A stretch of 64,000 nt of DNA, from IMG/VR virus record IMGVR_UViG_3300045988_056900; one strand, given 5' to 3'. The translations under genes were made by a program, and so were the position numbers. The notes under the pieces are model-generated. The model worked only from the letters and a program-made list of their open reading frames with translations. It was not told where the DNA came from and ran no database searches. Below, piece after piece: positions 1 through 64,000 of this stretch. This DNA comes from a virus. Position 1 is the first letter of the stretch; every line of letters starts with the position of its first letter.

Positions 1-1
1 T

Positions 2-3000
2 CTTAAAGCTGTAGTTATAGTTGGCAATAAGACTAATAATGATTCTGATAGAGCTATAGTCAAGAACTTGGTGGACCCTGACAATCCCTTTGTGATTAGC
101 AACGCAGCTTATGATAAAATGTCCAGTTATGGAGGTTATGAGTTTGCTAAGTTTGATAATACTTTAGATTGGTATAATACAGAAGGCAATGATAGTGTTG
201 AAGTTGTGTCGAGAAATGGGCATAGTATTACTCTAAAAAGATTAACTGGTCCTAATTTTTGGTATTTCCAAAACAGCACATTTAGAGGGCTTATATCGAA
301 TGTTATTCCATTTAAAGTTAATAGTAATAAGAATATAACTGTCATTTGGGACGTACACGGTCTTAGCATTTCAGAAGGAAAAGATAAAAGTGTTAGAATA
401 CAAGAACTTGTATTAAATCCTAATGAAGACAATTATACTAACTTAAAAACACTAAACGAAGAAGAACTAGCTCAAATAGATATTAGTACAAACTCTTTGT
501 ATTACTTATTATGGTTTGATTTGTCTACTCTTGCAGTAGATGAAGAAGTAACTATAGAAATGCTTCCCCTGTTCGAAGGCGCCTTCGTCACCGACGGAAT
601 CGACGACCTGATTACTTCCACCAAGACCGTGCAGGAGATGCTGGGAGGAAGTAATGAGATTACGGTGGTGAGTATGATTCATCAGGTTAAAGATTCATCT
701 AATAATGTATCTTTTACCAATTATATAAGAGGTAGTGCCAATGGCTATTTCCGTAATATCGTGAATAACTACGACAAGACTGGAATATATGGATATACTT
801 CTTCTGACTTAAAGGCTTTGTCAGTTGTAAATAATATATTAGGTGATAAGAATGATTATACGTCTAATGGCGACAATAGAGACTCCATAATCAATGGTAA
901 TTTTAGCGTTCAAGGATATTCGTATAATGACGGTAATAATACTGGTGATTTTAGCTCTGTCGCTTGGTACTGGACAATCATTGCCAACAAGGTACTTACT
1001 ACCGACCAAATCAACCAAGTAATCGCTTACTTCAACTTGGATAGAACGCTCAAATCTGACATCTATTGCAATATTGCTAAGCAGGGCATCACCAACGAGA
1101 ACCACGCAGAGTTTGGCGACAAGCTGATAGACTTTTCAGGCAACGGTAGGGATATTCAGTTGAACAATATTGCTTGGGACGGAGATAGTGGTATAGGTAA
1201 ATATAATTATCCTAATTGGAAAGTCACGGCAACTATTGCCAATACGTATTCAACTATTGTAAATTATCCAACTGTTAATGGTACTTACTCCATTAATGTT
1301 AATGGTGTATCAGAATTGATGCAATCAATAGGGCTGCATTTGGAGATAAAGTACACTACTTCTACGGGAATTATATATAAGGATATAAAACAAGATGGTG
1401 TATATTCATATATTTTACCTGATGGAGCTACGGATTTAACATTAAGATTTGGAGGTATTCCGGGAATTGTAAATGAACCATGCAATATAACCATCACACA
1501 AATCCCTTCCCACGCAGGTGCTCTCTGTCTTGACGGAGTAAATGACTTCGGACAGTTTGTAGGAGACTTGGAATTGAAAGATTATACTTTTATTGCTGAT
1601 AGAGCTTATAGTAGAATAGCTCCATCACAAGTACCATTTATAGCTTCCACACAGACAAATGGGCAAGCTCCATTTCTTATGGAATATTTGAATGAAGATA
1701 CTTATGTTTATCCTCATAGTTTTGGTACTACTACTAAAACTATAAATTTGAATATACAAAGACAAATATCATATCAATCAACTTATGTATATAATGGAAA
1801 TAGTATATCAAAAGGAATATCTGTTGATACAGGTGACGGATTGACTATTGGAAACTCTGGTAGTACAGGAGCACAATATTCTCCATTATGTCTTTGGTCT
1901 TTAATGCTCTTCCCTTATAGTATGTCCGAGTTCTTGATAGAGCGTCAGTTGAAGAAACACAAACTAGGTACGCTGTATCCGGATATGGTGGAGTTTAGAC
2001 CTGTTATCAATAGTAACGTTTTGTTAGATTCTAAACCAACATTCGTTATTCGTGGTACTAGTACTCATCTAAATGCAGGAGATTATGTTCCTGAAAATAG
2101 TCAAATATGGGTAAGTATTAAAATGAATAACATTGCCGATAGAATAACTAAGTTTACTGTTAATGGCAAGACTATTGATATTCCTGAAAATGCTTATAGT
2201 GAAGTCACATTGCAATATGGTTTCCCTTTTGTAATAGATAAATCTCCACAGAAGATTGGTATAACTATTGAACAGGATGAAAACTATGTTTTGTTCAATC
2301 CTGTTATTACAAGTAATGTAGAATATCATAGGTTAGACTTTTATTTAAATAATTATCAAAAGATAATTAATATAGGAGATTATATACCAAAAGATGCTTA
2401 TCTTAGAGCTAATATATATTTAAATAATAATGTTGATGAACTTACAGCGTTTATATTTAACGGAGTAAATATTGGTTATAGAAGAAGTTCCGTTGATGAT
2501 ACGGCTTTTAATATTAGTCATATATATAATTATGATTCTCCACAAGAAGTAAATATTACTATTGATGAGTACATCAGATATGAGGACATTGTGCAGCCGT
2601 ATCCAGTTCTATTGAGATTCAACGATGAAAACGGTAATGAAGTATCTTGGGGAGGTAAGTTTAGAGTAGGCTCTACTATTACTAGAATAGGTTCTGCCGC
2701 TGATTCTAATCTACTTCCTAATATATATAATATATTTGGATTATTATTGAATGACAATCAAGTAACTAGTTCTAAAGTTATTGTTGAAAAAACAATGGTA
2801 TTTAAGGCTAAAAGTGCTTATATATTTGATAATAATGAACCTAACTGTATTCTTTCTCCTAGACTATTGAGAATACCTAACTCTAGCTATAAGATTCTAG
2901 GTTACATTCCCGATATATCCGGTCATGGTAATCATGGAGTTATTCATAACTCGGCTTATGCAGAAGGAAGTGGAGTTAATGAAGATGGTTCATACCAATT

Positions 3001-3469
3001 TGATGGCGTAGACGACTTTGTTACTATTCCTACTACGGTCGGTGGTAAGCAGGTGTTGATGAAAGTTAATTGGGATAGTTCTAATTCTGCTTTACTATAT
3101 GACCAAAGAGGTTATAATAATGAGTTTGCTATCTATAACGGTTCGGCAGATAGTGATGGCAATCCTATTCCGGCTTATCAAGGGAGAAACAATGGACAAA
3201 CATACATTGATGGAATCTTGAATAGTAATATTAAGGCTTCGGAATTGAGAGCTATTACCCATAATATTACTATTACAAATGAGTTAAGTGCAGGGGTAAA
3301 TAAATTTTCTCCTGTTATTGGTTCAAACAGAGCACACAATGCTTACTTTACTAATATGGCATTGTACGACTTCATGCTCTTCGACAACATCTCAACAGAC
3401 GATAAGATTAAAGAGCTGAATGAGTATGTAGGAATAGAAGGCAATACAGAATGGAGAAAGACGAAATAA
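2..3469 (+). CDS. Tail fibre / receptor-binding protein with LamG (concanavalin-A-like lectin) type modules; 5' end lies outside the window
   Basis: The frame stays open from base 2 upstream of the listed ORF 68..3469 and ends in TAA. LamG-style motifs are present: ALCLDGVNDFGQFVGD, YQFDGVDDFVTIPT and GNGRDIQLNNIAWDGDSG. There is no in-frame TAG. Confidence 0.8.
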   Translation, partial: LKAVVIVGNKTNNDSDRAIVKNLVDPDNPFVISNAAYDKMSSYGGYEFAKFDNTLDWYNTEGNDSVEVVSRNGHSITLKRLTGPNFWYFQNSTFRGLISNVIPFKVNSNKNITVIWDVHGLSISEGKDKSVRIQELVLNPNEDNYTNLKTLNEEELAQIDISTNSLYYLLWFDLSTLAVDEEVTIEMLPLFEGAFVTDGIDDLITSTKTVQEMLGGSNEITVVSMIHQVKDSSNNVSFTNYIRGSANGYFRNIVNNYDKTGIYGYTSSDLKALSVVNNILGDKNDYTSNGDNRDSIINGNFSVQGYSYNDGNNTGDFSSVAWYWTIIANKVLTTDQINQVIAYFNLDRTLKSDIYCNIAKQGITNENHAEFGDKLIDFSGNGRDIQLNNIAWDGDSGIGKYNYPNWKVTATIANTYSTIVNYPTVNGTYSINVNGVSELMQSIGLHLEIKYTTSTGIIYKDIKQDGVYSYILPDGATDLTLRFGGIPGIVNEPCNITITQIPSHAGALCLDGVNDFGQFVGDLELKDYTFIADRAYSRIAPSQVPFIASTQTNGQAPFLMEYLNEDTYVYPHSFGTTTKTINLNIQRQISYQSTYVYNGNSISKGISVDTGDGLTIGNSGSTGAQYSPLCLWSLMLFPYSMSEFLIERQLKKHKLGTLYPDMVEFRPVINSNVLLDSKPTFVIRGTSTHLNAGDYVPENSQIWVSIKMNNIADRITKFTVNGKTIDIPENAYSEVTLQYGFPFVIDKSPQKIGITIEQDENYVLFNPVITSNVEYHRLDFYLNNYQKIINIGDYIPKDAYLRANIYLNNNVDELTAFIFNGVNIGYRRSSVDDTAFNISHIYNYDSPQEVNITIDEYIRYEDIVQPYPVLLRFNDENGNEVSWGGKFRVGSTITRIGSAADSNLLPNIYNIFGLLLNDNQVTSSKVIVEKTMVFKAKSAYIFDNNEPNCILSPRLLRIPNSSYKILGYIPDISGHGNHGVIHNSAYAEGSGVNEDGSYQFDGVDDFVTIPTTVGGKQVLMKVNWDSSNSALLYDQRGYNNEFAIYNGSADSDGNPIPAYQGRNNGQTYIDGILNSNIKASELRAITHNITITNELSAGVNKFSPVIGSNRAHNAYFTNMALYDFMLFDNISTDDKIKELNEYVGIEGNTEWRKTK

Positions 3470-3500
3470 TTGATTTAACTAACCCAATATTTATACAAGA

Positions 3501-3776
3501 ATGAAATATATTGTTGTACCAGCCGAGATGCTGATTGATATAACACAAAATACACTAGACGAAATGCATTTAGTATTTCGTTATAGTGTAGATGGAACTG
3601 AAGTAATCATGAAAGTTGCTAACTATGAATTACTATTCCCATCAGCAATGACATTACCTTTAACAGAAGAAGATGAAACTCCGGAAGTAGTATATCCGTA
3701 TCCTACCTATGAAGGAGAAGAATTACAGAAATTGTTAAGCAGTGATAAATGGACTAATAAAGAAGAACAACTATGA
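3501..3776 (+). CDS. Small hypothetical protein, possibly a fibre assembly factor
   Basis: Intact 91-aa ORF. Its TGA stop overlaps the next ATG (ATGA at 3773), which suggests translational coupling. Confidence 0.6.
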   Translation: MKYIVVPAEMLIDITQNTLDEMHLVFRYSVDGTEVIMKVANYELLFPSAMTLPLTEEDETPEVVYPYPTYEGEELQKLLSSDKWTNKEEQL

Positions 3777-4303
3777 GAGAAACTATAAATTTCGTACCTA
3801 GTAAGTCAACCCCCAATCACAAAGAAGTACAGTATTGGATAGACTTACAAACTGATCCATATGGTAGATGTATTAAAGCATGGACTGGATCTGAATGGAG
3901 TACTATTACTGATAATGATCTAATTGAATCTATTAACAAAGAACTAGCTAATAAAGCAAATAAAGCTACTACTTTGTCTGGTTATGGTATTCAGGATGCA
4001 TATACTAAGGAACAAGTAGATGCTAAAGTAGCATCTGTATATAGAGTGAAAGGTTCTGTAGCTAATTTCGAAGCACTACCTGCTACAGCTGTAGTTGGAG
4101 ACGTATATAATCTAACAGATACTGGTGCTAACTATGTATGTATTGTAGCTAGTCCTGCTGAATGGGATAAGTTATCTGAAACAGTAGACTTGAGTCACTG
4201 TGTAACATCTGATGAAGTATCTACTGTAGTATCTATGACTTAGACAGAATATGACACTTTGTCTGTTAAAGATTCTAAAACACTATATTTAATTCACGAA
4301 TAA
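3773..4303 (+). CDS. Tail-fibre-like protein, read through one in-frame TAG (4241-4243)
   Basis: After the TAG the same frame continues as TEYDTLSVKDSKTLYLIHE and ends at TAA 4301. This matches the common phage fibre C-terminal motif (xEYDxLxxKDxNTLYxI). Confidence 0.7.
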
Positions 4304-4304
4304 T

Positions 4305-5546
4305 ATGAAATTAGGAGATAAAAATATTGTAGCTGCATATCTTGGCGATGTTAATGTATTTACTAACTATTATGGAGTTAGCTTTCCTATAGAACCGTAG
4401 AGTACATTATTGACTAGAACCGGGTATATGCCTTGGCATAAAGAACTTCCTATACATTCTAAGATGAAGTCTTGCACGATTACTTCTGATGGAACAGTTA
4501 AATATCTTAATGCTACAGATAGAACCAAGTATGAAGATGGTACTGATAGAGACATGACATTAAATACTATGGTAGAAATACCAGAGTTCTGGTATAAATG
4601 TATGAGAGATGATACTACTGTATATTTGAACTTATATCCAGCAGATCCTCATATTCCAGAAGCTGAACATGTGGAGAAGTTCTATATTTCTGCATATGAA
4701 GCATCTAATGTAGATAATGTGTTAAAATCTATTAACAATGGATCTATTACTCCAGTAGTAAACATTAATAGAACTACTATGCAATCTAGAGCTAGGGCTA
4801 ATAACTCCAGTACTACGAATTGGAACATGTATACTTACAGAGCTCATAGAATACTTACTGTGCTTTACTTAGTTGAATATGCATGTACCAACAGTTAGAA
4901 AGCTTTCAATGCCGAATTAACTGCAGAAGGATATCATCAAGGAGGCTTAGGAGATGGAGTTACTACAGGTAATATTAAAGTAAATGGAGTAGATACTTGG
5001 AGTTGTGTACCTTGCGGAAGTACAGACGAACATGGTAACTTTACTGGAATAACTCCCGTTACAGTTACTAGTACTGATGCAGAAGGTACTGCTACTCAAA
5101 AGACTTATAGTGTTCCTACTTATAGAGGTATTGAGAATCCATTTGGTCATGTATGGAAAAATTGTATAGACACACTTGTACATTTTAATGCGCAAACTAA
5201 TAAAAATGACGTTTATATAAATACCGACTTAAGTACATTTGGATCTACTGATATATCTGATTATGACTATCAATGTAGTACCACTATTACTGAAGGTTAT
5301 AAGAAGAAGTTAGTATACAATGCAGCATTTGATATATTGCCTCCAATAGATGAAGCATTTGGTGGTAGTACTACAACTTATTGGTGTGACTACAATTGGA
5401 CTAATAATAGTACAACTGATAGGCTAACATTAATAGGCGGTGATGCTGGTAATAGCGCGTATGCTGGGTTGCTCCTTGTTCTTTCTGGCGATGGGCTTGG
5501 CCATGCTAGTGCTACTATCGGTACTCGGTTAATCTATATACCGTAA
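4305..5546 (+). CDS. DGR target protein with a C-terminal C-type-lectin / FGE-like variable domain; two in-frame TAGs (4398, 4896)
   Basis: ATG 4305 and ORF fragments 4410.. and 5337.. share one frame. YRGIENPFGHVWKNCID and YWCDYNW are typical of FGE/CLec-fold DGR targets. The VR occupies the last ~35 codons before TAA 5544. Confidence 0.85.
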
Positions 5547-5548
5547 TT
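5436..5548 (+). repeat. DGR variable repeat (VR)
   Basis: 5436-5525 aligns without gaps to 5585-5674. The shared CCGTAATT end is at 5541-5548 and 5681-5688, with a 9-nt indel between the two copies. Confidence 0.9.
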
Positions 5549-5580
5549 TAATTAAAAATATAGATAGGTTGTTCCTCATC

Positions 5581-5688
5581 ATTAAGCAGTAATGCTAGTA
5601 ATAGCACGAATGCTAGGTTACTCAATGTTAATTCTAACAATGAGCTTAGCAATGCTAATGCTAATATCAGTACACTGAATCCGTAATT
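5581..5688 (+). repeat. DGR template repeat (TR), part of the DGR RNA
   Basis: Non-coding copy of the VR, rich in AAT/AAC/AGY codon-equivalents. It lies 35 nt after the target stop and 118 nt before the RT ATG. Confidence 0.9.
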
Positions 5689-5805
5689 AAACAAATAAAG
5701 AAATTAAGAGACTGTAGAGGGAGACCTTACCCCTTGGTAAAAGATAACATACTAATTAACTGTGTTAGTAACTTTTTTTCGTGAAAACTCGGTAATGGAT
5801 TACAG

Positions 5806-6831
5806 ATGAAAAGATATAATAATTTATTTGACAAAATAGTAACTTTAGACAATTTATATCTAGCGGATAAAAGAGCTAGAAGACAAAAACAACATAGACC
5901 TGAAATAATTAATTTTGATAAGAATAGAGAAAAATTACTTTTAGATCTATAGAAGAAATTAATAGATGGTGAATATAAGACTTCTGAATATTATATATTC
6001 AAGATATATGAACCTAAAGAAAGAGAAATATTCAAGCTTCCATACTATCCAGATAGAATAGTACATCATGCTATTATGAACATTATGGAACCTATTTGGG
6101 TATCATCTTTCATTAAAGGAACTTATAGTTGTATAAAAAATCGTGGTATACATAAAGCTCTGAAAGATGTTAAGTTCGCACTGAAAGATGAAGCCAATAC
6201 AAAATACTGTCTTAAGTTAGATGTCAGAAAATTTTATCCTTCAATAGATCATGATATATTAAAATAGTTAATAAGAAGAAAAGTAAAAGATAAGAAACTA
6301 TTAGTTATATTAGATGAAATAATAGATTCTGCATAGGGAGTACCTATTGGCAATTACTTATCACAATTCTTCGCTAATTTATATTTAACATATCTAGATC
6401 ACTGGATCAAAGAAGAAAAACATATAAAATACTATTTCAGATACGCAGATGATATTGTAATACTTCATAGTGATAAAGACTATTTAAGATAGTTGTTTAA
6501 GGATATGAAGTAGTACTTAGAAGAGAGGCTTAACATTAACTTTAAAGATAATTGGCAAATATTTAAAGTTGACGATAGAGGAATAGATTTCGTAGGGTAT
6601 AAGATATTTCATACTCACACTCTGTTAAGAAAGCATATTAAGAAGAACTTCTGTAAAAGAGTAAGTAAATTGAACAAGAAAGATAACTTAGACAAGAGTG
6701 CTTATCAATAGAAAATATGTAGTTATATAGGTTGGATTAAGTACTGTAATGGTCGTAATTTATTTAGTAAAATGACTAAATATAAAGAGCTATTGCGATA
6801 CATATCAAAAAGTAAGAAGAAGAAAACCTAA
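5806..6831 (+). CDS. DGR reverse transcriptase, read through six in-frame TAGs (5950, 6265, 6334, 6490, 6511, 6709)
   Basis: GVPIGNYLSQFFANLYL is the DGR-RT signature (IGxxxSQ) and FRYADDIVIL is the YxDD box. All fragments share one frame and the gene ends at TAA 6829. Confidence 0.9.
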
Positions 6832-6874
6832 CACAATAACATACGTTTTTAAGGTATATCTCAGATAAAATATC

Positions 6875-6908
6875 ATCCCTGTCAGAGCAATCTCTCAGGG
6901 TTTTTTAC
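6875..6908 (+). terminator. Rho-independent terminator after the RT gene
   Basis: Imperfect hairpin CCCTG(TC)AGAG-CAAT-CTCTCAGGG followed by TTTTTT. Confidence 0.7.
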
Positions 6909-6953
6909 TTTCTCAAAATACTTGCTATGATTCACAATATAGGAGATTCAATA

Positions 6954-7457
6954 ATGACTTTGTTCAAAAGTATATTCAGTAGCGCAGGAAGATTCGCTAG
7001 CAGTTGCTTTGCTGGAATAACATCTTTCTTAGCACCAGTTTAGGTAGCTATAATTGCGGCAACTAGTTTTATACTGATAGATGTCATATTAGGTTACAAA
7101 GTATCAAGAAAATACGGGCATGAACATATCGAGTCTTATAAGCTATGGAAAACTATTAATAAAGTATTTGAAGCTACATTATTAATAGTAGGAGCATATG
7201 TTATAGATACTCATATAGTTACTTCATTGAACTTACATGCCGTAGAGTTTGTATCTGGTATGATATGTGGAACTGAATTCATATCCTGGCTAGAATCAAT
7301 GAAGGATTTACATCCGGATTGCAAAATATGTAAAGTATTAGAAAAAGTACTAGGCAAAGTTATCAAAGCTAAAGGTGAAAAGTATCTAGGAGTAGATTTA
7401 GATATAAAAGATTTTAAACCAAATAACAATGATAACAGCAATAATATCAGTAGTTAA
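6954..7457 (+). CDS. Holin-like membrane protein (one in-frame TAG)
   Basis: Several hydrophobic helices (FLAPV-TAG-VAIIAATSFILIDVILGY; ATLLIVGAYVI; FVSGMICGTEFISWLES), resembling Bacteroides-phage holin family proteins. The functional assignment is tentative. Confidence 0.55.
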
Positions 7458-8067
7458 CTGGCTTGCAACACATTTCAGAGCACTTACCATAGGTTTCATA
7501 TGTATACTGTCGGTAAGTGCTTTTTTTATGTACAAGCAGCTACAAAAGAAGGACAAGGAAATAGCTAGACTATCCAATAATAGTGAATATTATGAATCGT
7601 TATTAGATTCAAGTAGAAAAGAAAATCGAACGTTACAACTAACTATATCTGATCTTAATACTAGCAGAGATAGTATAGTACAGTAGTTGAACGATACTAA
7701 AAAGAAATTAAAAATCAAAGACAAGAATCTGGTATAGGCACAGGTAATCAATACCGAAGTTAAAGACTCCGTTAAAACAGTAATTAAAACCAAAGAGGTT
7801 GACTTTACTTAGGAATTAAAATTAAATGATTTAACAACTATCATAGTAAGTAGAAAAGACTCAATCTTAACAGCCACATTAGATTTAAAAAACTAGCAAA
7901 CGCTGTTTGTAGAAGAAAAGAAAGAATATCGTAATAAGTATAAGACGTGGCTAGCCAGATTCTTCCACTTTGATTTTAAAAAAGATATTCACAGAAAATA
8001 TACGATTAACAACTCTAACAAACTTATCAAAGTAACAGATACTAGAATAATAGAGATTAGTAAATAA
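7429..8067 (+). CDS. N-terminal TM plus coiled-coil protein (spanin/Rz-like?); four in-frame TAGs
   Basis: TM segment LTIGFICILSVSAFFMY followed by charged heptad-like sequence. Single frame, only TAG interruptions, TAA at 8065. Overlaps the holin-like gene. Confidence 0.5.
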
Positions 8068-8097
8068 AATCAATCTATAATATTAATCAATAATAAT

Positions 8098-8703
8098 ATG
8101 CATAGAATAATCCGTACAAAAGCTTATGAAGCTAAACATGGTCCTCACTTTGATGAAGAACATGCACGTAAAGCTGTAAGTAAGATGGAAAACGAAGACG
8201 GATCTAGAGGCCAACATTGGTCTGTAGAAGAAACCTCTGCTCTTGCAAATCAATACGGAATTCGCTTTGATAGCAAGTTCAATAAGTATGATTGGTATGT
8301 TGCATTGAATATGGTTTACTCAGATTACTACAAAGTAATTGTTAACATGACAGGTTCTAATAACTCTAAGTATTTCGTAGAGTTAGCTAAAGCCTGGATA
8401 TGTGACAAAGACATTGATGAAGGTAAAATGTGGTACTATTATATTTATGTAATGTGCGATAAGCTGAGAGATGCAGAAGAAGAATACTTCGATAGAAACT
8501 ACAGCAAATATGAAGATGAAGATGATGACGATGACGAACCCTATGGAACTTACCGTAGAGGTGGAAGAATGGGAAGATCTTCATATGGTAGACGTAGAGA
8601 ATATGACAGAGAATACGATGAGAGGGATTATGAGAAGGAAAGAATGTTTCCTTACGAAGATGAACTTAAACGTGGTCGTTCTGTACGTTATATTAGATAT
8701 TAA
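8098..8703 (+). CDS. Hypothetical protein with an acidic/Arg-rich C-terminal tail
   Basis: Intact 201-aa ORF with a DEDDDDDEPYGTYRRGGRMGRSSYGRRREYDREYDERDYE tail. No TAG. Confidence 0.7.
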   Translation: MHRIIRTKAYEAKHGPHFDEEHARKAVSKMENEDGSRGQHWSVEETSALANQYGIRFDSKFNKYDWYVALNMVYSDYYKVIVNMTGSNNSKYFVELAKAWICDKDIDEGKMWYYYIYVMCDKLRDAEEEYFDRNYSKYEDEDDDDDEPYGTYRRGGRMGRSSYGRRREYDREYDERDYEKERMFPYEDELKRGRSVRYIRY

Positions 8704-8735
8704 TCAAATTAAATCAATCCTAAATAAAATCAATT

Positions 8736-9719
8736 ATGTTAGAAGATAAAATTATCCTTCAAGACCGCGGTTTTGACGCTGGTCTGGCTGCTTTAATGCA
8801 GAATGCAAATAAAGGTATGGACCCTGCTGCTTTGATGGCTATGATGAATAACAATGGCGGATTCGGCGGTAACGGCGGATGGTGGTGGATCTGGATTATC
8901 CTGATCTTCTTCTGCTGGGGTGGCTGGGGAGGCAACGGCTTCGGTAATAGAGGTGGCGAAGCTTCTCAACTTGCTTCTCAATTGAATACTGATGCTAATA
9001 CTAGTCTGTTGATGCAGGCTATCAATGGTAATAAAGAAGCTATCAGCAACTTGTCTAATACTTTGAATTGTGACTTTAACTCAGTATAGAGTGCATTGAA
9101 TACTATTAATGCTAGTGTAAATCAGATTGCTTGTGATACTAAGTTGTCCAGTCAGCAAGTAATAAATGCTATTACTTCAGGTAATGCATCTCTTGCTTCT
9201 GAATTGGCAAACTGCTGCTGCACCACTTAGAGATCTATAGATGGTGTAAATCTTAACCTGACTAAGATGGGTTACGAAAACCAGTTGGCTGTATGTAATC
9301 AGACTAACAACTTGGTTAACACAATGAACAGCAATACTTTGTCTCTGCGTGATAATGGTACTGCAAATACTAATGCTATTATAGCAAAACTTGATGCTAT
9401 GCAAAATCAGGCACTACTTGACAAGATTGACTCTCTGCGTGAGAAAAATTCTACACTGGTATCTCAGTTAAGTCAAGAACATCAGACTGCTACATTTGGT
9501 ACAATGATAAGTCAGGCTACTACGCCTATTGTTACTAAGTTAAATGCATTGCAATCTGACGTTGATGGTATCAAGTGCAAACTTCCTAACACTGTAAGTG
9601 TACCATATCCTCAGCTGTCTGTTTATAATCCAGAAGTTTTCAAAGCTGCTGCGTATGGAGCTTTTGCTGGTGATACTTATGCAAACTGCGGAATAGGTTA
9701 TAACAACTGTGGTTGCTAA
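8736..9719 (+). CDS. Membrane-anchored Gly/Trp-rich plus coiled-coil protein; two in-frame TAGs
   Basis: Fragments 8736.. and 9267.. share a frame. GGWWWIWIILIFFCWGGWGG is a TM segment. The C terminus is Cys-rich and the gene ends TAA TAA. Confidence 0.7.
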
Positions 9720-9736
9720 TAAGAAAGGAGGTAATT

Positions 9737-10177
9737 ATGTTTCCTTTCTATAATACACAACAAACATTATTCCCGTTTGGTCCTTTTAATCCGTTCTTCT
9801 TCGGTAGACGTCGCAGAAGATTGAATACTATTTCTGGTATACCGGTACTTAGAACTACAGGTGTATCTGCTACTACTACAGAAGTAAGATATGATGTAAA
9901 TCATCAGGAATTCCTTAGTTTACCCAAAGAAGGACTGTTTTTCTTGGATGTAAGACAAGCATCTGCTACAGCTGACGCTTCTCTTCCAGTTGGTTTATCA
10001 GATGATAATGCAGAGAACAATACTACTCAAAGCATGCTTCGTAATGCATTACAAGAAGAAGTACAAGCCGGTGACTTACAACTCAATTTCAGATATTTGA
10101 TTTACTATAATAAATGTAATAACACTTATCAATTAGTAAATGCATATCCTACAAACATAGCTGCACAGGCAGCTTAA
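9737..10177 (+). CDS. Hypothetical protein
   Basis: ATG 9737 is preceded by AAAGGAGG. The ORF is intact to TAA. Confidence 0.65.
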   Translation: MFPFYNTQQTLFPFGPFNPFFFGRRRRRLNTISGIPVLRTTGVSATTTEVRYDVNHQEFLSLPKEGLFFLDVRQASATADASLPVGLSDDNAENNTTQSMLRNALQEEVQAGDLQLNFRYLIYYNKCNNTYQLVNAYPTNIAAQAA

Positions 10178-10184
10178 TATTAAC

Positions 10185-10204
10185 AAGGGCTCTTCGGAGC
10201 CCTT
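10185..10204 (+). terminator. Stem-loop AAGGGCTC-TTCG-GAGCCCTT after gene 9737..10177
   Basis: Perfect 8-bp stem with a TTCG tetraloop. No clear U-tract follows. Confidence 0.5.
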
Positions 10205-10219
10205 AAACAAATACTTATT

Positions 10220-10786
10220 ATGATAACATTTTCGCAATTGAGTATAGGTGATCCTATATACGTATTAGAAATCATAGGTACATTTAAGAAGAGTACTAAT
10301 TACTTTGCCGGTAATATAGTAAGTGTATCTAAAGTGTACGACGAACCACTGCCACCATAGTAGTTTCCAATGCCTAACTAGAATAGAAAGAAGTTGGTAG
10401 ACATAGTTATAAGTTGCGGTGGTGAACAAAAGAAGTTAACAGTAGAGGAAGGCAAATCATTAATTAATGATACTCAACTAGGTCTTACTGTAGCTACAGA
10501 CAAACAACATATAGTTAATATGGTTAAATCTAGCTACAATGAATATAAAGCGAAAAAAGAAGCTGTTGCTAGGTATGACGAAGAAATGACTAAATGTGAA
10601 GCTATACTTAAGTAGTTAGATTATACAGAGAAAGAACCTGAAAAGGAAGATCCTAGAATATAGGAATTACAAGATTAGGTTAGAGAACTTAAAGATTTAA
10701 TAAAACAGGCAAGTAATATGGTTCCACCTTAGATGAAATAGATGTTACCATAGAATATGTAGAAAGCAATGAATGAGGCTAGTTAA
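10220..10786 (+). CDS. Hypothetical protein with ten in-frame TAGs, including a TAG-TAG tandem
   Basis: Single frame from ATG 10220 through fragment 10394..10615 to TAA 10784. Every interruption is TAG. Confidence 0.65.
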
Positions 10787-10803
10787 TAACTAGCCTTTTT
10801 TTA
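10777..10803 (+). terminator. Rho-independent terminator
   Basis: GGCTAGTT-AATAA-AACTAGCC hairpin followed by TTTTTTT. Confidence 0.8.
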
Positions 10804-10920
10804 TTTTAAGACTTCTAGACAAACGCTATTATATTACTTGACCAATTGTACTACTACACCTATAAAATGGCTTAGAACGCATCTAAATACGTTATAAAGA
10901 TATTTAATAAATAATGCATT

Positions 10921-11583
10921 ATGAAATTAAACACACTGAATACTATTATTGATGATATTCTACTTGAATTGCGCAATAGTTCTGTTGCTGAATCAGAACA
11001 TATAAGTAGAATATAGATTGAACAATGGATTCACAACTATAGAGCTGTACTCATCAAGTAGGACATAGATAAGGGTAGAGATATAAATCCTATGTATGTC
11101 CAAACTATTCCATGTGTACACATTGATAGAATAGATAGTACAGCAGGTCATATAGAATATAGAAGTGACATAGAATTACCAAAGTTAATAGATTTTCATT
11201 TTAGAACAGGTCTAGTATATGTAAAGGACATGTCTGGCAATCTAATTCAGCTAGGTAATGAAACAAAGATGAAATATCAAAAGTATAGAAAGTATACTTG
11301 CGGAGACTATATAGCATACATCAAAAACAATAGATTGTATGTGGAAGATCCGGGTAATGATCACCAGCTCGAATGGGTAGAGATAGGAGTAATAGCTGAG
11401 AATCCTGCTGATATCAATGAATGTTTCGATCCTGATAGTTCATATCCTGCACCTGCGCATATGATACCTGTAATCAAAGATATGATATTTACTAAAGAAT
11501 TGAATATCATGCATCAGATGCCGTCAGACGAAACTAATAACTCTAGAGATGATATGTAGAACATTAATGTTAAATAGCAATGA
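10921..11583 (+). CDS. Virion-module hypothetical protein (in-frame TAGs)
   Basis: ATG 10921 and fragment 11092..11559 share a frame. The gene ends at a TGA overlapping the next ATG (11580). Confidence 0.65.
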
Positions 11584-12023
11584 AGAAATCTTATACAATA
11601 AGCGACTTCTATGAGTTCTACTTATCTTATATCGAAAGGGAAACTGTATATGATGTTGATTACAAAACATACAGACAAATTGTTGAAGATTACTTTAAGT
11701 ATATCGTAGAAGAGATAATGGAAAATAGTAGAGAATTCAAACTACCATGTAGACTTGGAAATCTAAGTATAGTAAAACGATAGCCTAAAAACTTTGATAA
11801 TAAGAGTCTTAGGATAGACTATCACGAAAGTAAGGTACAAGGTAAAGCTGTGTACTTTATTAATGAACATAGTAATTACTATAAGTTTAGATTCTTATGG
11901 AGTAAAAAGGATTGTTTACTAACAAATAAGACAAAATATTAGTTTGTAGCTTCTCGCGCTAATAAAAGAAAATTGGCTCAAATAATAAAAAATAGAGAAC
12001 ATGATTACGTTGAAATTAGATGA
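11580..12023 (+). CDS. Hypothetical protein, possibly an HU/IHF-like DNA-binding fold (weak)
   Basis: EFKLPCRLGNLSIVKR-TAG-PKNF loosely resembles the HU/IHF beta-arm region. Single frame with two in-frame TAGs, ending at TGA 12021. Confidence 0.45.
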
Positions 12024-12669
12024 TTTATTTGAATTTAAGAAGGATGGGCAATATCAGTTTGAAGATACACCTGGAGTATATGCAATTGTTAATCTTTTGA
12101 ACAATAAAAAATATATAGGATCAAGTAGTTCTATTAGAAGAAGATATCGTCAACATTTTAATGAATTATCAAATGACAAACACGCTAATCCTATATTACA
12201 AAAAGCATTCAATAAATATGGGTAGAAACATTTCGGATTTTTGATACTAGAAACTTGTGAAAATGTGAAAGATACTCTATTATTCATAGAATAGAAATAC
12301 ATAGATGAATTAGGAGATTATAACATATGTAAAATAGCTGGTAAGACTACCGGTGTACATAATAGTGGTCACATTATAACTCAAAAACATAGAGAAATAA
12401 TTGCAGAGTCTAATAGAAATAGAAAATGGAATGAATCAAGTCTAAAGAAAAAATCAGAACAAATGAGAAATAGTCCACTAGTGGCTAAACAAAGAAAAAA
12501 AGTAGACATGTTTTCTATAGACGGGATATATATACAAACATTTGATTCAATTGCTAATGCTGCAACAAGTATGGGTAACACGAATAAAAGAGTAAGTATA
12601 AAAAGATGTTGCCAAGGCAAATACAAATCGGCTTACGGCTTTATATGGAAATATCACAATAACGATTAA
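12001..12669 (+). CDS. GIY-YIG homing endonuclease (free-standing), two in-frame TAGs
   Basis: GVYAIVNLLNNKKYIGSSSSIRRRYRQH is the GIY-YIG core. The C-terminal region looks DNA-binding (VDMFSIDGIYIQTFDSIANAA...YGFIWKY). Fragments 12001.. and 12463.. share a frame. Confidence 0.8.
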
Positions 12670-12670
12670 T

Positions 12671-13579
12671 ATGATAGACAATAATATGGTATCGTCCAAA
12701 GCAGTTATAGCCAAGATAATTGCTGATTTAGATCTAAAAGAGGACGAGATTAGAATATCTGATGTAAGAGAATACATAGGCGAAGCTATGGAGAAGATAG
12801 GTGCTGTACAATAGTTAGAGCACAAAGTAGTAAATTTAAAAGTAGAGAATTACCAAGCCAAATTACCTTGTGATTTATATAGATTAAATCAAGTAGCGTT
12901 TTCTTTTGAAAACGGATGTGGTTGGTTGCCAATGAGAAAGGTCACCAACTCTTTTGGTGTATATAAGAAATGTGGTGAATGTAATCCTAAAATGTTAATA
13001 AAGGATAATGCTCTTATACCTTTAGTAAAGAATATATTCAATGTTAATACAGATAAGGAAGCTATTGATATTCTTAATGAAGATGTTAATGTTAAGTAGA
13101 CATTAAGTGCTTTAGTAAATCAATATACTATACCTAGTAATAATGGCAGACTTATTATAGGTAATCCGGCAACATTTAATACAAGTTTACAATACTCTAC
13201 TAAACCTGGATATATTACTGTTAATGTACCATGTGGATGGTTAAAAATATCATATCATGCTATTATTACTGATGAAGACAGTATGCCTATGATACCTGAT
13301 ATACCATCATACTTTGAAGCTATATTCTGGTATGTAGCAATGAAGATGTCTTATCCCAAATATTTAAAAGGACAGCTGAATTAGAATATATACTACGATA
13401 TGAGAAACTCATGGAACTTCTACCGTAGATAGGCATATGCAGAAGCTATGATGCCTACTGTAGATGAGTTGGAAACTATTAAGAATGTATGGCACAAACC
13501 TTATACTGAGATGAGGGATCATGATACATTCTTTGAGAGTACAGGAGATGAACAAATACTTTATAATTGGAATAGATAA
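12671..13579 (+). CDS. Virion-module hypothetical protein (four in-frame TAGs)
   Basis: ATG 12671 in one frame to TAA 13577, which overlaps the next ATG (TAATG). Confidence 0.65.
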
Positions 13580-16500
13580 TGACTAATACATTATAGACAA
13601 ATACTTTCGTTGGTGGTATGAATCTAGATACAGATGTAACTATGATACCAGACAATCAGTATAGATATGCGGAGAATGTACGTGTAATTACTGATACTGA
13701 TGGTACCACAGGTGTGTTGCAGAATGTATAGGATACTAGAATGGTAGAGGGAGGAGACTTCTTGAACCCCAATGAAACAGTACTAGCTGCTACTACAGTT
13801 GATAAGTATGGTGTCATACTTACTGTAGATGGTACTAAAATATGCAGAATATATAGAGTAGAAGGTTATGATGATCTACCATTAAAAGCTACAGTAATAG
13901 TCAAAGGTGAACTGGGTTATAATGTAAGTTCTAAAGTAAAAATAGTAGCTAACTATGAATCTGCTACTATTATTAAAATCTATATAGCCTCTCCAGATCA
14001 GACTATTAAGACTCTTAATATAATGGACGGTAGATATATGCAAACTCCTAACGGTAATCCTTTACTAGACTCTAATGGTAATCTAAAGAATACTAGTCTG
14101 TTGGATATACAAATATCTACTTTACTCGGAGCACCAGAAGTAATATCATTGGGAGGAGGTTCGCTGACTACCGGTATAGTACAGTACTCTTATCAGTTAT
14201 TTAATGCTCGTGGTTCTGCTACTAACTTCTCTCCAGTTAGTAATGCTATACATCTTACTAATAGTGAAGTATCAGGAGGATAGAAGAACTATATGGGCAA
14301 TAATAAGGATGTAAACTCTGGTAAAAGCGTTAACTTTAAAGTTAAATTAAATGATGTACCTGAAGGATTATTTGATAATATCAGATTAATTCGTATAAAG
14401 TATAATGACTTTACTGAAAATCCTTAGATTGAAATATTTCAAGAAAATGAGATATCATCTTCTACTAATGAATACATATTTAATGATACTGGTGGTAATG
14501 TAATAAATACTATTACTATAGAAGAGTTTAATAAGATACAAGAGAGTACATTTACTGCGGCTACTATAGAATCCAAGGATAATATATTGTTCGCAGCTAA
14601 TATCAAAGAATCTACATGGAAACCACAATACGATGCTAGATCATATAGATTTACTGCCAGTAACAAGTTAATACTTAATGGTTCTAGTAAAGATCAGAAT
14701 ATAGAAGTAATAGTAACAAATTCTAATCTTAATAGTACTTTGAGTTCTATACCAGAATCTCATGACTGTATTAATCCGTATAATGGTCAAGATCCTGATT
14801 TTAGTAATAGAGATGTATGTAAGTATTAGTTTGGTAGTACTACGTTAGGAGGTACTGGTCTAAATATAGACTATGAATTCGTTACTACAGATGTAATGCT
14901 AGACGATAACTTCACAAATACTCTTACTATAAATACTCCTGTTACTACTAGTGATAAGATTACCATAAACAATCTTAATGGTTCTACTGTATCCTAGATA
15001 TCTCTAGGAGCATCCGGCATAAGCAGATTCAGAAATTATGCTGATCCTTACTTTGCTAGTAAGTATAAAGGATATCAGAGAGATGAAGTATATAGATTTG
15101 GTATTGTATTCTTTAATGAAAGAAACGTTGCTACTCCAGTATATTGGATTGGAGATATTAAATTCCCTCATTGTTGGGAAGCATGTCCATGGTATGTACA
15201 AGATCTTACTCTTTATGGAAAAGCAATTGGTATAAACTTTAAAATAAAGAATTATCCTGATGGAGCTAAAGCATATCAGATAGTAAGATGTAATAGAACA
15301 AAGGAAGATAGAACTATATTAACTCAAGCCCTATTATCTGGAACTGTATCATATCCATATCATTCTGTTAGAGATGCAGAATATGATATAGCGTCTGAGA
15401 ATACTAGAAGACCATATACGTTTTTAGGTAATAGTTGGCAGAAAGTAGGTTAGATAACTGATTCTATTATTGGAAATACTAGTTACTAGTGGATGGTATC
15501 TGAAAGAGTTGACAACTATATATCAACACTTATTAGTCCAGAAATTGATGCTAATTAGGATGACATGGCGAAGAGTGTCAAAGGTTGTAGAGCAGATATG
15601 TGTTTGAAATTAGATCCTAGAACTAATCATAAAGAACATATAAGTTCTGTTGGTGGACAAGCTACAGCATATGGCTATTACGTTAAATCTAATAGAACAT
15701 AGTAGGTAAAAAGTGGAGTAGCAGTTACTAATGAATACGCTAGCCAAAGTTCTAGAGTAGGTTCAATAGCAAGTTCTAGTTCAGAGGCTCTTAATGATAT
15801 ATTCATGGTAGGAAATGCAGCAGAGTGGACTGGTATAACTAATTTGATAGGAAAGAGATATATAGCTCACTATACTGGATTTGGAACTACTAGGGGTAAA
15901 TTTGATATAAATGAATCTGTTAGTCCTATTATAATGGAAGGATTCTCTTGGCCTGATGCAGCATCTAAACATTCTTCTATATCTGGTAAAACTTATCTTA
16001 ATGCTACTGTAAGTATGAATGGTAGATAGGATAATCAAGAAATATATAATAAGACTGGTTACTATGGAAATTGTGTTGTTGTCACTAGAGATAACAATAA
16101 TATAGGTGTACAACAGAATATAAACATAGATAGAGCTGGTACAGAACCTATGAGTCCTAGAGTTTCTGGTACTATTGCTGATCTTATTAGAGAGTTTAAT
16201 TATACTCAATTTACTACACCAGTAGTTAATATAAAAACTAACAATATACCATACAGTGGAAACACTTATAGTGCTCGTAGCAACTCTACTTATATAAGCA
16301 CATATACATATCATGACTTATCTGATCGTAACGCTATAGTATTTGGTGGTGATACTTATTTAGGAGTGTTAGATCATAAAACTGTAATGTATATTCCTCA
16401 ATTCTGGGGAGGTGTACAAAGTCCTGATGTGAACTGTGGAGTTACAGTTTCAGACTATATTCCTTTTGAGACTACTATTAATCTTGCTTTATTGTATGGT

Positions 16501-17694
16501 AGTTCTGCATCTAGAGTTGGATCTAGTGATCTAGATTATGTAGACCCGTACTTATCATTATCTATCTCTGGTGCATCATATGGTGGTCATACATAGAGTA
16601 AACCATATTTTGCATATAATGATGCTTACTCTAGATAGCCAGATGCTTAGATGTATGTAACAGATTCTAATTATTCCATTAGCAATTTGCAGTCTGGTAA
16701 TAGAATTAGATACTCTGGTACTAAAACAGCCAATGAGATATCAGATAGTTGGACATCATTTAAACCAGCAGATTATCTTGATGTAGATTCATCTCATGGA
16801 GATATTACAAACTTAAAGCAGTTTAATAATCAGTTATTATTCTGGTAGAAAGATGCCGTAGGAATAGCATCTGTAAACGATAGATCACTTATAACAGATA
16901 ACAATCAAGCTCCTCTAGTATTAGGTACTGGCGGTGTACTGGATAGATATGACTATTTAACTACATCCAATGGATCTGATACACCAAATGATAAAAGTAT
17001 TGTAACTAGTCCTAATGGTTTATATTGGTATGATGATAGTAAGAATGAAATATGTTCATATGGTAATGGAGTATAGAAATTATCCAAAGCTAAGAGTGTT
17101 CAATCATGGTTAAATACAGATAAACAAAAAGCAAAAGTAAGTATATATGATCCTAAGTTTAATGAAGTACAGATGGGATTTGAAGATAAAGTGCTTACTT
17201 ATGATGAACAAATTCAATAGTTCTCTTCGTTTAGAACATTTAATCCAGATAATTACTTATCATTCCCAGACAAACTCTTGTATATTAAGGACTAGATAAT
17301 AAAAGAAAGCGCAGATTTTCCGTTAAATGAATTAAAGTCTAGATTATAGATAGTAATCAATAAAGATCCATTGTTAACTAAGACGTTTGATAATGTGTTC
17401 TTTAGTGGAGAATTTGATGATGTTAGAAAGATGATACAAGTTATTAAATTCACTACAAAGACTCAAGAAGGAACTATATTTAAAGATAATACAGAAGTAA
17501 ATAATCCAATAGAACAGCGAGAAGATACATTTAGGTTTGCTGTTGGTAGGGAGAAAACTAGTGTAGATGATATGTCTCTTCCTGGTAGAATGAAAGGTAA
17601 GTATATGATATGTGATTATATTATTAATTGCAATGATCAACACAACTTCAGACTCCCTAATATAAACACAACATATAGATATTCAATGGTATGA
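13579..17694 (+). CDS. Large (~1370 codon) tail/structural protein, many in-frame TAGs
   Basis: Fragments 13741, 14587, 15805, 16150, 16651 and 17371 all begin at positions congruent to 1 mod 3. The gaps I translated contain only TAG stops. Coding-looking motifs cross the gaps (FVGGMNLDTDVTMIPDNQYRYAENVR; DEVYRFGIVFFNERNVATPVYWIGDIKFP). Confidence 0.75.
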
Positions 17695-19310
17695 AAAAGA
17701 TAAATAAAAGAAAAAAATATGTAGGTGGAGGTATGACACCATATATGCGAACCGATTTCAATTCTCAGCTACCTACACAATTAACAGCTCCACAGTCAGT
17801 ATAGGCATATGCTCCTGGTAATGCTAAACCTACTAGTTCTGCTAATTTCTTGCAATCTAGTAATTTTGCGAATATGTTTGGAGGATCTGGTGGATCTGGA
17901 GGTGGTGGTATGGCAGGAATAGGTCAAGCTGGCGATGCAATTAATTCAATGATCAGTAATATTACAGGTCCTGCTACAGCTTCTACTGTAAGTGAATCTA
18001 GAATGCAAACAGCAATGGGTACTATATCTGGTACTGCTAAAGGAGCAGCTGCAGGTTTTGCAGTTGGTGGTCCTGTTGGTGCTATAGTAGGTGGTGTAGC
18101 TGGATTAGCTTCTGGTATTACTGGTAAGAAAGGCTCTGTATCTGTATCTAAGAATCCATATGATGATACCGTTGATATTAAATATGGTACAGGTATTAGA
18201 GGAGGAGCTAGAAATAGAAGAAAATTACGTCGTCAAGCTGAACAAGCACAAGCTAATGCTAGAAGTAATTAGGCTAGTTTGTAGATGGGAAGTATTAATG
18301 AACAGGAGTTTTACGACGATTACGATAATGATATACAAACAATGGCGCAAGGAGGAATGACCAGTAGTTTAGCATATGTAGATGACGGTGAATTACTTAA
18401 TACTCCACAAGGAGTCATTGCAGAAGTGCCAGAAGAAGGTAAACCTACAGATAGTAATTTGGTTGATCTGCCAGAAGGTACTAGAATACTTAGTGATAAA
18501 AGAAAAGTACCAGGAAGTAAAGAAACATTTGCGCAGATGGGTAAGAGATTAATGTCAAAAAAGAAAACAAATAGAACAGATAAGTATGCAGAGAATGCTG
18601 CAATGCTTAATGAGATGAATGATTAGGCTATTTACAATAAGCTATTCACTATTCAAGAATCTTCTAAGAAAGGAAATACTAAAGTAAACAGATTTGCTAG
18701 TGGAGGTGAATTATATAAAGGTATAGGAGAATTTGTTACAGATTTGACGGCATTGGCTCCTACCATATCTAATATGTATGCAAGACCAGAAACATTTAAT
18801 GCTACATATAATCCATATGAGTCTTAGATTAGATAGACTATGGCTAATCGTAAATTTGATATTAGTCCAGCTAAAAGATCTATTAGAGAAAATAGATCTA
18901 TAAGTAATTACAATGCTGCTAATTATAATCCGAGTACCGGAGCTAACTTAGCTTATAGGTTGTAGAGTCAAATAGCTGCTGATAAAGCTATCGCTGATTT
19001 ATATTCTACGGCTAGTAATGTTAACAATCAATATGCTGGTGAATATGCTAATACTTTAAACAGTCTCGGACAACAAAGAGTTAATGCTACTAATATGGCT
19101 GTTGACGTGAATGCTAGAAGCAGAGCAGCTGCTAGAAATATTCAGAGAACTGCTTTAACTCAATTAAGTCAGTATGCACAAAATAAACAGTTGATGAAAA
19201 ACCAGAAGAGTAGAGATATGGCTATGTTGGATATGTATGGACCGTTTCTTGAAGCTGGTTATAGTTCTAAAGATTTTGCATCATTTATGAAAAAATTTAA
19301 GAAAGGATAA
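17691..19310 (+). CDS. Gly-rich internal virion/ejection-type protein (in-frame TAGs)
   Basis: ATGA overlap with the upstream gene. Fragments 17850, 18285 and 19095 share a frame. GGSGGSGGGGMAGIGQAG and AAGFAVGGPVGAIVGGVAGLASGI segments are present. Confidence 0.65.
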
Positions 19311-19312
19311 TT

Positions 19313-21187
19313 ATGGCAGCAAATATGTATGATCAAGCCGCATAGGCTCAATTTATAAATACTTATGTACCTATCAATTTTGGAGAATTATATAGAATAG
19401 GTGCAGCATAGAAAGCTGCTGTAGACGAAGCGGCTCAATAGTTTGGAACTCAACTGTAGAAATTCGGTGAGTTCCAATCACCGTCTTAGATAGATACACA
19501 GAGATATTATGATCTTACTATAGGTAGATAGGATTTCCAGAATGCTATTAATCAAATGGTAGCTAATCCAGATTACTTAAAAGATGCAGCTAATAGATCT
19601 TAGCTATAGTCTATGATAAATAGTATTGATTACTCTACTCTTAGTTAGCTAAAACAAAGTTCTGAAAATCTCAATGCTAGACAAAAAATGATTGCTCAAA
19701 TGAAGGCTCAAGGAAAGTATAATCCAAATTGGGACGATATAAATATCAATCTATGGGATACTTCTAATAAAGGCATCATGACAGAATTATCTCCATTAGA
19801 GTGGATGAATGCTAATTAGCTAAGTAATGTATATTTTGATAATCTTAAACCTAGTACCTTACAAAGTGTATATAAAGACGGAGTTAAATATCAAAGATAG
19901 GGAATTACCTATGATACCTTAAAAGGTATTGCTGAAGCTAGATTCAATGACTTAATAGCTACTCCATAGGGTCAAATGTATTATAGAGATGCGTTACGTG
20001 CTTCTGGAGGAGATGAAGCAGCTGCAAAAGAAGCTTTTACTACAATGATAGCAGATTCACAACGTGATAGAATAGTAGAATAGGAAACTATTGATCCATA
20101 CTGGTTAGCTATGGCTAAACAGAGAATGTCTGCTGGTTCTAATCAACCATATTCTGTTATGCCTACTAGACAACAAATGCTAGAAACAGATTGGTCTAGT
20201 AAAGTAGTACCTAAGTTTAGTAATATTCCAGAGTCTTCTAGAAAAGAAATAGAAAATCTTGCTTCAATAGCTAAAGCAGAATACGACAAGTATTAGAAGA
20301 GTGGTAGTGATGAAGATTATATTAATTATCTAAAAGCTGCTAATAGAGCACAATAGTATCAGTCTGACGCGTATCAAAAGAATATGCAAAAACTTATGAA
20401 GGAAGATTTTTAGAAAGCTGCAAACTTTAAATTATCTGATGATCCTAATAAATCTAAAGAATATAGTAGAAAAGGATATTTAAGAGGAATATCTTATGCT
20501 TTAGATGAAGCTAGTTCTACTGCTTCTTTAATAAAAGAGGATCCTATCTTAACATCGTTAGGTGCCACATATCAAGATTATACTTAGGCTAATGGCTAGA
20601 AAGTAGGCGTGTATTAGTTTAATAACTCTAATGGGTTTATGTTACCTGAGACTGTATTCTAGTTTGCTACAAATACTGGACAATCTAAAGTAAAGAGAGA
20701 CGCGGGATTATTTAGAAGTGGTGATTTCCCATTTAAAGAATTAGTTGAAAATGGTAGATTAGGAGATGTACAATTTGTTCCAGAAAATAGATAGAATTTA
20801 ATACAACTTGGAAATAACAAACTCATAAAAGGTAAGTTAAGAATACCAGTTGAAGAAATAGAGAATACATTAGGAACTGGAATATTATATAGTCTAAAAG
20901 GAGATGCTCCATCAGATTATTTGTCTCCAACCAGTTTATTTGCCAGATAGTCTACTAAACGAGCTCTAGAGGACAATTTTGGTAGTAGAGAAATAAAATA
21001 TGGAGAAGATGGAGAACCATTCTATGAAGTAGAAGTATATAGACAATTACCTGATGATAATAATGGAGATTACTGGTATCAAGTAAACCAGCTTAGAGAG
21101 AATTCACCATCATAGAGAGGAGTAGGTGGAGCTACCCAAGCTCAAGCAATGCAAGAACAATCTGTACGTAGTATATACAACCAATAA
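19313..21187 (+). CDS. Virion-module hypothetical protein (many in-frame TAGs)
   Basis: ATG 19313 and fragment 20111.. share a frame. TAA at 21185. Confidence 0.65.
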
Positions 21188-21193
21188 TGACAT

Positions 21194-24100
21194 ATGAGTA
21201 AGAAAAAGATACCTGACTATACGTTAGTAGATAGTTTTGAGACAAATAATAATAGGGCTAAAGCAATGTTTAGCCCTAAAGTGGATACTGATGCATATTT
21301 GAATGTAGTACATAATCCACCATATGAGGGAACTCCTAATAATTTTAATTGGTTCTCTAATGCTTTCTATGACTGGAATTTAACTAGAAATTAGGCTAGT
21401 AAAGAAGCGGCTCTGGGCGAATATGTATATCTACAAGAGGACTACGAAACATTGGAAGGAGCTAAATAGTATTTGTAGGCTATTAATGACATACTGAATC
21501 TGCAAGAAGATAAGGATAATACAGACGAATAGAAAGAATAGCATATAAATCAACTTAAAGGAGTTATAGAACAAACTAAACCTAGTTATGATAAATTACT
21601 AAATAAAGAATTTAACAATAACTCTATTAAAGACTTCATATTTCCTGAAAGATTAACTACGTTAAGCCCGCAACAGCAGATAGATATTATAGACAAATTC
21701 CTCACAGGAACACTACAGGAAGGAGGAGTAATAGCTAGAAGAGATGAAGCTTTAGAGAAAGCTAAAAAGTATCAAAATTTTACTGAGTATTGGGAAAGCA
21801 AAATGAATTCTGATTACTATAATAGGAAAAAGAGTTCTCCAGGTATGGATCTTGCTGATATAGATACTTATTTGTACAAAATGCCAGGTCTTATGGGTTC
21901 ATCTGCTTCTAGTTTAGGTTCTTAGTTAGTAGGAACCATAGGTGCAGCTATTTCTACTAAAGGTGGATTAGCTACATTAGGAGGTGTTATTGCAGCTATA
22001 GGTGGAAACGTTAATGCTAGAGATTAGGAATCTAAAGCAGAGGTATATTCTAATTATAAACAAAGCTTAATTAATGCAGCAGAAAAAAATAAAATAAATC
22101 AAGATGTATTAAAAGAAGCTAAATAGAATATGATAGATTCTGGACAGTATACTCCAGAACAGATAGAAAATGACGATTATGTATATGATTAGATAATTGC
22201 TGACAAAGTAAATATTAGTAATGTTAAGTTTAATAAGTTACGTACAGAAAATTTAGAAGGGTTAAAATCTTTATATATGGACAATATGGCTTTATCTGGA
22301 AGCGATATTGTTCAAACTTTTTTAGAAGTAACACCATTACATCAGATAGCTAAAGATGTACGCGGATTTAAATTACTTAAAAGTTTAGCAAATACTAAAG
22401 CCGGAAAAACTGTAGAAACAGTAGCTAACAAGTATGGTACTATTAAAGAACAACTTGCTGATAGAATTGATGATGTAGTATCTTTCGGTATAGATAATGT
22501 TGACAAATTACCAAGATTAACGAGAAGAAAACAAATATTAGATATAGGAGGAAGAGTAGTAATAAGCAGTGCCTTAGAAGGAGCTGAAGAAGGAACTCAA
22601 TATATCAAAGGACAGAGATATATAAATAGAGATTTTGATTCTGATCCTAATTTACTAAAAAGTTGGGCTAAAAATATAGGTACAGGAGCTAGATCTATTT
22701 TTGCAGCTATAACTCCTTGGGATCCTGTGTATTCTGATGACGAAGAGTTTTTAGAGAACTTTAAAGGAGGAGCACTACTTGGAGGGATAATGACTGGAGC
22801 TATTGGTACTGCTACTTCTATTCAACCTGTTAATAGATAGATATCAGGACAAAGATTCCTTGCAGGTTTATATGCTGATGGAATAGCTAGCAAGGATCAA
22901 GTACGTAAAAATATTCAGTATAGTAAAAGCATACGAGAAGGAAAATGGGATACAGTTTATCAAGCTTTTGATGATCTGGAATAGGCTAATATAGATGGAA
23001 TAGACTCTTCTGTAATACAGGGAGAAAAGAAAAGGGCTAATTAGTTTTATAATACATTTACTTCTAAATAGACATTATAGTAGGCTAATAACATAGGCAT
23101 TGACCCTAGAACTGAAGATTACGACATATTTGTATCTTTAAAGTAGTATCATGATGAACGATATAGTGATGCTAGAAGATTATATAGTGATTACGCATCT
23201 CAAGCGGATAATATATTATATAGCCCTGAAGTACAAGAACATATTCTTAACATAAATAAGGACTTGAATATTGATCAACAGGCTAGCGTTAGATCCCTAA
23301 TAAAAATATAGGCAGAATTAGAAGCATCTAAAAAATTAATCAACGATGTATTTAATAGTTCTGATAAATTAGATGAGATTCAGAGATACACTGGAATTAA
23401 AGTAAATAAATCTGACGTTAATTACTTTTCTAGAATATTAAGATAGAATATAAAAGATCTAGAAGAGCAATATAATAATCTTAAAACATATTTACCAGAT
23501 ACTAATATAAAAGATGAATAGTTAGAAGTTCCTAAAGTACACCAGGATCTTAATGATGCATACGAAAAAACTATTCTAGCCAAATTAGATCTAGATAGAG
23601 CTTAGGATGACTATTCTATAATGAATTCTACAGATGAATAGTTGATTAAATCTAGAATAGATAGATGGAAAGGAGTAGAAAGTAAAGATGAAGAGTTTGT
23701 TTAGAGATTAAATGACTCTTATTCTGGAAAATAGGAGGAAAAGGTAATAGAAGAAAGCGAAGATATTAAGGCAGAACCTATAGATAATACCACTGCTCCA
23801 GTAGAAGTAGAACCTATTAAACCAGAACAACAGAAAGAAGCAGAGCCTTAGTCTATTACTGATACTAGAAATGCTGCAGAGTGGATTCAAAGAAAATACT
23901 TTAAGCAAGAAAGAGATGAAAGAGGTAATAATAAGCAAGTATTAAATGCTGACAATATATATGGACAAGCATATAATGAGGCTACAGAAGCTTTAAGAGA
24001 GGCATACCATAAAATAAATCCAAACGCTAAGAAGTTTAACACTTTTTCTGCATCTATTATACTACAAGACCCTAAATTCTCTAAAGACGAAAGAGCTGAT

Positions 24101-27100
24101 TTATGGGAGGATCTAATTAATACAAGAAATTAGTTAGAAGAAGAAGTATATACTAATGGGAACTCATCTAGAGCAAAAGAATTAGTAAATTTAGTAAAAG
24201 AAAAGATAGAAGCATTACAGCTAGAGGAAGATATTATAACATCTTACAATGAATTTGTATCATCTAGTGAATAGTATATACATGAAAAAATGCTTCAAAT
24301 CAAAGATAAAGAACATAAGATAACAGAGCAACAAGATGCGTTGACTCCAGTTAATGTTCCAGAATCTCCAAAAGCAGAGCCTACTCAGAAATCTCAAGAA
24401 GAAGAACCAGCTAAGATGGAAGACCTACCATCTCTTGGCTCTTTATTGGGAGGATTAATTGGTCAGGACGCTGCATAGGCCTTAGATACAGCTTATTCTG
24501 AACCATAGACTCCAGAAGATACTTCTGCTCCTATTAGTGAGCCAGAACCAAAGACAAATGACGGTATTACTAAAGATTTAACTTACGATCAATAGTTAGA
24601 TCCATATTCTCATGAACTCAATTATAGACTAAGTAATACTACCTAGGATGCAAATGGTAAGTGGACAGTAGTTACTTATAAAAAGTTCTAGGGTATGGAA
24701 GACTATCTGAACAATGAAGACTTTTCTAAAGTAAGTGCTAATGATGACTTTCTGAAAGAGGTAGAAAATAATGGGGTATACTTTGAAGTTAAACCTTATA
24801 CTAATCCTCAAGGATAGATAGAAGATGCTATATATGCTATCTTTAATTACAAAGGAAAGAAATATATTGCAGCGGTTAGAACTAGTAAAGGATTATATGC
24901 TAATAGATCCGGTAAATTTAATAAGTTACCATACAACCAACAACAATATATAGTCAATAACTTAAATGATCTTAGAAATAAAATAACAGAATTATACAAG
25001 CAAGTATAGACTAATCCTAATTTGCAAGTAGTTCCTACGCAATTACGTAGAACTCCAGGTTCTATTGTTAATGAAAAGAATAGTGACGGTAGTCCAAAAA
25101 ATAGACCATTAACTGAATCTAAATGGTTAACAGTAAAAGATCCATATGAGATAACTCCTGAAAATACTGAAGTAGGTATTACTACAGGTCCAGCAGGAAA
25201 AGGAATAATAAGACTAAGGAATAGAGTATTATCATATAATGGTAGAGCTATGGGTAAGCCAGCATGGATTATTAAAACTACAAATTATGATGGTACAGTA
25301 TATGATAAACCAGTCATACTTAATTATAAGAAATTCTCTGATTCACCTAAAATAGCTGATCTTATACTAGACTTAGTATTAAGTAATCAAAATCAATACG
25401 TAGATGCAAATGGAGTATAGACACCTATTAATCCTAAAGAATTATTAAAGTTCTTAGTTAATTTTGGTACACATACTGTAGCTAATCCTAATAGTTAGGT
25501 GTACTCTCCAGAACAGATACAACAAAGATTAACTAAACAATTCTTTGAAGATGAAAACGGAAACATCGTAATAGGAACTACTACTTATACAGTAAATGAC
25601 TTACTTACCGATGAAACTATAAGAAATAAAGCTAGGCAATATATAATGGATAATTTTCATTATAATATTGATGAAGATGGTCTTAACAAGAACTATTTAG
25701 GTGGTGATCTGCAGTCATAGGATAGAGATCCTCATTTTGAACAATTGTATTCTTACTTTAAAAATAGTGATGTAGAAAAGATAACTATTATACCTGGAGA
25801 ATTAGAATTTACTAGAAAAGATTTTGGACTAGAGGGTAATCCTAAAGGAATAAGTGTATTGGGCTGGTATATTAAACAAGGTATACTTCTAACTGATATA
25901 GCCGATCAATTGCAAGATGCTAATATATATGTAGACGATGTTAGACTTGTAGACAAGACTGTAAAACAAGTTCAATAGGAAGCTAATCAGAAACTATAGG
26001 AATCTGTTAAAGATGATATAAGAGAAAAAGTTATAGAATATACAGATATCTCTGGAAATAAAGCTTCAATGAACTTAGCAGATATTTATGCTATATTAGA
26101 TGGTAGGAAAAGAAGAGGTCCTAATATGACAGTAAATGTTGATACTAACTGGAATATTGAGTATAACCGAGAAGATAAAATGGATGTCCAACAAGCAAAA
26201 GAATGGATAGAAAACACTCTTGGTATTACTCCTGATATAACAAATGCTGTGATAGATGTTACGGATTCTGGCACTAGTGTAGTTGGTAGAGTAACAGAAG
26301 ATTCTATTTTATTGTATAGCGATGCTCCTAGAGGTACCGAATATCACGAAGCTTGGCATAGAGTATCTCAACTACTTATATCAGAAAAGGATAGGAGAAA
26401 GATATATGACAGATATAATCGTAAGAATAAATCTGCTTTAAAAGATTCCTAGTTAGATGAAATATTTGCAGAACAGTTCAGAGAATTTATGCTCGATGAA
26501 TCAAACAAATATGATTTTGATACTAAAAACTGGTTTAGAAGGATATTGAACTTTATAAAGTTGTGGGCTAGAACAGGGTAGTATGCTCTTGCTAAAATAT
26601 ATTCTAACATTAACAGAGGAAAATATGCAGGTATAACTCCTAATCAAAGTAATATAGATAGATTTAGAAGTATCTATGGAGGAGAAGGACCTAATTTTGA
26701 AATAGGTGGACATGAATTTAAAACCATAACTAAGTATAAACAATTCGACGATATTGTTAAGAGCCTTACTTATGCTTTCTTTAATGTAGCTTTTGCTGAA
26801 GGTAAATATATAAATTATAGTGATCTTAATGAAAGTAAACCTACGTTTGAAAGATTAAAATTAATAGTACAAGCTTAGGCAAATAAATTTCCATCTCCTA
26901 CTATGACAGAAGTAGTAGATACATTTGATAATATATTTGTACCAGTTATATCTACTAGATTGAAATAGTTAGGAATTAGAACCATAGATAGAAATTCTGA
27001 AGATCTAAGTGCAATAGAAGAGGTATAGGAAGGCATAGATGTAGCACAACATACTGTAGAAGGTATGAATATATCTATAAAAGATAATGCTCCAGCTGAA

Positions 27101-30100
27101 GTTAAATTCTTCTTTCAAACCATACCAATGATGGAAAGAGGAAAAGATGGGAATTATCAAACTAAGATAGACGATGTTACACATTTTGCCAGTTTCGTAG
27201 ATTCTAATTAGGCTTGGAACAATGTATTAAAAGATTTGTCTGGATGTCGTACTATAACTAATATCTTCGATAAAGTAAACATATTAGCATAGAATGACTC
27301 ATTCTATATGTCATTATTGTTAAAACTAGGTAATGAAATATAGAAATCTAATTCAGATGATATAAGAATAGCAACTGATGCAGAAGCCTTACTTACTAAA
27401 CTTGAAACTGTAATAACTTCAGATATAAATAACTTTGTTACTGCTAAGATAAGTAAAGATAGAAATACAGGGTTTACCAAAGCATCTTTAGTAGACAATA
27501 CTGTAGATATTAAAGCTATAAAATACCCTAAGGTATGGTCATAGTCATTATTCACTAATTCTGGATTGTTCAAATACGATAAAGATGGTAAAATAGTAGC
27601 TGATCCAGATGCTAAAAAGTAGTTAAAATTAGTAATAGATAATCTAACTGCTATTAGAACTGCTTTTATGAATCGTAAAGGGATACTAAAGGTAGGAGAT
27701 AGAGATGTTGATTTACATATACCTATGAATCAAGAATGGTTAAAAGATAGAATAGTTTCTTATCTTTAGGCAATAGGTATAGGTATAGATAAACCTACAA
27801 TCAATAAAATGCTATTATCAGGAGATTATGGTAATCCTAGAGCAGATTCTTATACTCTACTAAATTCATTTGTAGTAAATATTAATAACTTTGGAGGTTT
27901 AGATAAGATTACAGAAGTATTAAACACTATAAACAGTGCTATTAAGTTTGATAATACATTGTCAGATATAATAATTAGTGGTAAAACTGTATCTCCTAAG
28001 TCTATCTGGAGTAATGTAGGTTATGTAAAGACTTTGGCTAATTACTACGCCTATGTACATTCTACAGATAAAGGTTTAAGTAGTTATGGTCCTGATGGTA
28101 ATACATATTACATGGTATCGCAGAACAATTTCGTAAAAGATAGGGTTCAAGAAATGATTACAGATCCTTAGGTATTGTAGGATTTGCGTTCTGTTAACTA
28201 TAATCAACACTCTATTATACTTAATGCTATATCGTAGGGTAATAAAAATATTCAAGTAGAAACTCTTATCAACTTCAAAGATGAAACTTCATATGATGCT
28301 GGTAGAGATTATTTCGGAATTACAGATAGAGAAGATTATATAGCTAAAATGACAGCTGTAATGAATGATCGAATAATATTCCCTACAGTAGCCGATAAGA
28401 AAACCTATCATTTCTTACGTGGAGTTAAATTACCGCATGAACGAATAAATTTCACAGTAACCCAATAGGGTACTTATGCGTAGTATGGTGAATAGTCTTT
28501 AGATATATTAATAGGTTATTGTCAAGATGAATTAAGTTAGATAGAATTATGTCTTAGACAAATTGATGATGATCCGGCTCATTATGACAAAGAAAATAAT
28601 ATACATTATAATGAGGATGGAAGTATCAACAATGATTGGCTTGAACCAAATAGAAGAATCAAGAACTTCCATACTCCTAATACTTATAAGTATACAGACA
28701 AATATGGAAAGAAACATACAGTTAAATTAGAAGGTAATGGAGCAAGATTCTTATTCTTAACAGGAGTATATGCAAATGGTAAATTTATTAACTTTAACGA
28801 CCCTAAAAAGTCTGCTAAAGAATGTTTACAACTAGCAAAAGACTATTTCTTCAATGCTCCTAAAGATGCTCAAAAAATGTTCTTAAGTGATTTAATAAAT
28901 CGTAGAGTAAAAGAAGAAATAGAAACATCTAAGAAATTAGGACTTATTACTGGCAATGATAATAATAATATATGGAGCTTACGTAACTCATTATTAGATG
29001 ATAATGAACTAATAGAACGTACAAAGGCATATACTAATATAGATCCTAATAATGCTGAAGGATATGCTATATTCGACATGATTGCTGACTATACTATTAA
29101 TAGTATAATATCTGTAACCGAGATAGAGAAATTATTTAATGGAGCACCAGCATATTACAAAGTAAAATATGATAGAAATGGCATAGTTGACTTATCAGTT
29201 GATAAGATCAAACGTCTAGGTGCATTGACATCTACAGGATTGAATAATAGACTTGATTTTAACAATGATCCTATTAGATAGGAATATGTAGTGGCAGAAT
29301 TAAAAGATCACGAAATATAGGACAAACAGTACTACGAGTTTGAACGCCTATTTACTAGAGGAAATATAAAAGAAACCATACAAGAATTAGAAGGTGAAGC
29401 AGCGTGGGATAAAGTAAAACATTTAAGTGTACAAGAAATAGAGAAAGTATATCCTGATGCTGTTAAAGTTGCGAAACAAGCAGCAAAAGTAGAAGTAGCT
29501 GGTTATAAGGAAGGAATAAACGTAGCAGATGCTGCTGTATATATCAGCCCTACTATGACTAGAGATCTTCTTAGAATGAGAGGAGAATGGTCTACGGAAG
29601 TAAAAGAGGCTTTCGATGTTCTTACTAATGATAATACTGCTGATACTTGGGAATCTGATCCAGAATTGTACGCTAAAGCAAATAAGGTTATATTAAATGC
29701 CATGAAGTATATGGCGTTTGGTACTAGATTTAATGAAATAGACGGATTAGGAATACCTTACTTTAATAAGATGGCTCTATTTCCATTGTTTAAATCTATT
29801 GCTACAGGTGATACCAAAGCTATATATGATCGTATGATGGATCCAGAAAATCCTATAGATATGATTATGTTTGACTCTGCAGTAAAAGCAGGTTCTAGGT
29901 CTCCTATGAAAGCTTACAGAGAAGCTAAAGACAACGAAATAGAACTTAAAGATGGTCAAACAGTATTGTCTGCTAGTATAACAGATCAACTTATTAGTGG
30001 AGAAGGAAACACATTAAATGATTTTAATAATTTAGTAACTTATAAATAGAAATTTAAGTACTTGCGTCAGCAATTAGCTACTAATCCTCATACGCACGAA

Positions 30101-33100
30101 GAACAAATGGCAGGTACACAATTTATGAAAGTGAACTTGTCTAATATTCGTATGAATGATATGTATGGTAAGGAAGGAGATTAGGTAACTGGTAGAGATA
30201 TTAAGAATACAGTAATGGAATCTCTTAATAAGTTATCTGATATAGGTAAGCAATAGTTAGCATCAGAACTATTTACTGAAGATGGTAAAGTAAATATAAC
30301 CAAATTAGGTACTATGCTCTATCAAGATGCTAGAGAATCTGACGCTAATGATAATGTATTAACAGGTCTGAAAACTAAAGATGATGCCTTTGTAATACCT
30401 TTATCTGCTCTGTCTGATAATAAATGGATAGAGAGTAGATTTATTGCTATGATCAATAAAAAAATTATTGATGTATAGATGCCAGGAGGAGCATTTATTC
30501 AAAGATCTGCTTTTGGTATAGAAGCTACCTCTACTAAAGTTATTACAGCTAATATGATTAATGATGGTAGAGCCTTAAAAATGAATAATGAAGAAGGTTC
30601 TATGGATTCTGTAGTAAGTATAAATCTATTTAAACATTTTATACCTAACTACAAAAAAATGACATTTAGACAGGCACGACAATGGTTAATTGATAAGAAG
30701 ATAATCGGATCAGAAGCTACAGCAAATGCAATAGGTTATCGTATTCCTACTCAATCTATTGCATCTATATCTGCTCTTAGATTTGTAGATGTATTTCCAG
30801 AAATAATGGGCGATACTATTATGTTACCAGAAGGATTTACTAAGCTTACTGGTTCCGACTTTGATATTGATAAACTATATGTAGCTAGATTTGCTTATAA
30901 TAAAGAAGGAAACAAGATAACAAAGAATGATGTAAATGAAGAATCTAATGCTATCAAAAACGATATACTTGATGCTTACATGAAAGTACTTCTTACTTAG
31001 GATAATTTTAACTCTTTAAAATTGTCTATTGATAATGCTACAGAGAATACCAAAGAAGTGCTTAGAGATATAGAGAGTAATAGAGGCGTTCATTATGCTC
31101 AACCATTTGAAGTATATACACCTACTTATCAAGAAGCTAGAAAGGCAGAATATACTGGTGGTAAAGCTGGTATTGGTCCATTTGCATTGAATAATGCGCA
31201 TCATATACTTACACAACTTACTAATTTAAAAATGGTTGATAATGACTTTACTAGAGCATTAGACATAATAGATCTAGGAAGAATATATGATTATCCTACA
31301 GCAGGAACTCCTAAAGGAGGACGTATTCTTGACTGGTTATCTGCTATGATTAATGGTTTTGTTGATATTGCTAAAGACCCCTACATTGTAAGATTAAATG
31401 TTAATTCTTGGACTTATAATATGGTAAACTTCTTATTACGTACTGGTAAAGGAAAATGGACATTTTACTTTGTAGGTCAACCCATATTCAAAGAAATAGC
31501 AGAAGAAGTTGCTAAGACAAAAGGTAAGTATGGTGTAGATAGAACTAAAACTCCTTCTCAATTAGAGAAAGAAGCTATTAAAAAAGTGCTAGATAAATAC
31601 GATCCTACTGGAGGACATAGATCTAGATATTAGTATATAAATACTAAGACAGATTTAATGGCAGAAGAATATAAAGATCTATTTAAAACAGAAATAGTAG
31701 AAGGTAAAGAAACATCTTATACTAGAGAACTATTATTACATCCTAATGACTTTGAATTCAATAGAGAACAAATAAAAATGTACTATGCTTGGTTAGCTCT
31801 AAAACCGTATGCTGATGGTTTAGCTGATCTTGTAAAATATTCTAAAGTAGATACTAAGAAAACTGGTAAATCTTTTGCTGAATAGTAGGTATATTATAAT
31901 GGCATGAAAGATTTAACAGATAGTATGGTTTTTGAAGAAGGAGAAGTACAAAGATTCTATGATGAAACATTTATAGGAAGAAAAACTGAAAATAGCATAC
32001 CATTTGGAGCTAGTATCTTTTCTAATCTGTTATTCAGAAATACTGATACTTTCATAAAACAATATAATGCTGTATTATCATTACTTGGAAGAAAGAATAA
32101 CGCTAATGCTAAGTTATTAAATCCTATCATATCTGGTATGGAATCTCAAATAAAGACAGAATTCTTTAATCAATTTGTAAAAGACAATAATATTGATGTA
32201 GAAGGAATGTTCAGAGGAAATAACACATTAGCTAAACGTCTTAATAAGTTCAAGACAATGATATTGAAAGGGGATGAACGTTATAAATACTTATTGAATC
32301 CCAATGGTAGTATAAACAATGACTTCTTAGAATATTTAATACCAAATATAGATAATGAAGGTATTGATTTTATAGACACATCCGAATTACTTAGTGCAGA
32401 TCAAGCACAAGGTAACAATCTTATAAATTATTGGAGAGAATTGTTAGATGATCCTCTTCCAGAAGTTAAGAGATTGGCTAGGGATTTAGCAGTTTATGCG
32501 TTCTACACATCTGGAGATAATTTTGCTATGAATTCGTTCTTTCAGTATCTACCAAATAGTTATAGACAAGAAATAGGTTATACTGATTTCGTACAAAGTA
32601 AATTGGAATAGCTTATTAATGAATCTCAACTAGGTTACAAAGACAAGGCTGATTTATTCTTGAATAACTGGACTAATGATCTATTAGTTAAGCCTGTAGA
32701 AATGGAAGGAGGAAAAAATAGAATGCCGTTTATACAAGCTAAATTAAACGAATAGGCAACTCCTAATATAATTGTCGGAAAAAGAGTAGGATCAGAGTAT
32801 TCCGATATAAAACCAATAAATTGGGTTAAAGTATCTGTAGTAGATGCATTAGGTAATCCTGTAGTAAGATCGTATCCTATGTTCCCACCATATATCAAAA
32901 TGAGAGATGGTAAAGGTTTTGACACTAAGAATTGGCATGTATATACTCTAATAGGTTTTACTGATCAAGCAGAAGTAGATAAAAGTACTGGGAAATTTAC
33001 AGGAAAAATGCAATACACTCCTATATATGGTCTTGTTAGTAAAAAAGGATACAAGCACAGAGGACATACTGTTGTTGAATATGGTAGAGAAACTCAATTC

Positions 33101-34555
33101 GATTTCAATAAAGAAAATGAATGGGATTATAGAGAAGCTCTGAATAATCCTTTAGCATTAGCAGATATGGCTTCTGAGTTTGATAAATAGGATTGGAATA
33201 AGATAAGTAGATCTATACATTTAATAACATCTCTTCCTAGTTATTCTGATATGAATTATGCTATATCTGAACAAGATAGAGCTTATATGGATGATTCTTC
33301 TACTTTAGAGGAAGATGAAGTAACTGGAGAAGTTCTTGAGGAAAAAGAAGAACCAACTATTGATTCTACAGATGTAAGCTCTTAGTCAATGTATGTTAAT
33401 CATTCAGGTGGTGCAGTTGGTAGTGATACTATATGGGGAGAAATAGGAGAACAGTTTGGAGTAACGTCTAAACATTACTACGCTGAAGGATATAATACTC
33501 CAAAAGGAAATACTCCGTTAACAAAACAGTAGCTTAGTGAATCCGATTACCATTTGTTAGAAGCTAATAAAAAATTGAACAGAAGGTTTCCTACTAATAA
33601 TGAATATGTTAATAATTTATTAAGACGTAATTGGTTCCAAGTTAGAAATTCTGATGCAGTATACGCTATTGGAGAAATAGAACCTAAAAATGGTACTGTT
33701 AAAGGCGGTACTGGTTGGGCTGTTCAAATGGCAATAGATAATAATAAAGATGTATATGTATTTGATCAAAGTAGGTTAAAATGGTATAGAAATAGAGATC
33801 ATAAATGGTCAGAGGTAACTACACCAAAACTAACTCCTAATTTTGCAGGCATTGGTACTAGAGAAATAACTCAAGAAGGAATTCAAGCAATTAGAAATGT
33901 TTATGCTCTTACTTTTAAAGGGTAGGTAGCAAATGCTATAGATAACACTACTATAGCTTAGAAGTGGTCTAATAAAGAAGGTTGGTCTATTGATTACTTT
34001 TATAAAAAAGTATTACCAAGAATAAACGAAGCATGGCAAATAGAGTATAAATTAGCTCCAAATCAGTCTGTTCAACCTAAACTAAGAGGGTCTATGAACT
34101 TCTATTATGGAGATGACGCATCTAAAAATATCAAATCTAAATCTACATTAGAAGCTATAAAAAATGGAGAACGAACCGCTACTACAAGATATGAAAGAGA
34201 TGGAAATATAGATTACTGGAAGTAGGCTAATATTGGAGATATAATAGAATTCCACAATAAGGAAGGAGAATCAGTAAAAGTAATAGTTACTAAACCTCTT
34301 TCTAAGTTGGTTAACAATTCTCCTTAGCAACTAGATCTATTCCCATCTAATTTACCACTAACTGGTGTCGAATTAATGGCATTATACGAACAAGGAAATT
34401 CAAGAATAAGCGAAGTACTTGATCAGATGGAAGACCTCACCCCAGAAGAAAGGTAGACTTATTTAAATGAATTTGCATAGTTTATGACAGATAATGAAGT
34501 TAATACGCAAGATAAACTTGAGGAAGCATTAAGAAAATTCATATGTAATTTATAA
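21194..34555 (+). CDS. Giant multidomain virion protein (~4450 codons) with an HExxH metallopeptidase motif and a crAss-type virion RNA polymerase DFDID motif
   Basis: The 16 listed fragments from 21194 to 33554 all start at positions congruent to 2 mod 3. The gaps I checked contain only TAG. HEAWH is at 26345-26359 and GSDFDIDKLY has its DFDID at 30857-30871. The first non-TAG stop is TAA 34553. Confidence 0.75.
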
Positions 34556-34567
34556 TAACCAGATAAT

Positions 34568-37500
34568 ATGTATAAATGTCCAAATAAAAATCTTCCTGAA
34601 TGGAAGGAGTTAGAAAAAGTTGTACCAGAAGTCGCATATACTATCTGGGATATGAATAATGGTCATGGTATAGATAAGGCTCCGAATGGGGAGCCTTCTC
34701 TTCTATTTAATAAATTATTAGAACATTTTAATAATGATAGAGAACAAGCCATACTATAGAAAGCAAAAATATTCTCTAATAAGTTTCAAAATAATATAAA
34801 TAATTATACACTTGATGAAAATAGCGAACCTTACATGCAAGATGTATTAACTACATCAAGTGTTAGTTATGATAATACTGATTTCAAAACTTTCACTGAA
34901 GACGAAATTAGAGTATTAGAGGAGATATCTAACCTATATACAAAAATATAGAAAGGATTAAAAGACAGACTTAATGCTATTAAGAGATATTCTAGTAAAA
35001 ATCCAAAAGTATGGAGAGACCTACAAAACTTAATATAGAAATTATCTACGTCAGAAACTGAACAAGGTATAATTCAATTTCTAGAACACGTTAGAGACTC
35101 TATAAACGATAGTAAGAATTTCTTAAGTAAGCCTATAGAAGAAATTAATGCTAAGTAGATACGACAACTATCTAATGATTATGTAGGGTTCTATAAACCT
35201 CTAATAGATAATATTCAATATATTGTTGATACTACAGATATATTTAAAGGAATAGATAACTATGATGATGTAATTAATCTAGTAGCAGAAATGTCCTAGT
35301 CTATAACTACTGTGAACAATAAATTTATAAATGTTCTCAAAAGTAAGGGATATCAATATTTACGTCAATACCTTTCACAACAAGGCATGCCTGATAGTTT
35401 CATTTAGGGTACTATTAATTGGCTAGATGATCCTAAACACGATTCAAGTATATTTATGAATTGGTTTGGAATGGCTACTAATAGTGATAATGCTGTTCAG
35501 CAAGCTATTGCTAAGATGTTGAATGATGTGAAGAACGCTACGGATAGACAAACTTTAGAAGTAGGCATTAGATTAGTAAAAGCACTGAATAAAGCAAAGG
35601 AAAAATATGGGAATGACGTATAGAAATTGCTTTATGAGAGAGACGATGATGGTAGTTATACTGGATATAGAGTAACTAGAATAAATTAGGGTAAGTATAA
35701 TCGTACAAAGAAGCAATTCTTAGATAAACTTGCAAAACAATTAGGAATAACTAAAGATTCTAATGGTTAGTACGAATTACCACTAAATTAGGATATATAG
35801 AAAAAGTGGTTTGATAGTATAAATAAGTGGTACAATGATCACGCTGATAGAAAATATGTATCAGAATACTATACACTTAGAAATAAGATGTTGTCATAGA
35901 AAACTAGAGATGCTCAATAGGAGATATAGAATTATATAGATAACATTACCAATCCTATTACTATAGATGGCATAGAATATGATAATCTATTAAGTGCATC
36001 CGAATATAATCAACTATAGGAATTGCGTAAACAAAAAAAGATGTTAGCAAATCCATATAATTTGGATGGAAGTGAAAAGACAGGTGATGACGCTCTAATA
36101 GCCAAAGAACTTATAGCTTTTAATGAAGAAGTATCAAAACATATCAAATATGATACAGATATATAGAAATATCAGGCAGATAGATCTAAAGTAGCTAAAA
36201 GATATGGCGATAATTCAGAATAGTTAAAATTGTGGGAAGAGCGTAATACTGTTGAAAGATATAATTAGGCTTTCTACGATAGAATAGATAGTTTAGACAA
36301 AACTCCATAGTCAGATACCTATGAACGTCTAAGAACTAGAAGAAGAAATTTATTATCTTTGTATAAAGATCCTAATACAGGTAAAATAAACACAGATGCT
36401 ATATCTGATGCTGAAAAGAGAGATCTGTTACAGCTAGATCAAGATATAGCTTTTTCATATTCTCCGAGTTAGGATACAGAAAGAAAAGGTCCTCGATTGT
36501 CAGATTTTGCAGAAATAGCTACTACAGAACAATATCGTATAGATATGGAAAAAGCTAGAAATAATGGCACATTAGCATATAATGATTGGTTCAACAGAAG
36601 TCACTATGAAGATATTAGAGGATTTATGAGACCAGCATCGTTTTATACTGAACTTAGACCATTACCACAATTTATGGATCAATATAAAGAAAGAGTTCCC
36701 TCTATAAAATATTCATCAATATCGCCTAGTTCAGATTGGTATAATTCTAACTGGGATCCAAATGGTCCGTCTATTTAGCCTAATAAAAAGTTGTATGACA
36801 ATAGTAAAGCTTATAATGCTGTACTAAATAAGCCAGAAGTGAAACAACTATATGATGAGATAGAAGCTATTATGGATGAGGCTAACAAGTATGTATCTTT
36901 TATGTAGTTTGCCAATGATCATAGAATGCCTCAAATACCTGCTAGATTTATGCAATCTTTGAGCCGTAAAGATGGCATATTAGGTAAATTAGGATACGTT
37001 TTTGAAGATTTTGCTACTACTAAAGATGATGACTTAGATTTCGTAAATGAATTTTCTACTATGCCTAATGGAGATCCAATTAAAGTAATACCTACTAGAT
37101 TTATAAAGATGTTAGATGATCCTAATATAATATCTACTGATGCTGTTGCAGCTGTAGTTTAGTATTATAATATGGCTACTAATTATCGTAATATGTCAGA
37201 AAAATAGGATGACGTAGAAATGATGTTAAATCTACTGAAATAGGTATCTATTCGCACTAAAAAAGAACTTAAAGGCCCAGGATCTACAAATGTATATAAG
37301 TAGTCTTAGTTATTAGTAGATAGATTAATGTATGGAAGGAATAAATCTCCTATATTAATGAATGCATTTGGTAAAGAATTAAATGTAGGTAAAATGTTAG
37401 ACATAGTTAGAGGATTTGTTACAAAAGTAAATCTATCTGGTAATCTATGGTCTATTGGAACCGGATTTTTTACTGATGCAACATATACCACTTTAGAGGC

Positions 37501-38713
37501 TAAAATGGGAAGATTTTTTGACTTAGAAGATCTTAGGTATGCTTAGACAGAATTTTTTAGAGAATTACCAAACATGTTATCTAACATAGGTAATCCAGAT
37601 CCTAAAGGTAAATTACCATATTTATTAGCTCTTAATCAAGTAGTAAAAGATAATTAGGAACTATTTGATAGATTAGATGAAAGCTAGGTATTAAGGTCTA
37701 TAAATTAGAATTTTTGGTTTGCTGGATATACCCAAGCCGACTATACTGTAAAAAGTCATACTCTTATAAGTATCTATCATAATTATCGTTTCGTTAAAGG
37801 AGATGGTTTCTTATCTAAATCACAGTATATAGATAAGTACTATCCTAATGATAGAAAAAAAGGAGAAGTAAACTTCAAATAGTTAGGTGTCACTTTATAT
37901 GATGCATATAAATAGTAGGATAATGGAGATATTATAGTAGATGATAAATATGCATCTTATATTACTGAAAAACTATTAAATGATGTAAAAAATAGAATCT
38001 AGATAATAAGTAAAAGAATAGATGGTACTATACGTGAAGTAGATAAAGCTCAAGTACATGCTAATTCTATAGCATCTTATACTGTTATGCATCGTAATTT
38101 TATGGTATCTGCTTTACATGATAGATTTAAAAGAAAACAATTTAATCTTGATTTAGGAGTAATAGAAGAAGGATATTATAGATCTACAGGAAGATTCTTG
38201 TAGAATGTAATAGGAAATAGACACTTTGCTCTAGCTCAATTACTAGCCGATTACAACAATATGTAGGAGTACGAACAATATGCTGTTCGTAGAACTTTAA
38301 ACGAATTAATGTTAATAGCAGGATCTACTACAGTAGCTGTAGTATTAGCTAGTATAGTAGATGGAGATGATGATTATGATACATGGTTAACTCAATCTAT
38401 GACATATCTTGCAATGAGATCTGCATTTGAATTTCGAACCATGTATAATCCATTTGAGTTAATGTCTTTAATTAAGTCTCCTACAGCAGCTTTCAATTGG
38501 TTTGATAATGCATCTAGTTTTATTAACTTAGTTAATCCATTTGCATATACAGGTAATAAAACACCATTTACTATAATTGATAGAGGAGTATATAAAGGTA
38601 TGCCTGTAATGTTAAGAAATATTATTAAAGTAACTCCATTTAAGAGCGTGTTTGAAGCGCAAGATCCAAAATCGAAACGCAATTATCTATAGAATCAATT
38701 AATGAACTTCTAA
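34568..38713 (+). CDS. Large (~1380 codon) virion protein, many in-frame TAGs
   Basis: Fragments 34568, 36497, 36926, 37328 and 38309 share one frame. After TAG 38690 the frame continues as NQLMNF to TAA 38711. Confidence 0.7.
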
Positions 38714-38758
38714 GTTTCTATTAAAATTATCAATTCGTTGAATTACTGCAAAAAAGAA

Positions 38759-38782
38759 AAGCCTACTAGAAATAGTAGGCTT
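38759..38782. terminator. Bidirectional terminator hairpin between the convergent modules
   Basis: AAGCCTACTA-GAAA-TAGTAGGCTT flanked by an A-run (38751-38760) and TTATTT. Confidence 0.75.
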
Positions 38783-39305
38783 ATTTGTTATCTCTATCTA
38801 TTAGATCTAGATAACTGTAGTAGTCTTCTTCTGGTAATTCAGCCTCTATAGTTTCACCATTCCTATAATGAGGATAAAATAAACGTTTAGATAGTTCTGG
38901 AACTGGCACGTTAGTCCAGAATCTATTTATGTCAAGCTTGGCTTCTAAACTAAACGCTTTACCATAATTTTTAAGACTATTAATATCTTTTTTGTACTTA
39001 GGATTACTAAAACAATAAACTGTATAGTGTTTATTATTTATAGTAATATATTTCATATTATAGACAGTATCAAGATTTTTAAGTTTGCAGTACCTGTCTA
39101 GAGATTCTCTAGTATTTACTGAACTATCATATACAAGAAAGACCTTATCTTCTAAATAAGGTCTATTTTTGTCACTTGTATATGCATTTATAAATCCGCT
39201 TTCCACAGTTAAATCCCTCCAAGTTAGATTATCATCTAATAAAGGAACTATATATATACTTACATCATTTAAGGCTTTCAGTTCCATTATTCTCGTAATA
39301 TTCAC
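38781..39305 (-). CDS. Hypothetical protein
   Basis: Intact 174-aa ORF with a TAA stop. Confidence 0.75.
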   Translation of the reverse strand: MNITRIMELKALNDVSIYIVPLLDDNLTWRDLTVESGFINAYTSDKNRPYLEDKVFLVYDSSVNTRESLDRYCKLKNLDTVYNMKYITINNKHYTVYCFSNPKYKKDINSLKNYGKAFSLEAKLDINRFWTNVPVPELSKRLFYPHYRNGETIEAELPEEDYYSYLDLIDRDNK

Positions 39306-40239
39306 GAGTATGGTCCCAATTTCCTGTCTGATAATGATATGAAATTTCTGTTAAAGTATTTGCTATTAGGTCTTTACGGTCCAATAACTCTTTTTCATTT
39401 AACATATTAAATACACGTACTTCATTGTTACCATTACTTTGGATAGCAATAATATACGCTTCAAGATCATAGTCTTCTATATCGTAACCTTCCTCTTTCA
39501 TATACCAAGTAAGAGCAAGAATATAGAAGGCTATTTGTCTATAGTAATCGTATTCTTCTACAGAATGCTTAAAATTATAGACATCGGCGGTTGTTTTTAA
39601 GTCAATAAGAGTAATCTTTCTATTAGCATGATCAATCTTAACCCTATCTAATAGCGACTTACAAGATACTCTTTGTTTCTCTGCCTCCCAGTTTATATGA
39701 AACTCGTTATGACATTCCATACCTGGTTGGTCTGTAAGCAGTTCATCTGCTTTTATATGCTTTTCAATATTATCTTTAATATTCTTAAGCATATTTAAAT
39801 CTGCAAACGATATAATCGTATATAGATCTGTTTTCTCTAGAGCTTCTATATATTCAGCAAACTTGAGTTGTAACTCCTTTGCTTTTTTTAACATAGCATC
39901 TCTAGACATATTGTTACCAGAATATGCAAACTTATATGCATCTAGAAGCTTATCTTCTTCTACTATTTCCGCAGATGAATGATAACGTTCACAGAATGCT
40001 GTTTGTTGTGCCGTTTTAGGCTTTTCATAATCAATAACAATATAATTATGCCAGAACTCATCTGGCTGAAGAAGATACATATGTATCATAGTACCTTTAT
40101 CAAGATACTTAGCACTTATACCTTCTTCTTTACCGTCAAGCATATCCTTGAGGTAACGTGGTCCTTTCTTCAAGAACCACCCGATTGCTGAATTTGATAT
40201 TCGCGTGTTATCTTCATAATACGGAATCTCTATTTTCAT
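39265..40239 (-). CDS. PD-(D/E)XK (RecB/Cas4-like) nuclease
   Basis: LDRVKIDHANRKITLIDLKTT is a D...D/ExK core. YRQIAFYILAL matches the QxxxY motif of this family. Confidence 0.75.
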   Translation of the reverse strand: MKIEIPYYEDNTRISNSAIGWFLKKGPRYLKDMLDGKEEGISAKYLDKGTMIHMYLLQPDEFWHNYIVIDYEKPKTAQQTAFCERYHSSAEIVEEDKLLDAYKFAYSGNNMSRDAMLKKAKELQLKFAEYIEALEKTDLYTIISFADLNMLKNIKDNIEKHIKADELLTDQPGMECHNEFHINWEAEKQRVSCKSLLDRVKIDHANRKITLIDLKTTADVYNFKHSVEEYDYYRQIAFYILALTWYMKEEGYDIEDYDLEAYIIAIQSNGNNEVRVFNMLNEKELLDRKDLIANTLTEISYHYQTGNWDHTREYYENNGTESLK

Positions 40240-40325
40240 GCTGCTAAATATAAATCGGTTTCAACTTCCATGTTTGTATTCCATGGGATCTCGTCTTCTA
40301 TATCCTGACGGATATGTTTAGACAT
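40236..40325 (-). CDS. Possible 29-aa micro-ORF ending in -YLAA
   Basis: ATG at 40325. Translation is MSKHIRQDIEDEIPWNTNMEVETDLYLAA. Its TGA overlaps the ATG of the nuclease gene (ATGA). Confidence 0.4.
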   Translation of the reverse strand: MSKHIRQDIEDEIPWNTNMEVETDLYLAA

Positions 40326-40360
40326 CTTGTATATGACTATCGTTAGAAATAAAATCATAG

Positions 40361-41245
40361 TTAAAATGGATTCAAAATCTTATTCTCCATTATTTCGATA
40401 CATACTTCATCCATATCAGATGACTGTGTATCATCCTGAGTAGATACTTTGTCCTCTTCTTTTATTTTTTCAGTAGAAATATTCATATCTTTAGCTATTT
40501 GAGTTAAAGGTATATCTTCAAAGAGAACAACTTCATCTAAGAATGCAGAAATATTATCAAATGATTTTACTTTCATATATTTGTTAATGAAGTTCACAAC
40601 TTCATCTATATTCTTAACTCCTTTATCTTCTGCCATATAGCGTACAAATACAGAGTTAGAATTAGCTTCATACTGTTTGAAATAACGAACACGTGAGCAT
40701 CTATCAAAGAAGTTCTCATCTATCTTTTCTGCTCTATTACAAGTCATTAATACAAGTTTCTTTGCTGTTGACTCTACTCCATCCAAGAATCCTAATAGAT
40801 CCTTAGTTTCCCACCAATAATCGTTCTTCTCAATCTCATCAAACATGATTACTACAGGAGTAGTAAAGTTTTTGAAGAACGCACTTAGTTTATCAGCAGG
40901 ATAGTCAGTTGCAACAACAATAATAGGTAGATTACTTTCTAAGGCAATACGTTTAGAGAGCATTGTTTTGCCTGTACCTTTAGTACCAGCAAGTAATACA
41001 CCTGTTGTTTGGTTAGAACTTTCAGAATTGAAATAAGTAAGCACGCGATTAATAAAGTTATTATCCTCATCTAGCTTATACAGTTTCTTTGGCATATTCA
41101 AATCACCATTTTCTACTAGATAAGATTTTCCTTCCATACGATTGTACTTTAGATCGTATACTTTACCTTTAATAAGTTCATATGCTAATCCTTCTAACTT
41201 TGGTTTAACTGTGATCTCATTACCTACTTTAATAAATTCTGCCAT
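40361..41245 (-). CDS. AAA+ ATPase
   Basis: Walker A GVLLAGTKGTGKTML and Walker B VVIMFDEIEK. Confidence 0.85.
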   Translation of the reverse strand: MAEFIKVGNEITVKPKLEGLAYELIKGKVYDLKYNRMEGKSYLVENGDLNMPKKLYKLDEDNNFINRVLTYFNSESSNQTTGVLLAGTKGTGKTMLSKRIALESNLPIIVVATDYPADKLSAFFKNFTTPVVIMFDEIEKNDYWWETKDLLGFLDGVESTAKKLVLMTCNRAEKIDENFFDRCSRVRYFKQYEANSNSVFVRYMAEDKGVKNIDEVVNFINKYMKVKSFDNISAFLDEVVLFEDIPLTQIAKDMNISTEKIKEEDKVSTQDDTQSSDMDEVCIEIMENKILNPF

Positions 41246-41295
41246 AACTTCTGTTTTTATGTTTTTAGTTTGTCGATTAACTCATCGACTTGTTT

Positions 41296-41637
41296 CTACG
41301 TATGTACAACATAGAACGCTGTTTTAGGTTCATGTGTGTACAAATAATAGTTAAATAACTTTTCACGTAAAGGCCATGCCTCATTTGGAAAGCCTTTACA
41401 TTCAATCACAAAACCTTTACCAACAAAGTCTGGTAAATAGGTCATTGCTCTATATTTTTTGTTGTTAAAAGTAAAAGCTGGAAGTAGCTCATATCTATGC
41501 ATTTCATAATCTGCTAGAATATTTGCTTCTTTCAGCTTTTTATATGTATATGTTTCAAGTTTACTTCGAAATTTAATTCCGTCATATTCGTTAGGAGTTG
41601 CATTTCGAACTCTACCTTGTTTTTTCTATTTCTTCAT
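41296..41637 (-). CDS. DUF1064-like small endonuclease; the proposed start requires reading TAG at codon 4
   Basis: EYDGIKFRSKLE...YLPDF...IECKG is a DUF1064-type pattern. The conserved N-terminal part lies upstream of the track's Met (41502). The only in-frame ATG is at 41637, followed by AAG AAA TAG. Confidence 0.55.
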
Positions 41638-42589
41638 ATAACCATTTTTTTACTTTCTCAAATCCATTTGCTTTAATAGCGTCAGATATATCTTTTGCCT
41701 TAAATTTCTTATGGACTAACATACCTTCTAAACCTGTTTTAAGGCTTATTTTACGGAGATATTTTACTCCAGCTTCATCTCTATCAAATAGTATAATAAT
41801 ACGTTTAAATCGCTTCTTTAACTGTTCTAGAATCTTATTAGGTATAAATGTAGATTCAGATGAAGGTGAAATGGCTGGAATACCCATTTCATATAAACAC
41901 ATAACATCTTTCATACTTTTAGTAATAATTAAGATGTCACCTGTTTTTGGAAGCTGCTTAAATCCCTGAATATCTAATTCAGTAAGATTATTACGCCACT
42001 TTGTATATTTGTCTGCTAAAGGTTTATATATCTTAAAATGATTGTATACCTTATAAGCATACATAGGATTATCTTCTTTATAAATGCTTTTTACTATGCC
42101 ATTACATAGGTAGTACTTTATACTACTTACTCCAAATTTTCTTAGAGTTTCTACCGTAATATTAAACTGCTTCCAGTAATTGATGTCAGTTTCAGTAAAT
42201 TCCTGACGTACAACACCAATTACTGTTTCAGTTGACGGTATATATTGCTTAGAGCTAACGAGTTGCGTATCGTTAGTAATTTTAAGTCTTTCAACAATAT
42301 CTTTAAGTATATCCGAGTAATTAGTTATACCTGTATAAAGTTCTATAAACTTTATTACATTTCCACACTGACCTGTTCCATGATCTTTAAACAACAACTG
42401 TTTTGTTTTTCTACTATAAAAGCATCCAAACGAAGGAGTTTTGTCTTTTCTCAATGGAGAATTATAGATCATTCCTACTTTAAAATTACCTATATACGCT
42501 GCATATATATCATACTCACTTACTCTAGAAAGAATCCAATCTAGAGTGATATTAAATGTATCTTTTACTTTTGTTGTATCGTAAATCAT
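41612..42589 (-). CDS. dnaG: DnaG-like DNA primase (Toprim)
   Basis: DKTPSFGCF...GQCGNVIKF is a zinc-binding-like region. RIIILFDRDEAGVKY is a Toprim motif. The stop codon is TAG. Confidence 0.8.
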   Translation of the reverse strand: MIYDTTKVKDTFNITLDWILSRVSEYDIYAAYIGNFKVGMIYNSPLRKDKTPSFGCFYSRKTKQLLFKDHGTGQCGNVIKFIELYTGITNYSDILKDIVERLKITNDTQLVSSKQYIPSTETVIGVVRQEFTETDINYWKQFNITVETLRKFGVSSIKYYLCNGIVKSIYKEDNPMYAYKVYNHFKIYKPLADKYTKWRNNLTELDIQGFKQLPKTGDILIITKSMKDVMCLYEMGIPAISPSSESTFIPNKILEQLKKRFKRIIILFDRDEAGVKYLRKISLKTGLEGMLVHKKFKAKDISDAIKANGFEKVKKWLYEEIEKTR

Positions 42590-42608
42590 ATGATATATTA
42601 TTTATTGT

Positions 42609-42679
42609 CAAAGCAACGGGACTCGAACCACGTCGTATAAGCAATCAACCTTATACGTAACCCAATTTGTTATACTTCG
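42609..42679 (-). ncRNA. Non-canonical tRNA-like element (~71 nt)
   Basis: Acceptor CGAAGTA/TGCTTTG (two G:U pairs), D-like arm TAAC-AAATTGG-GTTA, 7-bp stem with an 8-nt loop (GTATAAG-GTTGATTG-CTTATAC), and T arm ACG(T)GG-TTCGAGT-CCCGT. It sits 19 nt upstream of the primase ATG. Confidence 0.4.
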
Positions 42680-42686
42680 GTATAAA

Positions 42687-42712
42687 ACGTAGGTTAGAAT
42701 CCTAACCTACGT
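42687..42712 (-). terminator. Terminator hairpin after the SSB gene
   Basis: 11-bp perfect stem ACGTAGGTTAG / CTAACCTACGT with a 4-nt loop, followed on the minus strand by TTTAT. Confidence 0.7.
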
Positions 42713-42755
42713 ATTCCTAGCTTATGCTCTAGGTAGCTACTATTTTTAAGTTATC

Positions 42756-43379
42756 TTAGAACGGCAGATCGTCTGCTGGAGAACTGTTCATAGTAGATAG
42801 ATCATCTACTTTAGTCTCTTTATCAGCAATGACAGGTTTTGTAAATCTGTCAATAGACAACTCTCTAATCAAACTCTTATTTTCTGGATTTGTTTCTTTG
42901 TCGTAGAACCCTTCTGGTAATACCATAGGTTCAATTACTGCAAATTTAACATAAGTAGGCAAAGTAGTATAACCATTATCATTATAAACTACTTTAACCT
43001 TCAATAAGACATCTTTATTAGCTGCATTTAGCATTGTTACTACCCATTCAGTAAATTCTTTATAAGAACTACCATTAAAGTTCAGTACTCCTTTAGGATA
43101 GAAACAATTCATAATTCGCATTATACGAGTAACTACATTAGTTACTTTAGCCTGATTCTGTTCAGCAGAATCTCCTTCTCTTTCATTTGGTTCCCACTCT
43201 GTATGTAGTAACTCTTTTCCGTCTTTTTCAAAACGAAACTCCATAAAGTTTTTTCCAGTAGGAGATGTTGCTGCTCTTACACCAGTAAACTTAACATTAT
43301 CATGAATACCTGCTTCAAGATATTTACTGTCATTACTTGTTATTGCTACTTTGCTTGCTAATTCTGTACTATAAACCAT
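42756..43379 (-). CDS. ssb: Single-stranded DNA-binding protein
   Basis: The C-terminal acidic tip ...SSPADDLPF matches the bacterial SSB DDD(I/L)PF tail. The gene lies between primase and recombinase genes. Confidence 0.75.
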   Translation of the reverse strand: MVYSTELASKVAITSNDSKYLEAGIHDNVKFTGVRAATSPTGKNFMEFRFEKDGKELLHTEWEPNEREGDSAEQNQAKVTNVVTRIMRIMNCFYPKGVLNFNGSSYKEFTEWVVTMLNAANKDVLLKVKVVYNDNGYTTLPTYVKFAVIEPMVLPEGFYDKETNPENKSLIRELSIDRFTKPVIADKETKVDDLSTMNSSPADDLPF

Positions 43380-43399
43380 AATTTCTTTGTTTTGTGTTA

Positions 43400-44140
43400 T
43401 TATTCAGGTAAGAAAATTCTGTCCATGTGAAACGTAATTTCACCGTCTTCGTCGCTTTCTGCTACTACAATATTCTTACCTCGTAAATGTGGTGCTCTTG
43501 CTTCTCTTACTATATTACTTCCTCCTTCAAAGGAAATAATTGTTTCGTTTTTCTTTCGATAAACATAACCAATAGCATCAGCTTCACCACAGATAATATC
43601 TCCTAATCTACCAGTAAGATCTAGAGTCATTTCTGACATCTCTTGACCTTCAATATTTATCTGCTTATCACGAGTATGAGCAATTAATATAAGATGATCA
43701 CTTAGATCTCTGAACAAGTCGATTACCTTTTTAACAGCCATTCTTAGCCACATATAACCACTTCCATTTGGAAGAGTACGAATGTCTGTACCTTGATAAT
43801 TTTTTCCTTGATTAGTGCCTTTGTAGAGCTGTATGGCATAGCCCATGCATATTTCCTCAAGTCGAGTTGCATTATCTATAGTAATATACTTATACGGTCT
43901 TTTGCCTGTATTCTTAATTTCTTCTCTAATTGCAGCCACAATATCTCCAAAATCTTTTACAGATCTTGCTTGTACAACTAGTGCAGATAAAGCCTGATAA
44001 CCATTCTCTAAATCTATAATTAGATTATTGTCTAGAGAAGCCATAAGACTGGATTTACCAGCCTTAGGTTTCCCATAAAACACAGAGAACTTTGGATTAC
44101 ATATCTTTACTTCTGTTTTTTCTTTTGGTAATACAATCAT
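43400..44140 (-). CDS. RecA-like / Sak4-type (AAA_24-like) ATPase
   Basis: Walker A FYGKPKAGKSSL and a Walker-B-like HLILIAHTRD. Confidence 0.7.
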   Translation of the reverse strand: MIVLPKEKTEVKICNPKFSVFYGKPKAGKSSLMASLDNNLIIDLENGYQALSALVVQARSVKDFGDIVAAIREEIKNTGKRPYKYITIDNATRLEEICMGYAIQLYKGTNQGKNYQGTDIRTLPNGSGYMWLRMAVKKVIDLFRDLSDHLILIAHTRDKQINIEGQEMSEMTLDLTGRLGDIICGEADAIGYVYRKKNETIISFEGGSNIVREARAPHLRGKNIVVAESDEDGEITFHMDRIFLPE

Positions 44141-44170
44141 AAAGCTTGTTTATTTTTGTATTCCGTGTAT

Positions 44171-44198
44171 TCTGATAAACTCTGACAATTTCTGATAA
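44171..44198 (-). promoter_or_regulatory. Three 10-bp-phased TTATCAGA-type repeats upstream of gene 43400..44140
   Basis: On the plus strand: TCTGATAA 44171, TCTGACAA 44181 and TCTGATAA 44191. Confidence 0.45.
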
Positions 44199-44218
44199 GT
44201 ACGGAATTAATATCTTAT

Positions 44219-44656
44219 TTAGAACCAACCATTATTTTTAATCTTAATTGTGATATCAATAATAGTCTTCTTTGTTTTCGGTTTTAGATGGTTCAATGAG
44301 CCCGGCATAATAGGAATAATGTCGTAGCCAATCTGAACGAAATTATCGAAGATACGAATCGGAGTACCGAATTCATCTTCAAAGTCATAATCTTTTGCAA
44401 GAGAACTAAGTCCTGCAATAGCTTTGAAGAACTCGTCTTCCAAATTATACTTATTATTCAAGAAGTCATTTGCTGTATAACCCAAATTTGTCGGGATAGT
44501 ATCTAATAGATACAAATCAACAGTAGTCTTTTTCTCTTTCTTGCCACCCAACCAAGGATATGCATTCAAGAATTTTTCAGCTAGACTTTCTTTAAAGTTA
44601 TTAGCACTAGTATTATTATTTTTCTTCGGTAATGTAAATGTATATGTTGTAATCAT
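44219..44656 (-). CDS. Hypothetical protein
   Basis: Intact 145-aa ORF. Confidence 0.75.
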   Translation of the reverse strand: MITTYTFTLPKKNNNTSANNFKESLAEKFLNAYPWLGGKKEKKTTVDLYLLDTIPTNLGYTANDFLNNKYNLEDEFFKAIAGLSSLAKDYDFEDEFGTPIRIFDNFVQIGYDIIPIMPGSLNHLKPKTKKTIIDITIKIKNNGWF

Positions 44657-44669
44657 AATTTTTCAGCCT

Positions 44670-45650
44670 TTAATTGTTATTACTAAACGAAATCTTCTTC
44701 GTAGGTTCTTCTTCCCTTATAGTCTCAATTAAATTATTGTATTTTAGATCGTTATCAAACTCAAGTATAGCGCACTCTCCAGCATCCCTATTCTTTAGGA
44801 TATGAAGATAGACTTTATTCTTAACTAGTAAACGATTCGGTCCATACTGTTGTATATTGAGTAGTTCCGGTCTATGAATACATATAACATAATCAGATGC
44901 ATGGAATATAGTATCCGCAGAAGAAATGTCACTACGCATTGGGTAATGCATAGATGGATTGTTAATCCTATCAGGAGCTTCAATGTTTCGATTCATCTGT
45001 GATAACTGAATTATAGTAGTATTAGGGTACTTTTTAACCTTAATAAACAGTTTCTGTAAATCGGAAATCACTTTCAGTGCAGATTCTTGACCTTCTACAA
45101 GTAAAGTATGATCAAGGATAATAATAAATTTCTTACCCTTTGCATAGTTCTCGTAAAAATAATCAATAGTAGAAGCTATTTCTCCAACCGTCCCAGGTGT
45201 ATCAACATAATATATCTGGTATGATTTTATTTGTTGAGACGCTGTCTCAACTTGCGCCAATGTGTCATCGTTTAATTCCTCGTTAGCGCTATATAGCTGT
45301 GCAGTAGTTTGCCTTAACTTACTACTTAATTTTCTACCTACCTGCCTTGAACTTAACATCTCAAATGAGAAGTTAAGGATAACTACATCCTGTTCAGGAT
45401 TTAGATCTATTAAATCATTTTCAAGTGTATTAACAAATGATGATTTACCACTACCAGATATACCTACTATAGTATATATCGTATTAGGTTCAATTCCACC
45501 CATACAGTGTTTATTGAACTTATTCCACCTTGTTCTTAAAGATTGAATCTCATGATTCTTTCTTTGTTTTATATATTCTACTGCTTCTTTAGCTGCAATA
45601 GATATATGGCGGAAGGTAAGCGTATTAGTAGAGTTCTGTTCCATAATCAT
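44670..45650 (-). CDS. dnaB: DnaB-like replicative helicase (RecA-fold domain)
   Basis: Walker A GISGSGKSSF, Walker B FIIILDHTLL, and LSQMNRN, which matches the DnaB SQLNR motif. Confidence 0.8.
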   Translation of the reverse strand: MIMEQNSTNTLTFRHISIAAKEAVEYIKQRKNHEIQSLRTRWNKFNKHCMGGIEPNTIYTIVGISGSGKSSFVNTLENDLIDLNPEQDVVILNFSFEMLSSRQVGRKLSSKLRQTTAQLYSANEELNDDTLAQVETASQQIKSYQIYYVDTPGTVGEIASTIDYFYENYAKGKKFIIILDHTLLVEGQESALKVISDLQKLFIKVKKYPNTTIIQLSQMNRNIEAPDRINNPSMHYPMRSDISSADTIFHASDYVICIHRPELLNIQQYGPNRLLVKNKVYLHILKNRDAGECAILEFDNDLKYNNLIETIREEEPTKKISFSNNN

Positions 45651-46191
45651 TACTAATTATTGGTTCTTCTACTTTCATTTGTTCCTCGTATGTCTCCCAC
45701 TCATGTTGAGTGAGCCATTTCCACATAGTTTTCATATAACCGATTTTACCAGTAATCATTTTATTATCTATCTCATAAGATAAACATTTCATGATGTGCT
45801 GATGCATTGCTTTGCTTTTGCCAATTATTCGATTATATTCCTTCCTACATTTGTTCACATTTGCCCTTAAAAAACCTTTGGTTCCGTCAGGTCTTATAAC
45901 ATAAACTGGAAATAGGTCATAGAATTCATCAAACATAGATTTATCTTCTTTAAGAAGTTCTTCTAGTTTTTCTGTTTTCTTTATGACTGTGGTATTGTCT
46001 ACAGTGCTGGTAGCAATTAGACCACGAGACTCTAACTCTTGTATCTCTTCTTCATTAACTAGGCTGAGAAGTTTCTGAATGTCTTGATTGATGTTTTTGA
46101 TATCACTCAATACAAGCGTTAGGAATACTAACTGATTAATAGATAAGTTTTCAATCCTATCAAGGATTGAGGTGTCTATTTCTAAAATCAT
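45625..46191 (-). CDS. Hypothetical replication-module protein
   Basis: Intact 188-aa ORF that overlaps the helicase start. Confidence 0.7.
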   Translation of the reverse strand: MILEIDTSILDRIENLSINQLVFLTLVLSDIKNINQDIQKLLSLVNEEEIQELESRGLIATSTVDNTTVIKKTEKLEELLKEDKSMFDEFYDLFPVYVIRPDGTKGFLRANVNKCRKEYNRIIGKSKAMHQHIMKCLSYEIDNKMITGKIGYMKTMWKWLTQHEWETYEEQMKVEEPIISNDYGTELY

Positions 46192-46246
46192 ATTCTCATA
46201 TATTATACGAGCATACGGTATTTGAAATATATCTGATAAGCCTTTG

Positions 46247-48226
46247 TTAATCCCATAGGCTCATTTGTAACGGTTTTAATTCACGGATTATCTTATAGGC
46301 TTCCATAATGTAATACCTATAATTAATCTTTCTCTCTTCAATTGGTTTATCGTCTAAGTAATTTAATAAAGTAACACCAGATGCAGTAAGCATATTCTGA
46401 TACTGTTTTTCTTTTGCAACAAATATCTTTTTACCTACATATGGTTCATCATATTCTATAATTTCACCTTCTTTGTGTCCTGTTGGTTTCCATTTCCATA
46501 AATAGGCACCATTAGTACTTGCATAGAAACGATTAGTCCTTTGTTGTTCTTTATTATTATACTCAACATGCCATTGTTTACCAGTCTTTTCAGCCATTAG
46601 AAAGTCTCTAATGTCTTGGCAACCTTTTATAGTTTCTTCTACTGGTACTCCGTTCTTAAAAAAGTTTATTACTGCTTTCGGTATGATCTTCGGAGTTAGA
46701 CCTTTCCCTAATTTCACAGTAGTAATAAACATACCCTTTTCTTTTACTTTATCATCTTCAGTAATAGCAAAGTAGTCATTTATAGCATATTGATACATAG
46801 CCTTAAAACGTTCTTCTTCTAAAGTAAGTTTAGTAAGTTGTTCCCATTCTCTGCATACTTTGTTTACACTATCATATACAGATTTTTTAAGTAATACAAA
46901 CAGACCATCTGTATTAGCTTGGACGATTCGACATCCTAATTGGGTTAGTTTTTCAGCTAGCATTAGTAATAGTAACTGCCCATTTATACGTATTTGCATT
47001 ACTGCAAATGGACTATAACAGAAATTATGTGGATTCTGTAAGTTACCTGATAATCCATTGAGAGCAAGCTTTAAGGTTTCGTTTTTAACCTTATTGCCAT
47101 TGTGTTTAGCTTCGATGCGCTCATCTTTAATTTGTCTATATACTTCTAGAAATTCAGGTCCTAAATGTTTAGGATAGAACCCATATTCTATTAGCATACT
47201 TGGATATAGTGATGCAACATCTATATCAATGAGCATTTCATCTTCTTTTGGTATAACTATTTCAGGATCATTCACTGAATGAATTCCTCCAACTCCTACA
47301 GAATATCTTAATCCTTCAAATATGAATTTATTTTCATATCCTTTTCTTCCTGGAGATACTATTTGACTTTTCATATCATCTAGTACTTTTTGAAGTATAG
47401 GACTATCATACTTAATAAATGGTAGGATTACCTTATTTAAAGGTATTACATCCATTGGAGATCTTAAATCTTTAATATCATACCAGGTTTGACCTGTCTT
47501 TTCAAGATATTTCTGAGTTAAAATCTTCATTCCAATGTTTACTCCGTCTTTACTAAGTACTCTTACTCCGTATTCATCTTCAATAGCTAACCTTAAATCT
47601 ACATCTTTTTTACATCTATTGAGTAACTCTTCAGTAGAATTAACATCATTAATATTATACTCAATCATTGAATCTATTTGATTTTCAGGTAAATCTGCCT
47701 GCCAATCTGCAACAAATTCCTGTACATTTCTGTACTGCATTGTTACTTGAATTTCTTTCAAACCTACTCTTAACTTATTGCTATAAAGCATAGTAAGAAT
47801 ATCAAACGAATCAAAACAAATCATATACTTCCACTTACTCCAAGCTCTAATATCGTCTTCACTTGAAGTAGTAATTACTTTACTTAAATTAAATATAGAT
47901 CTACATATATCTCTATATCCTTTGTATTTCATTACAACATAATAATCTATTATATAATTTATAATAGGATTATCATAATGAAGATTATTATAACCACAAA
48001 ATAATTTATTAGTATTTAACTGAATTTTTGTAGTATATAAGTCTCCGAAAGTATAGTCTGTATTAACTGTATGAAAGAAATTGACTAATTCATCTAATTG
48101 ATTTCTTCTGCAAGATATTTCAAATTTATGCAATTCACCTGTTTCTGTATTTTTTACAGTACAATGGAAAACATTGGGGAATACCTCAATATCATATACA
48201 TAAACAATCTTATCTCGTATAATCAT
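46247..48226 (-). CDS. Family B DNA polymerase
   Basis: Exo I VYDIEVF, Exo II YNNLHYDNPII, Exo III YNINDVNSTEEL, motif A DVASLYPSML, motif B KLALNGLSG, motif C ANTDGLFV. Confidence 0.9.
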   Translation of the reverse strand: MIIRDKIVYVYDIEVFPNVFHCTVKNTETGELHKFEISCRRNQLDELVNFFHTVNTDYTFGDLYTTKIQLNTNKLFCGYNNLHYDNPIINYIIDYYVVMKYKGYRDICRSIFNLSKVITTSSEDDIRAWSKWKYMICFDSFDILTMLYSNKLRVGLKEIQVTMQYRNVQEFVADWQADLPENQIDSMIEYNINDVNSTEELLNRCKKDVDLRLAIEDEYGVRVLSKDGVNIGMKILTQKYLEKTGQTWYDIKDLRSPMDVIPLNKVILPFIKYDSPILQKVLDDMKSQIVSPGRKGYENKFIFEGLRYSVGVGGIHSVNDPEIVIPKEDEMLIDIDVASLYPSMLIEYGFYPKHLGPEFLEVYRQIKDERIEAKHNGNKVKNETLKLALNGLSGNLQNPHNFCYSPFAVMQIRINGQLLLLMLAEKLTQLGCRIVQANTDGLFVLLKKSVYDSVNKVCREWEQLTKLTLEEERFKAMYQYAINDYFAITEDDKVKEKGMFITTVKLGKGLTPKIIPKAVINFFKNGVPVEETIKGCQDIRDFLMAEKTGKQWHVEYNNKEQQRTNRFYASTNGAYLWKWKPTGHKEGEIIEYDEPYVGKKIFVAKEKQYQNMLTASGVTLLNYLDDKPIEERKINYRYYIMEAYKIIRELKPLQMSLWD

Positions 48227-48246
48227 AATTAATAATGTTAGTTTGA

Positions 48247-48303
48247 GTCTGTGGAGGGAATCGAACCCTCATTTAACAGTTTTTCCATTTAAACTACACA
48301 GAC
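48247..48303 (-). ncRNA. tRNA-like element lacking an anticodon arm (57 nt)
   Basis: GTCTGTG-TA-GTTT-AAATGGAA-AAAC-TGTTAAAT-GAGGG-TTCGATT-CCCTC-CACAGAC. It has a perfect 7-bp acceptor stem, a D arm with GG and a canonical T arm, but only 8 nt where the anticodon arm should be. Confidence 0.55.
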
Positions 48304-48356
48304 AACCAGCATACTGCCGCATTAAAATTTCTAAATTATGGATTTGCTAGCATATT

Positions 48357-48806
48357 TTAGGCGGCTAGCGAAGCCTTTGTTGTACTTGTTTTTCGTACAT
48401 ACGTTTTCTTAAACGCTACAAGGGAAGCTTTGTACTTAGCCTTGTCTTCTTTGCTTTGTTTAATAGATTTTGCTTTAGATTGTTTCATATGAATAATCAT
48501 ATGATCAAACTTAACTTGAGCATCGAGCTGTTTTCTGTCGTATTTATTAAACCTAGGATAATTGATAGATTGAAATACGAAAGTACTTTTTCTCTTTTCA
48601 ACAAGAGCTTTTGCTCTTTCTCGTTTAACTTTTCTACGAGCTTTAAGTTCTTCACTATAGAAGTTTTTTGGTTTAACCTCTTCTTCAGAAGTAATTTGTT
48701 TTACTCGAAATACTCTTCTTTCTGCTTTTCGAGCATTTCTTGCTGCAACTCTCTCTTCACTACGTGCTATTTTATATTCTTCTTTTCTGTTTTTATCTAT
48801 TTTCAT
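48357..48806 (-). CDS. Lys/Arg-rich hypothetical protein ending in -SLAA
   Basis: Intact 149-aa ORF with a TAA stop. Confidence 0.8.
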   Translation of the reverse strand: MKIDKNRKEEYKIARSEERVAARNARKAERRVFRVKQITSEEEVKPKNFYSEELKARRKVKRERAKALVEKRKSTFVFQSINYPRFNKYDRKQLDAQVKFDHMIIHMKQSKAKSIKQSKEDKAKYKASLVAFKKTYVRKTSTTKASLAA

Positions 48807-48831
48807 ATCTTGATAATATTAATAGTTAAAC

Positions 48832-49596
48832 TTATGCTGCTAAAAGTTTTGATTTAGTGTAATAGGTCCAATTGTTATTACTTAAATCTTCAACGGTTAT
48901 TCCGGTGAACTTATCATTGTTTTCGTACTTCTTAGCTAATACTTTTACTTTAGAGAATGCTTCTTCTTTATCATTAGCATCTAAATAATCCGTGTAGAAG
49001 TCTGTACTTTTCATAGGATTATCTTCGCTTTGATTCTGTACTACATAACGGAACTTACGAGTGTTCTTTTTGTTATTTAGCACTTCTCTTCCTTTCTTTA
49101 GGAATTCTAAAACAGAAGCCTTCACCTCATTTATATGAGGTCTACTGGCTAACAGTTCAGCTTTATACTCTTTTTCACGTTGAAATCTAACCTTGATTTC
49201 TTCATCAGTTAGATTAACTGGTTTCGGCTGAACAAACAGTCGTTTTCTAATTAATCGAGTGAACTTCTTCTTCTCTTTCCTAGTATAATGAACTGTAGGT
49301 TCAAATCCAGCGCTTGCTAGAATTTGCTTAATAAGCTCCTTCTTAGCTTGTTTAGCTGTTTTATTTTCCTGACGAGAGTTCTTTCCTACTTCTGTAGTAT
49401 AGCTTTTTTGCTTAACTTTACCAACTATGTTGGTTATTATTACTTTCCCATTCTCACCCTTTGTAATATAGGGAGATGGACCCGGTCTTCTAAATACTTC
49501 TTCTACTTTCTTAGATCTACGTAATTTAGAACGGTTAGTTCTCGATAATTTTTTTCCTTTATGATCTTTATGTTTACCTGATAAATTCTTTTTCAT
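48832..49596 (-). CDS. Lys/Arg-rich hypothetical protein ending in -LLAA
   Basis: Intact 254-aa ORF with a TAA stop. Confidence 0.8.
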   Translation of the reverse strand: MKKNLSGKHKDHKGKKLSRTNRSKLRRSKKVEEVFRRPGPSPYITKGENGKVIITNIVGKVKQKSYTTEVGKNSRQENKTAKQAKKELIKQILASAGFEPTVHYTRKEKKKFTRLIRKRLFVQPKPVNLTDEEIKVRFQREKEYKAELLASRPHINEVKASVLEFLKKGREVLNNKKNTRKFRYVVQNQSEDNPMKSTDFYTDYLDANDKEEAFSKVKVLAKKYENNDKFTGITVEDLSNNNWTYYTKSKLLAA

Positions 49597-49626
49597 AATC
49601 TTGATAATTTTAGAAGTTAATAACTA

Positions 49627-49644
49627 GCGAGCCCAAAGGCTCGC
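49627..49644 (-). terminator. GC hairpin GCGAGCC-NNNN-GGCTCGC between genes
   Basis: Perfect 7-bp stem with a 4-nt loop. No strong U-tract follows. Confidence 0.45.
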
Positions 49645-49649
49645 ATTAA

Positions 49650-50159
49650 TTAAGCGGCTAGACAAATAGGAGCTGATTCAATATCAAGTTCAGCTTTGTC
49701 ATTAAAATCTTCTAAGTCTTTATTCAACTTATTAATTTCTATCTGCAGCTTATTCTTTATATTGCTGATGTAAGCTGAAGTGAGTTCCTCACTAATATTC
49801 AGATTCTTTTTGCCTTTAGCTCGCTTTATCTTTGGGTCGATTGTTTTAATCTTCCCTAAATGAAACAGTTGTTCCTGTTTCTCGGATAGTGAAAATATTG
49901 TATAATAGTTATTTTCTGCTGGTAAATCAGAGAACTTCTTATAACCCATATTAATACATTGTAAATACAGTTTCATAAGAATTCGTTCTTCTGCCATTTC
50001 TTGAATCTTCGTTAACAGTACCTTAAGGTCATAATTACGAATAGTTCCTTTAGAAATGATATTTTCGTTTTTAATAATCGTCCAATATTTAGTAATATCT
50101 TTACTAAGTTCATCGCGACGATTTTTTGCATATTTAGATGTAATTGATTTCATATTCAA
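49650..50159 (-). CDS. Coiled-coil hypothetical protein ending in -CLAA
   Basis: Intact 169-aa ORF with a TAA stop. Confidence 0.8.
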   Translation of the reverse strand: MNMKSITSKYAKNRRDELSKDITKYWTIIKNENIISKGTIRNYDLKVLLTKIQEMAEERILMKLYLQCINMGYKKFSDLPAENNYYTIFSLSEKQEQLFHLGKIKTIDPKIKRAKGKKNLNISEELTSAYISNIKNKLQIEINKLNKDLEDFNDKAELDIESAPICLAA

Positions 50160-50209
50160 GTGATTTGTTTTTTAAGTTAATACTTGACCGAAATCGTTTA
50201 CTAGTTAGT

Positions 50210-50274
50210 CATGCATGACAGATTCAAACTGCCGTCCCTCTGATGAGTGCTCTAATCAACTAAGCTAATGCATG
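50210..50274 (-). ncRNA. tRNA-like element lacking an anticodon arm (65 nt)
   Basis: CATGCAT-TA-GCTT-AGTTGATTA-GAGC-(15 nt)-GGCAG-TTTGAAT-CTGTC-ATGCATG. It has a perfect acceptor stem and classical D and T arms. I found no 5-bp stem with a 7-nt loop in the 15-nt linker. Confidence 0.55.
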
Positions 50275-50290
50275 TTATATAATAGAGAAC

Positions 50291-50374
50291 TACCCCATTC
50301 AGTAGTCTCTATTAAAGTAGTACCCCATTCAGTACTATTAATAGATATTGATATGATGAATACCCAGTTCAGTA
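50291..50374. repeat. Three direct copies of the 14-mer TACCC(C/A)(A/G)TTCAGTA
   Basis: Copies at 50291-50304, 50321-50334 and 50361-50374, with 30 and 40 bp spacing. Confidence 0.8.
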
Positions 50375-50950
50375 TTATAAATCATCACGTTCAACAATTT
50401 TTATTTCTTTTGCAAAATAGACCGGTAGAATCCGTCCGTCTGTTGTTTTAGCACCAACATATAGTTTATTTCCTGTTTCAGAAACTCCTACACTTCGGTT
50501 ATGTTCTTTTTCATTCGAATACTTTTGTAAATACTTTTCATTGATATACTTAGAATGTAGTTCTCCGTTCGTACTACTTCTTACTACATCAAATAAAATA
50601 TCTACCATTTTATCCAAATCATTATTATCGGTAGCTTCTTTTAATATGGCATTCATAATACCATAAAAAGCTTCCTCATTTCTTGCTTCTCCAGTTCCAG
50701 ACATTGTGTCTGCTAATTTGATTGCTATATCAGTAATACTCACCAGTCCATGAGCATTAAAGAACCGTTGCCACCATCTAGGACCACTTCCATAGTACAA
50801 GATAATCTGTCCATCCTCTTGTATATCTACTTTTTTAGGTCTTTCGTTAATTCTCCCATTCAAGATCTTAACTTTTGCTAAAACAGCTGGTTCATAAATA
50901 ATTAGCATACGCAAGATATCAACCCGGGAAGGTGATAATCTTCCGTTCAT
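50375..50950 (-). CDS. Hypothetical protein
   Basis: Intact 191-aa ORF. Confidence 0.8.
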   Translation of the reverse strand: MNGRLSPSRVDILRMLIIYEPAVLAKVKILNGRINERPKKVDIQEDGQIILYYGSGPRWWQRFFNAHGLVSITDIAIKLADTMSGTGEARNEEAFYGIMNAILKEATDNNDLDKMVDILFDVVRSSTNGELHSKYINEKYLQKYSNEKEHNRSVGVSETGNKLYVGAKTTDGRILPVYFAKEIKIVERDDL

Positions 50951-50955
50951 ATCTG

Positions 50956-51588
50956 TTATTCTGTTGTAGTAGTTTCAACATGCACGTTTACTTCTACATC
51001 ACTTCCAATACCACACTGCCGCATATAATCAGTATAAATGCGTTTGTTAGCATCGGAATAACCTCGAACTGTCTTAGACAGATTCAAGCAGTGACGAGCA
51101 AAGTTCTCGTAGTGAGTAATAGCACCCATGTTAGCTTCCTCAACTAATTTGTCGAGATTCGGCAAATCTTCAGCTGAGAAAAACATCGGACTAGCTCCGC
51201 TCTTACCAAGGCGGTCAATTGCTTCCGTAACGTTAGCCCGGGTAGCTTTGCTGAAATCCGGTTCAGCTATTTCGAACATCAAAGGTTCAACACCAGGAAT
51301 GTCCTTGTTGATAGCAATCTTCGGCCGTTGATCAAGATCCTTAGCGACAATACTTACACTCATGATATCAATAGCTTTAATAATATAAGCTTTGATCTCA
51401 TTGCGGAAAGTATTGATGCCATTCATGACGTCTTCCTTGTACTTAGGATCTGGATTTACTGCGATAATAGTAAATAACTGCTTACCGAAGTAAGGACCAT
51501 ATTTCTGTGCCACTTGCCGGTTACGTGCTAAGATTTGTGCAGCTGCGTTAGGAATCTGCGGTGCACTGTTGTTATTCAAATTTTCCAT
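50956..51588 (-). CDS. Hypothetical protein (visibly more GC-rich than its neighbours)
   Basis: Intact 210-aa ORF. Shadow ORFs appear on the opposite strand. Confidence 0.8.
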   Translation of the reverse strand: MENLNNNSAPQIPNAAAQILARNRQVAQKYGPYFGKQLFTIIAVNPDPKYKEDVMNGINTFRNEIKAYIIKAIDIMSVSIVAKDLDQRPKIAINKDIPGVEPLMFEIAEPDFSKATRANVTEAIDRLGKSGASPMFFSAEDLPNLDKLVEEANMGAITHYENFARHCLNLSKTVRGYSDANKRIYTDYMRQCGIGSDVEVNVHVETTTTE

Positions 51589-51780
51589 AAAAAATGTTCC
51601 CTTCTTGAGTCCGCATTTGATATACCAATACAGATCATTTTTTAGTTTTTAAGTTAATAATAAGTTAATGCTCTCCACTGTTCGATTATTTTATAGCATT
51701 ACAATAATGGTAATGGTGAATTCAATCACATAATCTACTAGGTATTAAAATAATAAATGTTAATTTATTTGAAAATATCT

Positions 51781-51819
51781 TCTGATAAATTCTCTGATAA
51801 TTTCTGTTAATTCTGATAT
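51781..51819 (-). promoter_or_regulatory. Array of four TTATCAGA-type repeats
   Basis: On the plus strand: TCTGATAA 51781, TCTGATAA 51793, TCTGTTAA 51803 and TCTGATAT 51812. Confidence 0.45.
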
Positions 51820-53736
51820 GTTTATCGTCCCGTTTCGACGGTTAAGATTCAACTTTTTCGATGCTTAACGCACCTCTCACCGTTATTTTATATCGCGATT
51901 AGATGCAATATAAAAGACATAGATCATTGACTAATGGTAAGTCTACCTAGTATTTCCGGATTATCGAAATTCATAGAATTACGGTCGTTTATCTAACGTT
52001 ACCAACTCACAAGCCCATTACTTATAGTATGGCCCACTTGTACCATGCATAGGATTTGTTGTTTATTCTGCTCGAACACGAGGATTTCCACCTCTCATCG
52101 TCTCCTTGTTGCTCAATTGTTATTACTATTGAGTCGAAATGTACTACGCCCTTTAATCTACCGAGACAGGGTGATAGGCGACAGGTTATTAACGAATCAG
52201 CGTTCTCTTTACATATATACTTGCAATATATACTTTAGGAGTTTCTAATGTCAGCGATGACGGTTGGCAGTCTGGGGTGGATCATACTCCTTATCTGACT
52301 ACTTTACAACAGTAGTTTGCTATCTCTGTACTCGCCATTGAACTTCCCAATTTGGTAAAGATTAATAATGTTAACAATTCACTTAGAACAGATTTAACTA
52401 GGCCGGTTCTATTCGGCATTAACTTTCAGATGCAGTAAAGTAACATCATCTGTTACAGTCTTACCTCTCTGGTTCCAGGGTTCTAAGCTGGAGCAGCTTG
52501 GCTCTTACTCATTAATTTATTGTTTTTGACCACTACTAATATCTCCTACTCTGGAATGAGTGTGATAATCTAGCAATGCACCTTTACATATCTTAAAAGG
52601 TATAAGCTCTGCTGTTTTTTACGAGGAGTTTTCTAAGCTTCTCCTTAGTATTATTTATCATTATAATCACACTTGCTAAAGGTGTGTAACGATTAGAATC
52701 AGGGTTATTGCGCCCTCAAACCGCTTAGACACTCTTGGTCTATTCATTCCTCATTCAATTATACTCACACGAACGAATAAGCACGTGAGTCACTTTAGAC
52801 TTGAAAGACGGTATCAATCTCATATACCTCATCCCTTATACGTAAATTCTTTTGCGGCACGCTAGTTACGGTAGCGCACAGGATTGGCTCCTGCTCCCTG
52901 GTAATCAGTCTATTTTCACTATAATTTTAACATAGTTACTTAGGATCATTGCATGTCCAGCCTTCATATCTTTACTTTGTATAAGTATGTACCATAACAC
53001 GGTTATCCTTACATTAGTATCAGTAATTACTCCCTTTATATTATGAACCAATTATCATAAAAACACTAGAGTTAGCCTATTTTTCCAATCAGGACGCATA
53101 GTTGCGTTTTTGTATGAAGCGAGGTTGGAACCCGCTTGTTGCGTTAGTCAGCCATAATGTATTTTTCGATAATCCTTTTCCAAGGGATTATCCAAGAACC
53201 CTTTGTCCTTGTTTCAGCATCGTGTTCATATTCCTTCTTGAGTCACATCTTGATTGACGCATACGAATATAGAGATTTCGTTCTCTTTTTGAGGATTAAG
53301 GATTTCATCTTTTGTAGTTTTTATTTGCTTATTGCTACGAATTCATCTCCTCGGTTTTGAATTAATTTGTAACTAGGGTATCTTCTTGTAGCTCCTATAT
53401 TACGGGTTCTTCACTCTTAATATCACCAGACGGTTCTCATATTAACAGCGCAGGCTATTCACCCTCTCCTGCTTTCTTATACCTTTTTCACCAGTATAAG
53501 TTATTATCCTACCTTTTGAGTATCTCACAGTGTTAGCTGCTACGAAGCATCTCATAACTACTTCTTACATATTCTCGGATTCTGTCTTTTTTCGGGCTAT
53601 GTGTAAATGGACACAAACTCCCTGACGCAGTAGTACTTAAAAACTTCCTTCTGTGACTGCCGGAGTGATTTACGCTATAGTTTTACTCCTCTCGAACTAT
53701 GATATAATTATAGTATTTATATAGCGGCTATTATCA
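51820..53736. other. ~1.9 kb ORF-free, hairpin-rich, high-complexity region; candidate large non-coding RNA(s), strand unknown
   Basis: There is no minus-strand ORF of 60 aa or more. Only two plus-strand loci are listed (52045/52056 and 53157), and both translate as low-complexity. In the stretches I translated, TAA, TGA and TAG all occur in every frame. Confidence 0.5.
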
Positions 53737-54162
53737 TTAACTATTTTCCGCTGAGGATTTATCTTCTCCTGTAATTTCTGACTCTGGTTTTACAAGAAAT
53801 ATGTCTCCAGAAGATAAGTTGATGTTTGCAACCACCTTCTTACCCCGGCATATATCAACTATGCCATTTTTTATATCATTACTACTGATATAATCAATTG
53901 GATCCATACGTCCTGGATCAAAACCATCCAAGTGCACGCATATACTACTTACAGACGAGCGTAAGTACTGTTCTACGAATAAGATGTTACTTATACTAGC
54001 TTTCGCTTGTACCTGTATCATATTAGAACTTTCTCCGGCTACTATAAAGTAACCGGTTTGATCTACTACCAAATCTAAATTACGCCTAGCATCTTTGCTA
54101 TTTCGTATAATACGTGATAGTCGCATCATACTATTAAGCATAATAAGATTCTTCTTACTCAT
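53737..54162 (-). CDS. Hypothetical protein
   Basis: Intact 141-aa ORF that overlaps the upstream gene by 8 nt. Confidence 0.75.
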   Translation of the reverse strand: MSKKNLIMLNSMMRLSRIIRNSKDARRNLDLVVDQTGYFIVAGESSNMIQVQAKASISNILFVEQYLRSSVSSICVHLDGFDPGRMDPIDYISSNDIKNGIVDICRGKKVVANINLSSGDIFLVKPESEITGEDKSSAENS

Positions 54163-54556
54163 TTTGAGATTCTTTAGTAAAAGGAGAAAGTGGCTTTACA
54201 TCCTCCGGTAAATTAGCTATACTGCGTACCTTTGGAAATCCTGTATTTACTTCTTTTACTTTAGTTCTCCACTTAACTACTGGTTTTAATTCGCCAATAG
54301 TTGTCACATTCACAATTGCGTCTGCTGTTCCTTTTACGGATACTTCTTGAGTATTAACATCATAAGATACTTCTATAGTATCTACATTACTCACAGACTT
54401 TGCTTCCTTATTAGAGTGCATCATAGACATCAACTCTAAATATGAAGGTATTACAGGTTGTTGTGCCTGCACGGGTTCAACTGTACTAAGTATATTATAG
54501 CCAACAAATATGCTAGCAATAAATAAACCTACAGCTGACAAAATTCTACTATTCAT
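54155..54556 (-). CDS. Secreted or membrane-anchored hypothetical protein
   Basis: N-terminal hydrophobic signal/TM segment ILSAVGLFIASIFVGYNILS. Confidence 0.75.
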   Translation of the reverse strand: MNSRILSAVGLFIASIFVGYNILSTVEPVQAQQPVIPSYLELMSMMHSNKEAKSVSNVDTIEVSYDVNTQEVSVKGTADAIVNVTTIGELKPVVKWRTKVKEVNTGFPKVRSIANLPEDVKPLSPFTKESQNE

Positions 54557-54623
54557 ATTGATTACGAATTAGTGAACAGTCTCTTAAACTTATATACAAT
54601 ACTCCACCAATTATGGAACCGGC

Positions 54624-56162
54624 TTAGCTTTTTTTTTCTTCAGCTGCAGCCTCTTCTTTCTTGGTTTCCGGATATTCACCTACAAGTACAGGAAGTGGAC
54701 CTTCAAATTCGGCAATCTTGTCCATAGGTGAACGATAGTAGTTGATGATCTTACCAACAGCAAAACGCAGTTGCTCATTAGTAGGAGGAATCTTTCCAGG
54801 GTAATAGTTAGCACGAACAAGAGAGATAACCTTTCTAGCACTATCGCGCGCCATTTTGATTTCTGCCAATTGTTCATCAGTTGCTCCTTCAGGAACAGAA
54901 CATGTGTAGTCATGCATCAATTTGTCAACATAATCCACGCCAATTACTCCCATTGTTGCTTGAATAGCTTTGTCATCTGCCGGATTTTCAATCTTCTCGG
55001 TTTTGATAACATTACCATTAGCATCAATTTTGTCTTCCAAGTTATATCGGAAGTTTTCCTGGATGAATGTACGAACGATAAGTACAACTTCATCATCTGT
55101 AACAGTAGGTACAGCGCCATGAACAATGCAATGTGCACTTACCGGCGAGTTTTCCTTCTTGGTATACAGATATACGGCACGTCCGATTCCTTTCATCAAA
55201 CCAGCTACAGGTACAAGATGGAAAATCTCATTGATCCATTCGTCTATTCGACGATTGTCAATCTTGAGCTTTTCATCAGTAGTACTAGCATTGTTGATAC
55301 AAAGTTTACGATACCATTCAATGGTGTCAATTAAACTAATTACAATGTTACGATCTTTACGTAACAGATATTCCAAAGCACTACAGATCTTTTCATGATC
55401 TGAACCTACTTTTTCAATATCGGTTTCTGGAACTTCAAGTTTAGCCAGTTTAGGATCCTTCAGTTCTTCAGGAATAATAGTTTCCTGTGGTCCAAAAGGA
55501 ATTGCTAACTGACCGTCTGTAGCTCCAGGAAGAGCACGCGGTGATGCAAGTTTCACACCGAACATAGTAGCCATTTCTTGCAACGGCATAATCTGTTCAG
55601 GAGACACTATCAACTGAAGTTTACCTTCAGCCTGCATACCGATCATTTCTTGCTGAACACCGAGCATTCCAAGGAACCATACAGCATTAATCGCTTGATT
55701 AATAGCATTGTATTGTTCAGGGAAGTTCTTCTTCAACTCTTCATTGTTAGTGAATCGTTGATGTCCAACAAATGAAAGCATAGCTTTAGCATCTGTAGAA
55801 CTTGTAGAAGAACCAGTCGGAGCACCGATAGACTTAGCAAGTGTTTTCACTGCTTCAGCCGGATCTACTTCTTCAGCAATAACTGTAGGAGTCTTATCCT
55901 TCTTTGGCTTTGGCTGTTGTGCAGCACCTTTCTGGGCGGGCTGTTTGTCAGTCTTAGCCTGAGTCTGCGCTTTTTCCTCTTTCTTAGGTTGAGCAGCAGC
56001 CGGCTTTTCAGTTGCTGCTGGTGCAGCTACTTGCTGAGTTGTTTCAGCACTTCCTTTCTCGGTTTTAGTTACTTTTGCAGTGTTACCTGCTTTAGCTGTT
56101 TCTGCAGGTTTTGCTGCAGTACTTGCAGCTGCTTGAGCTGCTTTGTTTTTCTTAGACGACAT
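54624..56162 (-). CDS. Hypothetical 512-aa protein with an Ala/Lys/Pro/Gln-rich disordered N-terminus
   Basis: Intact ORF. The first ~90 residues are low complexity (AAKPAETAKAGNTAKV...QPKPKKDKTP). The region is more GC-rich and several shadow ORFs overlap it. Confidence 0.85.
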   Translation of the reverse strand: MSSKKNKAAQAAASTAAKPAETAKAGNTAKVTKTEKGSAETTQQVAAPAATEKPAAAQPKKEEKAQTQAKTDKQPAQKGAAQQPKPKKDKTPTVIAEEVDPAEAVKTLAKSIGAPTGSSTSSTDAKAMLSFVGHQRFTNNEELKKNFPEQYNAINQAINAVWFLGMLGVQQEMIGMQAEGKLQLIVSPEQIMPLQEMATMFGVKLASPRALPGATDGQLAIPFGPQETIIPEELKDPKLAKLEVPETDIEKVGSDHEKICSALEYLLRKDRNIVISLIDTIEWYRKLCINNASTTDEKLKIDNRRIDEWINEIFHLVPVAGLMKGIGRAVYLYTKKENSPVSAHCIVHGAVPTVTDDEVVLIVRTFIQENFRYNLEDKIDANGNVIKTEKIENPADDKAIQATMGVIGVDYVDKLMHDYTCSVPEGATDEQLAEIKMARDSARKVISLVRANYYPGKIPPTNEQLRFAVGKIINYYRSPMDKIAEFEGPLPVLVGEYPETKKEEAAAEEKKS

Positions 56163-56222
56163 TTTGATAATGTTTTAAATTGTTAATAAATAAATGAATT
56201 CTGATAGATTATTTAATGAGGT

Positions 56223-56591
56223 TCAACTATCATCCTCATAAGCTGGCGAGTCTCTGCCCTTAGTAGTATGACCACTAACTAATGCGTCTGATAATACTTC
56301 GGATGGATATGAAATGTAACTCATTACTCCTGACTGGCATGTAGTCTCTGTCACTAAAACTACTGGTAATGTGCAATCCATATCCGTATTATCTACGGTA
56401 TTAATTAGCTGGATAATAGAAGCTGTAGTATCATTTTTAGTAAAATGATTTACAGCCTCTTTACCCAACATACCTACTAATAGACCAGCTAATATAGTGA
56501 ATAGAAATACCCACCACATTTTTGTGGAACGCATAGCGCGTGCTAATACTGCTCCAAATAGAAGCAATACTAAAATCCATGTTGCTGACAT
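56223..56591 (-). CDS. Two-TM membrane protein immediately downstream of the sigma factor (possible anti-sigma)
   Basis: WILVLLLFGAVLA and WWVFLFTILAGLLVGML helices. Lies 11 nt after the sigma gene. Confidence 0.7.
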   Translation of the reverse strand: MSATWILVLLLFGAVLARAMRSTKMWWVFLFTILAGLLVGMLGKEAVNHFTKNDTTASIIQLINTVDNTDMDCTLPVVLVTETTCQSGVMSYISYPSEVLSDALVSGHTTKGRDSPAYEDDS

Positions 56592-56602
56592 AATTAGTAA
56601 AT

Positions 56603-57178
56603 TTAATCTGTTAATAATTCTTTTAGTTTCTCTCTTGCCTTATTAAGGCGTGATTTAACTTGAGACTCTGTGAGTCCAAGATGCTCTGAAATCTGTTTGT
56701 AAGACAGATTTTGTATAGAGCGTAGTTCAATTATATTCCTATACTTCCAACGAAGTCGCGACAAGGCATTATCTAGAGCATCACTTTTCTCTGAGAAGAT
56801 ATAATCTTCTTCAGGTGAATAACTGGCCTGGCTACTCAACTGCAGAGAGTTGGCATCGTCGTCAATCCAATAGTTCGCTTTTTCCTTTTTAGTATGTCGA
56901 ATATAATCAATACTAGTATTTATTGCAATAGTTTTTAACCACATCTCAAATGAGATATTGTTTATATAACTATCTAGCTTACTAAAAGCTTTAGTAAAAG
57001 TAACTGATAATAAATCATCAGCTACATCTTTATTATTTACAATATAATAAATTGTATTATAAATAATCTTACTAAAACGATTATAAAGCCTTGTGAAGGC
57101 AGATTGTTTACCTTCTTTTGCCTGTTTGATCAGTTCGAAAATCTGTTGCTTTTCTAAATCTGTCATAATTACGGGCAT
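56603..57178 (-). CDS. ECF-type sigma-70 family RNA polymerase sigma factor
   Basis: Region-2-like DVADDLLSVTFTKAFSKLDSY...WLKTIAINTSIDYIR and region-4 HTH LSYKQISEHLGLTESQVKSRLNKAREKL. Confidence 0.8.
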   Translation of the reverse strand: MPVIMTDLEKQQIFELIKQAKEGKQSAFTRLYNRFSKIIYNTIYYIVNNKDVADDLLSVTFTKAFSKLDSYINNISFEMWLKTIAINTSIDYIRHTKKEKANYWIDDDANSLQLSSQASYSPEEDYIFSEKSDALDNALSRLRWKYRNIIELRSIQNLSYKQISEHLGLTESQVKSRLNKAREKLKELLTD

Positions 57179-57302
57179 TTTGTGAGAGGTAATCGCTAGA
57201 GTATGTGCATATATATTACTGTTTTATTGAAGTAACTCTAAAGTTAATCTGGCACGTGGACTACTGTTATTCATCCTTTTTGCTTGACCTCTCTCGTTAG
57301 TA

Positions 57303-57330
57303 GTTATAGGGCCGATCAAAGCCCTATAAC
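57303..57330 (-). terminator. Hairpin GTTATAGGGC-(8 nt)-GCCCTATAAC directly after gene 57332..57688
   Basis: Perfect 10-bp stem. No U-tract follows. Confidence 0.45.
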
Positions 57331-57331
57331 C

Positions 57332-57688
57332 TTAAAATGGTAATCCTAGTTCATATCTACAGTGATACTCCATATAATCTTTTGAGAACTTTTGATAAGC
57401 ATCCCAAATACATTCCATAAATTCTCTTTTCATAGCTATAGATATTCTATTTGAAGAGAGTTTATTAACCATTCCGCATACTATTCTAATACGGACATCC
57501 AGAGTAAACTTAGTATCCTTACCAATTCTTTGAAGTATATTAGTATCAAACCAATATATTATGTGTCTAACAGATTCATGAGTTTTCTCTAAATTTGTAT
57601 AGACCCACCATGATGCTCTCCAATGAAATGATTGATATTGTTTACCCCACGGAGTATATACTCTGTTAGTAAGACTGTATAATACCAT
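57332..57688 (-). CDS. Hypothetical protein
   Basis: Intact 118-aa ORF. Confidence 0.7.
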   Translation of the reverse strand: MVLYSLTNRVYTPWGKQYQSFHWRASWWVYTNLEKTHESVRHIIYWFDTNILQRIGKDTKFTLDVRIRIVCGMVNKLSSNRISIAMKREFMECIWDAYQKFSKDYMEYHCRYELGLPF

Positions 57689-58136
57689 TTTCCTTTTTGA
57701 TTTCTCTAGCTATCTTGCATATTACAAGTTGTGCTTGTGCAGCTGACCAACCTGTCATACTCATGATATATACTTTAGTACTCATAGCACCTCTACCTGG
57801 AATAGAAGTATCTACTTTATACCTTTCTTTAAAAGTGTGATACATAGCATCATCAATGCTTGGCATCTTCGCACCACGCATAGAACGTAATTCTATGGGT
57901 AGTTGACATACATCTGATGATTCATAAGGATAAAACACATACATCTCTGGATGTGCATATATACTTTGAATCTCAAGAGATTCTTCCTTTACTTCTTTGA
58001 ATTTTGCTTTTTGAAAAGCATCATTCATAATAATCGCAGAAACTATCCTTAAATGAGGAGTTTCACCAACAACAATTGCTAGAAGTTCGATATCACTTCC
58101 AACCACTTGATATACGCCTGGTTCATTTAGTCTCAT
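57666..58136 (-). CDS. Hypothetical protein
   Basis: Intact 156-aa ORF in a chain of overlapping genes. Confidence 0.75.
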   Translation of the reverse strand: MRLNEPGVYQVVGSDIELLAIVVGETPHLRIVSAIIMNDAFQKAKFKEVKEESLEIQSIYAHPEMYVFYPYESSDVCQLPIELRSMRGAKMPSIDDAMYHTFKERYKVDTSIPGRGAMSTKVYIMSMTGWSAAQAQLVICKIAREIKKENGIIQSY

Positions 58137-58321
58137 GGTTTATTGATTTCTTTTTTAAAGTTATCTACTATACCAGATACTTGATCCATAGTTAGTTGTG
58201 GATATTTATCCATTACTTTACCTATTGCTTCAATATCTGATTTGCTTTCGTTCAACATTTTCTTGAACTCTCTCTCTTCTTGTCTGGAGTCAAACCAAAC
58301 CCACCAAGGTACTACGCGCAT
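58133..58321 (-). CDS. Small hypothetical protein
   Basis: 62-aa ORF with a 4-nt overlap to its downstream neighbour and a 10-nt overlap to its upstream neighbour. Confidence 0.6.
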   Translation of the reverse strand: MRVVPWWVWFDSRQEEREFKKMLNESKSDIEAIGKVMDKYPQLTMDQVSGIVDNFKKEINKP

Positions 58322-58590
58322 TGATATTCGTATTCTTTAATTTTGTTATTCAATAGCTCCCATTTTTCCTTGTCGATATCAGTTGCTTCTACTAAGTAGA
58401 TGATATCACAAGATGCTCTAAATACACCACGAATGTAGTTCATTCCCTCTTTATAATGATATTTGTTCTTATAAATTCTGGGAACATTTGCATGTAGACG
58501 AGTTATTAACTCTGTCTTCATTTTCAGTTCTGTTGCAGCTTTCTCCCATGATTCTGGTAAGTTCTGCCTAATAAAGTTCATTAATCCCAT
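58312..58590 (-). CDS. Small hypothetical protein
   Basis: Intact 92-aa ORF. Confidence 0.7.
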   Translation of the reverse strand: MGLMNFIRQNLPESWEKAATELKMKTELITRLHANVPRIYKNKYHYKEGMNYIRGVFRASCDIIYLVEATDIDKEKWELLNNKIKEYEYQCA

Positions 58591-58627
58591 TTCAAATTAA
58601 TTTATTGATTAAACTTAATTTAATTGT

Positions 58628-58686
58628 GGCATTAGAGGGAATCGAACCCTCTAACAGCTCTTACGTCTGATCTAGCCTGATATGCC
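58628..58686 (-). ncRNA. Divergent tRNA-like minihelix element (59 nt)
   Basis: GGCA...TGCC (4 bp) stacked on an 8-bp T-arm-like hairpin TTAGAGGG-TTCGATT-CCCTCTAA, giving a 12-bp minihelix equivalent, plus one internal arm with a 14-nt loop. Lies 37 nt upstream of ATG 58590. Confidence 0.4.
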
Positions 58687-59101
58687 TTACCACTTAGTTT
58701 TATATTTATTAAAATACTACGAGGCGACTGTCACTATTTCTAGCGCTAAAATCTATTTCACAACCCCATCATTAGTAACAGTTTCTCTTTAAATAAAGAG
58801 TTGTTAACCAGGATACTGTATGCTCCCCTGGGGATATCTCACGCTGCTAAGCGTGTATAATCCATTACATAACTTGTATTGCCAGTTATCTGCTTATTGA
58901 CCTATTCTACTTCACATTGTCGCAGTCAAATGCCTAGATGCCCCATTTAAAGTAGTACTCTTACAAAATTTAACTTATAGTTTGAGTACTACTCCCGATC
59001 TTCCTATCGCTGTTAATGAAAAAACTCTTAGAGAGAAATCGAAAATTAGCGTAAGATTTCTATACGGGCCTCTTATTATTCTTGCTTATTCCATTTTTTG
59101 T

Positions 59102-59157
59102 GGAGCATGAGGGAGTCGAACCCTCGTCCTAACGACTGATTCATAGACCTAACAGTC
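59102..59157 (-). ncRNA. tRNA 3'-half-like element
   Basis: GACTG-(14-nt loop TTAGGTCTATGAAT)-CAGTC-GTTAGGAC-GAGGG-TTCGACT-CCCTC-ATGCTCC. No adjacent 5' acceptor strand or D arm. Confidence 0.4.
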
Positions 59158-59788
59158 AATGAGTTTATAAGATTAATTGAAGTATAACTCGCGTACAGAA
59201 TTAAGCCATTCTTCCTGCTTTATTATTTAACACAGTTCACAGCACTCTCTACAGGTGAGCCTTCGTTATGTTATACAATATCCCTGCTATTTTTACAATT
59301 AATCTTATATTGTGACTAGGTAGGCGACCAAACCTACCTAGCCTATGGTCTTTTACGATATTTAAAGTATTCTCATACTATTAATGCCTTGATAACCTGT
59401 CTTGGAAGTATAGAATACTTTTCAGCTTCTATACGGCATGATGTCTAGCATCGCACTATTCCAAAAATGCCGACTTGATATCATAAGAATGCTATTGCAT
59501 AATATACTCAAAGAGTATAGAATCTGTATTTATATATTGCGCAATTTATATATACATCCTCATGATCTTAGGCACATGATCAGTGGCACGTTGTCATAAT
59601 GTCCTACTCTGGCATCGGTTGTATTACTACACCTTACACTTGTTGTATGCATGTCAATTCATGCATGAGCTGCATCTTCTGGTACTTAGCACATAAAATG
59701 TCATCACCACCTATTAGCTACTTTCTCTAGTTAGGTTATATAGTCAGTATTTCTACTGCTAAAACACTATACCTGGACTATGCGCGGA

Positions 59789-60253
59789 TTAAAGGGACAA
59801 CAGTTGTCCATCCCATCTCCAATCATAACGGGCTTTCGGGTACTGGTTAAGCAATTTGTTTTGCTGTTCCTGATACCATTTGTCAACTTCACGAAGAAGA
59901 TTGTTAGCCTCTTTGTAGAGCTCTTTACAATCCTTCAGGTAGTCTTCAATAGTGATGCCGCCGTTACGCAGTTTATCATCTTTTTCAGAGAACTTCTTCA
60001 AGTAATTGAGTTTGACCTCTTTTTCCTTGTCGGTCTTTTTCATACTCAAATAAGTTGCAAGACGAGTATACTCACTCTTCAAAGTTACGTCAATATGACG
60101 TTCCGTGAGCTCCTCTTTACGCTGTTTTGCAATCTTTTCAGCAGCAGCTTTTGCAACATCTTCTGTTACAGTTGAGCCATTGTTGATTACTTCTTCAATG
60201 TTCTCTGCTGATACTTTTGTAATATCAGCTACTTTTGCTTCTTCTTTTGTCAT
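59789..60253 (-). CDS. Hypothetical charged/coiled protein (more GC-rich)
   Basis: Intact 154-aa ORF with a shadow ORF opposite. Confidence 0.8.
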   Translation of the reverse strand: MTKEEAKVADITKVSAENIEEVINNGSTVTEDVAKAAAEKIAKQRKEELTERHIDVTLKSEYTRLATYLSMKKTDKEKEVKLNYLKKFSEKDDKLRNGGITIEDYLKDCKELYKEANNLLREVDKWYQEQQNKLLNQYPKARYDWRWDGQLLSL

Positions 60254-60300
60254 TTTTTGATAATGTTTAAAGATTGATACTATTGTTAATTAATCTCGAG

Positions 60301-60567
60301 TTATTTACTCTTCTTTTTTGCAAGATATTCTTTACGAAGACGTCTCTTGCGTTGGTTACATGATTCACGTTTACCTGCTTTGACAAGTTTACGATTCTCA
60401 TATGCCTGTTCTCTTTTCCAGCTATTTTCACGAATGAGCTGTAAATAGATAATCTCACGAGCTATATTAGCTTCTGCTTTAGCTTTATGAGCATTGATGC
60501 GTCCTTGAATTATCTCTTTTGACACACCTCTTTTTCTCATTTCTGAGATAATTCTTCTTTGTCCCAT
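60301..60567 (-). CDS. Small highly basic protein
   Basis: 88-aa ORF rich in K and R. Confidence 0.65.
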   Translation of the reverse strand: MGQRRIISEMRKRGVSKEIIQGRINAHKAKAEANIAREIIYLQLIRENSWKREQAYENRKLVKAGKRESCNQRKRRLRKEYLAKKKSK

Positions 60568-60776
60568 ATTTTTGATAATTTGGTTTTAGAATTAAAAAAA
60601 GAACTGTTCTGTATATTCCTATCTCTTATTCTACAGATAACCCCTATCCTTCTCTCCCTTTATCTGTAGATTTACAGATTGCCGTTGAATAGCCATTACA
60701 TAGTAATATGTATTAGGGTTTTGGTATATTTACAGTTCTTTCGGGTTGATTGGAATCCACCATACTAACAATTTAA

Positions 60777-61046
60777 TTAGTAATATAAATCAGGTAAATA
60801 AGGCTCTGGCGGAATCTTATTTACCATTTTTAAGTATTCATCGTAATGAAATATCTTTTTCCATTTTTCTAGTTCTTCATTACGCTTACGTAGAAGTCTT
60901 TCCTGATACGTAAGTTTTGTTGCCATTCTGAGTTTACACTCAAGATCACATTCACTACAGTCGATAATATTATCTTGTGTAGGACATTCGTTAGAAATTG
61001 AATTTGAAGTTTTCATGATCATCTCGACCAAATAAGTGTTTGACAA
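60777..61046 (-). CDS. Small Cys-rich hypothetical protein; start uncertain (alternative Met at 61022 or 61016)
   Basis: 89-aa ORF containing CPTQDNIIDCSECDLEC. Overlaps the upstream gene. Confidence 0.55.
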   Translation of the reverse strand: MSNTYLVEMIMKTSNSISNECPTQDNIIDCSECDLECKLRMATKLTYQERLLRKRNEELEKWKKIFHYDEYLKMVNKIPPEPYLPDLYY

Positions 61047-61404
61047 TCATAGGTTTACATATTCTTGCAAATTCTTTTGCTGTATCCCTGTCTTTGAATT
61101 CCAAGGAATTACCGACAGCAGCATAAGCACCAGCATGGCCGAGCTCATAGTGCGAACCAACAACGAGCAAGCCCGAAGATTTTCTATTATCTGTATAGTT
61201 CCAACCCCATATATAATACCTTATCTCTTTTGGATCTATTGTTGTAGGTTTCCAGCCTTCATTTAAAGCTTTTGCAACAGTTTCTAACTTGATGAAGTTC
61301 CTAGTTTCATCTGTTAATTTGTAACTTTTATAATTAGCTACAGGACGAAGACCTAGTATTTTACATGCGTCTTCATAAGGTTTCTCTTTACTTAACTTAA
61401 TCAT
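60991..61404 (-). CDS. Hypothetical protein
   Basis: Intact 137-aa ORF. Confidence 0.7.
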   Translation of the reverse strand: MIKLSKEKPYEDACKILGLRPVANYKSYKLTDETRNFIKLETVAKALNEGWKPTTIDPKEIRYYIWGWNYTDNRKSSGLLVVGSHYELGHAGAYAAVGNSLEFKDRDTAKEFARICKPMIVKHLFGRDDHENFKFNF

Positions 61405-61499
61405 GCCTTTTTGCGATTATAAGGTTCCATTTTCTTATGCTTAGGACGTTTTTTGTATTCCGTCTTAGTTTTTACTTCTTTCTCCTTATTCTTTCCCAT
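61401..61499 (-). CDS. Possible 32-aa basic micro-ORF
   Basis: MGKNKEKEVKTKTEYKKRPKHKKMEPYNRKKA. Its TGA overlaps the ATG at 61404 (ATGA). Confidence 0.4.
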   Translation of the reverse strand: MGKNKEKEVKTKTEYKKRPKHKKMEPYNRKKA

Positions 61500-61501
61500 A
61501 A

Positions 61502-61972
61502 TTAAAAGAGTTTTAATATACCATTGATCTCTTTCAAATAATATGGAATATTTGAAAGATGTTTAGCCTCAAGAACTTTCTTACAAGTAGGTTGTAATCT
61601 TCCAGCACTTATCAGATATTTAATTATATCTGTATTTTGCTGACGAATATCTGCATCATTGAGGAATCTTTTTACAAATTCTACTTTGAATAAACTTTCA
61701 TTGCTGAAGTTCACAGGATTACCTACTTTTGTGATAATATTATCACAGAATATAGATGTAAGTTCTTCAAGATTTGGTTCCTTAGCAGTCATTGTTTCTG
61801 CTTTTGATACTAATATTTTAGCTACATCAACATCTTCGAAATCAACAATCTTTAAATTGTCTGATTCTATTTTTATATGTTGAGTCATAGCATTAGCAAT
61901 GTCCCGAATGGTTATATCTTTACGGGCATTACTAACATAATCGCCTTCAAATAAAATTACTATTGCTTTCAT
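61502..61972 (-). CDS. Hypothetical protein
   Basis: Intact 156-aa ORF. Confidence 0.75.
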   Translation of the reverse strand: MKAIVILFEGDYVSNARKDITIRDIANAMTQHIKIESDNLKIVDFEDVDVAKILVSKAETMTAKEPNLEELTSIFCDNIITKVGNPVNFSNESLFKVEFVKRFLNDADIRQQNTDIIKYLISAGRLQPTCKKVLEAKHLSNIPYYLKEINGILKLF

Positions 61973-61974
61973 AA

Positions 61975-62223
61975 TTATTGATTAATTACTTTTATTTCTA
62001 TTTCATACTCATCTAATTCTGCCTTAATATCATCAGTAGATGATTCAGACTGAATTTCAAAATATGGACATAATTGAACTTCTTCACTTGGTTTGCTTCT
62101 AGCTATAGCTTTTGCTACAGATATAGGCATACCTAAGATTTTATTTAATGCTAACATATTAGCATAAAGATGACCAGTATGTAGAATCATACTAGTAATG
62201 TACCTTTTGGATTCCTTTTTCAT
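61975..62223 (-). CDS. Small hypothetical protein
   Basis: 82-aa ORF, 2 nt from its neighbour. Confidence 0.65.
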   Translation of the reverse strand: MKKESKRYITSMILHTGHLYANMLALNKILGMPISVAKAIARSKPSEEVQLCPYFEIQSESSTDDIKAELDEYEIEIKVINQ

Positions 62224-62701
62224 TTTTACATAGGCTTTAAAATTGTTAGTTAATAAATATGATGACGTCTGTATACAGCACTATATACAGAATAATTTAC
62301 CGCAGTGCTACGGAGATTTGAGACTAATACTATAAAGCAATAGCGCTCTATTGCACATCTGTTATTAAAGAAATCATTTCCACATATTACTATGTTTAAT
62401 TTAAACCCTCACATGTTTTAGGATTACTCCAGAGTACAAGCAGAAAAGGCTGTCAAACCTAATCTTATCACTCACCTGATTTTAACGTCCGCACGATCGT
62501 AGTATTTGCAATTATCAGTACTAATTAGAGTAATTGCCACCCTTCTTCTCCCGCTTAAAAATACTACTTACGCCCCACAGGCTTGTCATCTTCTGAAGAC
62601 TAGTCTATTCTCACGAACAAACTAGTTGTGTCGAAATTTTTAAACCATTTCTATGCAAAATGCTTCAAAAAACTGTAATAACTTGTTTTAATTATTACTC
62701 T

Positions 62702-63160
62702 CTAACGCCTTAGAGAATCACGAGGATTCTTCACAGAATCCATTGGGGTAATTATATCACGCTGAATAACTGCGCCTTTGAGTACATCTTTAAAATGCTC
62801 TTTGTTTGATTCATATATATAAACAATGTCACTATTCGACAATGATGTACCATGAGTCATAAGTATATCAATTAGAATAGCTTCAGGCATTGCTAAAAAT
62901 ATACTATCAATGCGCATTCCCTCTTTCACGTCTTCTCTAAATTTGAGAATTTCTTGTACCGTTGGTACATGTTCAACTGCTTTTGCAGTATCAATGCAAA
63001 CTGATTCGTCTTCCGACGTAACAATCTTAGCAATAGGTTCATGACACAGAAACACTATTACTCCAGTAGCGATTGCTAATGCAATGACTACTAATATCGT
63101 CCAAAAGCATCCATTAGACGATTTTCTTACTACAGGATATTGATTATCTTCCATACTCAA
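62702..63160 (-). CDS. Single-pass membrane protein
   Basis: TM segment CFWTILVVIALAIATGVIVFLC. Confidence 0.75.
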   Translation of the reverse strand: MSMEDNQYPVVRKSSNGCFWTILVVIALAIATGVIVFLCHEPIAKIVTSEDESVCIDTAKAVEHVPTVQEILKFREDVKEGMRIDSIFLAMPEAILIDILMTHGTSLSNSDIVYIYESNKEHFKDVLKGAVIQRDIITPMDSVKNPRDSLRR

Positions 63161-63342
63161 TCCTCCAGTTCATCTAGTAGTTCAGATACTACGGACGGAG
63201 TCTCGATGATATCGAACTTCTCACCGCATATTGATACTAAACTTCCGTTACTATTTCCACAGCAGTAATCTAATGATACTGATGTGAATGTTAACTCTTC
63301 TCCGTCCACTGTATGGACTGTAGCAGATCTTTTTTTTCCCAT
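63157..63342 (-). CDS. Small hypothetical protein
   Basis: 61-aa ORF with a 4-nt overlap downstream. The conserved ATTATCAAA leader lies upstream. Confidence 0.6.
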   Translation of the reverse strand: MGKKRSATVHTVDGEELTFTSVSLDYCCGNSNGSLVSICGEKFDIIETPSVVSELLDELED

Positions 63343-63368
63343 TTTGATAATGTTTTTAAAATTAATAA

Positions 63369-63698
63369 TTATTTAATAGTATCACCTACAAAGTATACAT
63401 TCATATATAAATAATCTGCAATATACGCTTTGTATTCATTTCCAGTAACAGGATTTACTAAACGTATTACATATGTATCTTCATCTTCTTGATATTTATC
63501 AGATACTACATAATGTTTAAACCTCATTTGCAAATCCACAAAACCATATGGATCTTTAGGCTCCCAGTTCTTTAGTATATAAATAATAACTACTATAGTT
63601 ACCATTACTACTAATAACTTGCTTGTTGAGTTAAGAATATTACTACTCCTTCTTATCATACTATTTGTTGATTTCCTTCCATAATTCAATTCCTTCAT
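63369..63698 (-). CDS. Single-pass membrane protein
   Basis: TM segment LLVVMVTIVVIIYIL. Confidence 0.7.
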   Translation of the reverse strand: MKELNYGRKSTNSMIRRSSNILNSTSKLLVVMVTIVVIIYILKNWEPKDPYGFVDLQMRFKHYVVSDKYQEDEDTYVIRLVNPVTGNEYKAYIADYLYMNVYFVGDTIK

Positions 63699-64000
63699 GT
63701 ATTACTAGGAAAACAACAGCAATTGCTCCTATAAATAGAAGTAAATTGAAAAATGTTGTCATTATTATTTAATTTGTTAATACTGTTAAATAATTTTAAA
63801 TACATTAGCTTCACATGCAAACTAGGAAGATTTGTTTTTAACATGTTACTAGACTCTATCACCACGATGAGGTTGTATTTATTGATAGAGAAGACTACTA
63901 CAACACCTTATTAGACTCGGATTTTACATGTAGTAGTCGGGGAATACGTGACAGGTATTAATATATATCAAATGTGTAACCATTTTCAATAAATAAGCCT

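Follow-up and report, generated by a model that had tools for sequence, protein, structure and literature searches.

The locus lies in a 64,000-nt stretch of viral DNA, the whole of which we refer to as the window, and comprises a tail protein gene carrying a variable repeat (VR1) close to its end, a template repeat (TR), a structured spacer RNA and a reverse transcriptase (RT) gene:

4305..5546, + strand: target gene 1, 413-aa tail protein predicted to contain a C-type-lectin-fold variable protein domain
5434..5526, + strand: VR1, variable repeat of ~31 codons, ending six codons before the end of target gene 1
5583..5675, + strand: TR, non-coding adenine-rich template repeat with AAT, AAC and AGY codons in the VR frame
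5723..5812, + strand: structured spacer RNA (Rfam RT-17 motif) between the TR and the RT start, overlapping the latter
5806..6831, + strand: DGR reverse transcriptase, 341 aa (RVT_1, E 2e-17; phrog_1423, E 1e-121)
6877..6906, + strand: hairpin and T-run after the RT stop (CCCTG..AGAG-CAAT-CTCT-CAGGG, then TTTTTT)

A holin gene follows downstream of the RT (6927-7457; PF05105, E 3.5e-8).

An earlier note on this DNA, made from its letters, had called the locus a complete DGR, and the call held: the repeats differ at adenines only, the RT is of DGR type and a model of the target has a lectin fold. Re-derivation reproduced the gapless 90-nt alignment of VR 5436-5525 with TR 5585-5674 (offset 149) and its 22 differences, all at TR adenines (14 A>G, 4 A>C and 4 A>T). 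Realignment over 93 nt (5434-5526 against 5583-5675), a check that could have exposed substitutions at other bases, yielded zero non-A changes. Since the TR contains 33 A in 90 nt, the probability of all 22 mismatches falling on these positions by chance is 3.6e-13 (hypergeometric). Read in the VR frame, the TR is indeed rich in AAT, AAC and AGY codons (AGC AGT AAT GCT AGT AAT AGC ACG AAT ...), and no adenine substitution within it can give rise to TAA or TGA. VR1 ends 20 nt upstream of the target gene 1 stop codon, and a TR allele specific to the window, AATATC, appears in VR1 as ACTATC.

A pair of repeats such as this could in principle be a tandem duplication that diverged under AT/GC mutation bias beside an unrelated retron or group II intron RT, and annotation offers something for this idea: Pfam gives only the generic RVT_1, and RefSeq calls a homologue of the RT 'Intron reverse transcriptase'. 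However, all 22 differences lie at an A of one copy, and between genomes the TR is constant where the VR is variable. The closest solved structure to the RT, over its full length, is 8ub7_A (E 2.7e-51), recognised through tblastn as Brt of Bordetella phage BPP-1, whereas group II intron or retron RTs match at E 1e-19 or weaker. No intron RNA domain was found, the Rfam match being RT-17. The motifs IGNYLSQ (6346-6366) and YADD (6442-6453) are present, as had been reported, and by its GxxxSQ and YxDD motifs, with BPP-1 Brt as nearest structure, the RT is assigned to the DGR class, with 356 relatives in IMG/VR. We give duplication beside an unrelated RT practically no credence, as the adenine-only differences, constant TR and similarity to Brt already refute it.

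The product of target gene 1 matched phrog_5302 'tail protein' (E 3e-73), and neither Pfam, nor phmmer against PDB, nor a 24-sequence profile against both gave a match that would indicate its fold. A structure check on the 4305..5546 product was more informative. The AF2 model (pLDDT 84, pTM 0.87) had as its top Foldseek matches TaqVP (5vf4, E 3.7e-8, prob 1.0) and Mtd (1yu0, E 3.7e-3), which upholds the lectin-fold tail protein proposed at the outset and supports, at the level of a predicted structure, the C-type-lectin fold of DGR variable proteins. VR1 encodes 10 hypervariable residues (380-404) of this protein. Among all 119 homologues of 95-100% identity, the C-terminal 40-mers differ, with an entropy of 0.99 bits per site in this segment compared to 0.03 elsewhere. 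One RefSeq homologue is annotated 'similar to sulfatase, major tropism determinant'.

At their 3' ends, VR1 and the second VR described below both terminate in GTCGGTACT and the TR in GTCAGTACA, and the sequences diverge past that point; we infer that these fixed differences probably form the IMH/IMH* boundary. Neither a GC-rich IMH nor a clear cruciform was found near the VR/TR ends, where only weak hairpins were predicted. The 9-nt length difference that the earlier note recorded between the VR and TR 3' ends, before a common CCGTAATT, is real; it is nonetheless no special feature of the cassette, being located 3' of the VR/TR boundary and varying between clades. We also considered the common CCGTAATT as a functional IMH element and rejected it, as it is absent from other clades.

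The 259-nt gap that separates the target stop (5546) from the RT start (5806) contains the TR and the structured RNA but, in agreement with the initial reading, no ORF. An Avd or HRDC accessory protein is typical of DGRs, although not universal, and the BPP-1 enzyme requires Avd. The reported absence of an avd-like ORF extends to the window, where a Pfam search of 33 plausible ORFs of 70-220 aa gave no PF05635-like match; for the remaining ~40 kb of the genome, the RefSeq product names and notes of cr60_1 contain no Avd. Yet this absence is not the unusual point it was taken for: the avd-less order has already been published as the norm for crAss-like DGRs, and roughly 1/4 of DGRs have no accessory gene (PMC7290462). 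The spacer matched RF03020 (RT-17) at 40.8 bits, marginally above the gathering score of 40.4 (E 5.9e-6), and RF03021 (RT-18) at 38.4 bits. RNAalifold on 15 relatives gives independent support to the structure, with 13 predicted pairs and compensatory changes in 6. By analogy to the BPP-1 DGR RNA, the RT-17 spacer probably forms the 3' portion of the DGR RNA, where it would position and prime the RT. The hairpin at 6877..6906 is likely an intrinsic terminator that closes the target-TR-RT unit ahead of the holin gene; a simple terminator scanner did not call it because of a bulge in the stem.

Few viruses of the human gut are as abundant as the crAss-like phages. By nucleotide identity and gene order, we assign the window to Buchavirus (Suoliviridae, "delta" crAss-like phage). 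RefSeq cr109_1 shares 98% identity with it over the shared parts (66% of a 3.5-kb query covered), cr60_1 shares 92% over the full query length, and further matches were obtained in the region of the second VR described below. The window encodes a giant 4453-aa ORF and a CrAss_Ring_2 domain (E 7e-82), and its late and early genes are split by strand. A simple scanner detected no promoter excess.

Both cassette genes are interrupted by in-frame TAGs at the counts given earlier, six in the RT (5950, 6265, 6334, 6490, 6511 and 6709) and two in target gene 1 (4398 and 4896). TAG occurs 203 times in 12,646 late codons versus once in 5,958 early codons. In 43/80 RTs a TAG stands in place of the invariant SQ-motif Q, and TAG alternates with Q at this column and at three more RT columns. 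These patterns indicate that TAG is read as Gln in the late module. No suppressor tRNA(CUA) was found inside the window; cr60_1 carries a tRNA with anticodon CTA upstream of its terminase gene, and from this position we judge that the tRNA of the window's phage is placed outside the window. The earlier note had also flagged the recoding as unusual and as limiting the DGR to late translation. Its counts stand, but the recoding is neither unusual for this group nor a DGR-specific control. The RT has a TAG density of 17.6 per 1000 codons against a late-block mean of 16.1, and 5/80 relatives have RTs without any TAG, so the recoding is a property of the late module. A role of the RT TAGs as a DGR-specific regulator was rejected on these grounds. 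RT genes with amber codons are also on record in Zeta crAss-like phages (PMC12386605).

The search for extra VRs that had been suggested was fruitful. Scanning the window with the TR, with A as wildcard, returned as second-best match a site ~55 kb from the cassette that agrees at 39/59 non-A sites (background 14 +/- 3.6) and lies within a small gene on the other strand:

60991..61404, − strand: target gene 2, 137-aa protein in the early, TAG-free gene block, with seven hypervariable positions within residues 81-98
61110..61171, − strand: VR2 core, second variable repeat, for which the 3' two-thirds of the TR serve as template, in an identical codon frame

The same scan revealed no third VR in the window or in the whole cr60_1 genome, which has exactly two. 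When VR2 was compared to the TR of its own genome in 21 genomes, mismatches occurred at 29/839 non-A sites (3.5%) and at 301/421 A sites (71%), the latter equalling the A-site change rate of VR1. At lineage-specific non-A sites, VR2 matched its own TR in 1617 cases and another in 139. VR2 differs strongly among RefSeq relatives between conserved flanks, and where the TR has an AAY codon it varies at the first and second base and nowhere else. Across the 966 protein clusters of target 2 homologues, variability is confined to 7 columns, each with at least 12 residue types. The protein itself resembles little else: its sole PHROGs match is phrog_11581 (unknown function; residues 8-73), neither Pfam nor a profile search of PDB gave a match, and the AF2 model, built on a shallow 28-sequence alignment, is unreliable (pLDDT 47).

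We weighed whether VR2 might instead owe its resemblance to common ancestry or convergence with the C-terminal motif of the lectin, with ordinary positive selection supplying the variation. By hhalign, residues 57-105 of target 2 do align to the C-terminal 48 residues of target 1, albeit at a low probability (31%); the repeat sits mid-protein rather than at the C-terminus, and the copy in the window has non-A mismatches and an indel. But in 21 genomes VR2 agrees with its own TR at 96.5% of non-A sites and only 29% of A sites, follows lineage-specific TR substitutions and varies only within the first two bases of AAY codons, and an untranslated repeat 45-55 kb off would not guide ordinary selection. 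We therefore regard selection on a non-target as very improbable. The comparisons indicate instead that one TR diversifies both the tail protein and a small early protein in this phage lineage; the claim that the DGR is aimed at a tail protein is right as to that target but incomplete, as it misses the other VR, far away in an early gene. The target 2 protein is probably non-virion.

In the window itself, VR2 looks frozen. Its copy there is 6 nt longer through the insertion of an additional NNTGCT unit, and has two synonymous non-A changes and GGTAAT for GGTACT; this variant is almost identical on 5 contigs, and on these grounds we consider it probably inactive in the window's sub-lineage.

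We examined activity by comparing genomes. Of the 20 IMG/VR relatives in which the two repeats were aligned, 18 had a constant TR (two alleles) and differing VRs, and the VR changes in those 18 fell almost only at A-templated sites, exclusively so in 16/18. Because the TR stays constant and each VR differs at A-templated sites, the DGR is, as far as assembled genomes can tell, active in the lineage; for the window genome itself, this between-genome comparison suggests activity. Loss and decay also appear common in Buchavirus: cr109_1 keeps both VRs but is missing the TR and RT, VR2 is deleted in cr113_1, and the TR is destroyed in the assembled sequences of three relatives. Such decay lends some substance to the idea that the window's own DGR is a fossil, an intact-looking cassette without retrohoming whose differences record past activity, as does the presence of the window's exact VR1 protein on 4 contigs alongside the shared VR2 variant. 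On the other hand, the RT is full length under TAG=Gln with its catalytic motifs kept, the TR keeps 33 adenines and has no non-A mismatch to VR1 over 93 nt, the private TR allele of the window has reached VR1, and the RT-17 RNA is intact. We consider a fossil in the window genome unlikely.

Altogether, we think it highly probable that the locus is an avd-less crAss-like DGR in a Buchavirus phage, the TR of which also rewrites VR2, frozen in this sub-lineage. Under this model, the target-TR-RT unit would be transcribed together with the late genes, a timing that we infer, and RT translation would await the phage's TAG-suppressor tRNA-Gln(CUA), encoded outside the window. The RT would then engage the TR RNA via the RT-17 spacer and make cDNA with misincorporation opposite adenines. 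This cDNA would take the place of VR1 and randomise ~10 surface residues, and hence receptor specificity, with the putative IMH/IMH* boundary protecting the TR from being overwritten. Rewriting of VR2 from the same TR would randomise 7 residues of the 137-aa early protein, in what is predicted to be a beta-hairpin. In the sub-lineage of the window, VR1 would be current and VR2 apparently no longer rewritten.

The cassette is of a kind known from crAss-like gut phages, and what is new is the second VR in an early gene. In alpha crAss-like phages (Intestiviridae genus I), crAssphage LMMB among them, the DGRs follow the order TG-VR-TR-RT and lack avd (Morozova et al. 2020, PMC7290462), and both these and 'lineage 3' of Wu et al. 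2018 share with the window the avd-less order target gene-VR(IMH)-TR(IMH*)-RT, the likeness to 'lineage 3' being one of architecture. LMMB-type DGRs are likewise found at the end of the structural module with a lectin-fold tail target, and the cassettes of their relatives are often incomplete. The window differs from them in belonging to Suoliviridae Buchavirus, in having TAG=Gln codons in both genes and in its distant VR in a non-structural gene. The BPP-1 DGR (mtd-avd-TR-brt) resembles it in adenine-specific mutagenesis, a lectin-fold receptor-binding target with a C-terminal VR and a structured spacer RNA 3' of the TR, with Brt as the nearest solved structure. Unlike BPP-1, the window has a TR directly after the target, two targets and an RT whose translation would require stop-codon suppression, and no Avd, GC-rich IMH or evident cruciform was found in it.

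The closest parallel to a divided target set comes from Quimbyvirus ('Quimbyviridae', Benler et al. 2021, PMC8008677), a gut Bacteroidetes phage with a DGR of two VRs, one in the structural module by the RT and the other distal to it, on the opposite strand, within a protein that is presumably non-structural. Both Quimbyvirus targets are recognisable C-type lectins, the second of them encoded in an island related to defence, and frameshifts split the RT (PMC8008677), whereas the second target here is a 137-aa protein with no recognisable domain and a VR mid-protein. Zeta and Epsilon crAss-like DGRs are, like the present one, mostly avd-less with lectin-fold tail fibre targets, and intact and decayed cassettes coexist among them as in the window's lineage; multiple TR-VR pairs occur in two Zeta phages only, both Avd-bearing (PMC12386605, PMC11054128). 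A single TR serving a distant early gene, as we propose for the window's lineage, is not described in PMC12386605 or PMC11054128. Suoliviridae DGR cassettes are already on record (PMC11054128), RefSeq cr60_1 already annotates the RT and an 'Mtd-like' tail protein, and the main text of Yutin et al. 2021 does not mention DGRs. As in the window, RF03020 and RF03021 were described directly upstream of an RT gene, and their function was left open (Weinberg et al. 2017, PMC5737381). Unlike the original family record, the motif here stands exactly between a verified TR and a DGR RT, and this position links RT-17, until now an orphan in Rfam, to the DGR RNA.

These results support avd-less amber-recoded DGRs as standard equipment of crAss-like phages, and they indicate that a protein so far annotated only as 'hypothetical protein' is rewritten by the same TR in many Buchavirus genomes. 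Since an early protein is rewritten too, DGR diversification in these phages goes beyond adsorption, and target 2, being compact and accessible to experiment, is a candidate for an intracellular binder that is diversified. The lineage also provides natural controls (RT and TR deleted, VR2 deleted, TR 'burnt out', VR2 frozen) with which Avd-free target recognition and DGR death may be studied.

A bolder version of this reading, which we put forward as possible though rather doubtful, is that one TR serves two functionally unrelated targets, a virion receptor-binding protein and a 135-137 aa early cytoplasmic protein with a mid-chain VR on a scaffold not recognisable as a C-type lectin. As RT synthesis would have to wait for the switch to TAG suppression, the phage would make new versions of the early protein late in one infection and employ them in the following one. 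Target 2 would then add a new, minimal fold to the DGR targets and might plausibly serve as a programmable binder for some host factor that varies, for instance part of a defence system, and relatives with an adenine-mutagenised TR would illustrate a natural 'self-homing' route to DGR death.

Standard DGR finders, which assume the standard genetic code and look no further than 10 kb, would overlook the RT, with its six TAGs, as well as VR2, 55 kb off. The target 2 gene is surrounded by small early genes and ribozyme-like RNAs.

Megablast assigned the region to Buchavirus (Crassvirales; Suoliviridae; Loutivirinae), with cr60_1 matching at 92% identity over the full query length and cr109_1 at 98% identity over the portion it keeps, 66% of the query. 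Homologues in cr60_1 are labelled 'tail protein; similar to sulfatase, major tropism determinant' and 'Reverse transcriptase' in RefSeq, where close relatives of the cassette are thus already annotated. The interest of this DGR lies in a second target and in a natural series of decay. Its features are as follows.

4305-5546 (+), target 1, tail protein gene, 413 aa
5723-5812 (+), structured spacer, Rfam RT-17 (40.8 bits against a gathering score of 40.4, marginal)
5806-6831 (+), reverse transcriptase (RT) gene, 341 aa
6346-6366 (+), IGNYLSQ motif of the RT, from the sequence
6442-6453 (+), YADD motif of the RT, from the sequence
6877-6906 (+), bulged hairpin and T6 after the RT, read from the sequence
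60991-61404 (-), target 2, 137-aa ORF in the early block, no in-frame TAG

Reading of 4200-7000 together with a repeat scan revealed a direct repeat whose two copies start 149 nt apart, a variable repeat in target 1 (VR1) and a downstream template repeat (TR). A base-by-base count of 5436-5525 against 5585-5674 gave 22 differences (14 A>G, 4 A>C, 4 A>T), every one at an A of the TR, which has 33 A in 90 nt (P = 3.6 × 10−13 for all 22 falling on these 33 positions, hypergeometric). The adenine-only divergence claimed in the earlier note is thereby borne out, and the run with A-site mismatches alone reaches 93 nt (5434-5526 against 5583-5675). Read in the VR frame, the TR (AGC AGT AAT GCT AGT AAT AGC ACG AAT ...) is rich in AAT, AAC and AGY codons, as had been described, and neither TAA nor TGA can arise in it by adenine substitution. 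Among relatives, both VRs terminate in GTCGGTACT and the TR in GTCAGTACA; we read the fixed A>G and A>T differences at the repeat ends as a putative IMH/IMH* boundary, and a search for a GC-rich IMH or convincing cruciform found none. The 9-nt indel previously flagged as unusual lies 3' of the end of VR/TR homology, and the shared CCGTAATT adjoining it is missing from other clades.

Activity was judged by comparing related genomes, not reads. IMG/VR contains 356 relatives of the RT; 80 RT loci were fetched, 72 with enough upstream sequence, and most of these 72 carry a VR/TR pair with A-only mismatches upstream of the RT. In the window's clade (L003-L023), 18 of 20 relatives have an invariant TR, in two alleles; their VRs differ from their own TR at adenines alone (two of the 18 show one extra change each), and one pair among them has a common VR. 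Across 119 homologues of target 1 (95-100% identical) the C-terminal 40-mers are all distinct, with an entropy of 0.99 bits per site over residues 376-413, 0.03 elsewhere, and ten hypervariable positions. At one base the window's TR also differs from that of its relatives (AATATC against AATGTC), and VR1 carries this private base too (ACTATC), which argues that VR1 was rewritten after the TR changed. From these comparisons we infer that the DGR is active.

The tail protein, named as the target in the earlier note, stands as one, and a search for extra VRs also found a second variable repeat, VR2, in the 137-aa early ORF. When the TR was scanned on both strands with A as a wildcard, VR1 scored 59/59 non-A matches and the runner-up, 61113-61205 (-), 39/59 against a background of 14 ± 3.6; the whole cr60_1 genome holds exactly two VRs, VR1 and VR2, and the two have a common codon frame. 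BLAST matches to RefSeq relatives break off exactly at VR2, where an alignment of relatives has a hypervariable stretch of ~70 nt between conserved flanks and 39 IMG/VR homologues of the region have their entropy peak. The bases that vary are the first two in codons for which the TR has AAY, and target 2, which has 966 homologous protein clusters, is near-invariant outside seven hypervariable positions (81-98). The decisive test used the 23 genomes holding both loci. In 18 of them a 54-nt core of VR2 differed from the genome's own TR at 0-1 non-A and 10-17 A sites; two further genomes had 2 and 7 non-A mismatches, and in two of the remaining three the TR is destroyed. Over a 60-nt core in 21 genomes, VR2 differed at 29/839 non-A sites and 301/421 A sites, and VR1 at 6/839 and 300/421, respectively. 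At non-A TR sites that differ between lineages, VR2 matched its own TR 1617 times and the other 139 times in pairwise comparisons, which are not phylogenetically independent. We take VR2, on these alignments, to be a live target within the lineage.

In the window's sub-lineage VR2 is probably frozen, because two codons of its core (61110-61171) carry synonymous non-A changes (TCT>TCG and CTT>CTC), the core also contains an additional 6-nt NNTGCT unit, its boundary reads GGTAAT in place of GGTACT, and its 137-aa variant recurs nearly unchanged on five contigs that differ elsewhere, with only H90N within the VR. BLASTP found nothing in common between targets 1 and 2 outside the VR, and hhalign paired target 2 residues 57-105 with the C-terminal 48 residues of the lectin module (probability 31%). 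The sole match of its N-terminus is phrog_11581 (unknown function), its AF2 model, which is unreliable (pLDDT 47), has helical ends and, between them, a beta-hairpin that bears the variable residues, and no obvious signal peptide or membrane segment was read from the sequence. The gene lies among small early genes, with RAGATH-9 and Hatchet ribozyme matches on either side; our guess is that its product is a diversified binder acting inside the cell, for instance one that recognises a variable target in host defence or host takeover. Strong Rfam matches to the Hatchet self-cleaving ribozyme (62474-62600 (-), 99.8 bits), RAGATH-9 (60597-60753 (-), 129.5 bits) and RAGATH-20 (59564-59665 (-), 122 bits) are scattered among the small early genes around it. 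Phage DGRs with two targets are known from tentaclins (PMC10743442), and in Quimbyvirus the second target, presumably a non-structural protein, lies distally on the other strand (PMC8008677); target 2 is likewise distal to the RT and on the opposite strand. In the literature searched, we found no report of a second, early-gene DGR target in crAss-like phages.

Target 1 matches phrog_5302 'tail protein'; it had no match among Pfam and PDB sequences, even by a profile of 24 diverse homologues. In an exhaustive search, 1,579 representative proteins, many far longer, had its ~390-aa module as their C-terminal domain. Its AF2 model on the homologue alignment was confident (pLDDT 84, pTM 0.87), and the only significant Foldseek matches in the PDB were the DGR variable proteins TaqVP (5vf4, E = 3.7 × 10−8, probability 1.0) and Mtd (1yu0, E = 3.7 × 10−3). 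The predicted structure thus supports the lectin fold proposed for this tail protein.

Both motifs reported for the RT are present, and the protein matches RVT_1 and phrog_1423 (E = 1 × 10−121). Among solved structures 8ub7_A, a chain that tblastn identified as Bordetella phage BPP-1 Brt, was clearly best (E = 2.7 × 10−51, residues 2-324); group II intron and retron RTs gave E = 1 × 10−19 or worse. RT-18 scored slightly lower than RT-17 on the spacer, and RNAalifold on 15 relatives predicted 13 pairs, 6 with compensatory changes, among them A-U to G-C in three sequences in a TTACC/GGTAA hairpin. Motifs RT-1 to RT-19 were described near RT genes as possible parts of retroelements such as DGRs (Weinberg et al., PMC5737381); here RT-17 has a verified TR on one side and a DGR RT on the other. 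The holin gene comes next after the hairpin that follows the RT. The absence of avd held in the window, with no ORF in the 259-nt gap between target 1 and the RT and no Avd-like match in Pfam scans of 33 plausible small ORFs, but it is the published state of crAss-like DGRs and not unusual. Morozova et al. described an avd-less TG-VR(IMH)-TR(IMH*)-RT cassette in alpha crAss-like phages, placed it in lineage 3 of Wu et al. and put DGRs without an accessory gene at ~1/4 (PMC7290462), and Suoliviridae are stated to carry DGR cassettes (PMC11054128). The cassette is of this known avd-less crAss-like type.

Reading through TAG raised the sequence in ORFs of at least 100 aa from 45 to 72 kb and yielded a 4453-aa ORF; TAG makes up 203 of 12,646 codons in the + strand block (1-38.7 kb) and 1 of 5,958 in the - strand block. 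Decoding of TAG as Gln is supported because Q and TAG alternate in RT alignment columns and cr60_1 has a tRNA with anticodon CTA, directly upstream of its terminase gene. Among 80 aligned RTs the invariant Q of GxxxSQ is CAR in 37 and TAG in 43, and three more columns are exclusively Q or TAG, save His in 5 sequences at one column. ARAGORN found no CTA-anticodon tRNA inside the window; by synteny, its position would fall past the window's end. Our recount agrees with six in-frame TAGs in the RT and two in target 1, and the RT can reasonably be expected to be translated only late. The proposed restriction of the DGR to the late recoded state is not a DGR-specific trait: RT TAG density (17.6 per 1000 codons) equals the late-module average (16.1) and relatives have 0 to 9 TAGs, so late-only translation would belong to the module. 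In Zeta crAss-like phages, amber suppression is reported for seven RT genes (PMC12386605). TAG use is uneven inside the late module, since its first two ORFs (1116 aa and 91 aa; 119-3776 (+)) have none and the genes downstream (3773-38713 (+)) have 5-53 per 1000 codons.

In three relatives the TR locus is adenine-depleted, with 5 A in L011 (2779-2871), 2 in L013 (approximately 2364-2456) and 10 in L027 (2779-2871) against 32-33, next to an intact RT (83-96% identical). All three loci keep the TR-type 3' flank, L011 also shows the 5' TAAGCAGT lead-in, none is a copy of its own genome's VR1, and L013 has T>G changes too. The pattern resembles 'TR burn-out', in which mutagenic self-homing strikes the TR itself; this, if true, would kill the DGR. 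A possible alternative is that the depleted loci are an assembly artefact. Relative to window 5547-6926, cr109_1 (L002) has cleanly lost TR and RT, the tail protein being followed by the holin, and keeps both VRs. Most of the cassette is gone from cr113_1 (L085), in which a ~100-nt deletion takes out VR2. The two are natural DGR-minus controls within one genus.

Elsewhere in the window, ARAGORN predicts a permuted tmRNA at 58748-59194 (-) with tag peptide GNTSYVMDYTRLAA, which Rfam tmRNA_permuted scores at 40.3 bits, under the gathering score of 47. RefSeq annotates the homologous stretch of cr60_1 as a tmRNA overlapping tRNA-Leu(UAA), and ARAGORN found no tRNA-Leu in the window. A 58-nt Rfam tRNA match (48246-48303 (-), 44.9 bits, without an ARAGORN call), in the gap just upstream, in the sense of transcription, of a 659-aa ORF (46247-48226), may be a truncated or unusual tRNA. 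Among the structural genes, a 222-aa ORF (12001-12669 (+)) that follows the tail ring protein 2 region and precedes the next structural gene looks by eye like a GIY-YIG-type homing endonuclease (YAIVN...YIGSS).

What the first reader, a model, noticed from the sequence alone, without database searches (positions are those of the whole stretch)
48247..48303. tRNA-shaped RNA with no anticodon arm, 20 nt upstream of the DNA polymerase start codon
Seen in the sequence: there is a perfect 7-bp acceptor stem (GTCTGTG/CACAGAC), a D arm whose loop contains GG, and a canonical T arm (GAGGG-TTCGATT-CCCTC). Only 8 nt (TGTTAAAT) lie where the 17-nt anticodon arm plus variable loop should be, giving a total of 57 nt.

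Similar armless or partial tRNA-like elements sit 19-50 nt upstream of the start codons of the primase (42609-42679), gene 49650..50159 (50210-50274) and gene 58312..58590 (58628-58686).

Established knowledge: RNase P, RNase Z and the CCA-adding enzyme recognise the acceptor/T-arm minihelix and elbow, not the anticodon.

Inference: these may act as tRNA-like punctuation that is cleaved out of polycistronic early transcripts to define mRNA 5' ends, or as decoys for tRNA-targeting host defences. I am not aware of this having been described for crAss-like phages.
Basis: partly seen in the sequence, partly recalled or inferred. Interest (0 to 1): 0.75.

Follow-up and report, generated by a model that had tools for sequence, protein, structure and literature searches.

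The report
Anticodon-less tRNA mimic before phage polymerase
A gut crAss-like phage carries a conserved 57-base RNA, 20 bases before its DNA polymerase gene, that keeps every part of a tRNA except the anticodon arm, so it cannot decode and most likely marks where host tRNA-trimming enzymes cut the phage message.

Summary
On the minus strand at 48246-48303 lies a 57-nt tRNA-shaped element. It has a 7-bp acceptor stem, a D arm with GG and a T arm with TTCGA. Eight nt stand where the anticodon arm and variable loop should be. Rfam's tRNA model scores it 44.9 bits (threshold 29). ARAGORN finds no tRNA.

The window is a Buchavirus (Crassvirales, Suoliviridae). All 87 related loci examined carry a tRNA-shaped element 18-23 nt before the polymerase ATG. 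The three stems covary: 13 of 16 pairs show double changes and 97% of cells are paired. The region between the D and T arms is variable. It is absent, a 4-6 bp stub with a small loop, a 65-70 nt insert, or a real anticodon arm (Arg, Val).

Three further sites in the window show the same pattern: 50209-50274, 42609-42679 and 58627-58686. In the sister genera examined, the element at 50209-50274 is a canonical tRNA-Arg(UCU), or Lys(UUU) in one locus.

Best reading: tRNA-derived, non-decoding elements kept as handles for RNase P and 3' tRNA processing, which would free short-leader mRNAs. Cleavage is inferred, not shown. I found no description of this in the searchable literature. It is a new variant of a known kind.

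The parts
48246..48303 (-). Anticodon-armless tRNA-like element E1. It is 57 nt plus discriminator U at 48246. Acceptor strands at 48303-48297 and 48253-48247; D arm 48294-48279; 8-nt linker 48278-48271; T arm 48270-48254.
   Evidence: Rfam tRNA 44.9 bits, with the anticodon arm skipped in the alignment. No ARAGORN call. Fold z = -3.7. Covariation across 24 distinct versions.
48227..48245 (-). Conserved trailer and leader CAAACTAACATTATTAATT between the tRNA-like 3' end and the polymerase ATG. It starts with the invariant C74-W75-A76; CCA is not encoded.
   Evidence: In 28 of 28 distinct versions, N73 varies while C74 and A76 are invariant. Spacing from position 72 to the ATG is 18-23 nt.
46247..48226 (-). 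DNA polymerase gene, 659 aa. Its 5' leader contains E1.
   Evidence: PHROG phrog_1252 DNA polymerase, E = 2.4e-149. Annotated as DNA polymerase in cr113_1 and others.
50209..50274 (-). tRNA-like element E2, 65 nt plus discriminator. It has a 3-bp stub (CTC/GAG) and a 4-nt loop in place of the anticodon arm. It lies 49 nt upstream of the TTG start of ORF 49650..50159 (56 nt upstream of the in-frame ATG at 50152-50150 that aligns with the start in relatives).
   Evidence: Model R1 scores 20.3 bits, E = 1.4e-3. The minimum-free-energy fold is a cloverleaf with a stub. In the 11 Buchavirus versions, 100% of cells are paired and 9 of 16 pairs show double changes. The same site holds canonical tRNA-Arg(UCU) in Blohavirus and Buorbuivirus relatives.
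42609..42679 (-). tRNA-like element E3. Acceptor CGAAGTA/TGCTTTG, no D stem, an 8-bp hairpin with an 8-nt loop, and a bulged T arm. It ends 19 nt upstream of the primase ATG (42589).
   Evidence: Sequence and RNAfold. The window element is not significant on its own (R1 gives a T-arm-only match at E = 3; fold z-score -0.06). Relatives carry clearer acceptor plus T-arm elements at the same site.
58627..58686 (-). tRNA-like element E4. A 5-bp acceptor (GGCAT/ATGCC) is stacked on a 7-bp T stem (TAGAGGG/CCCTCTA) with a TTCGATT loop. It lies directly after the tmRNA gene and 36 nt upstream of ORF 58312..58590.
   Evidence: R1 scores 18.8 bits, E = 3.8e-3. Compensatory changes relative to cr53_1. 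Variants occur in cr52_1, cr56_1, cr4_1 and cr60_1.
58748..59194 (-). Context: a two-piece (permuted) tmRNA gene with tag GNTSYVMDYTRLAA. Its acceptor has G3-U70 and the same A-C-A-A 3' trailer.
   Evidence: ARAGORN. Rfam tmRNA_permuted 40.3 bits, below its threshold of 47. Annotated as SsrA in GenBank relatives.

Best explanation
E1 is a tRNA-derived RNA structure that has lost its decoding part. It keeps the acceptor stem, the T arm and the D/T-loop elbow, the parts that host tRNA-maturation enzymes recognise.

It is transcribed as part of the leader of the polymerase message. Proposed mechanism:
1. RNase P cuts at its 5' end (before G1, 48303).
2. A 3' tRNA-processing nuclease (RNase Z or an equivalent) cuts after the discriminator (48246).
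3. This separates the polymerase message from upstream RNA and leaves it with a fixed, unstructured, A/U-rich leader of about 19 nt.

E2, E3 and E4 would do the same for three other genes in this region (the primase and two genes of unknown function). Self-cleaving ribozymes sit between small genes further upstream.

**Shown:** the structure; its conservation and covariation; its fixed position; the dispensability of the anticodon arm; and that it must be co-transcribed with the polymerase gene.

**Inferred:** the cleavages, the enzymes and the benefit.
For: 1. **Position.** A tRNA-shaped element sits 18-23 nt before the polymerase ATG in 87 of 87 related loci. In seven genomes checked from four other Suoliviridae subfamilies, a tRNA or tRNA-like element, or at least an acceptor-like helix with hairpin arms, lies about 15-30 nt before the polymerase ATG or before a small ORF abutting it. 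An outgroup phage with a homologous polymerase has none.
2. **RNA-level selection on the stems.** 97.4% of cells are paired, 13 of 16 pairs show double changes, and the covariation score is 0.78 against 0.29 in shuffles (0 of 500 reach it) and at most 0.18 when the partners are slid. RNAalifold finds the same structure on its own. G-U pairs occur, which points to RNA of this strand.
3. **The region between the D and T arms is free to vary.** Versions seen: 8 nt; a 4-6 bp stub capped by a tri- or tetraloop (GTAA); a 4-bp stem with a 12-nt loop; 65-70 nt inserts, one capped by UUCG; or a canonical anticodon arm.
4. **tRNA identity at the site is not conserved.** Arg(UCU), Val(CAC), a doubtful Ser and a doubtful His all occur, and the discriminator varies among T, A and C. 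What is conserved is the shape at that position.
5. **Canonical tRNAs at the same site set a precedent.** Where the site holds a canonical tRNA, with the same trailer and spacing, that tRNA must be excised to function. Processing at this spot therefore follows for those relatives. The armless forms keep the same determinants.
6. **Co-transcription.** The 19-nt gap before the ATG has no room for a promoter or terminator, and stem covariation requires that the element is transcribed. Element and polymerase gene therefore share a transcript.
7. **3' processing must act on this phage's RNAs.** CCA is never encoded and N-C-W-A always is. The phage tmRNA has the same trailer and needs a CCA end to function.
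8. **The elbow is preserved.** The tertiary pair 19-56 is G-C in E1 and A-U in E2 and its canonical tRNA-Arg relatives.
9. **The same pattern recurs at three other gene starts**. Some relatives are reduced to acceptor, connector and T arm only, 41-44 nt. By established knowledge, that is the minimal RNase P and CCA-enzyme substrate.
10. **Upstream hairpins.** A hairpin sits just 5' of E1, E2 and E3. It could protect the 3' end of the upstream fragment after cleavage.
Against: - There are no data on RNA ends, so cleavage is unproven.
- A 5'-monophosphate end made by RNase Z usually speeds mRNA decay in bacteria, so a benefit to the downstream message is not obvious.
- If only a cleavage handle were needed, a bare minihelix should suffice. 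E1 nevertheless keeps a full D arm and elbow. This could also point to a function of the excised RNA itself.
- The conserved trailer motif C-W-A-A-C-T-A has no known role in RNase P or RNase Z recognition.
- The transcription units and the RNA polymerase used for these genes are unknown. A host-type Bacteroides -7 motif is not found near the elements.
Confidence: 0.5

Rival explanations
1. The excised element is itself the product. It would be a stable, CCA-tailed, non-decoding tRNA mimic acting in trans. Examples: a decoy or sponge for host factors or defence effectors that recognise the acceptor end or elbow of tRNAs, or a ligand for a tRNA-binding enzyme. Its position in the polymerase leader would only be a convenient way to express it early.
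For: - The full D arm, the elbow tertiary pair and the T-loop consensus are kept, more than a minimal cleavage handle needs.
- Stubs are capped with stable GNRA- or UUCG-type loops, which suggests selection for a compact and stable fold.
- There are four such elements plus a tmRNA in one region.
- The anticodon loop, the target of many anticodon nucleases, is the part that has been removed.
Against: - The tight, family-wide spacing to the start codon (18-23 nt) and the conserved trailer are not explained by a purely trans-acting RNA.
- Acceptor sequence and discriminator vary freely, so no sequence-specific partner at the acceptor end is evident.
- In some relatives the elements shrink to a bare minihelix or lose the T-loop consensus (cr272_1).
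- No tRNA-related phage enzyme was found among the ten neighbouring proteins tested.
Confidence: 0.2
2. The element stays attached to the polymerase message and works in cis without cleavage at its 3' side. It would be a structured 5' cap that protects the mRNA from 5'-end-dependent decay, or a tRNA-shaped platform next to the ribosome landing site that tunes Shine-Dalgarno-independent initiation.
For: - The fixed distance of about 20 nt places the structure at the edge of the ribosome footprint on the start codon.
- The trailer is more conserved than the stems.
- Bacteroidota initiate without Shine-Dalgarno pairing and depend on unstructured A/U-rich leaders (established knowledge).
Against: - In relatives the same site holds canonical tRNAs that must be released to function.
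- A generic hairpin would protect a 5' end just as well, so retaining a tRNA elbow is not explained.
- No direct evidence.
Confidence: 0.17
3. It is a dying tRNA gene: a tRNA-Arg-like gene that suffered a deletion of the anticodon arm, has no function, and has not yet decayed.
For: - Sister genera carry canonical tRNA-Arg(UCU) at the E2 site, and some lineages carry it at the polymerase site.
- The E1 D arm and variable-loop remnant (TAAAT) resemble those of the canonical tRNA-Arg at the same site in L050.
- The AGA share of Arg codons is slightly lower in Buchavirus, 0.38-0.41 against 0.44-0.48.
Against: - Compensatory changes occur within the armless forms themselves: G-C to A-T in cr113_1, and five acceptor and T-stem pairs exchanged between the window type and the cr52_1 type.
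- In A1, 374 of 384 stem cells form standard pairs (97.4%). The ten that do not fall at four columns in a few lineages, which does not look like random decay.
- Non-decoding forms occur in several subfamilies, so the state is old.
- The stubs covary.
- The element is never lost in 87 loci.
Confidence: 0.05
4. It is a DNA-level element: a recombination or attachment-site remnant, an origin-associated site, or a promoter-like box that happens to look like a tRNA gene.
For: - Phage attachment sites often copy parts of tRNA genes.
- The element lies in the replication module, and a conserved 2.1-kb non-coding stretch lies 3.3 kb away.
Against: - Both halves of each stem are present and covary, including G-U pairs. 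These would be A-C mismatches on the other strand.
- All four elements are on the coding strand.
- No integrase context was seen.
Confidence: 0.03

Closest known systems
tRNA punctuation of mitochondrial transcripts, and the 't-elements' (tRNA-like structures) of plant mitochondria
   Same: tRNA or tRNA-like folds lie between coding units on one transcript. They serve as RNase P and RNase Z cleavage marks that define mRNA ends. t-elements are non-decoding acceptor/T-arm mimics.
   Different: Here the setting is a bacteriophage genome and cleavage has not been shown. The elements are graded derivatives of phage tRNA genes, with canonical tRNAs still at the same sites in sister genera.
mascRNA and MEN-beta tRNA-like elements at the 3' ends of MALAT1 and NEAT1 (mammals)
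   Same: A small (~60 nt) tRNA-like fold with a reduced, non-decoding anticodon arm is embedded in a longer transcript. It is cut by RNase P and RNase Z and is CCA-tailed.
   Different: Those define the 3' end of a nuclear long non-coding RNA. E1 lies in the 5' leader of a protein-coding gene, and its anticodon arm is removed entirely rather than shortened.
TMER tRNA-like elements of murine gammaherpesvirus 68
   Same: Virus-encoded tRNA-like RNAs that are not aminoacylated. They act as handles for host tRNase Z to release the downstream RNA.
   Different: They occur in a eukaryotic virus, are driven by Pol III promoters and have pre-miRNAs as the downstream product. They retain a cloverleaf with an anticodon arm.
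tRNA-like domain of tmRNA
   Same: Acceptor stem and T arm without an anticodon arm, processed by RNase P and CCA-tailed. One is encoded 10 kb away in this same window.
   Different: tmRNA has G3-U70 and is alanylated. It has a reduced D arm and carries an mRNA-like domain. E1 has C3-G70, a full D arm and nothing else attached.
Armless mitochondrial tRNAs of nematodes and mites
   Same: Extremely truncated tRNAs (42-60 nt) that are still recognised by processing enzymes.
   Different: Those lose the D and/or T arm but always keep the anticodon arm and still decode. E1 is the inverse case.
tRNA-mRNA co-transcripts in bacteria and phages (E. coli tufB operon, phage T4 tRNA cluster)
   Same: tRNA excision by RNase P and 3' nucleases also processes the flanking RNA.
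   Different: The tRNAs there are functional decoders, and their position relative to start codons is not fixed.

Membership tests
Canonical decoding tRNA (Rfam RF00005) | 7-bp acceptor stem closed by a discriminator base | tested here: met
   GTCTGTG/CACAGAC plus U73. All seven pairs covary.
Canonical decoding tRNA (Rfam RF00005) | D arm with G18 G19, and T arm with a T54-T55-C56 loop forming the elbow | tested here: met
   D loop AAATGGAA and T loop TTCGATT. U8, A14, G18 and A21 are invariant, G19 is nearly so, and T-loop positions 54-56 and 58 are invariant in alignment A1.
Canonical decoding tRNA (Rfam RF00005) | Anticodon arm: 5-bp stem with a 7-nt loop carrying an anticodon | tested here: not met
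   Only 8 nt lie between the D and T arms. The Rfam alignment replaces 18 model positions by 4 nt. ARAGORN finds no tRNA.
Canonical decoding tRNA (Rfam RF00005) | Score above the family's gathering threshold | tested here: met
   44.9 bits against 29. The model tolerates a missing arm through a local end, so this shows descent and shape, not decoding.
Canonical decoding tRNA (Rfam RF00005) | Conserved aminoacylation identity (discriminator and acceptor identity pairs) | tested here: inconclusive
   N73 is T, A or C, and acceptor pairs differ freely among versions. No G3-U70. Charging itself cannot be tested here.
tmRNA tRNA-like domain | G3-U70 alanine identity pair | tested here: not met
   E1 has C3-G70. 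The window's own tmRNA does have G3-U70.
tmRNA tRNA-like domain | Linked mRNA-like domain with a tag reading frame | tested here: not met
   E1 is 57 nt with both acceptor strands adjacent to the D and T arms. ARAGORN and Rfam tmRNA hits lie only at 58748-59194.
tRNA-like processing signals (mitochondrial punctuation, plant t-elements, mascRNA) | Non-decoding acceptor/T-arm mimic on the sense strand between coding units | tested here: met
   E1 lies between ORF 48357..48806 and the polymerase gene on the coding strand. The same holds for E2, E3 and E4.
tRNA-like processing signals (mitochondrial punctuation, plant t-elements, mascRNA) | Cleavage by RNase P at the 5' side and RNase Z at the 3' side, defining the flanking RNA ends | not testable with these tools
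   No RNA-end data can be accessed. Cleavage is inferred from the retained determinants and from canonical tRNAs at the same site in relatives.
Viral 3' tRNA-like structures (TYMV, BMV type) | Located at the 3' end of an RNA genome with a pseudoknotted acceptor arm | tested here: not met
   This is a DNA phage, the element is internal in a 5' leader, and it has an ordinary 7-bp acceptor helix.
Bacterial Y RNA (YrlA) tRNA-like module | tRNA-like D/T module joined to a Ro-binding helix; matches the Rfam model | tested here: not met
   No Y RNA or YrlA match at E <= 10 in 40000-64000. No extra helix is attached.

The most novel reading that the evidence does not exclude
Suoliviridae phages may have turned several of their tRNA genes into a dedicated class of anticodon-less 'top-half' tRNAs. 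These would be matured and CCA-tailed like tRNAs, and the mimic itself would do work during infection. It could act as a decoy for host defences or enzymes that read the tRNA acceptor end or elbow, or dock on the translation machinery to start Shine-Dalgarno-independent translation of the adjacent gene. Together with the hatchet and RAGATH RNAs upstream, this would amount to a phage gene-expression programme built on host RNA-processing enzymes and ribozymes.
Probability: 0.18. Interest if true: 0.85.

Novelty: new variant of a known kind. Interest (0 to 1): 0.66.

Why it matters
If the processing model holds, it would show a bacteriophage family using tRNA-shaped punctuation, known so far from organelles, mammalian long non-coding RNAs and a herpesvirus. 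This would operate side by side with self-cleaving ribozymes to cut its replication-gene transcripts.

It also gives a natural series, from full tRNA to stubbed tRNA to armless tRNA to bare minihelix, showing which tRNA parts remain under selection once decoding is lost.

Two practical points follow:
- Annotations such as 'tRNA-His' in cr53_1, 'tRNA-Leu' in cr60_1 and 'tRNA-???' calls in crAss-like genomes are probably not decoders. They should not be used to infer codon supplementation or stop-codon reassignment.
- The elements are compact, portable candidates for RNA-processing parts in Bacteroides engineering.

Tried and rejected
- **ARAGORN** on the window and on 40 or so related loci gives no call for the armless forms. 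It gives only '???', 'His(atg)', 'Ser' or 'Leu' calls with poor stems for some stubbed forms.
- **Rfam at E <= 10** found no family other than tRNA for E1, and nothing for E2 or E3.
- **Rfam on relatives** found no known motif inside the 65-70 nt inserts of the cr56-type and L029-type elements.
- **The sigma-70 promoter and terminator scan** was uninformative. It found 53 promoter-like sites against 43 expected.
- **The Bacteroides -7 motif TAnnTTTG** is not enriched (89 against 78 expected) and is absent just upstream of the elements in the window. A perfect match 9 nt upstream of the element in cr113_1 and cr109_1 is therefore not general.
- **Leader-trailer pairing.** I considered that the leader GGTT pairs with the trailer AAAC to extend the acceptor. 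The register does not fit, so I rejected it.
- **E4 as the 3' end of a one-piece tmRNA.** Only 5 of 7 acceptor pairs would form, whereas the upstream T arm gives 7 of 7 with G3-U70. Rejected.
- **Counting covariation of the E2 stub** on the MAFFT alignment failed because the stub register shifts by one column between lineages. The stub covariation is therefore reported directly from the sequences.
- **Fetching distant relatives of the E4 region** with the 512-aa neighbouring protein returned only close relatives.
- **Literature searches** for tRNA-like elements, tmRNA and RNase P in crAss-like phages gave nothing specific.
- **AGA codon usage** differs only slightly and does not discriminate between the hypotheses.
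Full report
**1. The observation**

The element lies on the minus strand. Its parts are:
- acceptor GTCTGTG/CACAGAC (48303-48297 and 48253-48247)
- U8 A9
- D arm GTTT-AAATGGAA-AAAC
- an 8-nt linker TGTTAAAT
- T arm GAGGG-TTCGATT-CCCTC
- discriminator U (48246)
- 19 nt, then the ATG of a 659-aa DNA polymerase (48226). PHROG phrog_1252 matches at E = 2.4e-149.

Rfam's tRNA model scores it 44.9 bits against a gathering score of 29, E = 2.5e-6 for the window. In the alignment the 18 anticodon-arm positions are replaced by 4 nt. ARAGORN reports no tRNA in the 64 kb. The fold is much more stable than shuffles: -18.4 against -9.2 +/- 2.5 kcal/mol, with 0 of 200 as good.

**2. Where the window comes from**

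The region is 96% identical to crAss-like phage cr113_1. That phage is Buchavirus coli (Crassvirales, Suoliviridae, Loutivirinae), from human faeces.

**3. The same site in relatives**

I collected the polymerase upstream region from 8 GenBank genomes and 79 IMG/VR contigs. Every one of the 87 carries a tRNA-shaped element on the coding strand, ending 18-23 nt before the ATG. There are 28 distinct versions. They differ mainly in what lies between the D arm and the T arm:

| Type (example) | Between D arm and T arm |
|---|---|
| Window type and cr52_1 type | 8-9 nt, no arm |
| cr53_1 | stub that folds as 6 bp (5 bp by hand parse) with a triloop; annotated 'tRNA-His', ARAGORN anticodon 'atg' on a mismatched stem |
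| L043 | stub that folds as 5 bp (4 bp by hand parse) with a GTAA tetraloop; ARAGORN 'tRNA-???' |
| cr4_1 and cr114_1 | 4-bp stem with a 12-nt loop |
| cr56_1 type | ~65-nt rod capped by UUCG |
| L029 type | ~70-nt insert |
| L050 type | canonical tRNA-Arg(UCU), 63 bits |

In other subfamilies the site holds:
- tRNA-Arg(UCU) in cr115_1
- tRNA-Val(CAC) in cr55_1
- an odd 'tRNA-Ser' with an 8-bp anticodon stem in cr50_1
- multi-arm structures that no tool calls a tRNA: cr10_1 and cr6_1 keep a canonical TTCGA T arm, while cr272_1 keeps only an acceptor-like helix and two hairpins without the T-loop consensus. In cr118_1 the tRNA-like match lies before a small ORF that abuts the polymerase gene

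A non-crAss phage with a homologous polymerase (Flavobacterium phage Fpv2) has no such element.

**4. Structural selection**

I aligned the cores of 24 distinct versions, with the variable middle cut out (alignment A1).
- 97.4% of cells form standard pairs.
- 13 of 16 pairs have compensatory double changes.
- The covariation score is 0.78. Column shuffles give 0.29 (0 of 500 reach the observed value), and sliding the partners gives at most 0.18.
- RNAalifold predicts the same three helices independently.

Caveat: my parser required at least 5 of 7 acceptor pairs and 4 of 5 T-stem pairs, which biases the percentage paired. Even so, all loci passed, and most passed with perfect helices.

Compensation is also seen among the armless forms themselves:
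- G49-C65 becomes A-U in cr113_1.
- Three acceptor pairs and two T-stem pairs are exchanged between the window type and the cr52_1 type, and pair 1-72 is an A-A mismatch in the cr52_1 type. The D arm and linker stay alike.

G-U pairs show that the selection acts on RNA of this strand. U8, A14, G18, A21 and T-loop positions 54-56 and 58 are invariant, and G19 is nearly so.

**5. The other three elements**

I built a covariance model of the armless core (R1) and scanned the whole window with filters off. It finds E1 (61.8 bits), 50209-50274 (20.3 bits, E = 1.4e-3), 58627-58677 (18.8 bits, E = 3.8e-3) and the tmRNA T arm. Nothing else scores below E = 0.05.

*E2 (50209-50274).*
- It is a complete tRNA shape whose anticodon arm is a 3-bp stub with a 4-nt loop.
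- In Blohavirus and Buorbuivirus relatives the same site holds a canonical tRNA-Arg(UCU), or Lys(UUU) in one locus.
- In all Buchavirus versions it is stubbed. Stub stems covary (CTC/GAG, CTAT/ATAG, CTT/AAG, CCT/AGG) and loops include ATCA, GTAT, TTTA and GTAA.
- Its three main helices are 100% paired, with 9 of 16 pairs doubly changed.
- Its elbow pair 19-56 is A-U, as in the canonical tRNA-Arg relatives. E1 has G-C there.

*E3 (42609-42679, before the primase).*
- It has acceptor CGAAGTA/TGCTTTG, no D stem, an 8-bp hairpin and a bulged T arm.
- On its own it is not significant: R1 matches only its T arm at E = 3, and its fold z-score is -0.06. Its support comes from relatives.
- Relatives have clearer elements at the same site. 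Blohavirus has a 41-nt form made only of a 7-bp acceptor, a 10-nt connector (AATGGTTAAT) and a T arm.

*E4 (58627-58686).*
- It is a 5-bp acceptor stacked on a 7-bp T stem.
- It covaries with cr53_1. In cr52_1 it is reduced to 44 nt, in cr56_1 and cr4_1 it has four arms, and in cr60_1 it is annotated tRNA-Leu.

**6. What can be said about mechanism**

Shown:
- The stems are selected at the RNA level, so the element is transcribed.
- The 19 nt between it and the ATG cannot hold a promoter or a terminator. Element and polymerase gene are therefore on one transcript.
- The conserved features are the shape and the position. The tRNA identity, the discriminator and the anticodon are not conserved.
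- CCA is never encoded. Instead N73-C74-W75-A76 is invariant in 28 of 28 versions. It recurs after E2 and E4 (E3 has A-C-A-A in the window, but some relatives differ) and after the phage tmRNA's acceptor piece, which needs a CCA end to be charged.

Inferred:
- Where relatives have a working tRNA at the same site, with the same trailer and spacing, its maturation must cut the transcript at these boundaries.
- The armless forms keep the acceptor/T-arm helix and the elbow. By established knowledge these are what bacterial RNase P, tRNase Z and the CCA-adding enzyme recognise, and minihelices are known substrates.
- The likely outcome is a polymerase mRNA with a ~19-nt A/U-rich leader, suited to Shine-Dalgarno-independent initiation in Bacteroidota, and an upstream fragment ending in a small hairpin. 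Hairpins sit just 5' of E1, E2 and E3.

I give this reading 0.5. The main rivals are:
- a trans-acting stable mimic (0.2)
- an uncleaved cis structure (0.17)
- a decaying pseudogene (0.05, disfavoured by covariation and age)
- a DNA-level element (0.03, disfavoured by G-U pairs and strand bias)

**7. Comparison with known systems**

The element works like mitochondrial tRNA punctuation and plant t-elements, mascRNA, and the herpesvirus TMER tRNA-like handles. It is not a member of the decoding tRNAs, because the anticodon arm was tested and is absent. It is not a tmRNA-type domain either: it has no G3-U70, no mRNA part and a full D arm. It is the inverse of the armless mitochondrial tRNAs, which keep only the anticodon arm plus acceptor.

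Full-text searches found nothing on such elements in Crassvirales. One preprint mentions low-scoring tRNA-like pseudogenes in another crAss genus. A large survey lists generic 'tRNA-like' candidates in phages without this case.

**8. Verdict**

This is a real, conserved, tRNA-derived RNA that almost certainly cannot decode. It is part of a set of four in the replication region of this phage and is family-wide at the polymerase site. It is a new variant of a known kind, tRNA-like processing elements. Its function is inferred, not shown.

Noticed in passing
window 51589-53736: A 2.1-kb stretch has no ORF of 60 aa or more on the coding (minus) strand and only three short ones (60-67 aa) on the plus strand. 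All three stop codons are frequent in every minus-strand frame. It has no Rfam match at E < 1. Yet relatives conserve it at the DNA level as well as or better than the flanking genes: for example, an 84.7%-identical alignment with L100 runs through it (54638-51584), and there are islands of 91% in a different genus. It is a candidate large non-coding RNA or replication origin.
   Followed up: partly
window 58748-59194 (-): A two-piece (permuted) tmRNA gene with tag peptide GNTSYVMDYTRLAA, a G3-U70 acceptor and an A-C-A-A trailer. ARAGORN calls it. Rfam tmRNA_permuted gives 40.3 bits, below its threshold of 47. It is annotated as SsrA in GenBank records of cr60_1, cr52_1, cr114_1, cr115_1, cr125_1 and cr10_1.
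   Followed up: partly
window 59564-59665, 60597-60753, 62474-62600, 63798-63890 (all -): A cluster of Rfam RNA motifs lies between small ORFs upstream of the tRNA-like elements: RAGATH-20 (122 bits), RAGATH-9 (129.5 bits, ending 29 nt before the ORF start at 60567), a hatchet ribozyme (99.8 bits) and a weak HDV-like match (24 bits). This suggests heavy RNA processing of this region.
   Followed up: no
window 5723-5812 (+): An RT-17 RNA motif at 40.8 bits, just above its threshold of 40.4. This family is associated with reverse-transcriptase genes, so a diversity-generating retroelement or retron-like unit may be nearby.
   Followed up: no
window 50280-50400 (-): Three successive hairpins with a shared loop and stem motif ACTGAAYGGGGTA lie directly upstream of E2. 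The last is a long hairpin ending 6 nt before the element.
   Followed up: no
window 42683-42716 (-): A 10-bp hairpin followed by TTTTATA ends about 3 nt before E3. The motif ACGTTTT(A)TA is conserved at this place across genera. It looks like a terminator, but no room is left for a promoter before the primase gene.
   Followed up: partly
L001 1948-2019 (cr53_1 'tRNA-His'); L186 963-1042 (cr60_1 'tRNA-Leu'); L191 2406-2485 (cr50_1 'tRNA-Ser'): These GenBank tRNA annotations are sister elements with stubbed or odd anticodon arms and are probably not decoders. The 'His' call needs a mismatched stem, whereas a 6-bp stem with a triloop fits better.
   Followed up: partly
L151 7941-8015: At the E2 site this Blohavirus-like contig has tRNA-Lys(UUU) where its sisters have tRNA-Arg(UCU). 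The apparent anticodon switch is a single C35-to-U change (an adjacent stem base also differs).
   Followed up: no
window 48227-48245 and 50202-50208; related loci: The motif C-W-A-A-C-T-A directly after the discriminator is shared by the polymerase-site and E2-site elements across genera. C74 and A76 are invariant and C75 never occurs. No known RNase P or RNase Z determinant explains this.
   Followed up: partly

Follow-up and report, generated by a model that had tools for sequence, protein, structure and literature searches.

This locus raises the question of what a tRNA-like structure, seemingly without an anticodon arm, is doing between two phage genes, and whether its shape is maintained by selection. 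It lies in a 64-kb stretch of viral DNA (64,000 nucleotides, referred to here in its entirety as the window), the studied region of which is 98% identical to the crAss-like phage cr113_1, classified as Crassvirales, Suoliviridae, Loutivirinae, Buchavirus; by this sequence relationship the source of the window is a Buchavirus, a gut crAss-like phage. A gap of 221 nt houses the element, and the genes on either side of it, co-oriented members of the replication module, both encode hypothetical proteins. The upstream gene is the homologue of cr113_1 gp22 (50375..50950) and the downstream gene that of gp23 (49650..50153), and both are on the minus strand, as is the element itself. Searches of Pfam and PHROG with the neighbouring proteins gave no usable match.

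The element occupies 50209..50274 on the minus strand (65 nt plus a discriminator A at 50209) and reads, from 50274 to 50209, CATGCAT TA GCTT AGTTGATTA GAGC ACTCATCAGAGGGAC GGCAG TTTGAAT CTGTC ATGCATG A. As in a tRNA, it has acceptor, D and T stems of 7, 4 and 5 bp in cloverleaf order. The acceptor stem is formed by seven Watson-Crick pairs between its 5′ strand, CATGCAT (50268..50274), and ATGCATG (50210-50216). The D arm, GCTT-AGTTGATTA-GAGC (50249..50265), has a stem of four pairs, U13.G22 among them, and contains A14, G15 (50260), G18 (50257) and A19 (50256), and the T arm, GGCAG-TTTGAAT-CTGTC (50217..50233), has five pairs, one of them G.U, and a loop with U54, U55 and U56, the last at position 50226. 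The stretch between the D and T arms (ACTCATCAGAGGGAC) parses as A CTC-ATCA-GAG GGAC, that is, A26 (50248), a mini hairpin in the place of the anticodon arm (50238..50247, present in the minimum-free-energy fold and the remnant of that arm), and a 4-nt variable region, GGAC (50234..50237), in which C48 (50234) is the Levitt partner of G15; all of these parts are on the minus strand. The nucleotides that make the tertiary contacts of tRNA are thus present, with A:U rather than G:C at 19:56 and G:C at 15:48. An earlier note on this DNA had described the acceptor, the D and T arms, the GA of the D loop and the TTT of the T loop, and all of these match the minus-strand sequence.

The resemblance to tRNA is more than chance. 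A scanner for a T arm with TTYRANN, adjoined by an acceptor stem paired over all 7 bp and accompanied by a 4-bp D arm, was run on both strands of the 64 kb and found two matches only, the element described here and a second at 48303..48246, both on the minus strand; the mean for shuffled sequence was 0.17 matches. The standard detectors are silent at the same place. ARAGORN, run on the window, made no call for the element at 50274..50209, and a local search with the Rfam tRNA model (RF00005, for which the gathering score is 29 bits) gave no match to it even at E<=10. Having no anticodon arm and no call from a detector, the element does not belong functionally to the tRNA family.

The element is one component of a larger arrangement. 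Fold prediction places three tandem hairpins 5′ of it on the minus strand (50280..50396; individually at about 50396-50346, 50337-50318 and 50314-50280), the first of which overlaps the stop codon of the gp22 homologue. The three differ in their stems and have in common the loop motif CUGAAYNGGG, whose exact matches within the window are confined to these hairpins, and every relative examined, Blohavirus included, has between one and three copies ahead of its tRNA or tRNA-like element. On the 3′ side, the discriminator A at 50209 is followed by no encoded CCA and by a conserved trailer (CTAACTAGTAAACGATTTCGGTCAAGTATTAAC..., 50154..50208, minus strand) that reaches the start codon of the gp23 homologue. 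Across relatives the trailer takes the form …CTRGTAGAYG…GGTCRAGTATTWAAC…; it is kept behind full tRNAs and truncated forms alike, and it is better conserved than the tRNA-like element itself. Its 14-mer GGTCAAGTATTAAC has its sole exact match in the window at this locus. The hairpin-loop and trailer motifs were considered as general phage promoters or terminators and rejected, their exact matches in the window being at this locus only and their matches with mismatches elsewhere in the window being at chance level; neither a strong sigma-70-type promoter nor an intrinsic terminator was found between the flanking genes. The 261-nt intergenic RNA folds into the three hairpins and a cloverleaf with a stub (z = -4.5). 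A UGAAU-like motif occurs in the T loop and again at the start codon. The arm of the window that carries the element also holds a Hatchet ribozyme, RAGATH-9, RAGATH-20 and a probable permuted tmRNA (the candidate lies at 58748-59194), so that the region is rich in RNA-processing elements.

Homologues of the locus were collected through the downstream (gp23) protein, which gave about 135 viral contigs. The layout of hairpins, tRNA or tRNA-like element, conserved trailer and gene is common to all of them, and the site is occupied by one of three main forms: a normal tRNA-Arg(UCU), a tRNA with an inserted HNH gene, and the truncated form of 64–67 nt. The full form is a 74-nt tRNA-Arg with the anticodon loop CTTCTAA, called by ARAGORN as tRNA-Arg(tct) and scoring 65–70 bits against the Rfam tRNA model, and is found in Blohavirus, Buorbuivirus and part of the Buchavirus-like set. 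In the split form, represented by Blohavirus alleles, the anticodon loop is interrupted by an insertion of 488 nt with the gene for an HNH endonuclease of 141 aa, and decayed HNH insertions of 322 nt and 271 nt also occur. Two further kinds of disruption are seen, a scar allele with the anticodon loop TTTTTAA and a deletion allele from which the sequence between the D loop and the anticodon loop is gone; split, scar and deletion alleles all occur among Blohavirus genomes sharing about 98% identity. An Rfam search of the Blohavirus split tRNA returned no intron match and a group I intron was rejected; since the HNH open reading frame takes up all but about 62 nt of the 488-nt insertion, a free-standing endonuclease gene appears more likely. 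The truncated form is represented by 16 distinct sequences. It is monophyletic in the gp23 tree, with at least five sublineages, and by this tree has a single origin; a DNA-pattern search of viral contigs recovered the same Buchavirus clade and, beyond it, chance matches in the coding regions of unrelated phages. Two other accounts of the locus can be set aside. It is not an attachment site or integration remnant, as both tRNA halves are present and the cr113_1 annotation contains no integrase, and the palindromic acceptor CATGCATG is incidental as a DNA site, another lineage having the non-palindromic GGTATGT/ACATACC.

What the truncated form has lost is the capacity to decode. The 15–16 nt between its D and T arms consist of 1–2 nt, a stem of 3–4 bp, a loop of 3–4 nt and then RGRC, the stubs being CTC-ATCA-GAG, CTT-TTCA-AAG, CTAT-TTA-ATAG, CCT-TTA-AGG, CTC-TTTA-GAG, CTC-GTAA-GAG and CTC-GTAT-GAG. 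The stem of the stub covaries between lineages (CTC/GAG, CTT/AAG, CTAT/ATAG, CCT/AGG) and its loop sequence is not conserved. The 5-bp stem, 7-nt loop and anticodon that make up an anticodon arm are all missing, and an element whose arm is a 3-bp/4-nt stub is unable to decode. The 15-nt linker, which the earlier note held unable to form an anticodon arm, is not structureless, and with a covarying mini hairpin of 3–4 bp the element is, as these alignments indicate, a tRNA with a miniaturised anticodon arm rather than strictly armless. The arginyl-tRNA synthetase (ArgRS) recognizes A20, C35 and U36 as identity determinants. Position 20 is A in all full forms (GAATA or GGATA) and U or C in the truncated ones (GATTA, GATA, GACA; U in the window element), and A20 and C35/U36 alike are absent from truncated forms; the replacement of A20 fits a release from ArgRS recognition. 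Comparison of the homologous loci shows that the element descends from a phage tRNA-Arg(UCU) gene and is under structural constraint.

The structural constraint is most apparent in the stems. Every one of the 16 stem pairs is intact in each of the 16 distinct truncated sequences (100% of alignment cells), and nine of the pairs have undergone double compensatory changes. Within the truncated class these changes affect five of the seven acceptor pairs, the L029 lineage having GGTATGT/ACATACC instead of CATGCAT/ATGCATG, and three of the five pairs of the T stem, which occurs as GGCAG/CTGTC, GGGAG/CTCTC, GGAGG/CCTTC, AGCGG/CCGCT and AGTGG/CCACT with G53:C61 invariant. None of 500 column shuffles matched the observed pairing or covariation score, pairing falls to 31–50% when the 3′ partners are slid as a control, and RNAalifold, given no structure, returns the same three helices. 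The four-fold degenerate sites of the adjacent gene are only 39–62% identical between truncated sublineages, so that neutral sites are close to saturation and a neutral relic would no longer pair. Read on the opposite strand, the G.U pairs (U13.G22 in 16 of 16 sequences and G50.U64, second in the T stem, in 11 of 16) turn into C.A mismatches, which makes the fold specific to the transcribed strand. The folding energy of the element alone is unremarkable (z about -1), and although the minimum-free-energy fold of the window element is a four-way cloverleaf with the stub, the minimum-free-energy structure is not a cloverleaf in three of the seven lineages folded; the case therefore rests on covariation and not on energy. 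On that footing, comparison of the sequences shows that the three stems (acceptor, D and T) and the tertiary core have long been under purifying selection, and the long persistence of the L-shaped upper half after the shrinkage of the anticodon arm suggests that the shape is still needed.

The tertiary pairs of the elbow and core were followed in an alignment of 19 distinct same-site sequences with 9-nt D loops, 7 truncated and 12 full. The 15:48 (Levitt) pair is A:U in 12, all of them full, and G:C in 7, all of them truncated, and is never unpaired. The earlier note had proposed covariation among homologues as a check on its suggestion that A19:U56 preserves the elbow, and the outcome at 19:56 is A:U in 15 sequences and G:C in 4, never mixed and never unpaired. 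The A19/U56 combination to which it drew attention is real, being invariant in all 16 distinct truncated sequences, as is the signature of selection for a folded elbow, which is well supported given that both 19:56 and 15:48 are maintained throughout the 19 homologues. Also kept are U8, A14, G18 (with L043, which carries U18, as the exception), U54, U55, A58 and G53:C61, and the loop positions that vary in truncated sequences are 59–60 in the T loop and 16–17 and 20 in the D loop. Where the earlier interpretation fails is in treating A19:U56 as a compensatory change special to the armless element, for the same pair is present in full-length relatives called by ARAGORN as tRNA-Arg(UCU) (L044, L066, L081 and the Blohavirus L092 type). 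Among parsed loci G19:C56 is found in L053-type alleles only, which form one nested clade among the gp23 tree representatives, so that the covariation at 19:56 rests on about one evolutionary event. This distribution indicates that A19:U56 is older than the truncation and that A:U is probably ancestral at 19:56 of this locus. The site nonetheless offers a clean instance of elbow covariation, in which G19:C56 and A19:U56, and likewise G15:C48 and A15:U48, alternate in otherwise homologous molecules.

The second scanner match (48246..48303, minus strand), which had been taken as the first of two armless tRNA-like elements, is a sister element that scores 44.9 bits against the Rfam tRNA model. 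Its 3′ end lies about 20 nt short of the DNA polymerase start codon, three genes downstream of the 50209..50274 element, and it is preceded by a short hairpin-like inverted repeat (48319-48307); a stable hairpin also lies just 5′ of the polymerase-upstream element in cr4_1 and cr10_1. The anticodon arm of this second element has a different substitute in each group: an 8-nt linker in Buchavirus, a 4–5-bp stem with a UAU or GUAA loop in Blohavirus and the L044 group, a 5-bp stem with a 12-nt loop in Buorbuivirus, an insertion of about 50 nt in cr56_1, and a non-canonical lower half in Canhaevirus cr10_1 (subfamily Boorivirinae). A 7-nt anticodon loop was found in this element in none of the genomes examined, and the anticodon-defective form spans four genera and both of the Suoliviridae subfamilies sampled.

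What, then, is the element for? RNase P reads the acceptor/T-arm stack and the stacked G19-C56 elbow, which RNase Z recognizes as well, and neither of these nucleases, nor the CCA-adding enzyme, depends on an anticodon arm. The element has an intact acceptor/T-arm stack and elbow in a tRNA-like fold that has lost decoding, and since the retained parts are those read by these three enzymes, we propose that it acts as an RNase P/RNase Z processing (punctuation) signal in the operon transcript, a reading that we consider somewhat more probable than not and that draws on analogy with known systems. The tRNA-like mascRNA and menRNA, which have no functional anticodon loop, undergo processing by both nucleases through recognition of the elbow (PMC11693755), and plant mitochondrial t-elements direct the RNase P/Z cleavage that forms mRNA ends (PMC1920247). 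The element would be transcribed in sense orientation within the operon RNA, between two replication-module genes. Cleavage by RNase P at its 5′ end (50274) would leave the upstream gp21–gp22 mRNA with the three hairpins at its 3′ terminus, as protection against 3′ exonucleases; cleavage by RNase Z behind the discriminator A73 (50209) would free the gp23 mRNA with a short, defined leader, and the tRNA-like RNA of about 66 nt would be a by-product of cleavage. As to origin, the ancestor would have been a working tRNA that served processing as a side effect. Homing-endonuclease traffic may then have eroded its anticodon loop, a likely origin in view of the HNH insertions, decayed copies and scar and deletion alleles in relatives, and, decoding being dispensable, the processing role would have remained under selection and kept the rest of the tRNA body. 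Some features of the locus bear on how far processing can account for it. The loops of the upstream hairpins are conserved in sequence, which simple exonuclease blocks would not need, so that a protein may bind them and more than processing may be involved. If the conserved trailer held a promoter, the element would define only the upstream 3′ end. Processing signals can also be far simpler, and the kept D arm and core pairs would fit a role for the released RNA.

That last thought leads to the alternative that the released RNA of about 66 nt is itself functional, acting in trans as a stable tRNA mimic with processing as its maturation only, which we regard as unlikely though worth serious thought. 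In one variant it would be a decoy or sponge for a host factor that recognizes the tRNA elbow and acceptor stem, candidate targets being a tRNA-targeting defence nuclease, a nucleotidyltransferase toxin, a modification enzyme and the CCA-adding enzyme. More has been kept than a minimal RNase P substrate would have (the D arm, the 15:48 pair and the 4-nt variable region), each genome has two different anticodon-defective mimics, the polymerase-upstream one being present in both sampled subfamilies of Suoliviridae, and there is a precedent in bacterial Y RNAs, whose tRNA-like domains without anticodons can reportedly act in trans (PMC4201824). The sequence of the acceptor stem, however, is not conserved, with five of its seven pairs replaced in one lineage, and recognition in trans would need to be of shape alone. 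No partner gene is evident, the neighbours being without a Pfam or PHROG match and the cr113_1 annotation without a tRNA enzyme, and both elements lie directly 5′ of genes at fixed operon positions, as expected of an element acting in cis and not required of one acting in trans. A broader form of the idea, to which we give slightly less credence, is that Suoliviridae may keep a repertoire of anticodon-less mimics, at two or more loci per genome, as stable small RNAs acting in trans; one locus may have been anticodon-defective since before the subfamily split, and the other may have been exapted in Buchavirus after homing endonucleases eroded the tRNA-Arg gene. It is also conceivable, if rather doubtful, that the fold is never cleaved and forms with the hairpins and trailer a cis-regulatory module, bound by a phage or host protein and controlling transcriptional read-through or the translation of the downstream gene. 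The CUGAAYNGGG loop, kept while the stems vary and present in one to three tandem copies at this locus only, would suit such a module, as would the conservation of the trailer beyond the tRNA-like element and the UGAAU-like motif shared by T loop and start codon. Yet in relatives the site is taken by functional tRNAs of full length, which RNase P and RNase Z would certainly excise, and this makes cleavage the ancestral state at the site; moreover, the retained tertiary nucleotides are the generic ones of tRNA, and no candidate binding protein was identified.

The remaining explanations fare worse against the comparative data. The recent disrupted alleles of the ~98% identical Blohavirus genomes (HNH insertion, scar and deletion) indicate that decoding at the locus is dispensable and that damage recurs, and together with the failure of ARAGORN and Rfam to recognize the element they could be taken to mean that it is a decaying tRNA pseudogene, left by deletion or homing-endonuclease damage and now functionless. 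But a relic at this depth, with at least five sublineages and near-saturated four-fold sites, is not expected to have all of its stem pairs intact after nine double changes, all of its tertiary positions kept and a stub hairpin that covaries, and the alleles differ between sublineages and so are not recent recombinants sharing one tRNA-like allele. We think a neutral relic very improbable, and a decaying pseudogene is effectively excluded by these alignments. It is less credible still that the element is a working adaptor, a non-canonical aminoacylated tRNA used in translation or tagging; indeed we find this extremely improbable, despite an intact acceptor stem, discriminator A73 and elbow and a phage that, in probably encoding a permuted tmRNA, tampers with translation. 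A stub loop of 3–4 nt without conserved sequence makes an anticodon impossible, A20, C35 and U36 of ArgRS identity are all absent, there is no G3:U70 for the alanyl enzyme, and an acceptor stem that varies freely holds no conserved minihelix identity set. Nor do we see more than the slightest chance that the signal belongs to the plus strand, with CTGATGAG (50240-50247) as the core of a hammerhead ribozyme. The exact octamer CUGAUGAG is present, but there is no Rfam match even at E<=10, the arrangement of GAAA and stem III is absent with only 3 nt between GUC and CUGAUGA, the octamer is not conserved (the L040 linker, GCTCTTTAGAGAGAC, is without its complement), and the G.U pairs of the element turn into C.A mismatches on the plus strand. 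With nothing but the octamer, in the wrong architecture, the hammerhead was rejected.

Full-text literature searches turned up no account of tRNA-like elements with a defective anticodon in phages, whether crAss-like or not, and the nearest known systems differ from the element in instructive ways. Plant mitochondrial t-elements are likewise non-decoding, tRNA-derived, cloverleaf-like folds with a well-kept T arm beside protein genes, and their ends coincide with the 5′ and 3′ ends of mRNAs made by RNase P and RNase Z (Forner et al. 2007, PMC1920247), the same action as is proposed here. T-elements are organellar, however, and cleavage has been mapped for some, whereas the present element belongs to a phage in a bacterium and its cleavage is a proposal; it also has the full tertiary architecture of tRNA and a traceable full-length tRNA orthologue at the same locus, in both of which it is unlike t-elements. 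In mascRNA and menRNA, the 3′ modules of MALAT1 and NEAT1, a tRNA mimic with a non-functional anticodon region is recognized by RNase P and RNase Z through the elbow, and RNase P makes the 3′ end of the upstream RNA, which is protected by a triple helix (PMC11693755) where the phage transcript would have its hairpins. In mascRNA the D stem-loop is reduced, the stem equivalent to the anticodon stem is longer and junction linker residues are missing, whereas the element has retained a normal D arm, U8/A9 and a variable region of 4 nt, and its anticodon stub is much shorter; the two have no evolutionary relationship. With the phage tRNA-Arg(UCU) the element is orthologous, sharing locus, flanks, D-arm sequence, the T loop UUUGAAU and A19:U56 (L044, L066, L092), but it is without the 5-bp/7-nt anticodon arm and A20, measures 64–67 rather than 74 nt, and is missed by ARAGORN and the Rfam tRNA model. 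The tRNA-like domains of tmRNA and of Y RNA (YrlA; PMC4201824) likewise mimic acceptor, T arm and D loop without an anticodon, although the mimic here stands alone, between genes. It is not a tmRNA, having no G3:U70 (3:70 is U:A and invariant across truncated sequences), no mRNA-like domain and no pseudoknots, and a search with the tmRNA model gave no match at the element locus; nor is it a Y RNA, having no long Ro-binding helix and no neighbouring rsr gene.

The significance of the locus lies in part in its being a natural experiment, in which intact, HNH-split, scarred, deleted and truncated versions of one tRNA are found in close relatives and the truncated form, held by selection, isolates the roles of the tRNA body apart from decoding. 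It also exposes a blind spot in the annotation of phage genomes, as standard tRNA finders and Rfam miss the element and similar phage elements are probably under-counted. Should the tentative idea of a repertoire of mimics be true, these RNAs could serve as decoys that by their shape titrate a host nuclease or toxin of tRNA-directed immunity, or an enzyme of tRNA maturation, and would then constitute a new class of phage counter-defence or host-takeover RNA, beyond punctuation. If the element is instead the processing signal that we favour, a group of phages that is very abundant in the human gut punctuates the transcripts of its replication genes with sites for host RNase P and RNase Z together with ribozymes, and this would bear on the timing and balance of gene expression in these uncultured phages.

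Just upstream of the truncated tRNA-Arg(UCU)-derived element, on the minus strand at positions 50280-50396, lies a set of tandem hairpins with the loop sequence 5′-CUGAAYNGGG, and hairpins occupy the same position in related phages (loci L010, L053, L193 and others). All relatives examined have between one and three copies ahead of the tRNA or tRNA-like element. The loop is conserved while the stems are variable and covarying, and a search of the window found exact matches to the loop at this locus only. The conservation of the loop suggests a putative protein-binding site. Within the T loop, and again at the start codon of gp23, there is a motif, UGAAU, that resembles part of the hairpin loop.

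A second tRNA-like element (48246-48303, minus strand) precedes the DNA polymerase gene and has counterparts at loci L007, L009, L010, L044, L070, L193 and L194 of related phages; its anticodon region is defective in all Suoliviridae genomes examined. The Blohavirus version is called as 'tRNA-His (atg)' by ARAGORN and annotated as tRNA-His in the cr53_1 record, but what it actually has is a 3-nt loop on a 5-bp stem. The anticodon loop of the Blohavirus tRNA-Arg(UCU) (L010 3882-4444 in cr53_1; also L097, L105, L107, L108 and L133) is a polymorphic insertion site, containing a 488-nt insertion with a gene for a 141-aa HNH endonuclease, in which Rfam found no group I intron. Other Blohavirus alleles have decayed copies of this insertion, a TTTTTAA scar, or a deletion from the D-loop to the anticodon.

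Beyond the window, cr113_1 carries a 91-nt suppressor tRNA with anticodon CUA, annotated as tRNA-Gln (L091 34127-34214), which implies that TAG is recoded in late genes. Its T loop (TTTGACT) has U56 and its D loop (ACGATT) lacks GG, so elbows other than G19:C56 may be common among the tRNAs of this phage.

Several other RNA elements are present. At 58748-59194 (minus strand) ARAGORN called a candidate tmRNA of the permuted, two-piece type, whose tag peptide is GNTSYVMDYTRLAA, and 58839-59160 matches Rfam tmRNA_permuted (40.3 bits, E = 1.3e-4; gathering score 47); a tmRNA gene may thus be carried by a crAss-like phage itself. Grouped with it in the gene-poor early arm are minus-strand Rfam matches at gathering level to the Hatchet ribozyme (62474-62600), RAGATH-9 (60597-60753) and RAGATH-20 (59564-59665); RT-17, matched at the same level, lies elsewhere (5723-5812, plus strand). 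A stretch of about 1.4 kb without an annotated gene in cr113_1 (~52300-53735, NC_055896 12289-13725) falls within the highest-G+C part of the window (0.38-0.39 versus ~0.32) and could encode a large non-coding RNA, with no matching Rfam family.

Three successive small proteins (48357-48806, 48832-49596 and 49650-50159, minus strand) have C-termini ending in LAA, similar to an ssrA-type degron. In five relatives (L006-L010) the last gene before the polymerase ends in LAA, PLAA, QAA, LLAA or AA, and since the codons differ, selection on this C-terminus appears to act on the protein rather than on the DNA sequence. Such C-termini could be linked to a phage tmRNA or to timed proteolysis.

Follow-up and report, generated by a model that had tools for sequence, protein, structure and literature searches.

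The ORF-free gap at positions 51589-53736 of the window, the whole 64,000-nt stretch of virus record IMGVR_UViG_3300045988_056900 that was analyzed, probably encodes a very large minus-strand non-coding RNA (ncRNA) of ~1.9 kb, with modular domains that form one functional unit. The phage is a Buchavirus (Crassvirales, Suoliviridae), one of the human-gut crAss-like phages, and at the locus it has 99.6% identity with phage cr113_1. The literature searched yielded no earlier description of the locus. Large ornate ncRNAs are rare, and to our knowledge those of bacteria and phages are a handful: the rRNAs, RNase P, tmRNA, group II introns, OLE, GOLLD, ROOL, HEARO, and raiA. Each of the known ones opened new biology. 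Suoliviridae are among the most abundant human gut phage families, and the locus, which takes up ~2% of a compact phage genome, occurs throughout the family with DNA that is better conserved than the neighboring proteins. It is a conserved and probably essential non-protein component of a poorly understood and mostly uncultured family. Of the crAss-like reads in human gut viromes, ~13-18% come from these phages, the 'delta' crAss-like group (PMC7886860).

Genomic context and conservation of the locus

The gap is 2148 nt long, is the biggest inter-ORF interval of the minus-strand gene block, and belongs to the replication module, not far from the PolB gene. It lies between two minus-strand genes, an upstream gene coding for a 141-aa protein (53737-54162), which was the anchor for collecting syntenic loci, and a downstream gene coding for a 210-aa protein (50956-51588). 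The preliminary description had placed an ORF desert at 51820-53736; the desert is real, with no ORF longer than 67 aa between the two flanking genes, but its limits are slightly wider. Its claim that the region is less AT-rich than other intergenic DNA holds only marginally (GC of 0.362 for the whole gap and ~0.38 for the core, versus 0.31-0.38 elsewhere). Among the flanking proteins, only the ECF sigma factor has a Pfam or PHROG match, and the 141-aa protein has none; the 210-aa protein has 11 homologue clusters, none of them annotated, and its AF2 model is unusable (pLDDT 43). The cr6_1 version of the 141-aa anchor protein has an in-frame stop and was left out as a query of the IMG/VR scan.

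More than 130 independent assemblies have the same ORF-free gap, 1.85-2.55 kb in length, in matching synteny; they span four named Suoliviridae subfamilies (Loutivirinae, Bearivirinae, Uncouvirinae, and Boorivirinae) and an additional clade, clade X, and both flanking genes are complete and intact in all relatives examined. Gap length is tightly limited within each clade; among the 78 Loutivirinae loci it is 2020-2224 nt, with DNA identity of 73-75% compared with 45-58% identity of the flanking proteins. The gap has accumulated 0.90 substitutions per site, versus 1.4-2.05 at third codon positions of the flanks, a comparison that the preliminary description had proposed. That description had also named poor conservation and assembly artefact as outcomes that would speak against an RNA, and the locus is instead conserved, length-constrained, covarying, and recovered independently many times.

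The conservation profile consists of conserved blocks interspersed with variable, indel-rich patches, and the blocks are co-linear, with their spacing kept in five clades, including places where the sequence between them does not align. Because the domains have the same order and spacing in every Suoliviridae clade examined, the ~1.9 kb from 53736 to ~51826 appears to be one functional unit. The variable patches and the lack of a family match would fit a decaying relic without present function, whether it began as a mobile element or an intron or is a cluster of pseudogenes, but the element is retained at a single syntenic location in every clade, its length is constrained, and it changes more slowly than neighboring third codon positions. 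The compensatory substitutions described below reflect ongoing purifying selection on pairing, and a relic is extremely unlikely.

Absence of coding capacity

The gap is non-coding under any genetic code. The plus-strand ORFs at 52045, 52056, and 53157 that had been listed for it are present and are 67, 60, and 67 aa long. Each of the three stop codons is found in six of six frames, in line with the earlier statement on the stretches then translated, and recoding offers no rescue, as had been claimed for TAG; reassignment of TAG, TGA, TAA, or TAG together with TGA leaves at most 170 codons from stop to stop. The longest stop-to-stop ORF is 83 codons, compared with 91.7 +/- 21 in 500 dinucleotide shuffles, so the ORF content is that expected at random, and among relatives the longest gap ORF ranges from 57 to 131 codons and is not conserved. 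Codon phase is absent from the substitutions in the gap (p=0.50) but present in those of the 141-aa gene (p=1e-8) and the 210-aa gene (p=1e-26); codon periodicity is seen in every 180-nt window of the flanking coding sequences and in none across the gap. The short conserved protein genes that the preliminary description had considered as a counter-explanation are therefore not in evidence. A mini-ORF of 10-13 codons behind a copy resembling a ribosome-binding site, at 53264-53233, was rejected, its start being unconserved and periodicity absent.

Recoded stops, frameshifts, intron-split genes, or short conserved peptides could in principle hide a protein, and two observations invite the thought: RefSeq carries a 145-aa plus-strand ORF in the gap region of cr113_1 and cr109_1, and delta-group crAss-like phages recode TAG or TGA in late genes (PMC7886860). 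However, this ORF, the sole annotated one, requires four TAG read-throughs and is disrupted in cr56_1, and the Intron_gpI, Intron_gpII, and group-II-D1D4 models have no Rfam match. With the recoding limit, the unconserved ORFs, and the missing codon phase, the probability of a coding gap is close to nil. The hypothetical protein that RefSeq places on the strand antisense to the RNA in these two genomes is a spurious TAG-read-through annotation. A self-splicing intron was likewise rejected, as no model matches and the region lies between two complete genes rather than inside one.

Covariation and strand

The core of the locus, at 51826-53736 on the minus strand, is a chain of hairpins and multi-stem domains, a large structured ncRNA locus of ~1.9 kb supported by covariation. 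The whole-gap alignment used with RNAalifold contains 22 representatives of one subfamily and gives 84 helices with 411 pairs. Double compensatory change is seen at 155 pairs, versus 21-33 in nine column-shuffled alignments, and 19 helices have at least three such pairs, versus 0-1 in the shuffles; the consensus energy is -495.6, compared with -243 to -287. Helices with at least three covarying pairs number 15 versus 1 in a parallel control and 8 versus 0 under a fake pairing rule. Pairs are kept by compensatory substitutions beyond the control background, as is generic for structured ncRNAs, and the covariation check on homologous crAss-like loci suggested by the preliminary description thus gives compensatory pairing far above controls. 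Two domains, D1 and Block I, which are 1.2 kb apart, pass formal pair-count tests.

The decisive strand signal comes only from wobble intermediates at covarying pairs, where G·U outnumbers A·C by 54 to 9 and indicates the minus strand; the minus-strand consensus energy is also better than that of the plus strand (-460.7). These results point to an RNA on the minus strand, co-oriented with the neighboring genes. Earlier strand tests were uninformative, having either allowed wobble in the helix definition or counted invariant terminal A-C/G-U columns.

Five stem-loops had been picked out by eye, two of which are supported. The GATAATCC/GGATTATC stem-loop is strongly maintained (161 Watson-Crick, 7 GU, and 8 mismatches, with six of eight pairs compensatory), and the CTCAAT/ATTGAG stem-loop is supported in the D1 domain alignment; for the remaining three, which this sequence also contains, pairing is not maintained in the crude whole-gap alignment.

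Among the RNAalifold helices from the 22 representatives of one subfamily, pairing beyond ~200 nt has no covariation support. Where a predicted helix spans more than 400 nt, 0-2 of its pairs covary, and the long-range predictions are invariant; those without covariation, such as 53076-53061:51683-51670, were rejected. Isolated covarying pairs more than 300 nt apart number 0, versus 2 and 1 under fake rules, a count of limited power with 22 representatives of one subfamily, and the isolated-pair scan is at background level beyond 60 nt. Covarying inter-domain helices of the kind that mark an rRNA-like single fold are not seen at this same limited power. Both one giant RNA and a string of domains are allowed, since no pairing beyond ~200 nt is supported by covariation.

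Single-sequence folding energy is ordinary (mean z of about -0.5 across the gap, and z=-0.8 for D1), and thermodynamic stability was dropped as evidence for this reason. Oddly, the flanking coding sequences fold more stably than the gap.

Domain organization

All domains are given 5' to 3' on the minus strand. The 5'-most hairpin (53700-53736) begins immediately past the stop codon of the upstream 141-aa gene, and pairs 53736-53728 with 53707-53700; it has 8 bp, four of them compensatory, and is 100% paired, with the variants UGAUA/UAUCA, UGACA/UGUCA, UAGUA/UACUA, and CAUCA/UGAUG. Block I (53379-53531) is a pseudoknotted domain conserved in five of five clades, and nhmmer finds one copy per locus in 133 of 133 loci (E<=1e-14). 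It is composed of helices P1 (53500-53493:53483-53476) and P2 (53472-53468:53454-53450), and the P2 loop at 53464-53461 pairs with 53407-53404 to form the pseudoknot; GAGAACCG at 53431-53438 is invariant. RNAalifold applied to a cross-subfamily MAFFT alignment of Block I recovers the pseudoknot alone; the helices are missed because their arms are out of register, and a hand-specified structure was therefore tested. The alignments used for such tests are plain MAFFT (A2 and A4) or derived from a covariance model and fitted to it (A3). In A4, four of the five P2 pairs are compensatory, the middle pair of the pseudoknot is CG11/AU10/GC6/UA5 with zero mismatches at that pair, and covariation is 0.368, versus 0.145 when shuffled (0/500) and at most 0.144 when slid.

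Block II (53165-53300), with profile-HMM matches in four other clades, contains a helix at 53270-53263:53235-53228, hairpins at 53211-53205:53199-53193 and 53192-53182:53177-53168, the latter being the GATAATCC/GGATTATC stem-loop, as well as a small hairpin whose AACGAAAU loop is invariant. A multi-stem junction domain follows at 52835-52985, closed by helix 52985-52979:52841-52835 (7 bp, five compensatory pairs, 100% paired), and encloses hairpins at 52948-52940:52913-52902, 52894-52889:52883-52878, and 52877-52872:52864-52859; one inner helix has three compensatory pairs.

Domain D1 (52060-52262) is a multi-stem domain of ~200 nt with 34 pairs, 18 of which show double compensatory change. 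It has a closing helix (52255-52252:52070-52067), a hairpin capped by GCAA, a GNRA loop (52233-52226:52220-52213), a hairpin with a UGGAAAU loop (52094-52091:52083-52080), and the invariant single-stranded motifs GAGAACGCUGA and ACUGUCUC. Covariance model R1, built on D1 from Loutivirinae only, finds one correct-strand match per gap in the other subfamilies (E=1e-14 to 4e-4). In the family-wide alignment A3, which favors pairing because it is fitted to the covariance model, 93.8% of cells are paired versus 69.6% when shuffled, 28 of 34 pairs are double-changed, and covariation is 0.457 versus 0.146 (0/500).

Block V (51884-52045) has hairpins at 52042-52036:52014-52008, 51998-51995:51989-51986, and 51915-51905:51896-51886, and is a conserved domain that profile HMMs recover in Uncouvirinae (E=4e-15), Boorivirinae, and clade X. 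Two terminal hairpins complete the series at 51826-51869, one of 9 bp with seven compensatory pairs (51869-51859:51851-51841) and one of 4 bp with two (51840-51837:51829-51826). They are the probable 3' limit of the large RNA.

The TTATCAGA motif and the probable downstream leader

The core is followed by an A/T-rich variable linker (51760-51825, minus strand), which contains the repeat array that had been noted on the low-coordinate side, with two exact minus-strand copies of TTATCAGA (51793-51800 and 51781-51788) and one degenerate copy. In 19 of 20 Loutivirinae loci, and likewise in Uncouvirinae, TTATCAGA precedes the next ATG by ~200 nt, invariably in sense orientation; the motif shows enrichment across the window (12 versus 6.6 expected) and is also found upstream of other minus-strand genes. 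From this placement, the linker is likely a promoter/operator for the downstream genes. A scan for sigma-70 promoters and intrinsic terminators found none at the RNA ends. Two other repeats were set aside: a 17-nt direct repeat flanking the element (53764-53780 and 51790-51806) is absent from relatives and so is attributed to chance, and GAGAAC has only two copies per element and is unenriched in the window.

Block VI (51589-51759, minus strand), conserved in Bearivirinae, Boorivirinae, and clade X, has a helix (51735-51730:51689-51684) enclosing a hairpin (51715-51710:51702-51697) with six of six pairs compensatory, and a further hairpin (51634-51625:51620-51610) immediately ahead of the start codon. 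These last ~170 nt, behind TTATCAGA, resemble a structured leader preceding the 210-aa gene.

The position of the locus close to PolB in the replication module, with an A/T-rich stretch of direct TTATCAGA repeats at one end, also brings to mind a DNA-level cis-element, either a replication origin (perhaps transcript-primed, with TTATCAGA as an iteron-like repeat) or a packaging signal, with hairpins forming in single-stranded DNA, where G-T wobble is tolerated too. The preliminary description had offered such an element as its alternative, and this finds little favor here: GC skew is monotonic through the locus and has its sole inflection in the window at ~38 kb, TTATCAGA stands upstream of several other genes in promoter/operator-like fashion and is not locus-specific, nested multi-stem domains and a pseudoknot are implausible as DNA extrusions, and an origin would not typically comprise 2 kb of conserved, high-complexity sequence. 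A DNA element is very unlikely.

Expression and possible function

Conservation above that of the flanks, the lack of codon periodicity, covariation, and strand-specific wobble intermediates together support the original proposal of one or more large ncRNAs. The gap would be an RNA gene on the minus strand, oriented in the same direction as the neighboring replication and early-middle genes, and its transcript would fold as a modular chain of at least 20 maintained helices. These would be grouped into domains of 60-200 nt, each closed locally and separated from the next by invariant single-stranded motifs; multi-stem junctions, a hairpin with a GNRA cap, and one or more pseudoknots are among them. 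In the likeliest scheme, a TTATCAGA-marked promoter/operator at 56287-56294 would drive the 512-, 133-, and 141-aa genes, and the RNA would be the 3' part of that transcript, possibly processed to a stable species. The second TTATCAGA pair, at 51781-51800, would then restart transcription for the 210-aa gene, with 51759-51589 as its leader. A discrete stable RNA is inferred, as are its transcript ends, and the unit boundaries are placed by the TTATCAGA positions.

Alternatively, the gap could be a long intercistronic spacer in which a set of independent cis-acting elements or small RNAs happens to be kept together, for example attenuators, hairpins for processing or stability, and leaders that control the flanking operons. 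Every supported pairing is local, up to ~200 nt, the structure runs from the upstream stop codon to the downstream start codon, the last ~170 nt resemble a leader behind a promoter/operator motif, folding energy is ordinary, and the same genome has small processing RNAs (Hatchet, RAGATH-9, and RAGATH-20), all of which fit a spacer. Yet 2 kb, or 2% of the genome, would be a very large share for a compact phage to spend on cis-regulation, the domains keep their order and spacing in five clades even across unalignable sequence, and length is tightly constrained within clades; moreover, TTATCAGA occurs inside the RNA body in 0 of 20 loci, and the invariant single-stranded motifs, GNRA loop, and pseudoknot speak for a tertiary architecture and not for hairpins that merely confer stability. 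A composite spacer is thus rather unlikely.

For the large ncRNA, the whole ~1.9 kb may perhaps be a single stable RNA that Suoliviridae need for infection, in the role of a ribonucleoprotein core, a ribozyme, or an RNA-only nanostructure; if so, no larger structured RNA other than those of the ribosome would be known from bacteria or their viruses. The most likely mode of action of the ncRNA, though speculative, would be in trans: while the phage infects its Bacteroidota host, the folded RNA would serve as a scaffold, as the core of a ribonucleoprotein, or as an RNA-only assembly like those of GOLLD and ROOL. No recognizable partner-protein genes were found near the locus with Pfam or PHROG.

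Comparison with known RNAs

No Rfam family matches the gap, as the preliminary description had anticipated in recognizing none and recommending cmscan. The gap is empty in a cmscan search of the whole window with 4227 Rfam 15 families at the gathering threshold, in a search of 51300-54100 at E<=5 with permissive filters, and in an Rfam scan of the loci of ten relatives, and the RNA is therefore not GOLLD, ROOL, OLE, HEARO, an intron, rRNA, or tmRNA.

GOLLD and ROOL occur in phages and prophages, often with tRNA genes nearby. In several relatives of this phage, tRNA genes are located 1.2-1.3 kb downstream on the same strand, not adjacent to the element, and this window has only a truncated tRNA-like match at 48246-48303. 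Like the locus, GOLLD (RF01998) and ROOL (RF03087) are large, conserved, multi-domain phage ncRNAs with pseudoknots and conserved single-stranded motifs, but their covariance models give no match here even at E<=5, and the locus is about 2-3.5 times longer, is carried by a different phage group (Crassvirales of Bacteroidota), and is without demonstrated global long-range closure. OLE, by comparison, is a ribonucleoprotein scaffold, which is also the role favored for the RNA of this locus. OLE (RF01071), the raiA motif, and HEARO/omega RNA share the size class and ornate local architecture, but are cellular or transposon-borne, are 200-650 nt long, and have no Rfam match in the gap. GOLLD and ROOL assemble as RNA-only multimeric cages, a precedent that offers a testable idea for the RNA of this locus (PMC12286853). 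For RNA structural biology, the locus would be a new target, with ample natural sequence variation for covariation and cryo-EM.

The locus resembles rRNA in its conserved cores alternating with variable segments, its locally closed domains, and its size (~2 kb, similar to 16S rRNA), but it matches no rRNA model, is without supported inter-domain long-range helices, and is confined to one phage family. ColE1 RNA II and transcript-primed origins likewise have a structured transcript in a replication module beside an A/T-rich, repeat-bearing stretch, although the locus is four times longer, a skew inflection is absent, and its repeat motif is a general promoter/operator-like one. A Hatchet ribozyme and the RAGATH-9 and RAGATH-20 RNAs also occur in the window, 6-9 kb upstream, and share both strand and gene module with the locus; these are 100-170 nt Rfam motifs, none of which matches inside 51589-53736, and their presence in the same phage shows that this lineage invests heavily in structured RNAs.

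A conserved noncoding gap

Positions 51589-53736 of the window form a 2,148-nt gap between the minus-strand genes at 50956-51588 (210 aa) and 53737-54162 (141 aa), the largest inter-ORF gap within the minus-strand gene block. The preliminary description had reported an absence of coding capacity at 51820-53736, and the ORF map bears out the paucity of ORFs (the longest is at most 67 aa on either strand) but gives the region these larger limits. As had been claimed for the stretches translated earlier, stop codons TAA, TAG, and TGA are each present in all six frames; recoding of TAG, TGA, TAA, or TAG and TGA together yields at most 170 codons, and the longest stop-to-stop frame is 83 codons, compared with 91.7 ± 21 in dinucleotide shuffles. 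The gap had also been called less AT-rich than other intergenic DNA, which is true by a narrow margin, its GC content (0.36 to 0.38) being barely higher than that of other intergenic stretches.

The region is 99.6% identical to that of uncultured phage cr113_1 (Crassvirales; Suoliviridae; Loutivirinae; Buchavirus), with further relatives at 99%, 87%, 80%, and ∼74% identity, and in all of these it lies between the same two genes. With the 141-aa gene as an anchor, 80 IMG/VR loci were collected, and in all 78 that reach far enough to judge it the gap is present, at 2,020 to 2,224 nt and without a conserved ORF. Gap DNA in these loci is 73 to 75% identical to the window, whereas the flanking proteins share merely 45 to 58% identity. 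Syntenic gaps are found in the Bearivirinae (cr6_1; 2,080 nt), Uncouvirinae (cr125_1 and cr115_1; ∼1.85 to 2.2 kb), Boorivirinae (cr55_1 and cr1_1; ∼2.48 kb), and an unnamed clade of Suoliviridae (∼2.54 kb), and conserved blocks alternate with indel-rich patches across the gap.

Substitutions are codon phased in both flanking coding sequences (P = 1e-8 and 1e-26, with each 180-nt window below 4e-4) but not within the gap (P = 0.50), which also accumulates fewer substitutions per site (0.90) than the third codon positions of the flanking genes (1.4 to 2.05), a comparison that had been proposed at the outset. The gap is thus noncoding by its evolutionary signature and constrained more strongly than synonymous sites; a coding explanation is very improbable, as is one in which the stretch is a relic. 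The sole annotation inside the gap, in the RefSeq entries of cr113_1 and cr109_1 (NC_055896.1 gp20 and NC_055892.1 gp34), is a hypothetical protein of 145 aa on the plus strand, equivalent to ∼51861-52298 of the window and antisense to the RNA described below. It is likely a spurious call, as it would need four TAG read-throughs in the window and its frame is interrupted by eight stops in cr56_1.

Covariation and strand

The minus strand of the locus encodes a structured RNA element that is very large, family-wide, and previously undescribed, and the proposal of a large noncoding RNA is supported by covariation, strand, conservation, and the noncoding signature. Folding of 22 representatives with RNAalifold predicts 84 helices with 411 pairs. 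Double compensatory changes occur at 155 of these pairs, and 19 of the helices are well paired and contain at least three of them; in nine control alignments, whose columns were shuffled among columns of the same conservation and gap class, the counts are 21 to 33 such pairs and 0 or 1 such helices. The consensus energy is −495.6 kcal/mol, compared with −243 to −287 kcal/mol in the shuffled alignments. A scan independent of folding, in which compatible column pairs had to form antiparallel runs, finds 15 helices with at least three covarying pairs, versus 1 in parallel orientation, and when restricted to Watson-Crick pairs it finds 8, versus none under a fake A-G/C-U rule on the same alignment. 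The hairpin at 52233-52227:52219-52213 covaries at all seven pairs, and many others show textbook compensation. Naive wobble counts are uninformative on strand, but G·U intermediates at covarying column pairs occur 54 times in the minus-strand reading and 9 times in the plus-strand reading, and the consensus energy is better for the minus strand; the RNA is therefore oriented in the same direction as all neighboring genes.

Two domains, D1 and Block I, underwent formal tests. In D1 (52262-52060), one hairpin is capped by GCAA, another has the loop UGGAAAU, and the single-stranded segments GAGAACGCUGA and ACUGUCUC are invariant; in a plain MAFFT alignment, double changes occur at 18 of the 34 pairs of the domain. 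A covariance model of D1 trained on Loutivirinae alone matches Bearivirinae (E = 1e-14), Boorivirinae (2e-8), and Uncouvirinae (1e-6 to 4e-4), exactly once in each, on the correct strand and in a colinear position, and matches the unnamed clade weakly. On the resulting alignment, which is fitted to the model, 93.8% of cells pair (69.6% when shuffled), double changes affect 28 of the 34 pairs, and covariation scores 0.457, compared with 0.146 when shuffled (0/500) and at most 0.091 with slid partners. Two Buorbuivirus-like loci have weak secondary matches (E = 0.01 to 0.05) outside the gap, on the upstream side of the anchor gene (L057:4356-4482 and L075:4699-4825); these may be chance matches or a partial domain duplicate.

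Block I (53531-53379), present in one copy in each of 133 loci, contains a pseudoknot. Thirty-two sequences from five clades were aligned with MAFFT without a model; four of the five pairs in helix P2 (53472-53468:53454-53450) show compensatory changes in this alignment, and the P2 loop pairs with 53407-53404. The middle pair of this pseudoknot is CG in 11, AU in 10, GC in 6, and UA in 5 sequences, with no mismatches. The Block I covariation score is 0.368; shuffling gives 0.145 (0/500), and sliding the partners gives at most 0.144. Also supported are a junction domain (52985-52835), Block V (52045-51884), and Block II (53300-53165), the last incorporating the GATAATCC/GGATTATC stem picked out by eye in the preliminary description; all are on the minus strand.

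Modular organization

Profile-HMM tiles built from Loutivirinae keep their order and spacing when mapped onto the other clades; Blocks I and IV are ∼1,100 nt apart in the window and 1,040 to 1,100 nt apart in cr6_1, cr125_1, and cr115_1, a distance kept even across unalignable intervening sequence, and gap length is tightly constrained inside each clade. These features argue against several independent cis-acting RNAs or small RNAs, an alternative we consider unlikely. In favor of that alternative, and against a single global fold, RNAalifold helices predicted to span more than 400 nt are invariant and hence lack covariation; isolated strongly covarying pairs are in excess at distances of up to 60 nt (14, versus 0 or 1 in controls) but at background level beyond 60 nt; and the single-sequence folding energy of the gap is ordinary (z of about −0.5; −0.8 for D1). 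A colinear chain of locally closed domains is the safest description, and the locus probably functions as one modular RNA unit. Several flanking coding windows are unusually stable relative to dinucleotide shuffles (z = −6.45 at 50500-50767, minus strand; mean of −3.2 for 11 windows), and mRNA structure may be extensive in the module around the RNA.

Searches of Rfam 15 give no family at the gathering threshold or at E ≤ 5 in the window region and none in ten relatives; the element is thus not a GOLLD, ROOL, OLE, HEARO, or raiA RNA, a group I or II intron, rRNA, tmRNA, or RNase P. Like GOLLD and ROOL, it is a large, ornate, phage-borne RNA with pseudoknots and with tRNA genes nearby (here in relatives), but it is far longer, is unrelated in sequence and structure, and has covariation support for local pairing only, up to about 200 nt. 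We found no prior description in a nonexhaustive survey of the literature that included crAss genomics papers. We favor, speculatively, a trans-acting role as a scaffold, a ribonucleoprotein, or an RNA assembly.

Ends and transcriptional context

The first hairpin begins directly after the stop codon of the upstream gene, and a further covarying hairpin is visible by eye in the final codons of that gene. At the other end, beyond two covarying hairpins (51869-51826), come a variable A/T-rich linker bearing two copies of the short motif TTATCAGA and then a conserved structured leader (51759-51589) running up to the next start codon. The motif is enriched in the window (12 copies, versus 6.6 expected), with sense-orientation minus-strand copies at 39327-39334, 44171-44198, 46232-46239, 51781-51800, and 56287-56294, just upstream of replication-module genes. 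It lies in sense orientation ∼200 nt before the gap end in the window and 19 of 20 Loutivirinae loci, the twentieth having ATATCAGA at this position, and is absent from the RNA body in all of these. The next copy upstream precedes the 512-aa gene (56287-56294 in the window) or lies one gene farther up. This placement suggests that the RNA would be the 3′ part of a 512/133/141-aa operon transcript, with transcription restarting at TTATCAGA for the downstream genes. The motif could serve as a promoter or operator of phage middle genes, and there may be a connection with the ECF-type sigma factor that the phage encodes at 56603-57178. A scan for sigma-70 promoters and intrinsic terminators gives nothing convincing. 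The locus has no GC-skew inflection (the window's single one is at ∼38 kb), which speaks against a replication origin, and DNA-level explanations are highly improbable. Among the flanking proteins, the sigma factor, encoded four genes upstream, is the sole one with a Pfam or PHROG match; homologues of the 210-aa protein fall into 11 clusters, all unannotated, and the AF2 model of this protein is unusable.

Other RNA and protein features

A second ORF-poor minus-strand stretch (58137-59788; 1,652 nt), of which 58748-59194 is the notable part, is possibly a phage-encoded two-piece tmRNA: ARAGORN predicts a tmRNA* with tag peptide GNTSYVMDYTRLAA, and Rfam reports a permuted-tmRNA match (RF04321) at 58839-59160 (40.3 bits, below the gathering score of 47; E = 1e-5) and a tmRNA fragment at 59108-59157. 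Three consecutive minus-strand proteins downstream of the large RNA (48357-48806, 48832-49596, and 49650-50159) end in -LAA (..KASLAA, ..SKLLAA, and ..APICLAA), like the C terminus of the ssrA degradation tag, and two are extremely Lys/Arg-rich, which is intriguing beside a putative phage tmRNA.

Rfam matches above gathering scores are a Hatchet self-cleaving ribozyme (62474-62600) and RAGATH-9 (60597-60753), which explain the inter-ORF gaps at 61973-62701 and 60254-60990, respectively, RAGATH-20 (59564-59665, within the 58137-59788 stretch), all on the minus strand, and a plus-strand RT-17 RNA (5723-5812). A truncated 58-nt tRNA-like element (48246-48303, minus strand) just downstream of the PolB gene likewise scores above the gathering threshold. 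The plus-strand block at 1-38000, which ends at a strand switch with the skew inflection at ∼38 kb, has long stretches without ORFs of at least 90 aa in the standard code; the probable cause is recoding of stop codons in late genes, which has been reported in delta-group crAss-like phages (PMC7886860).
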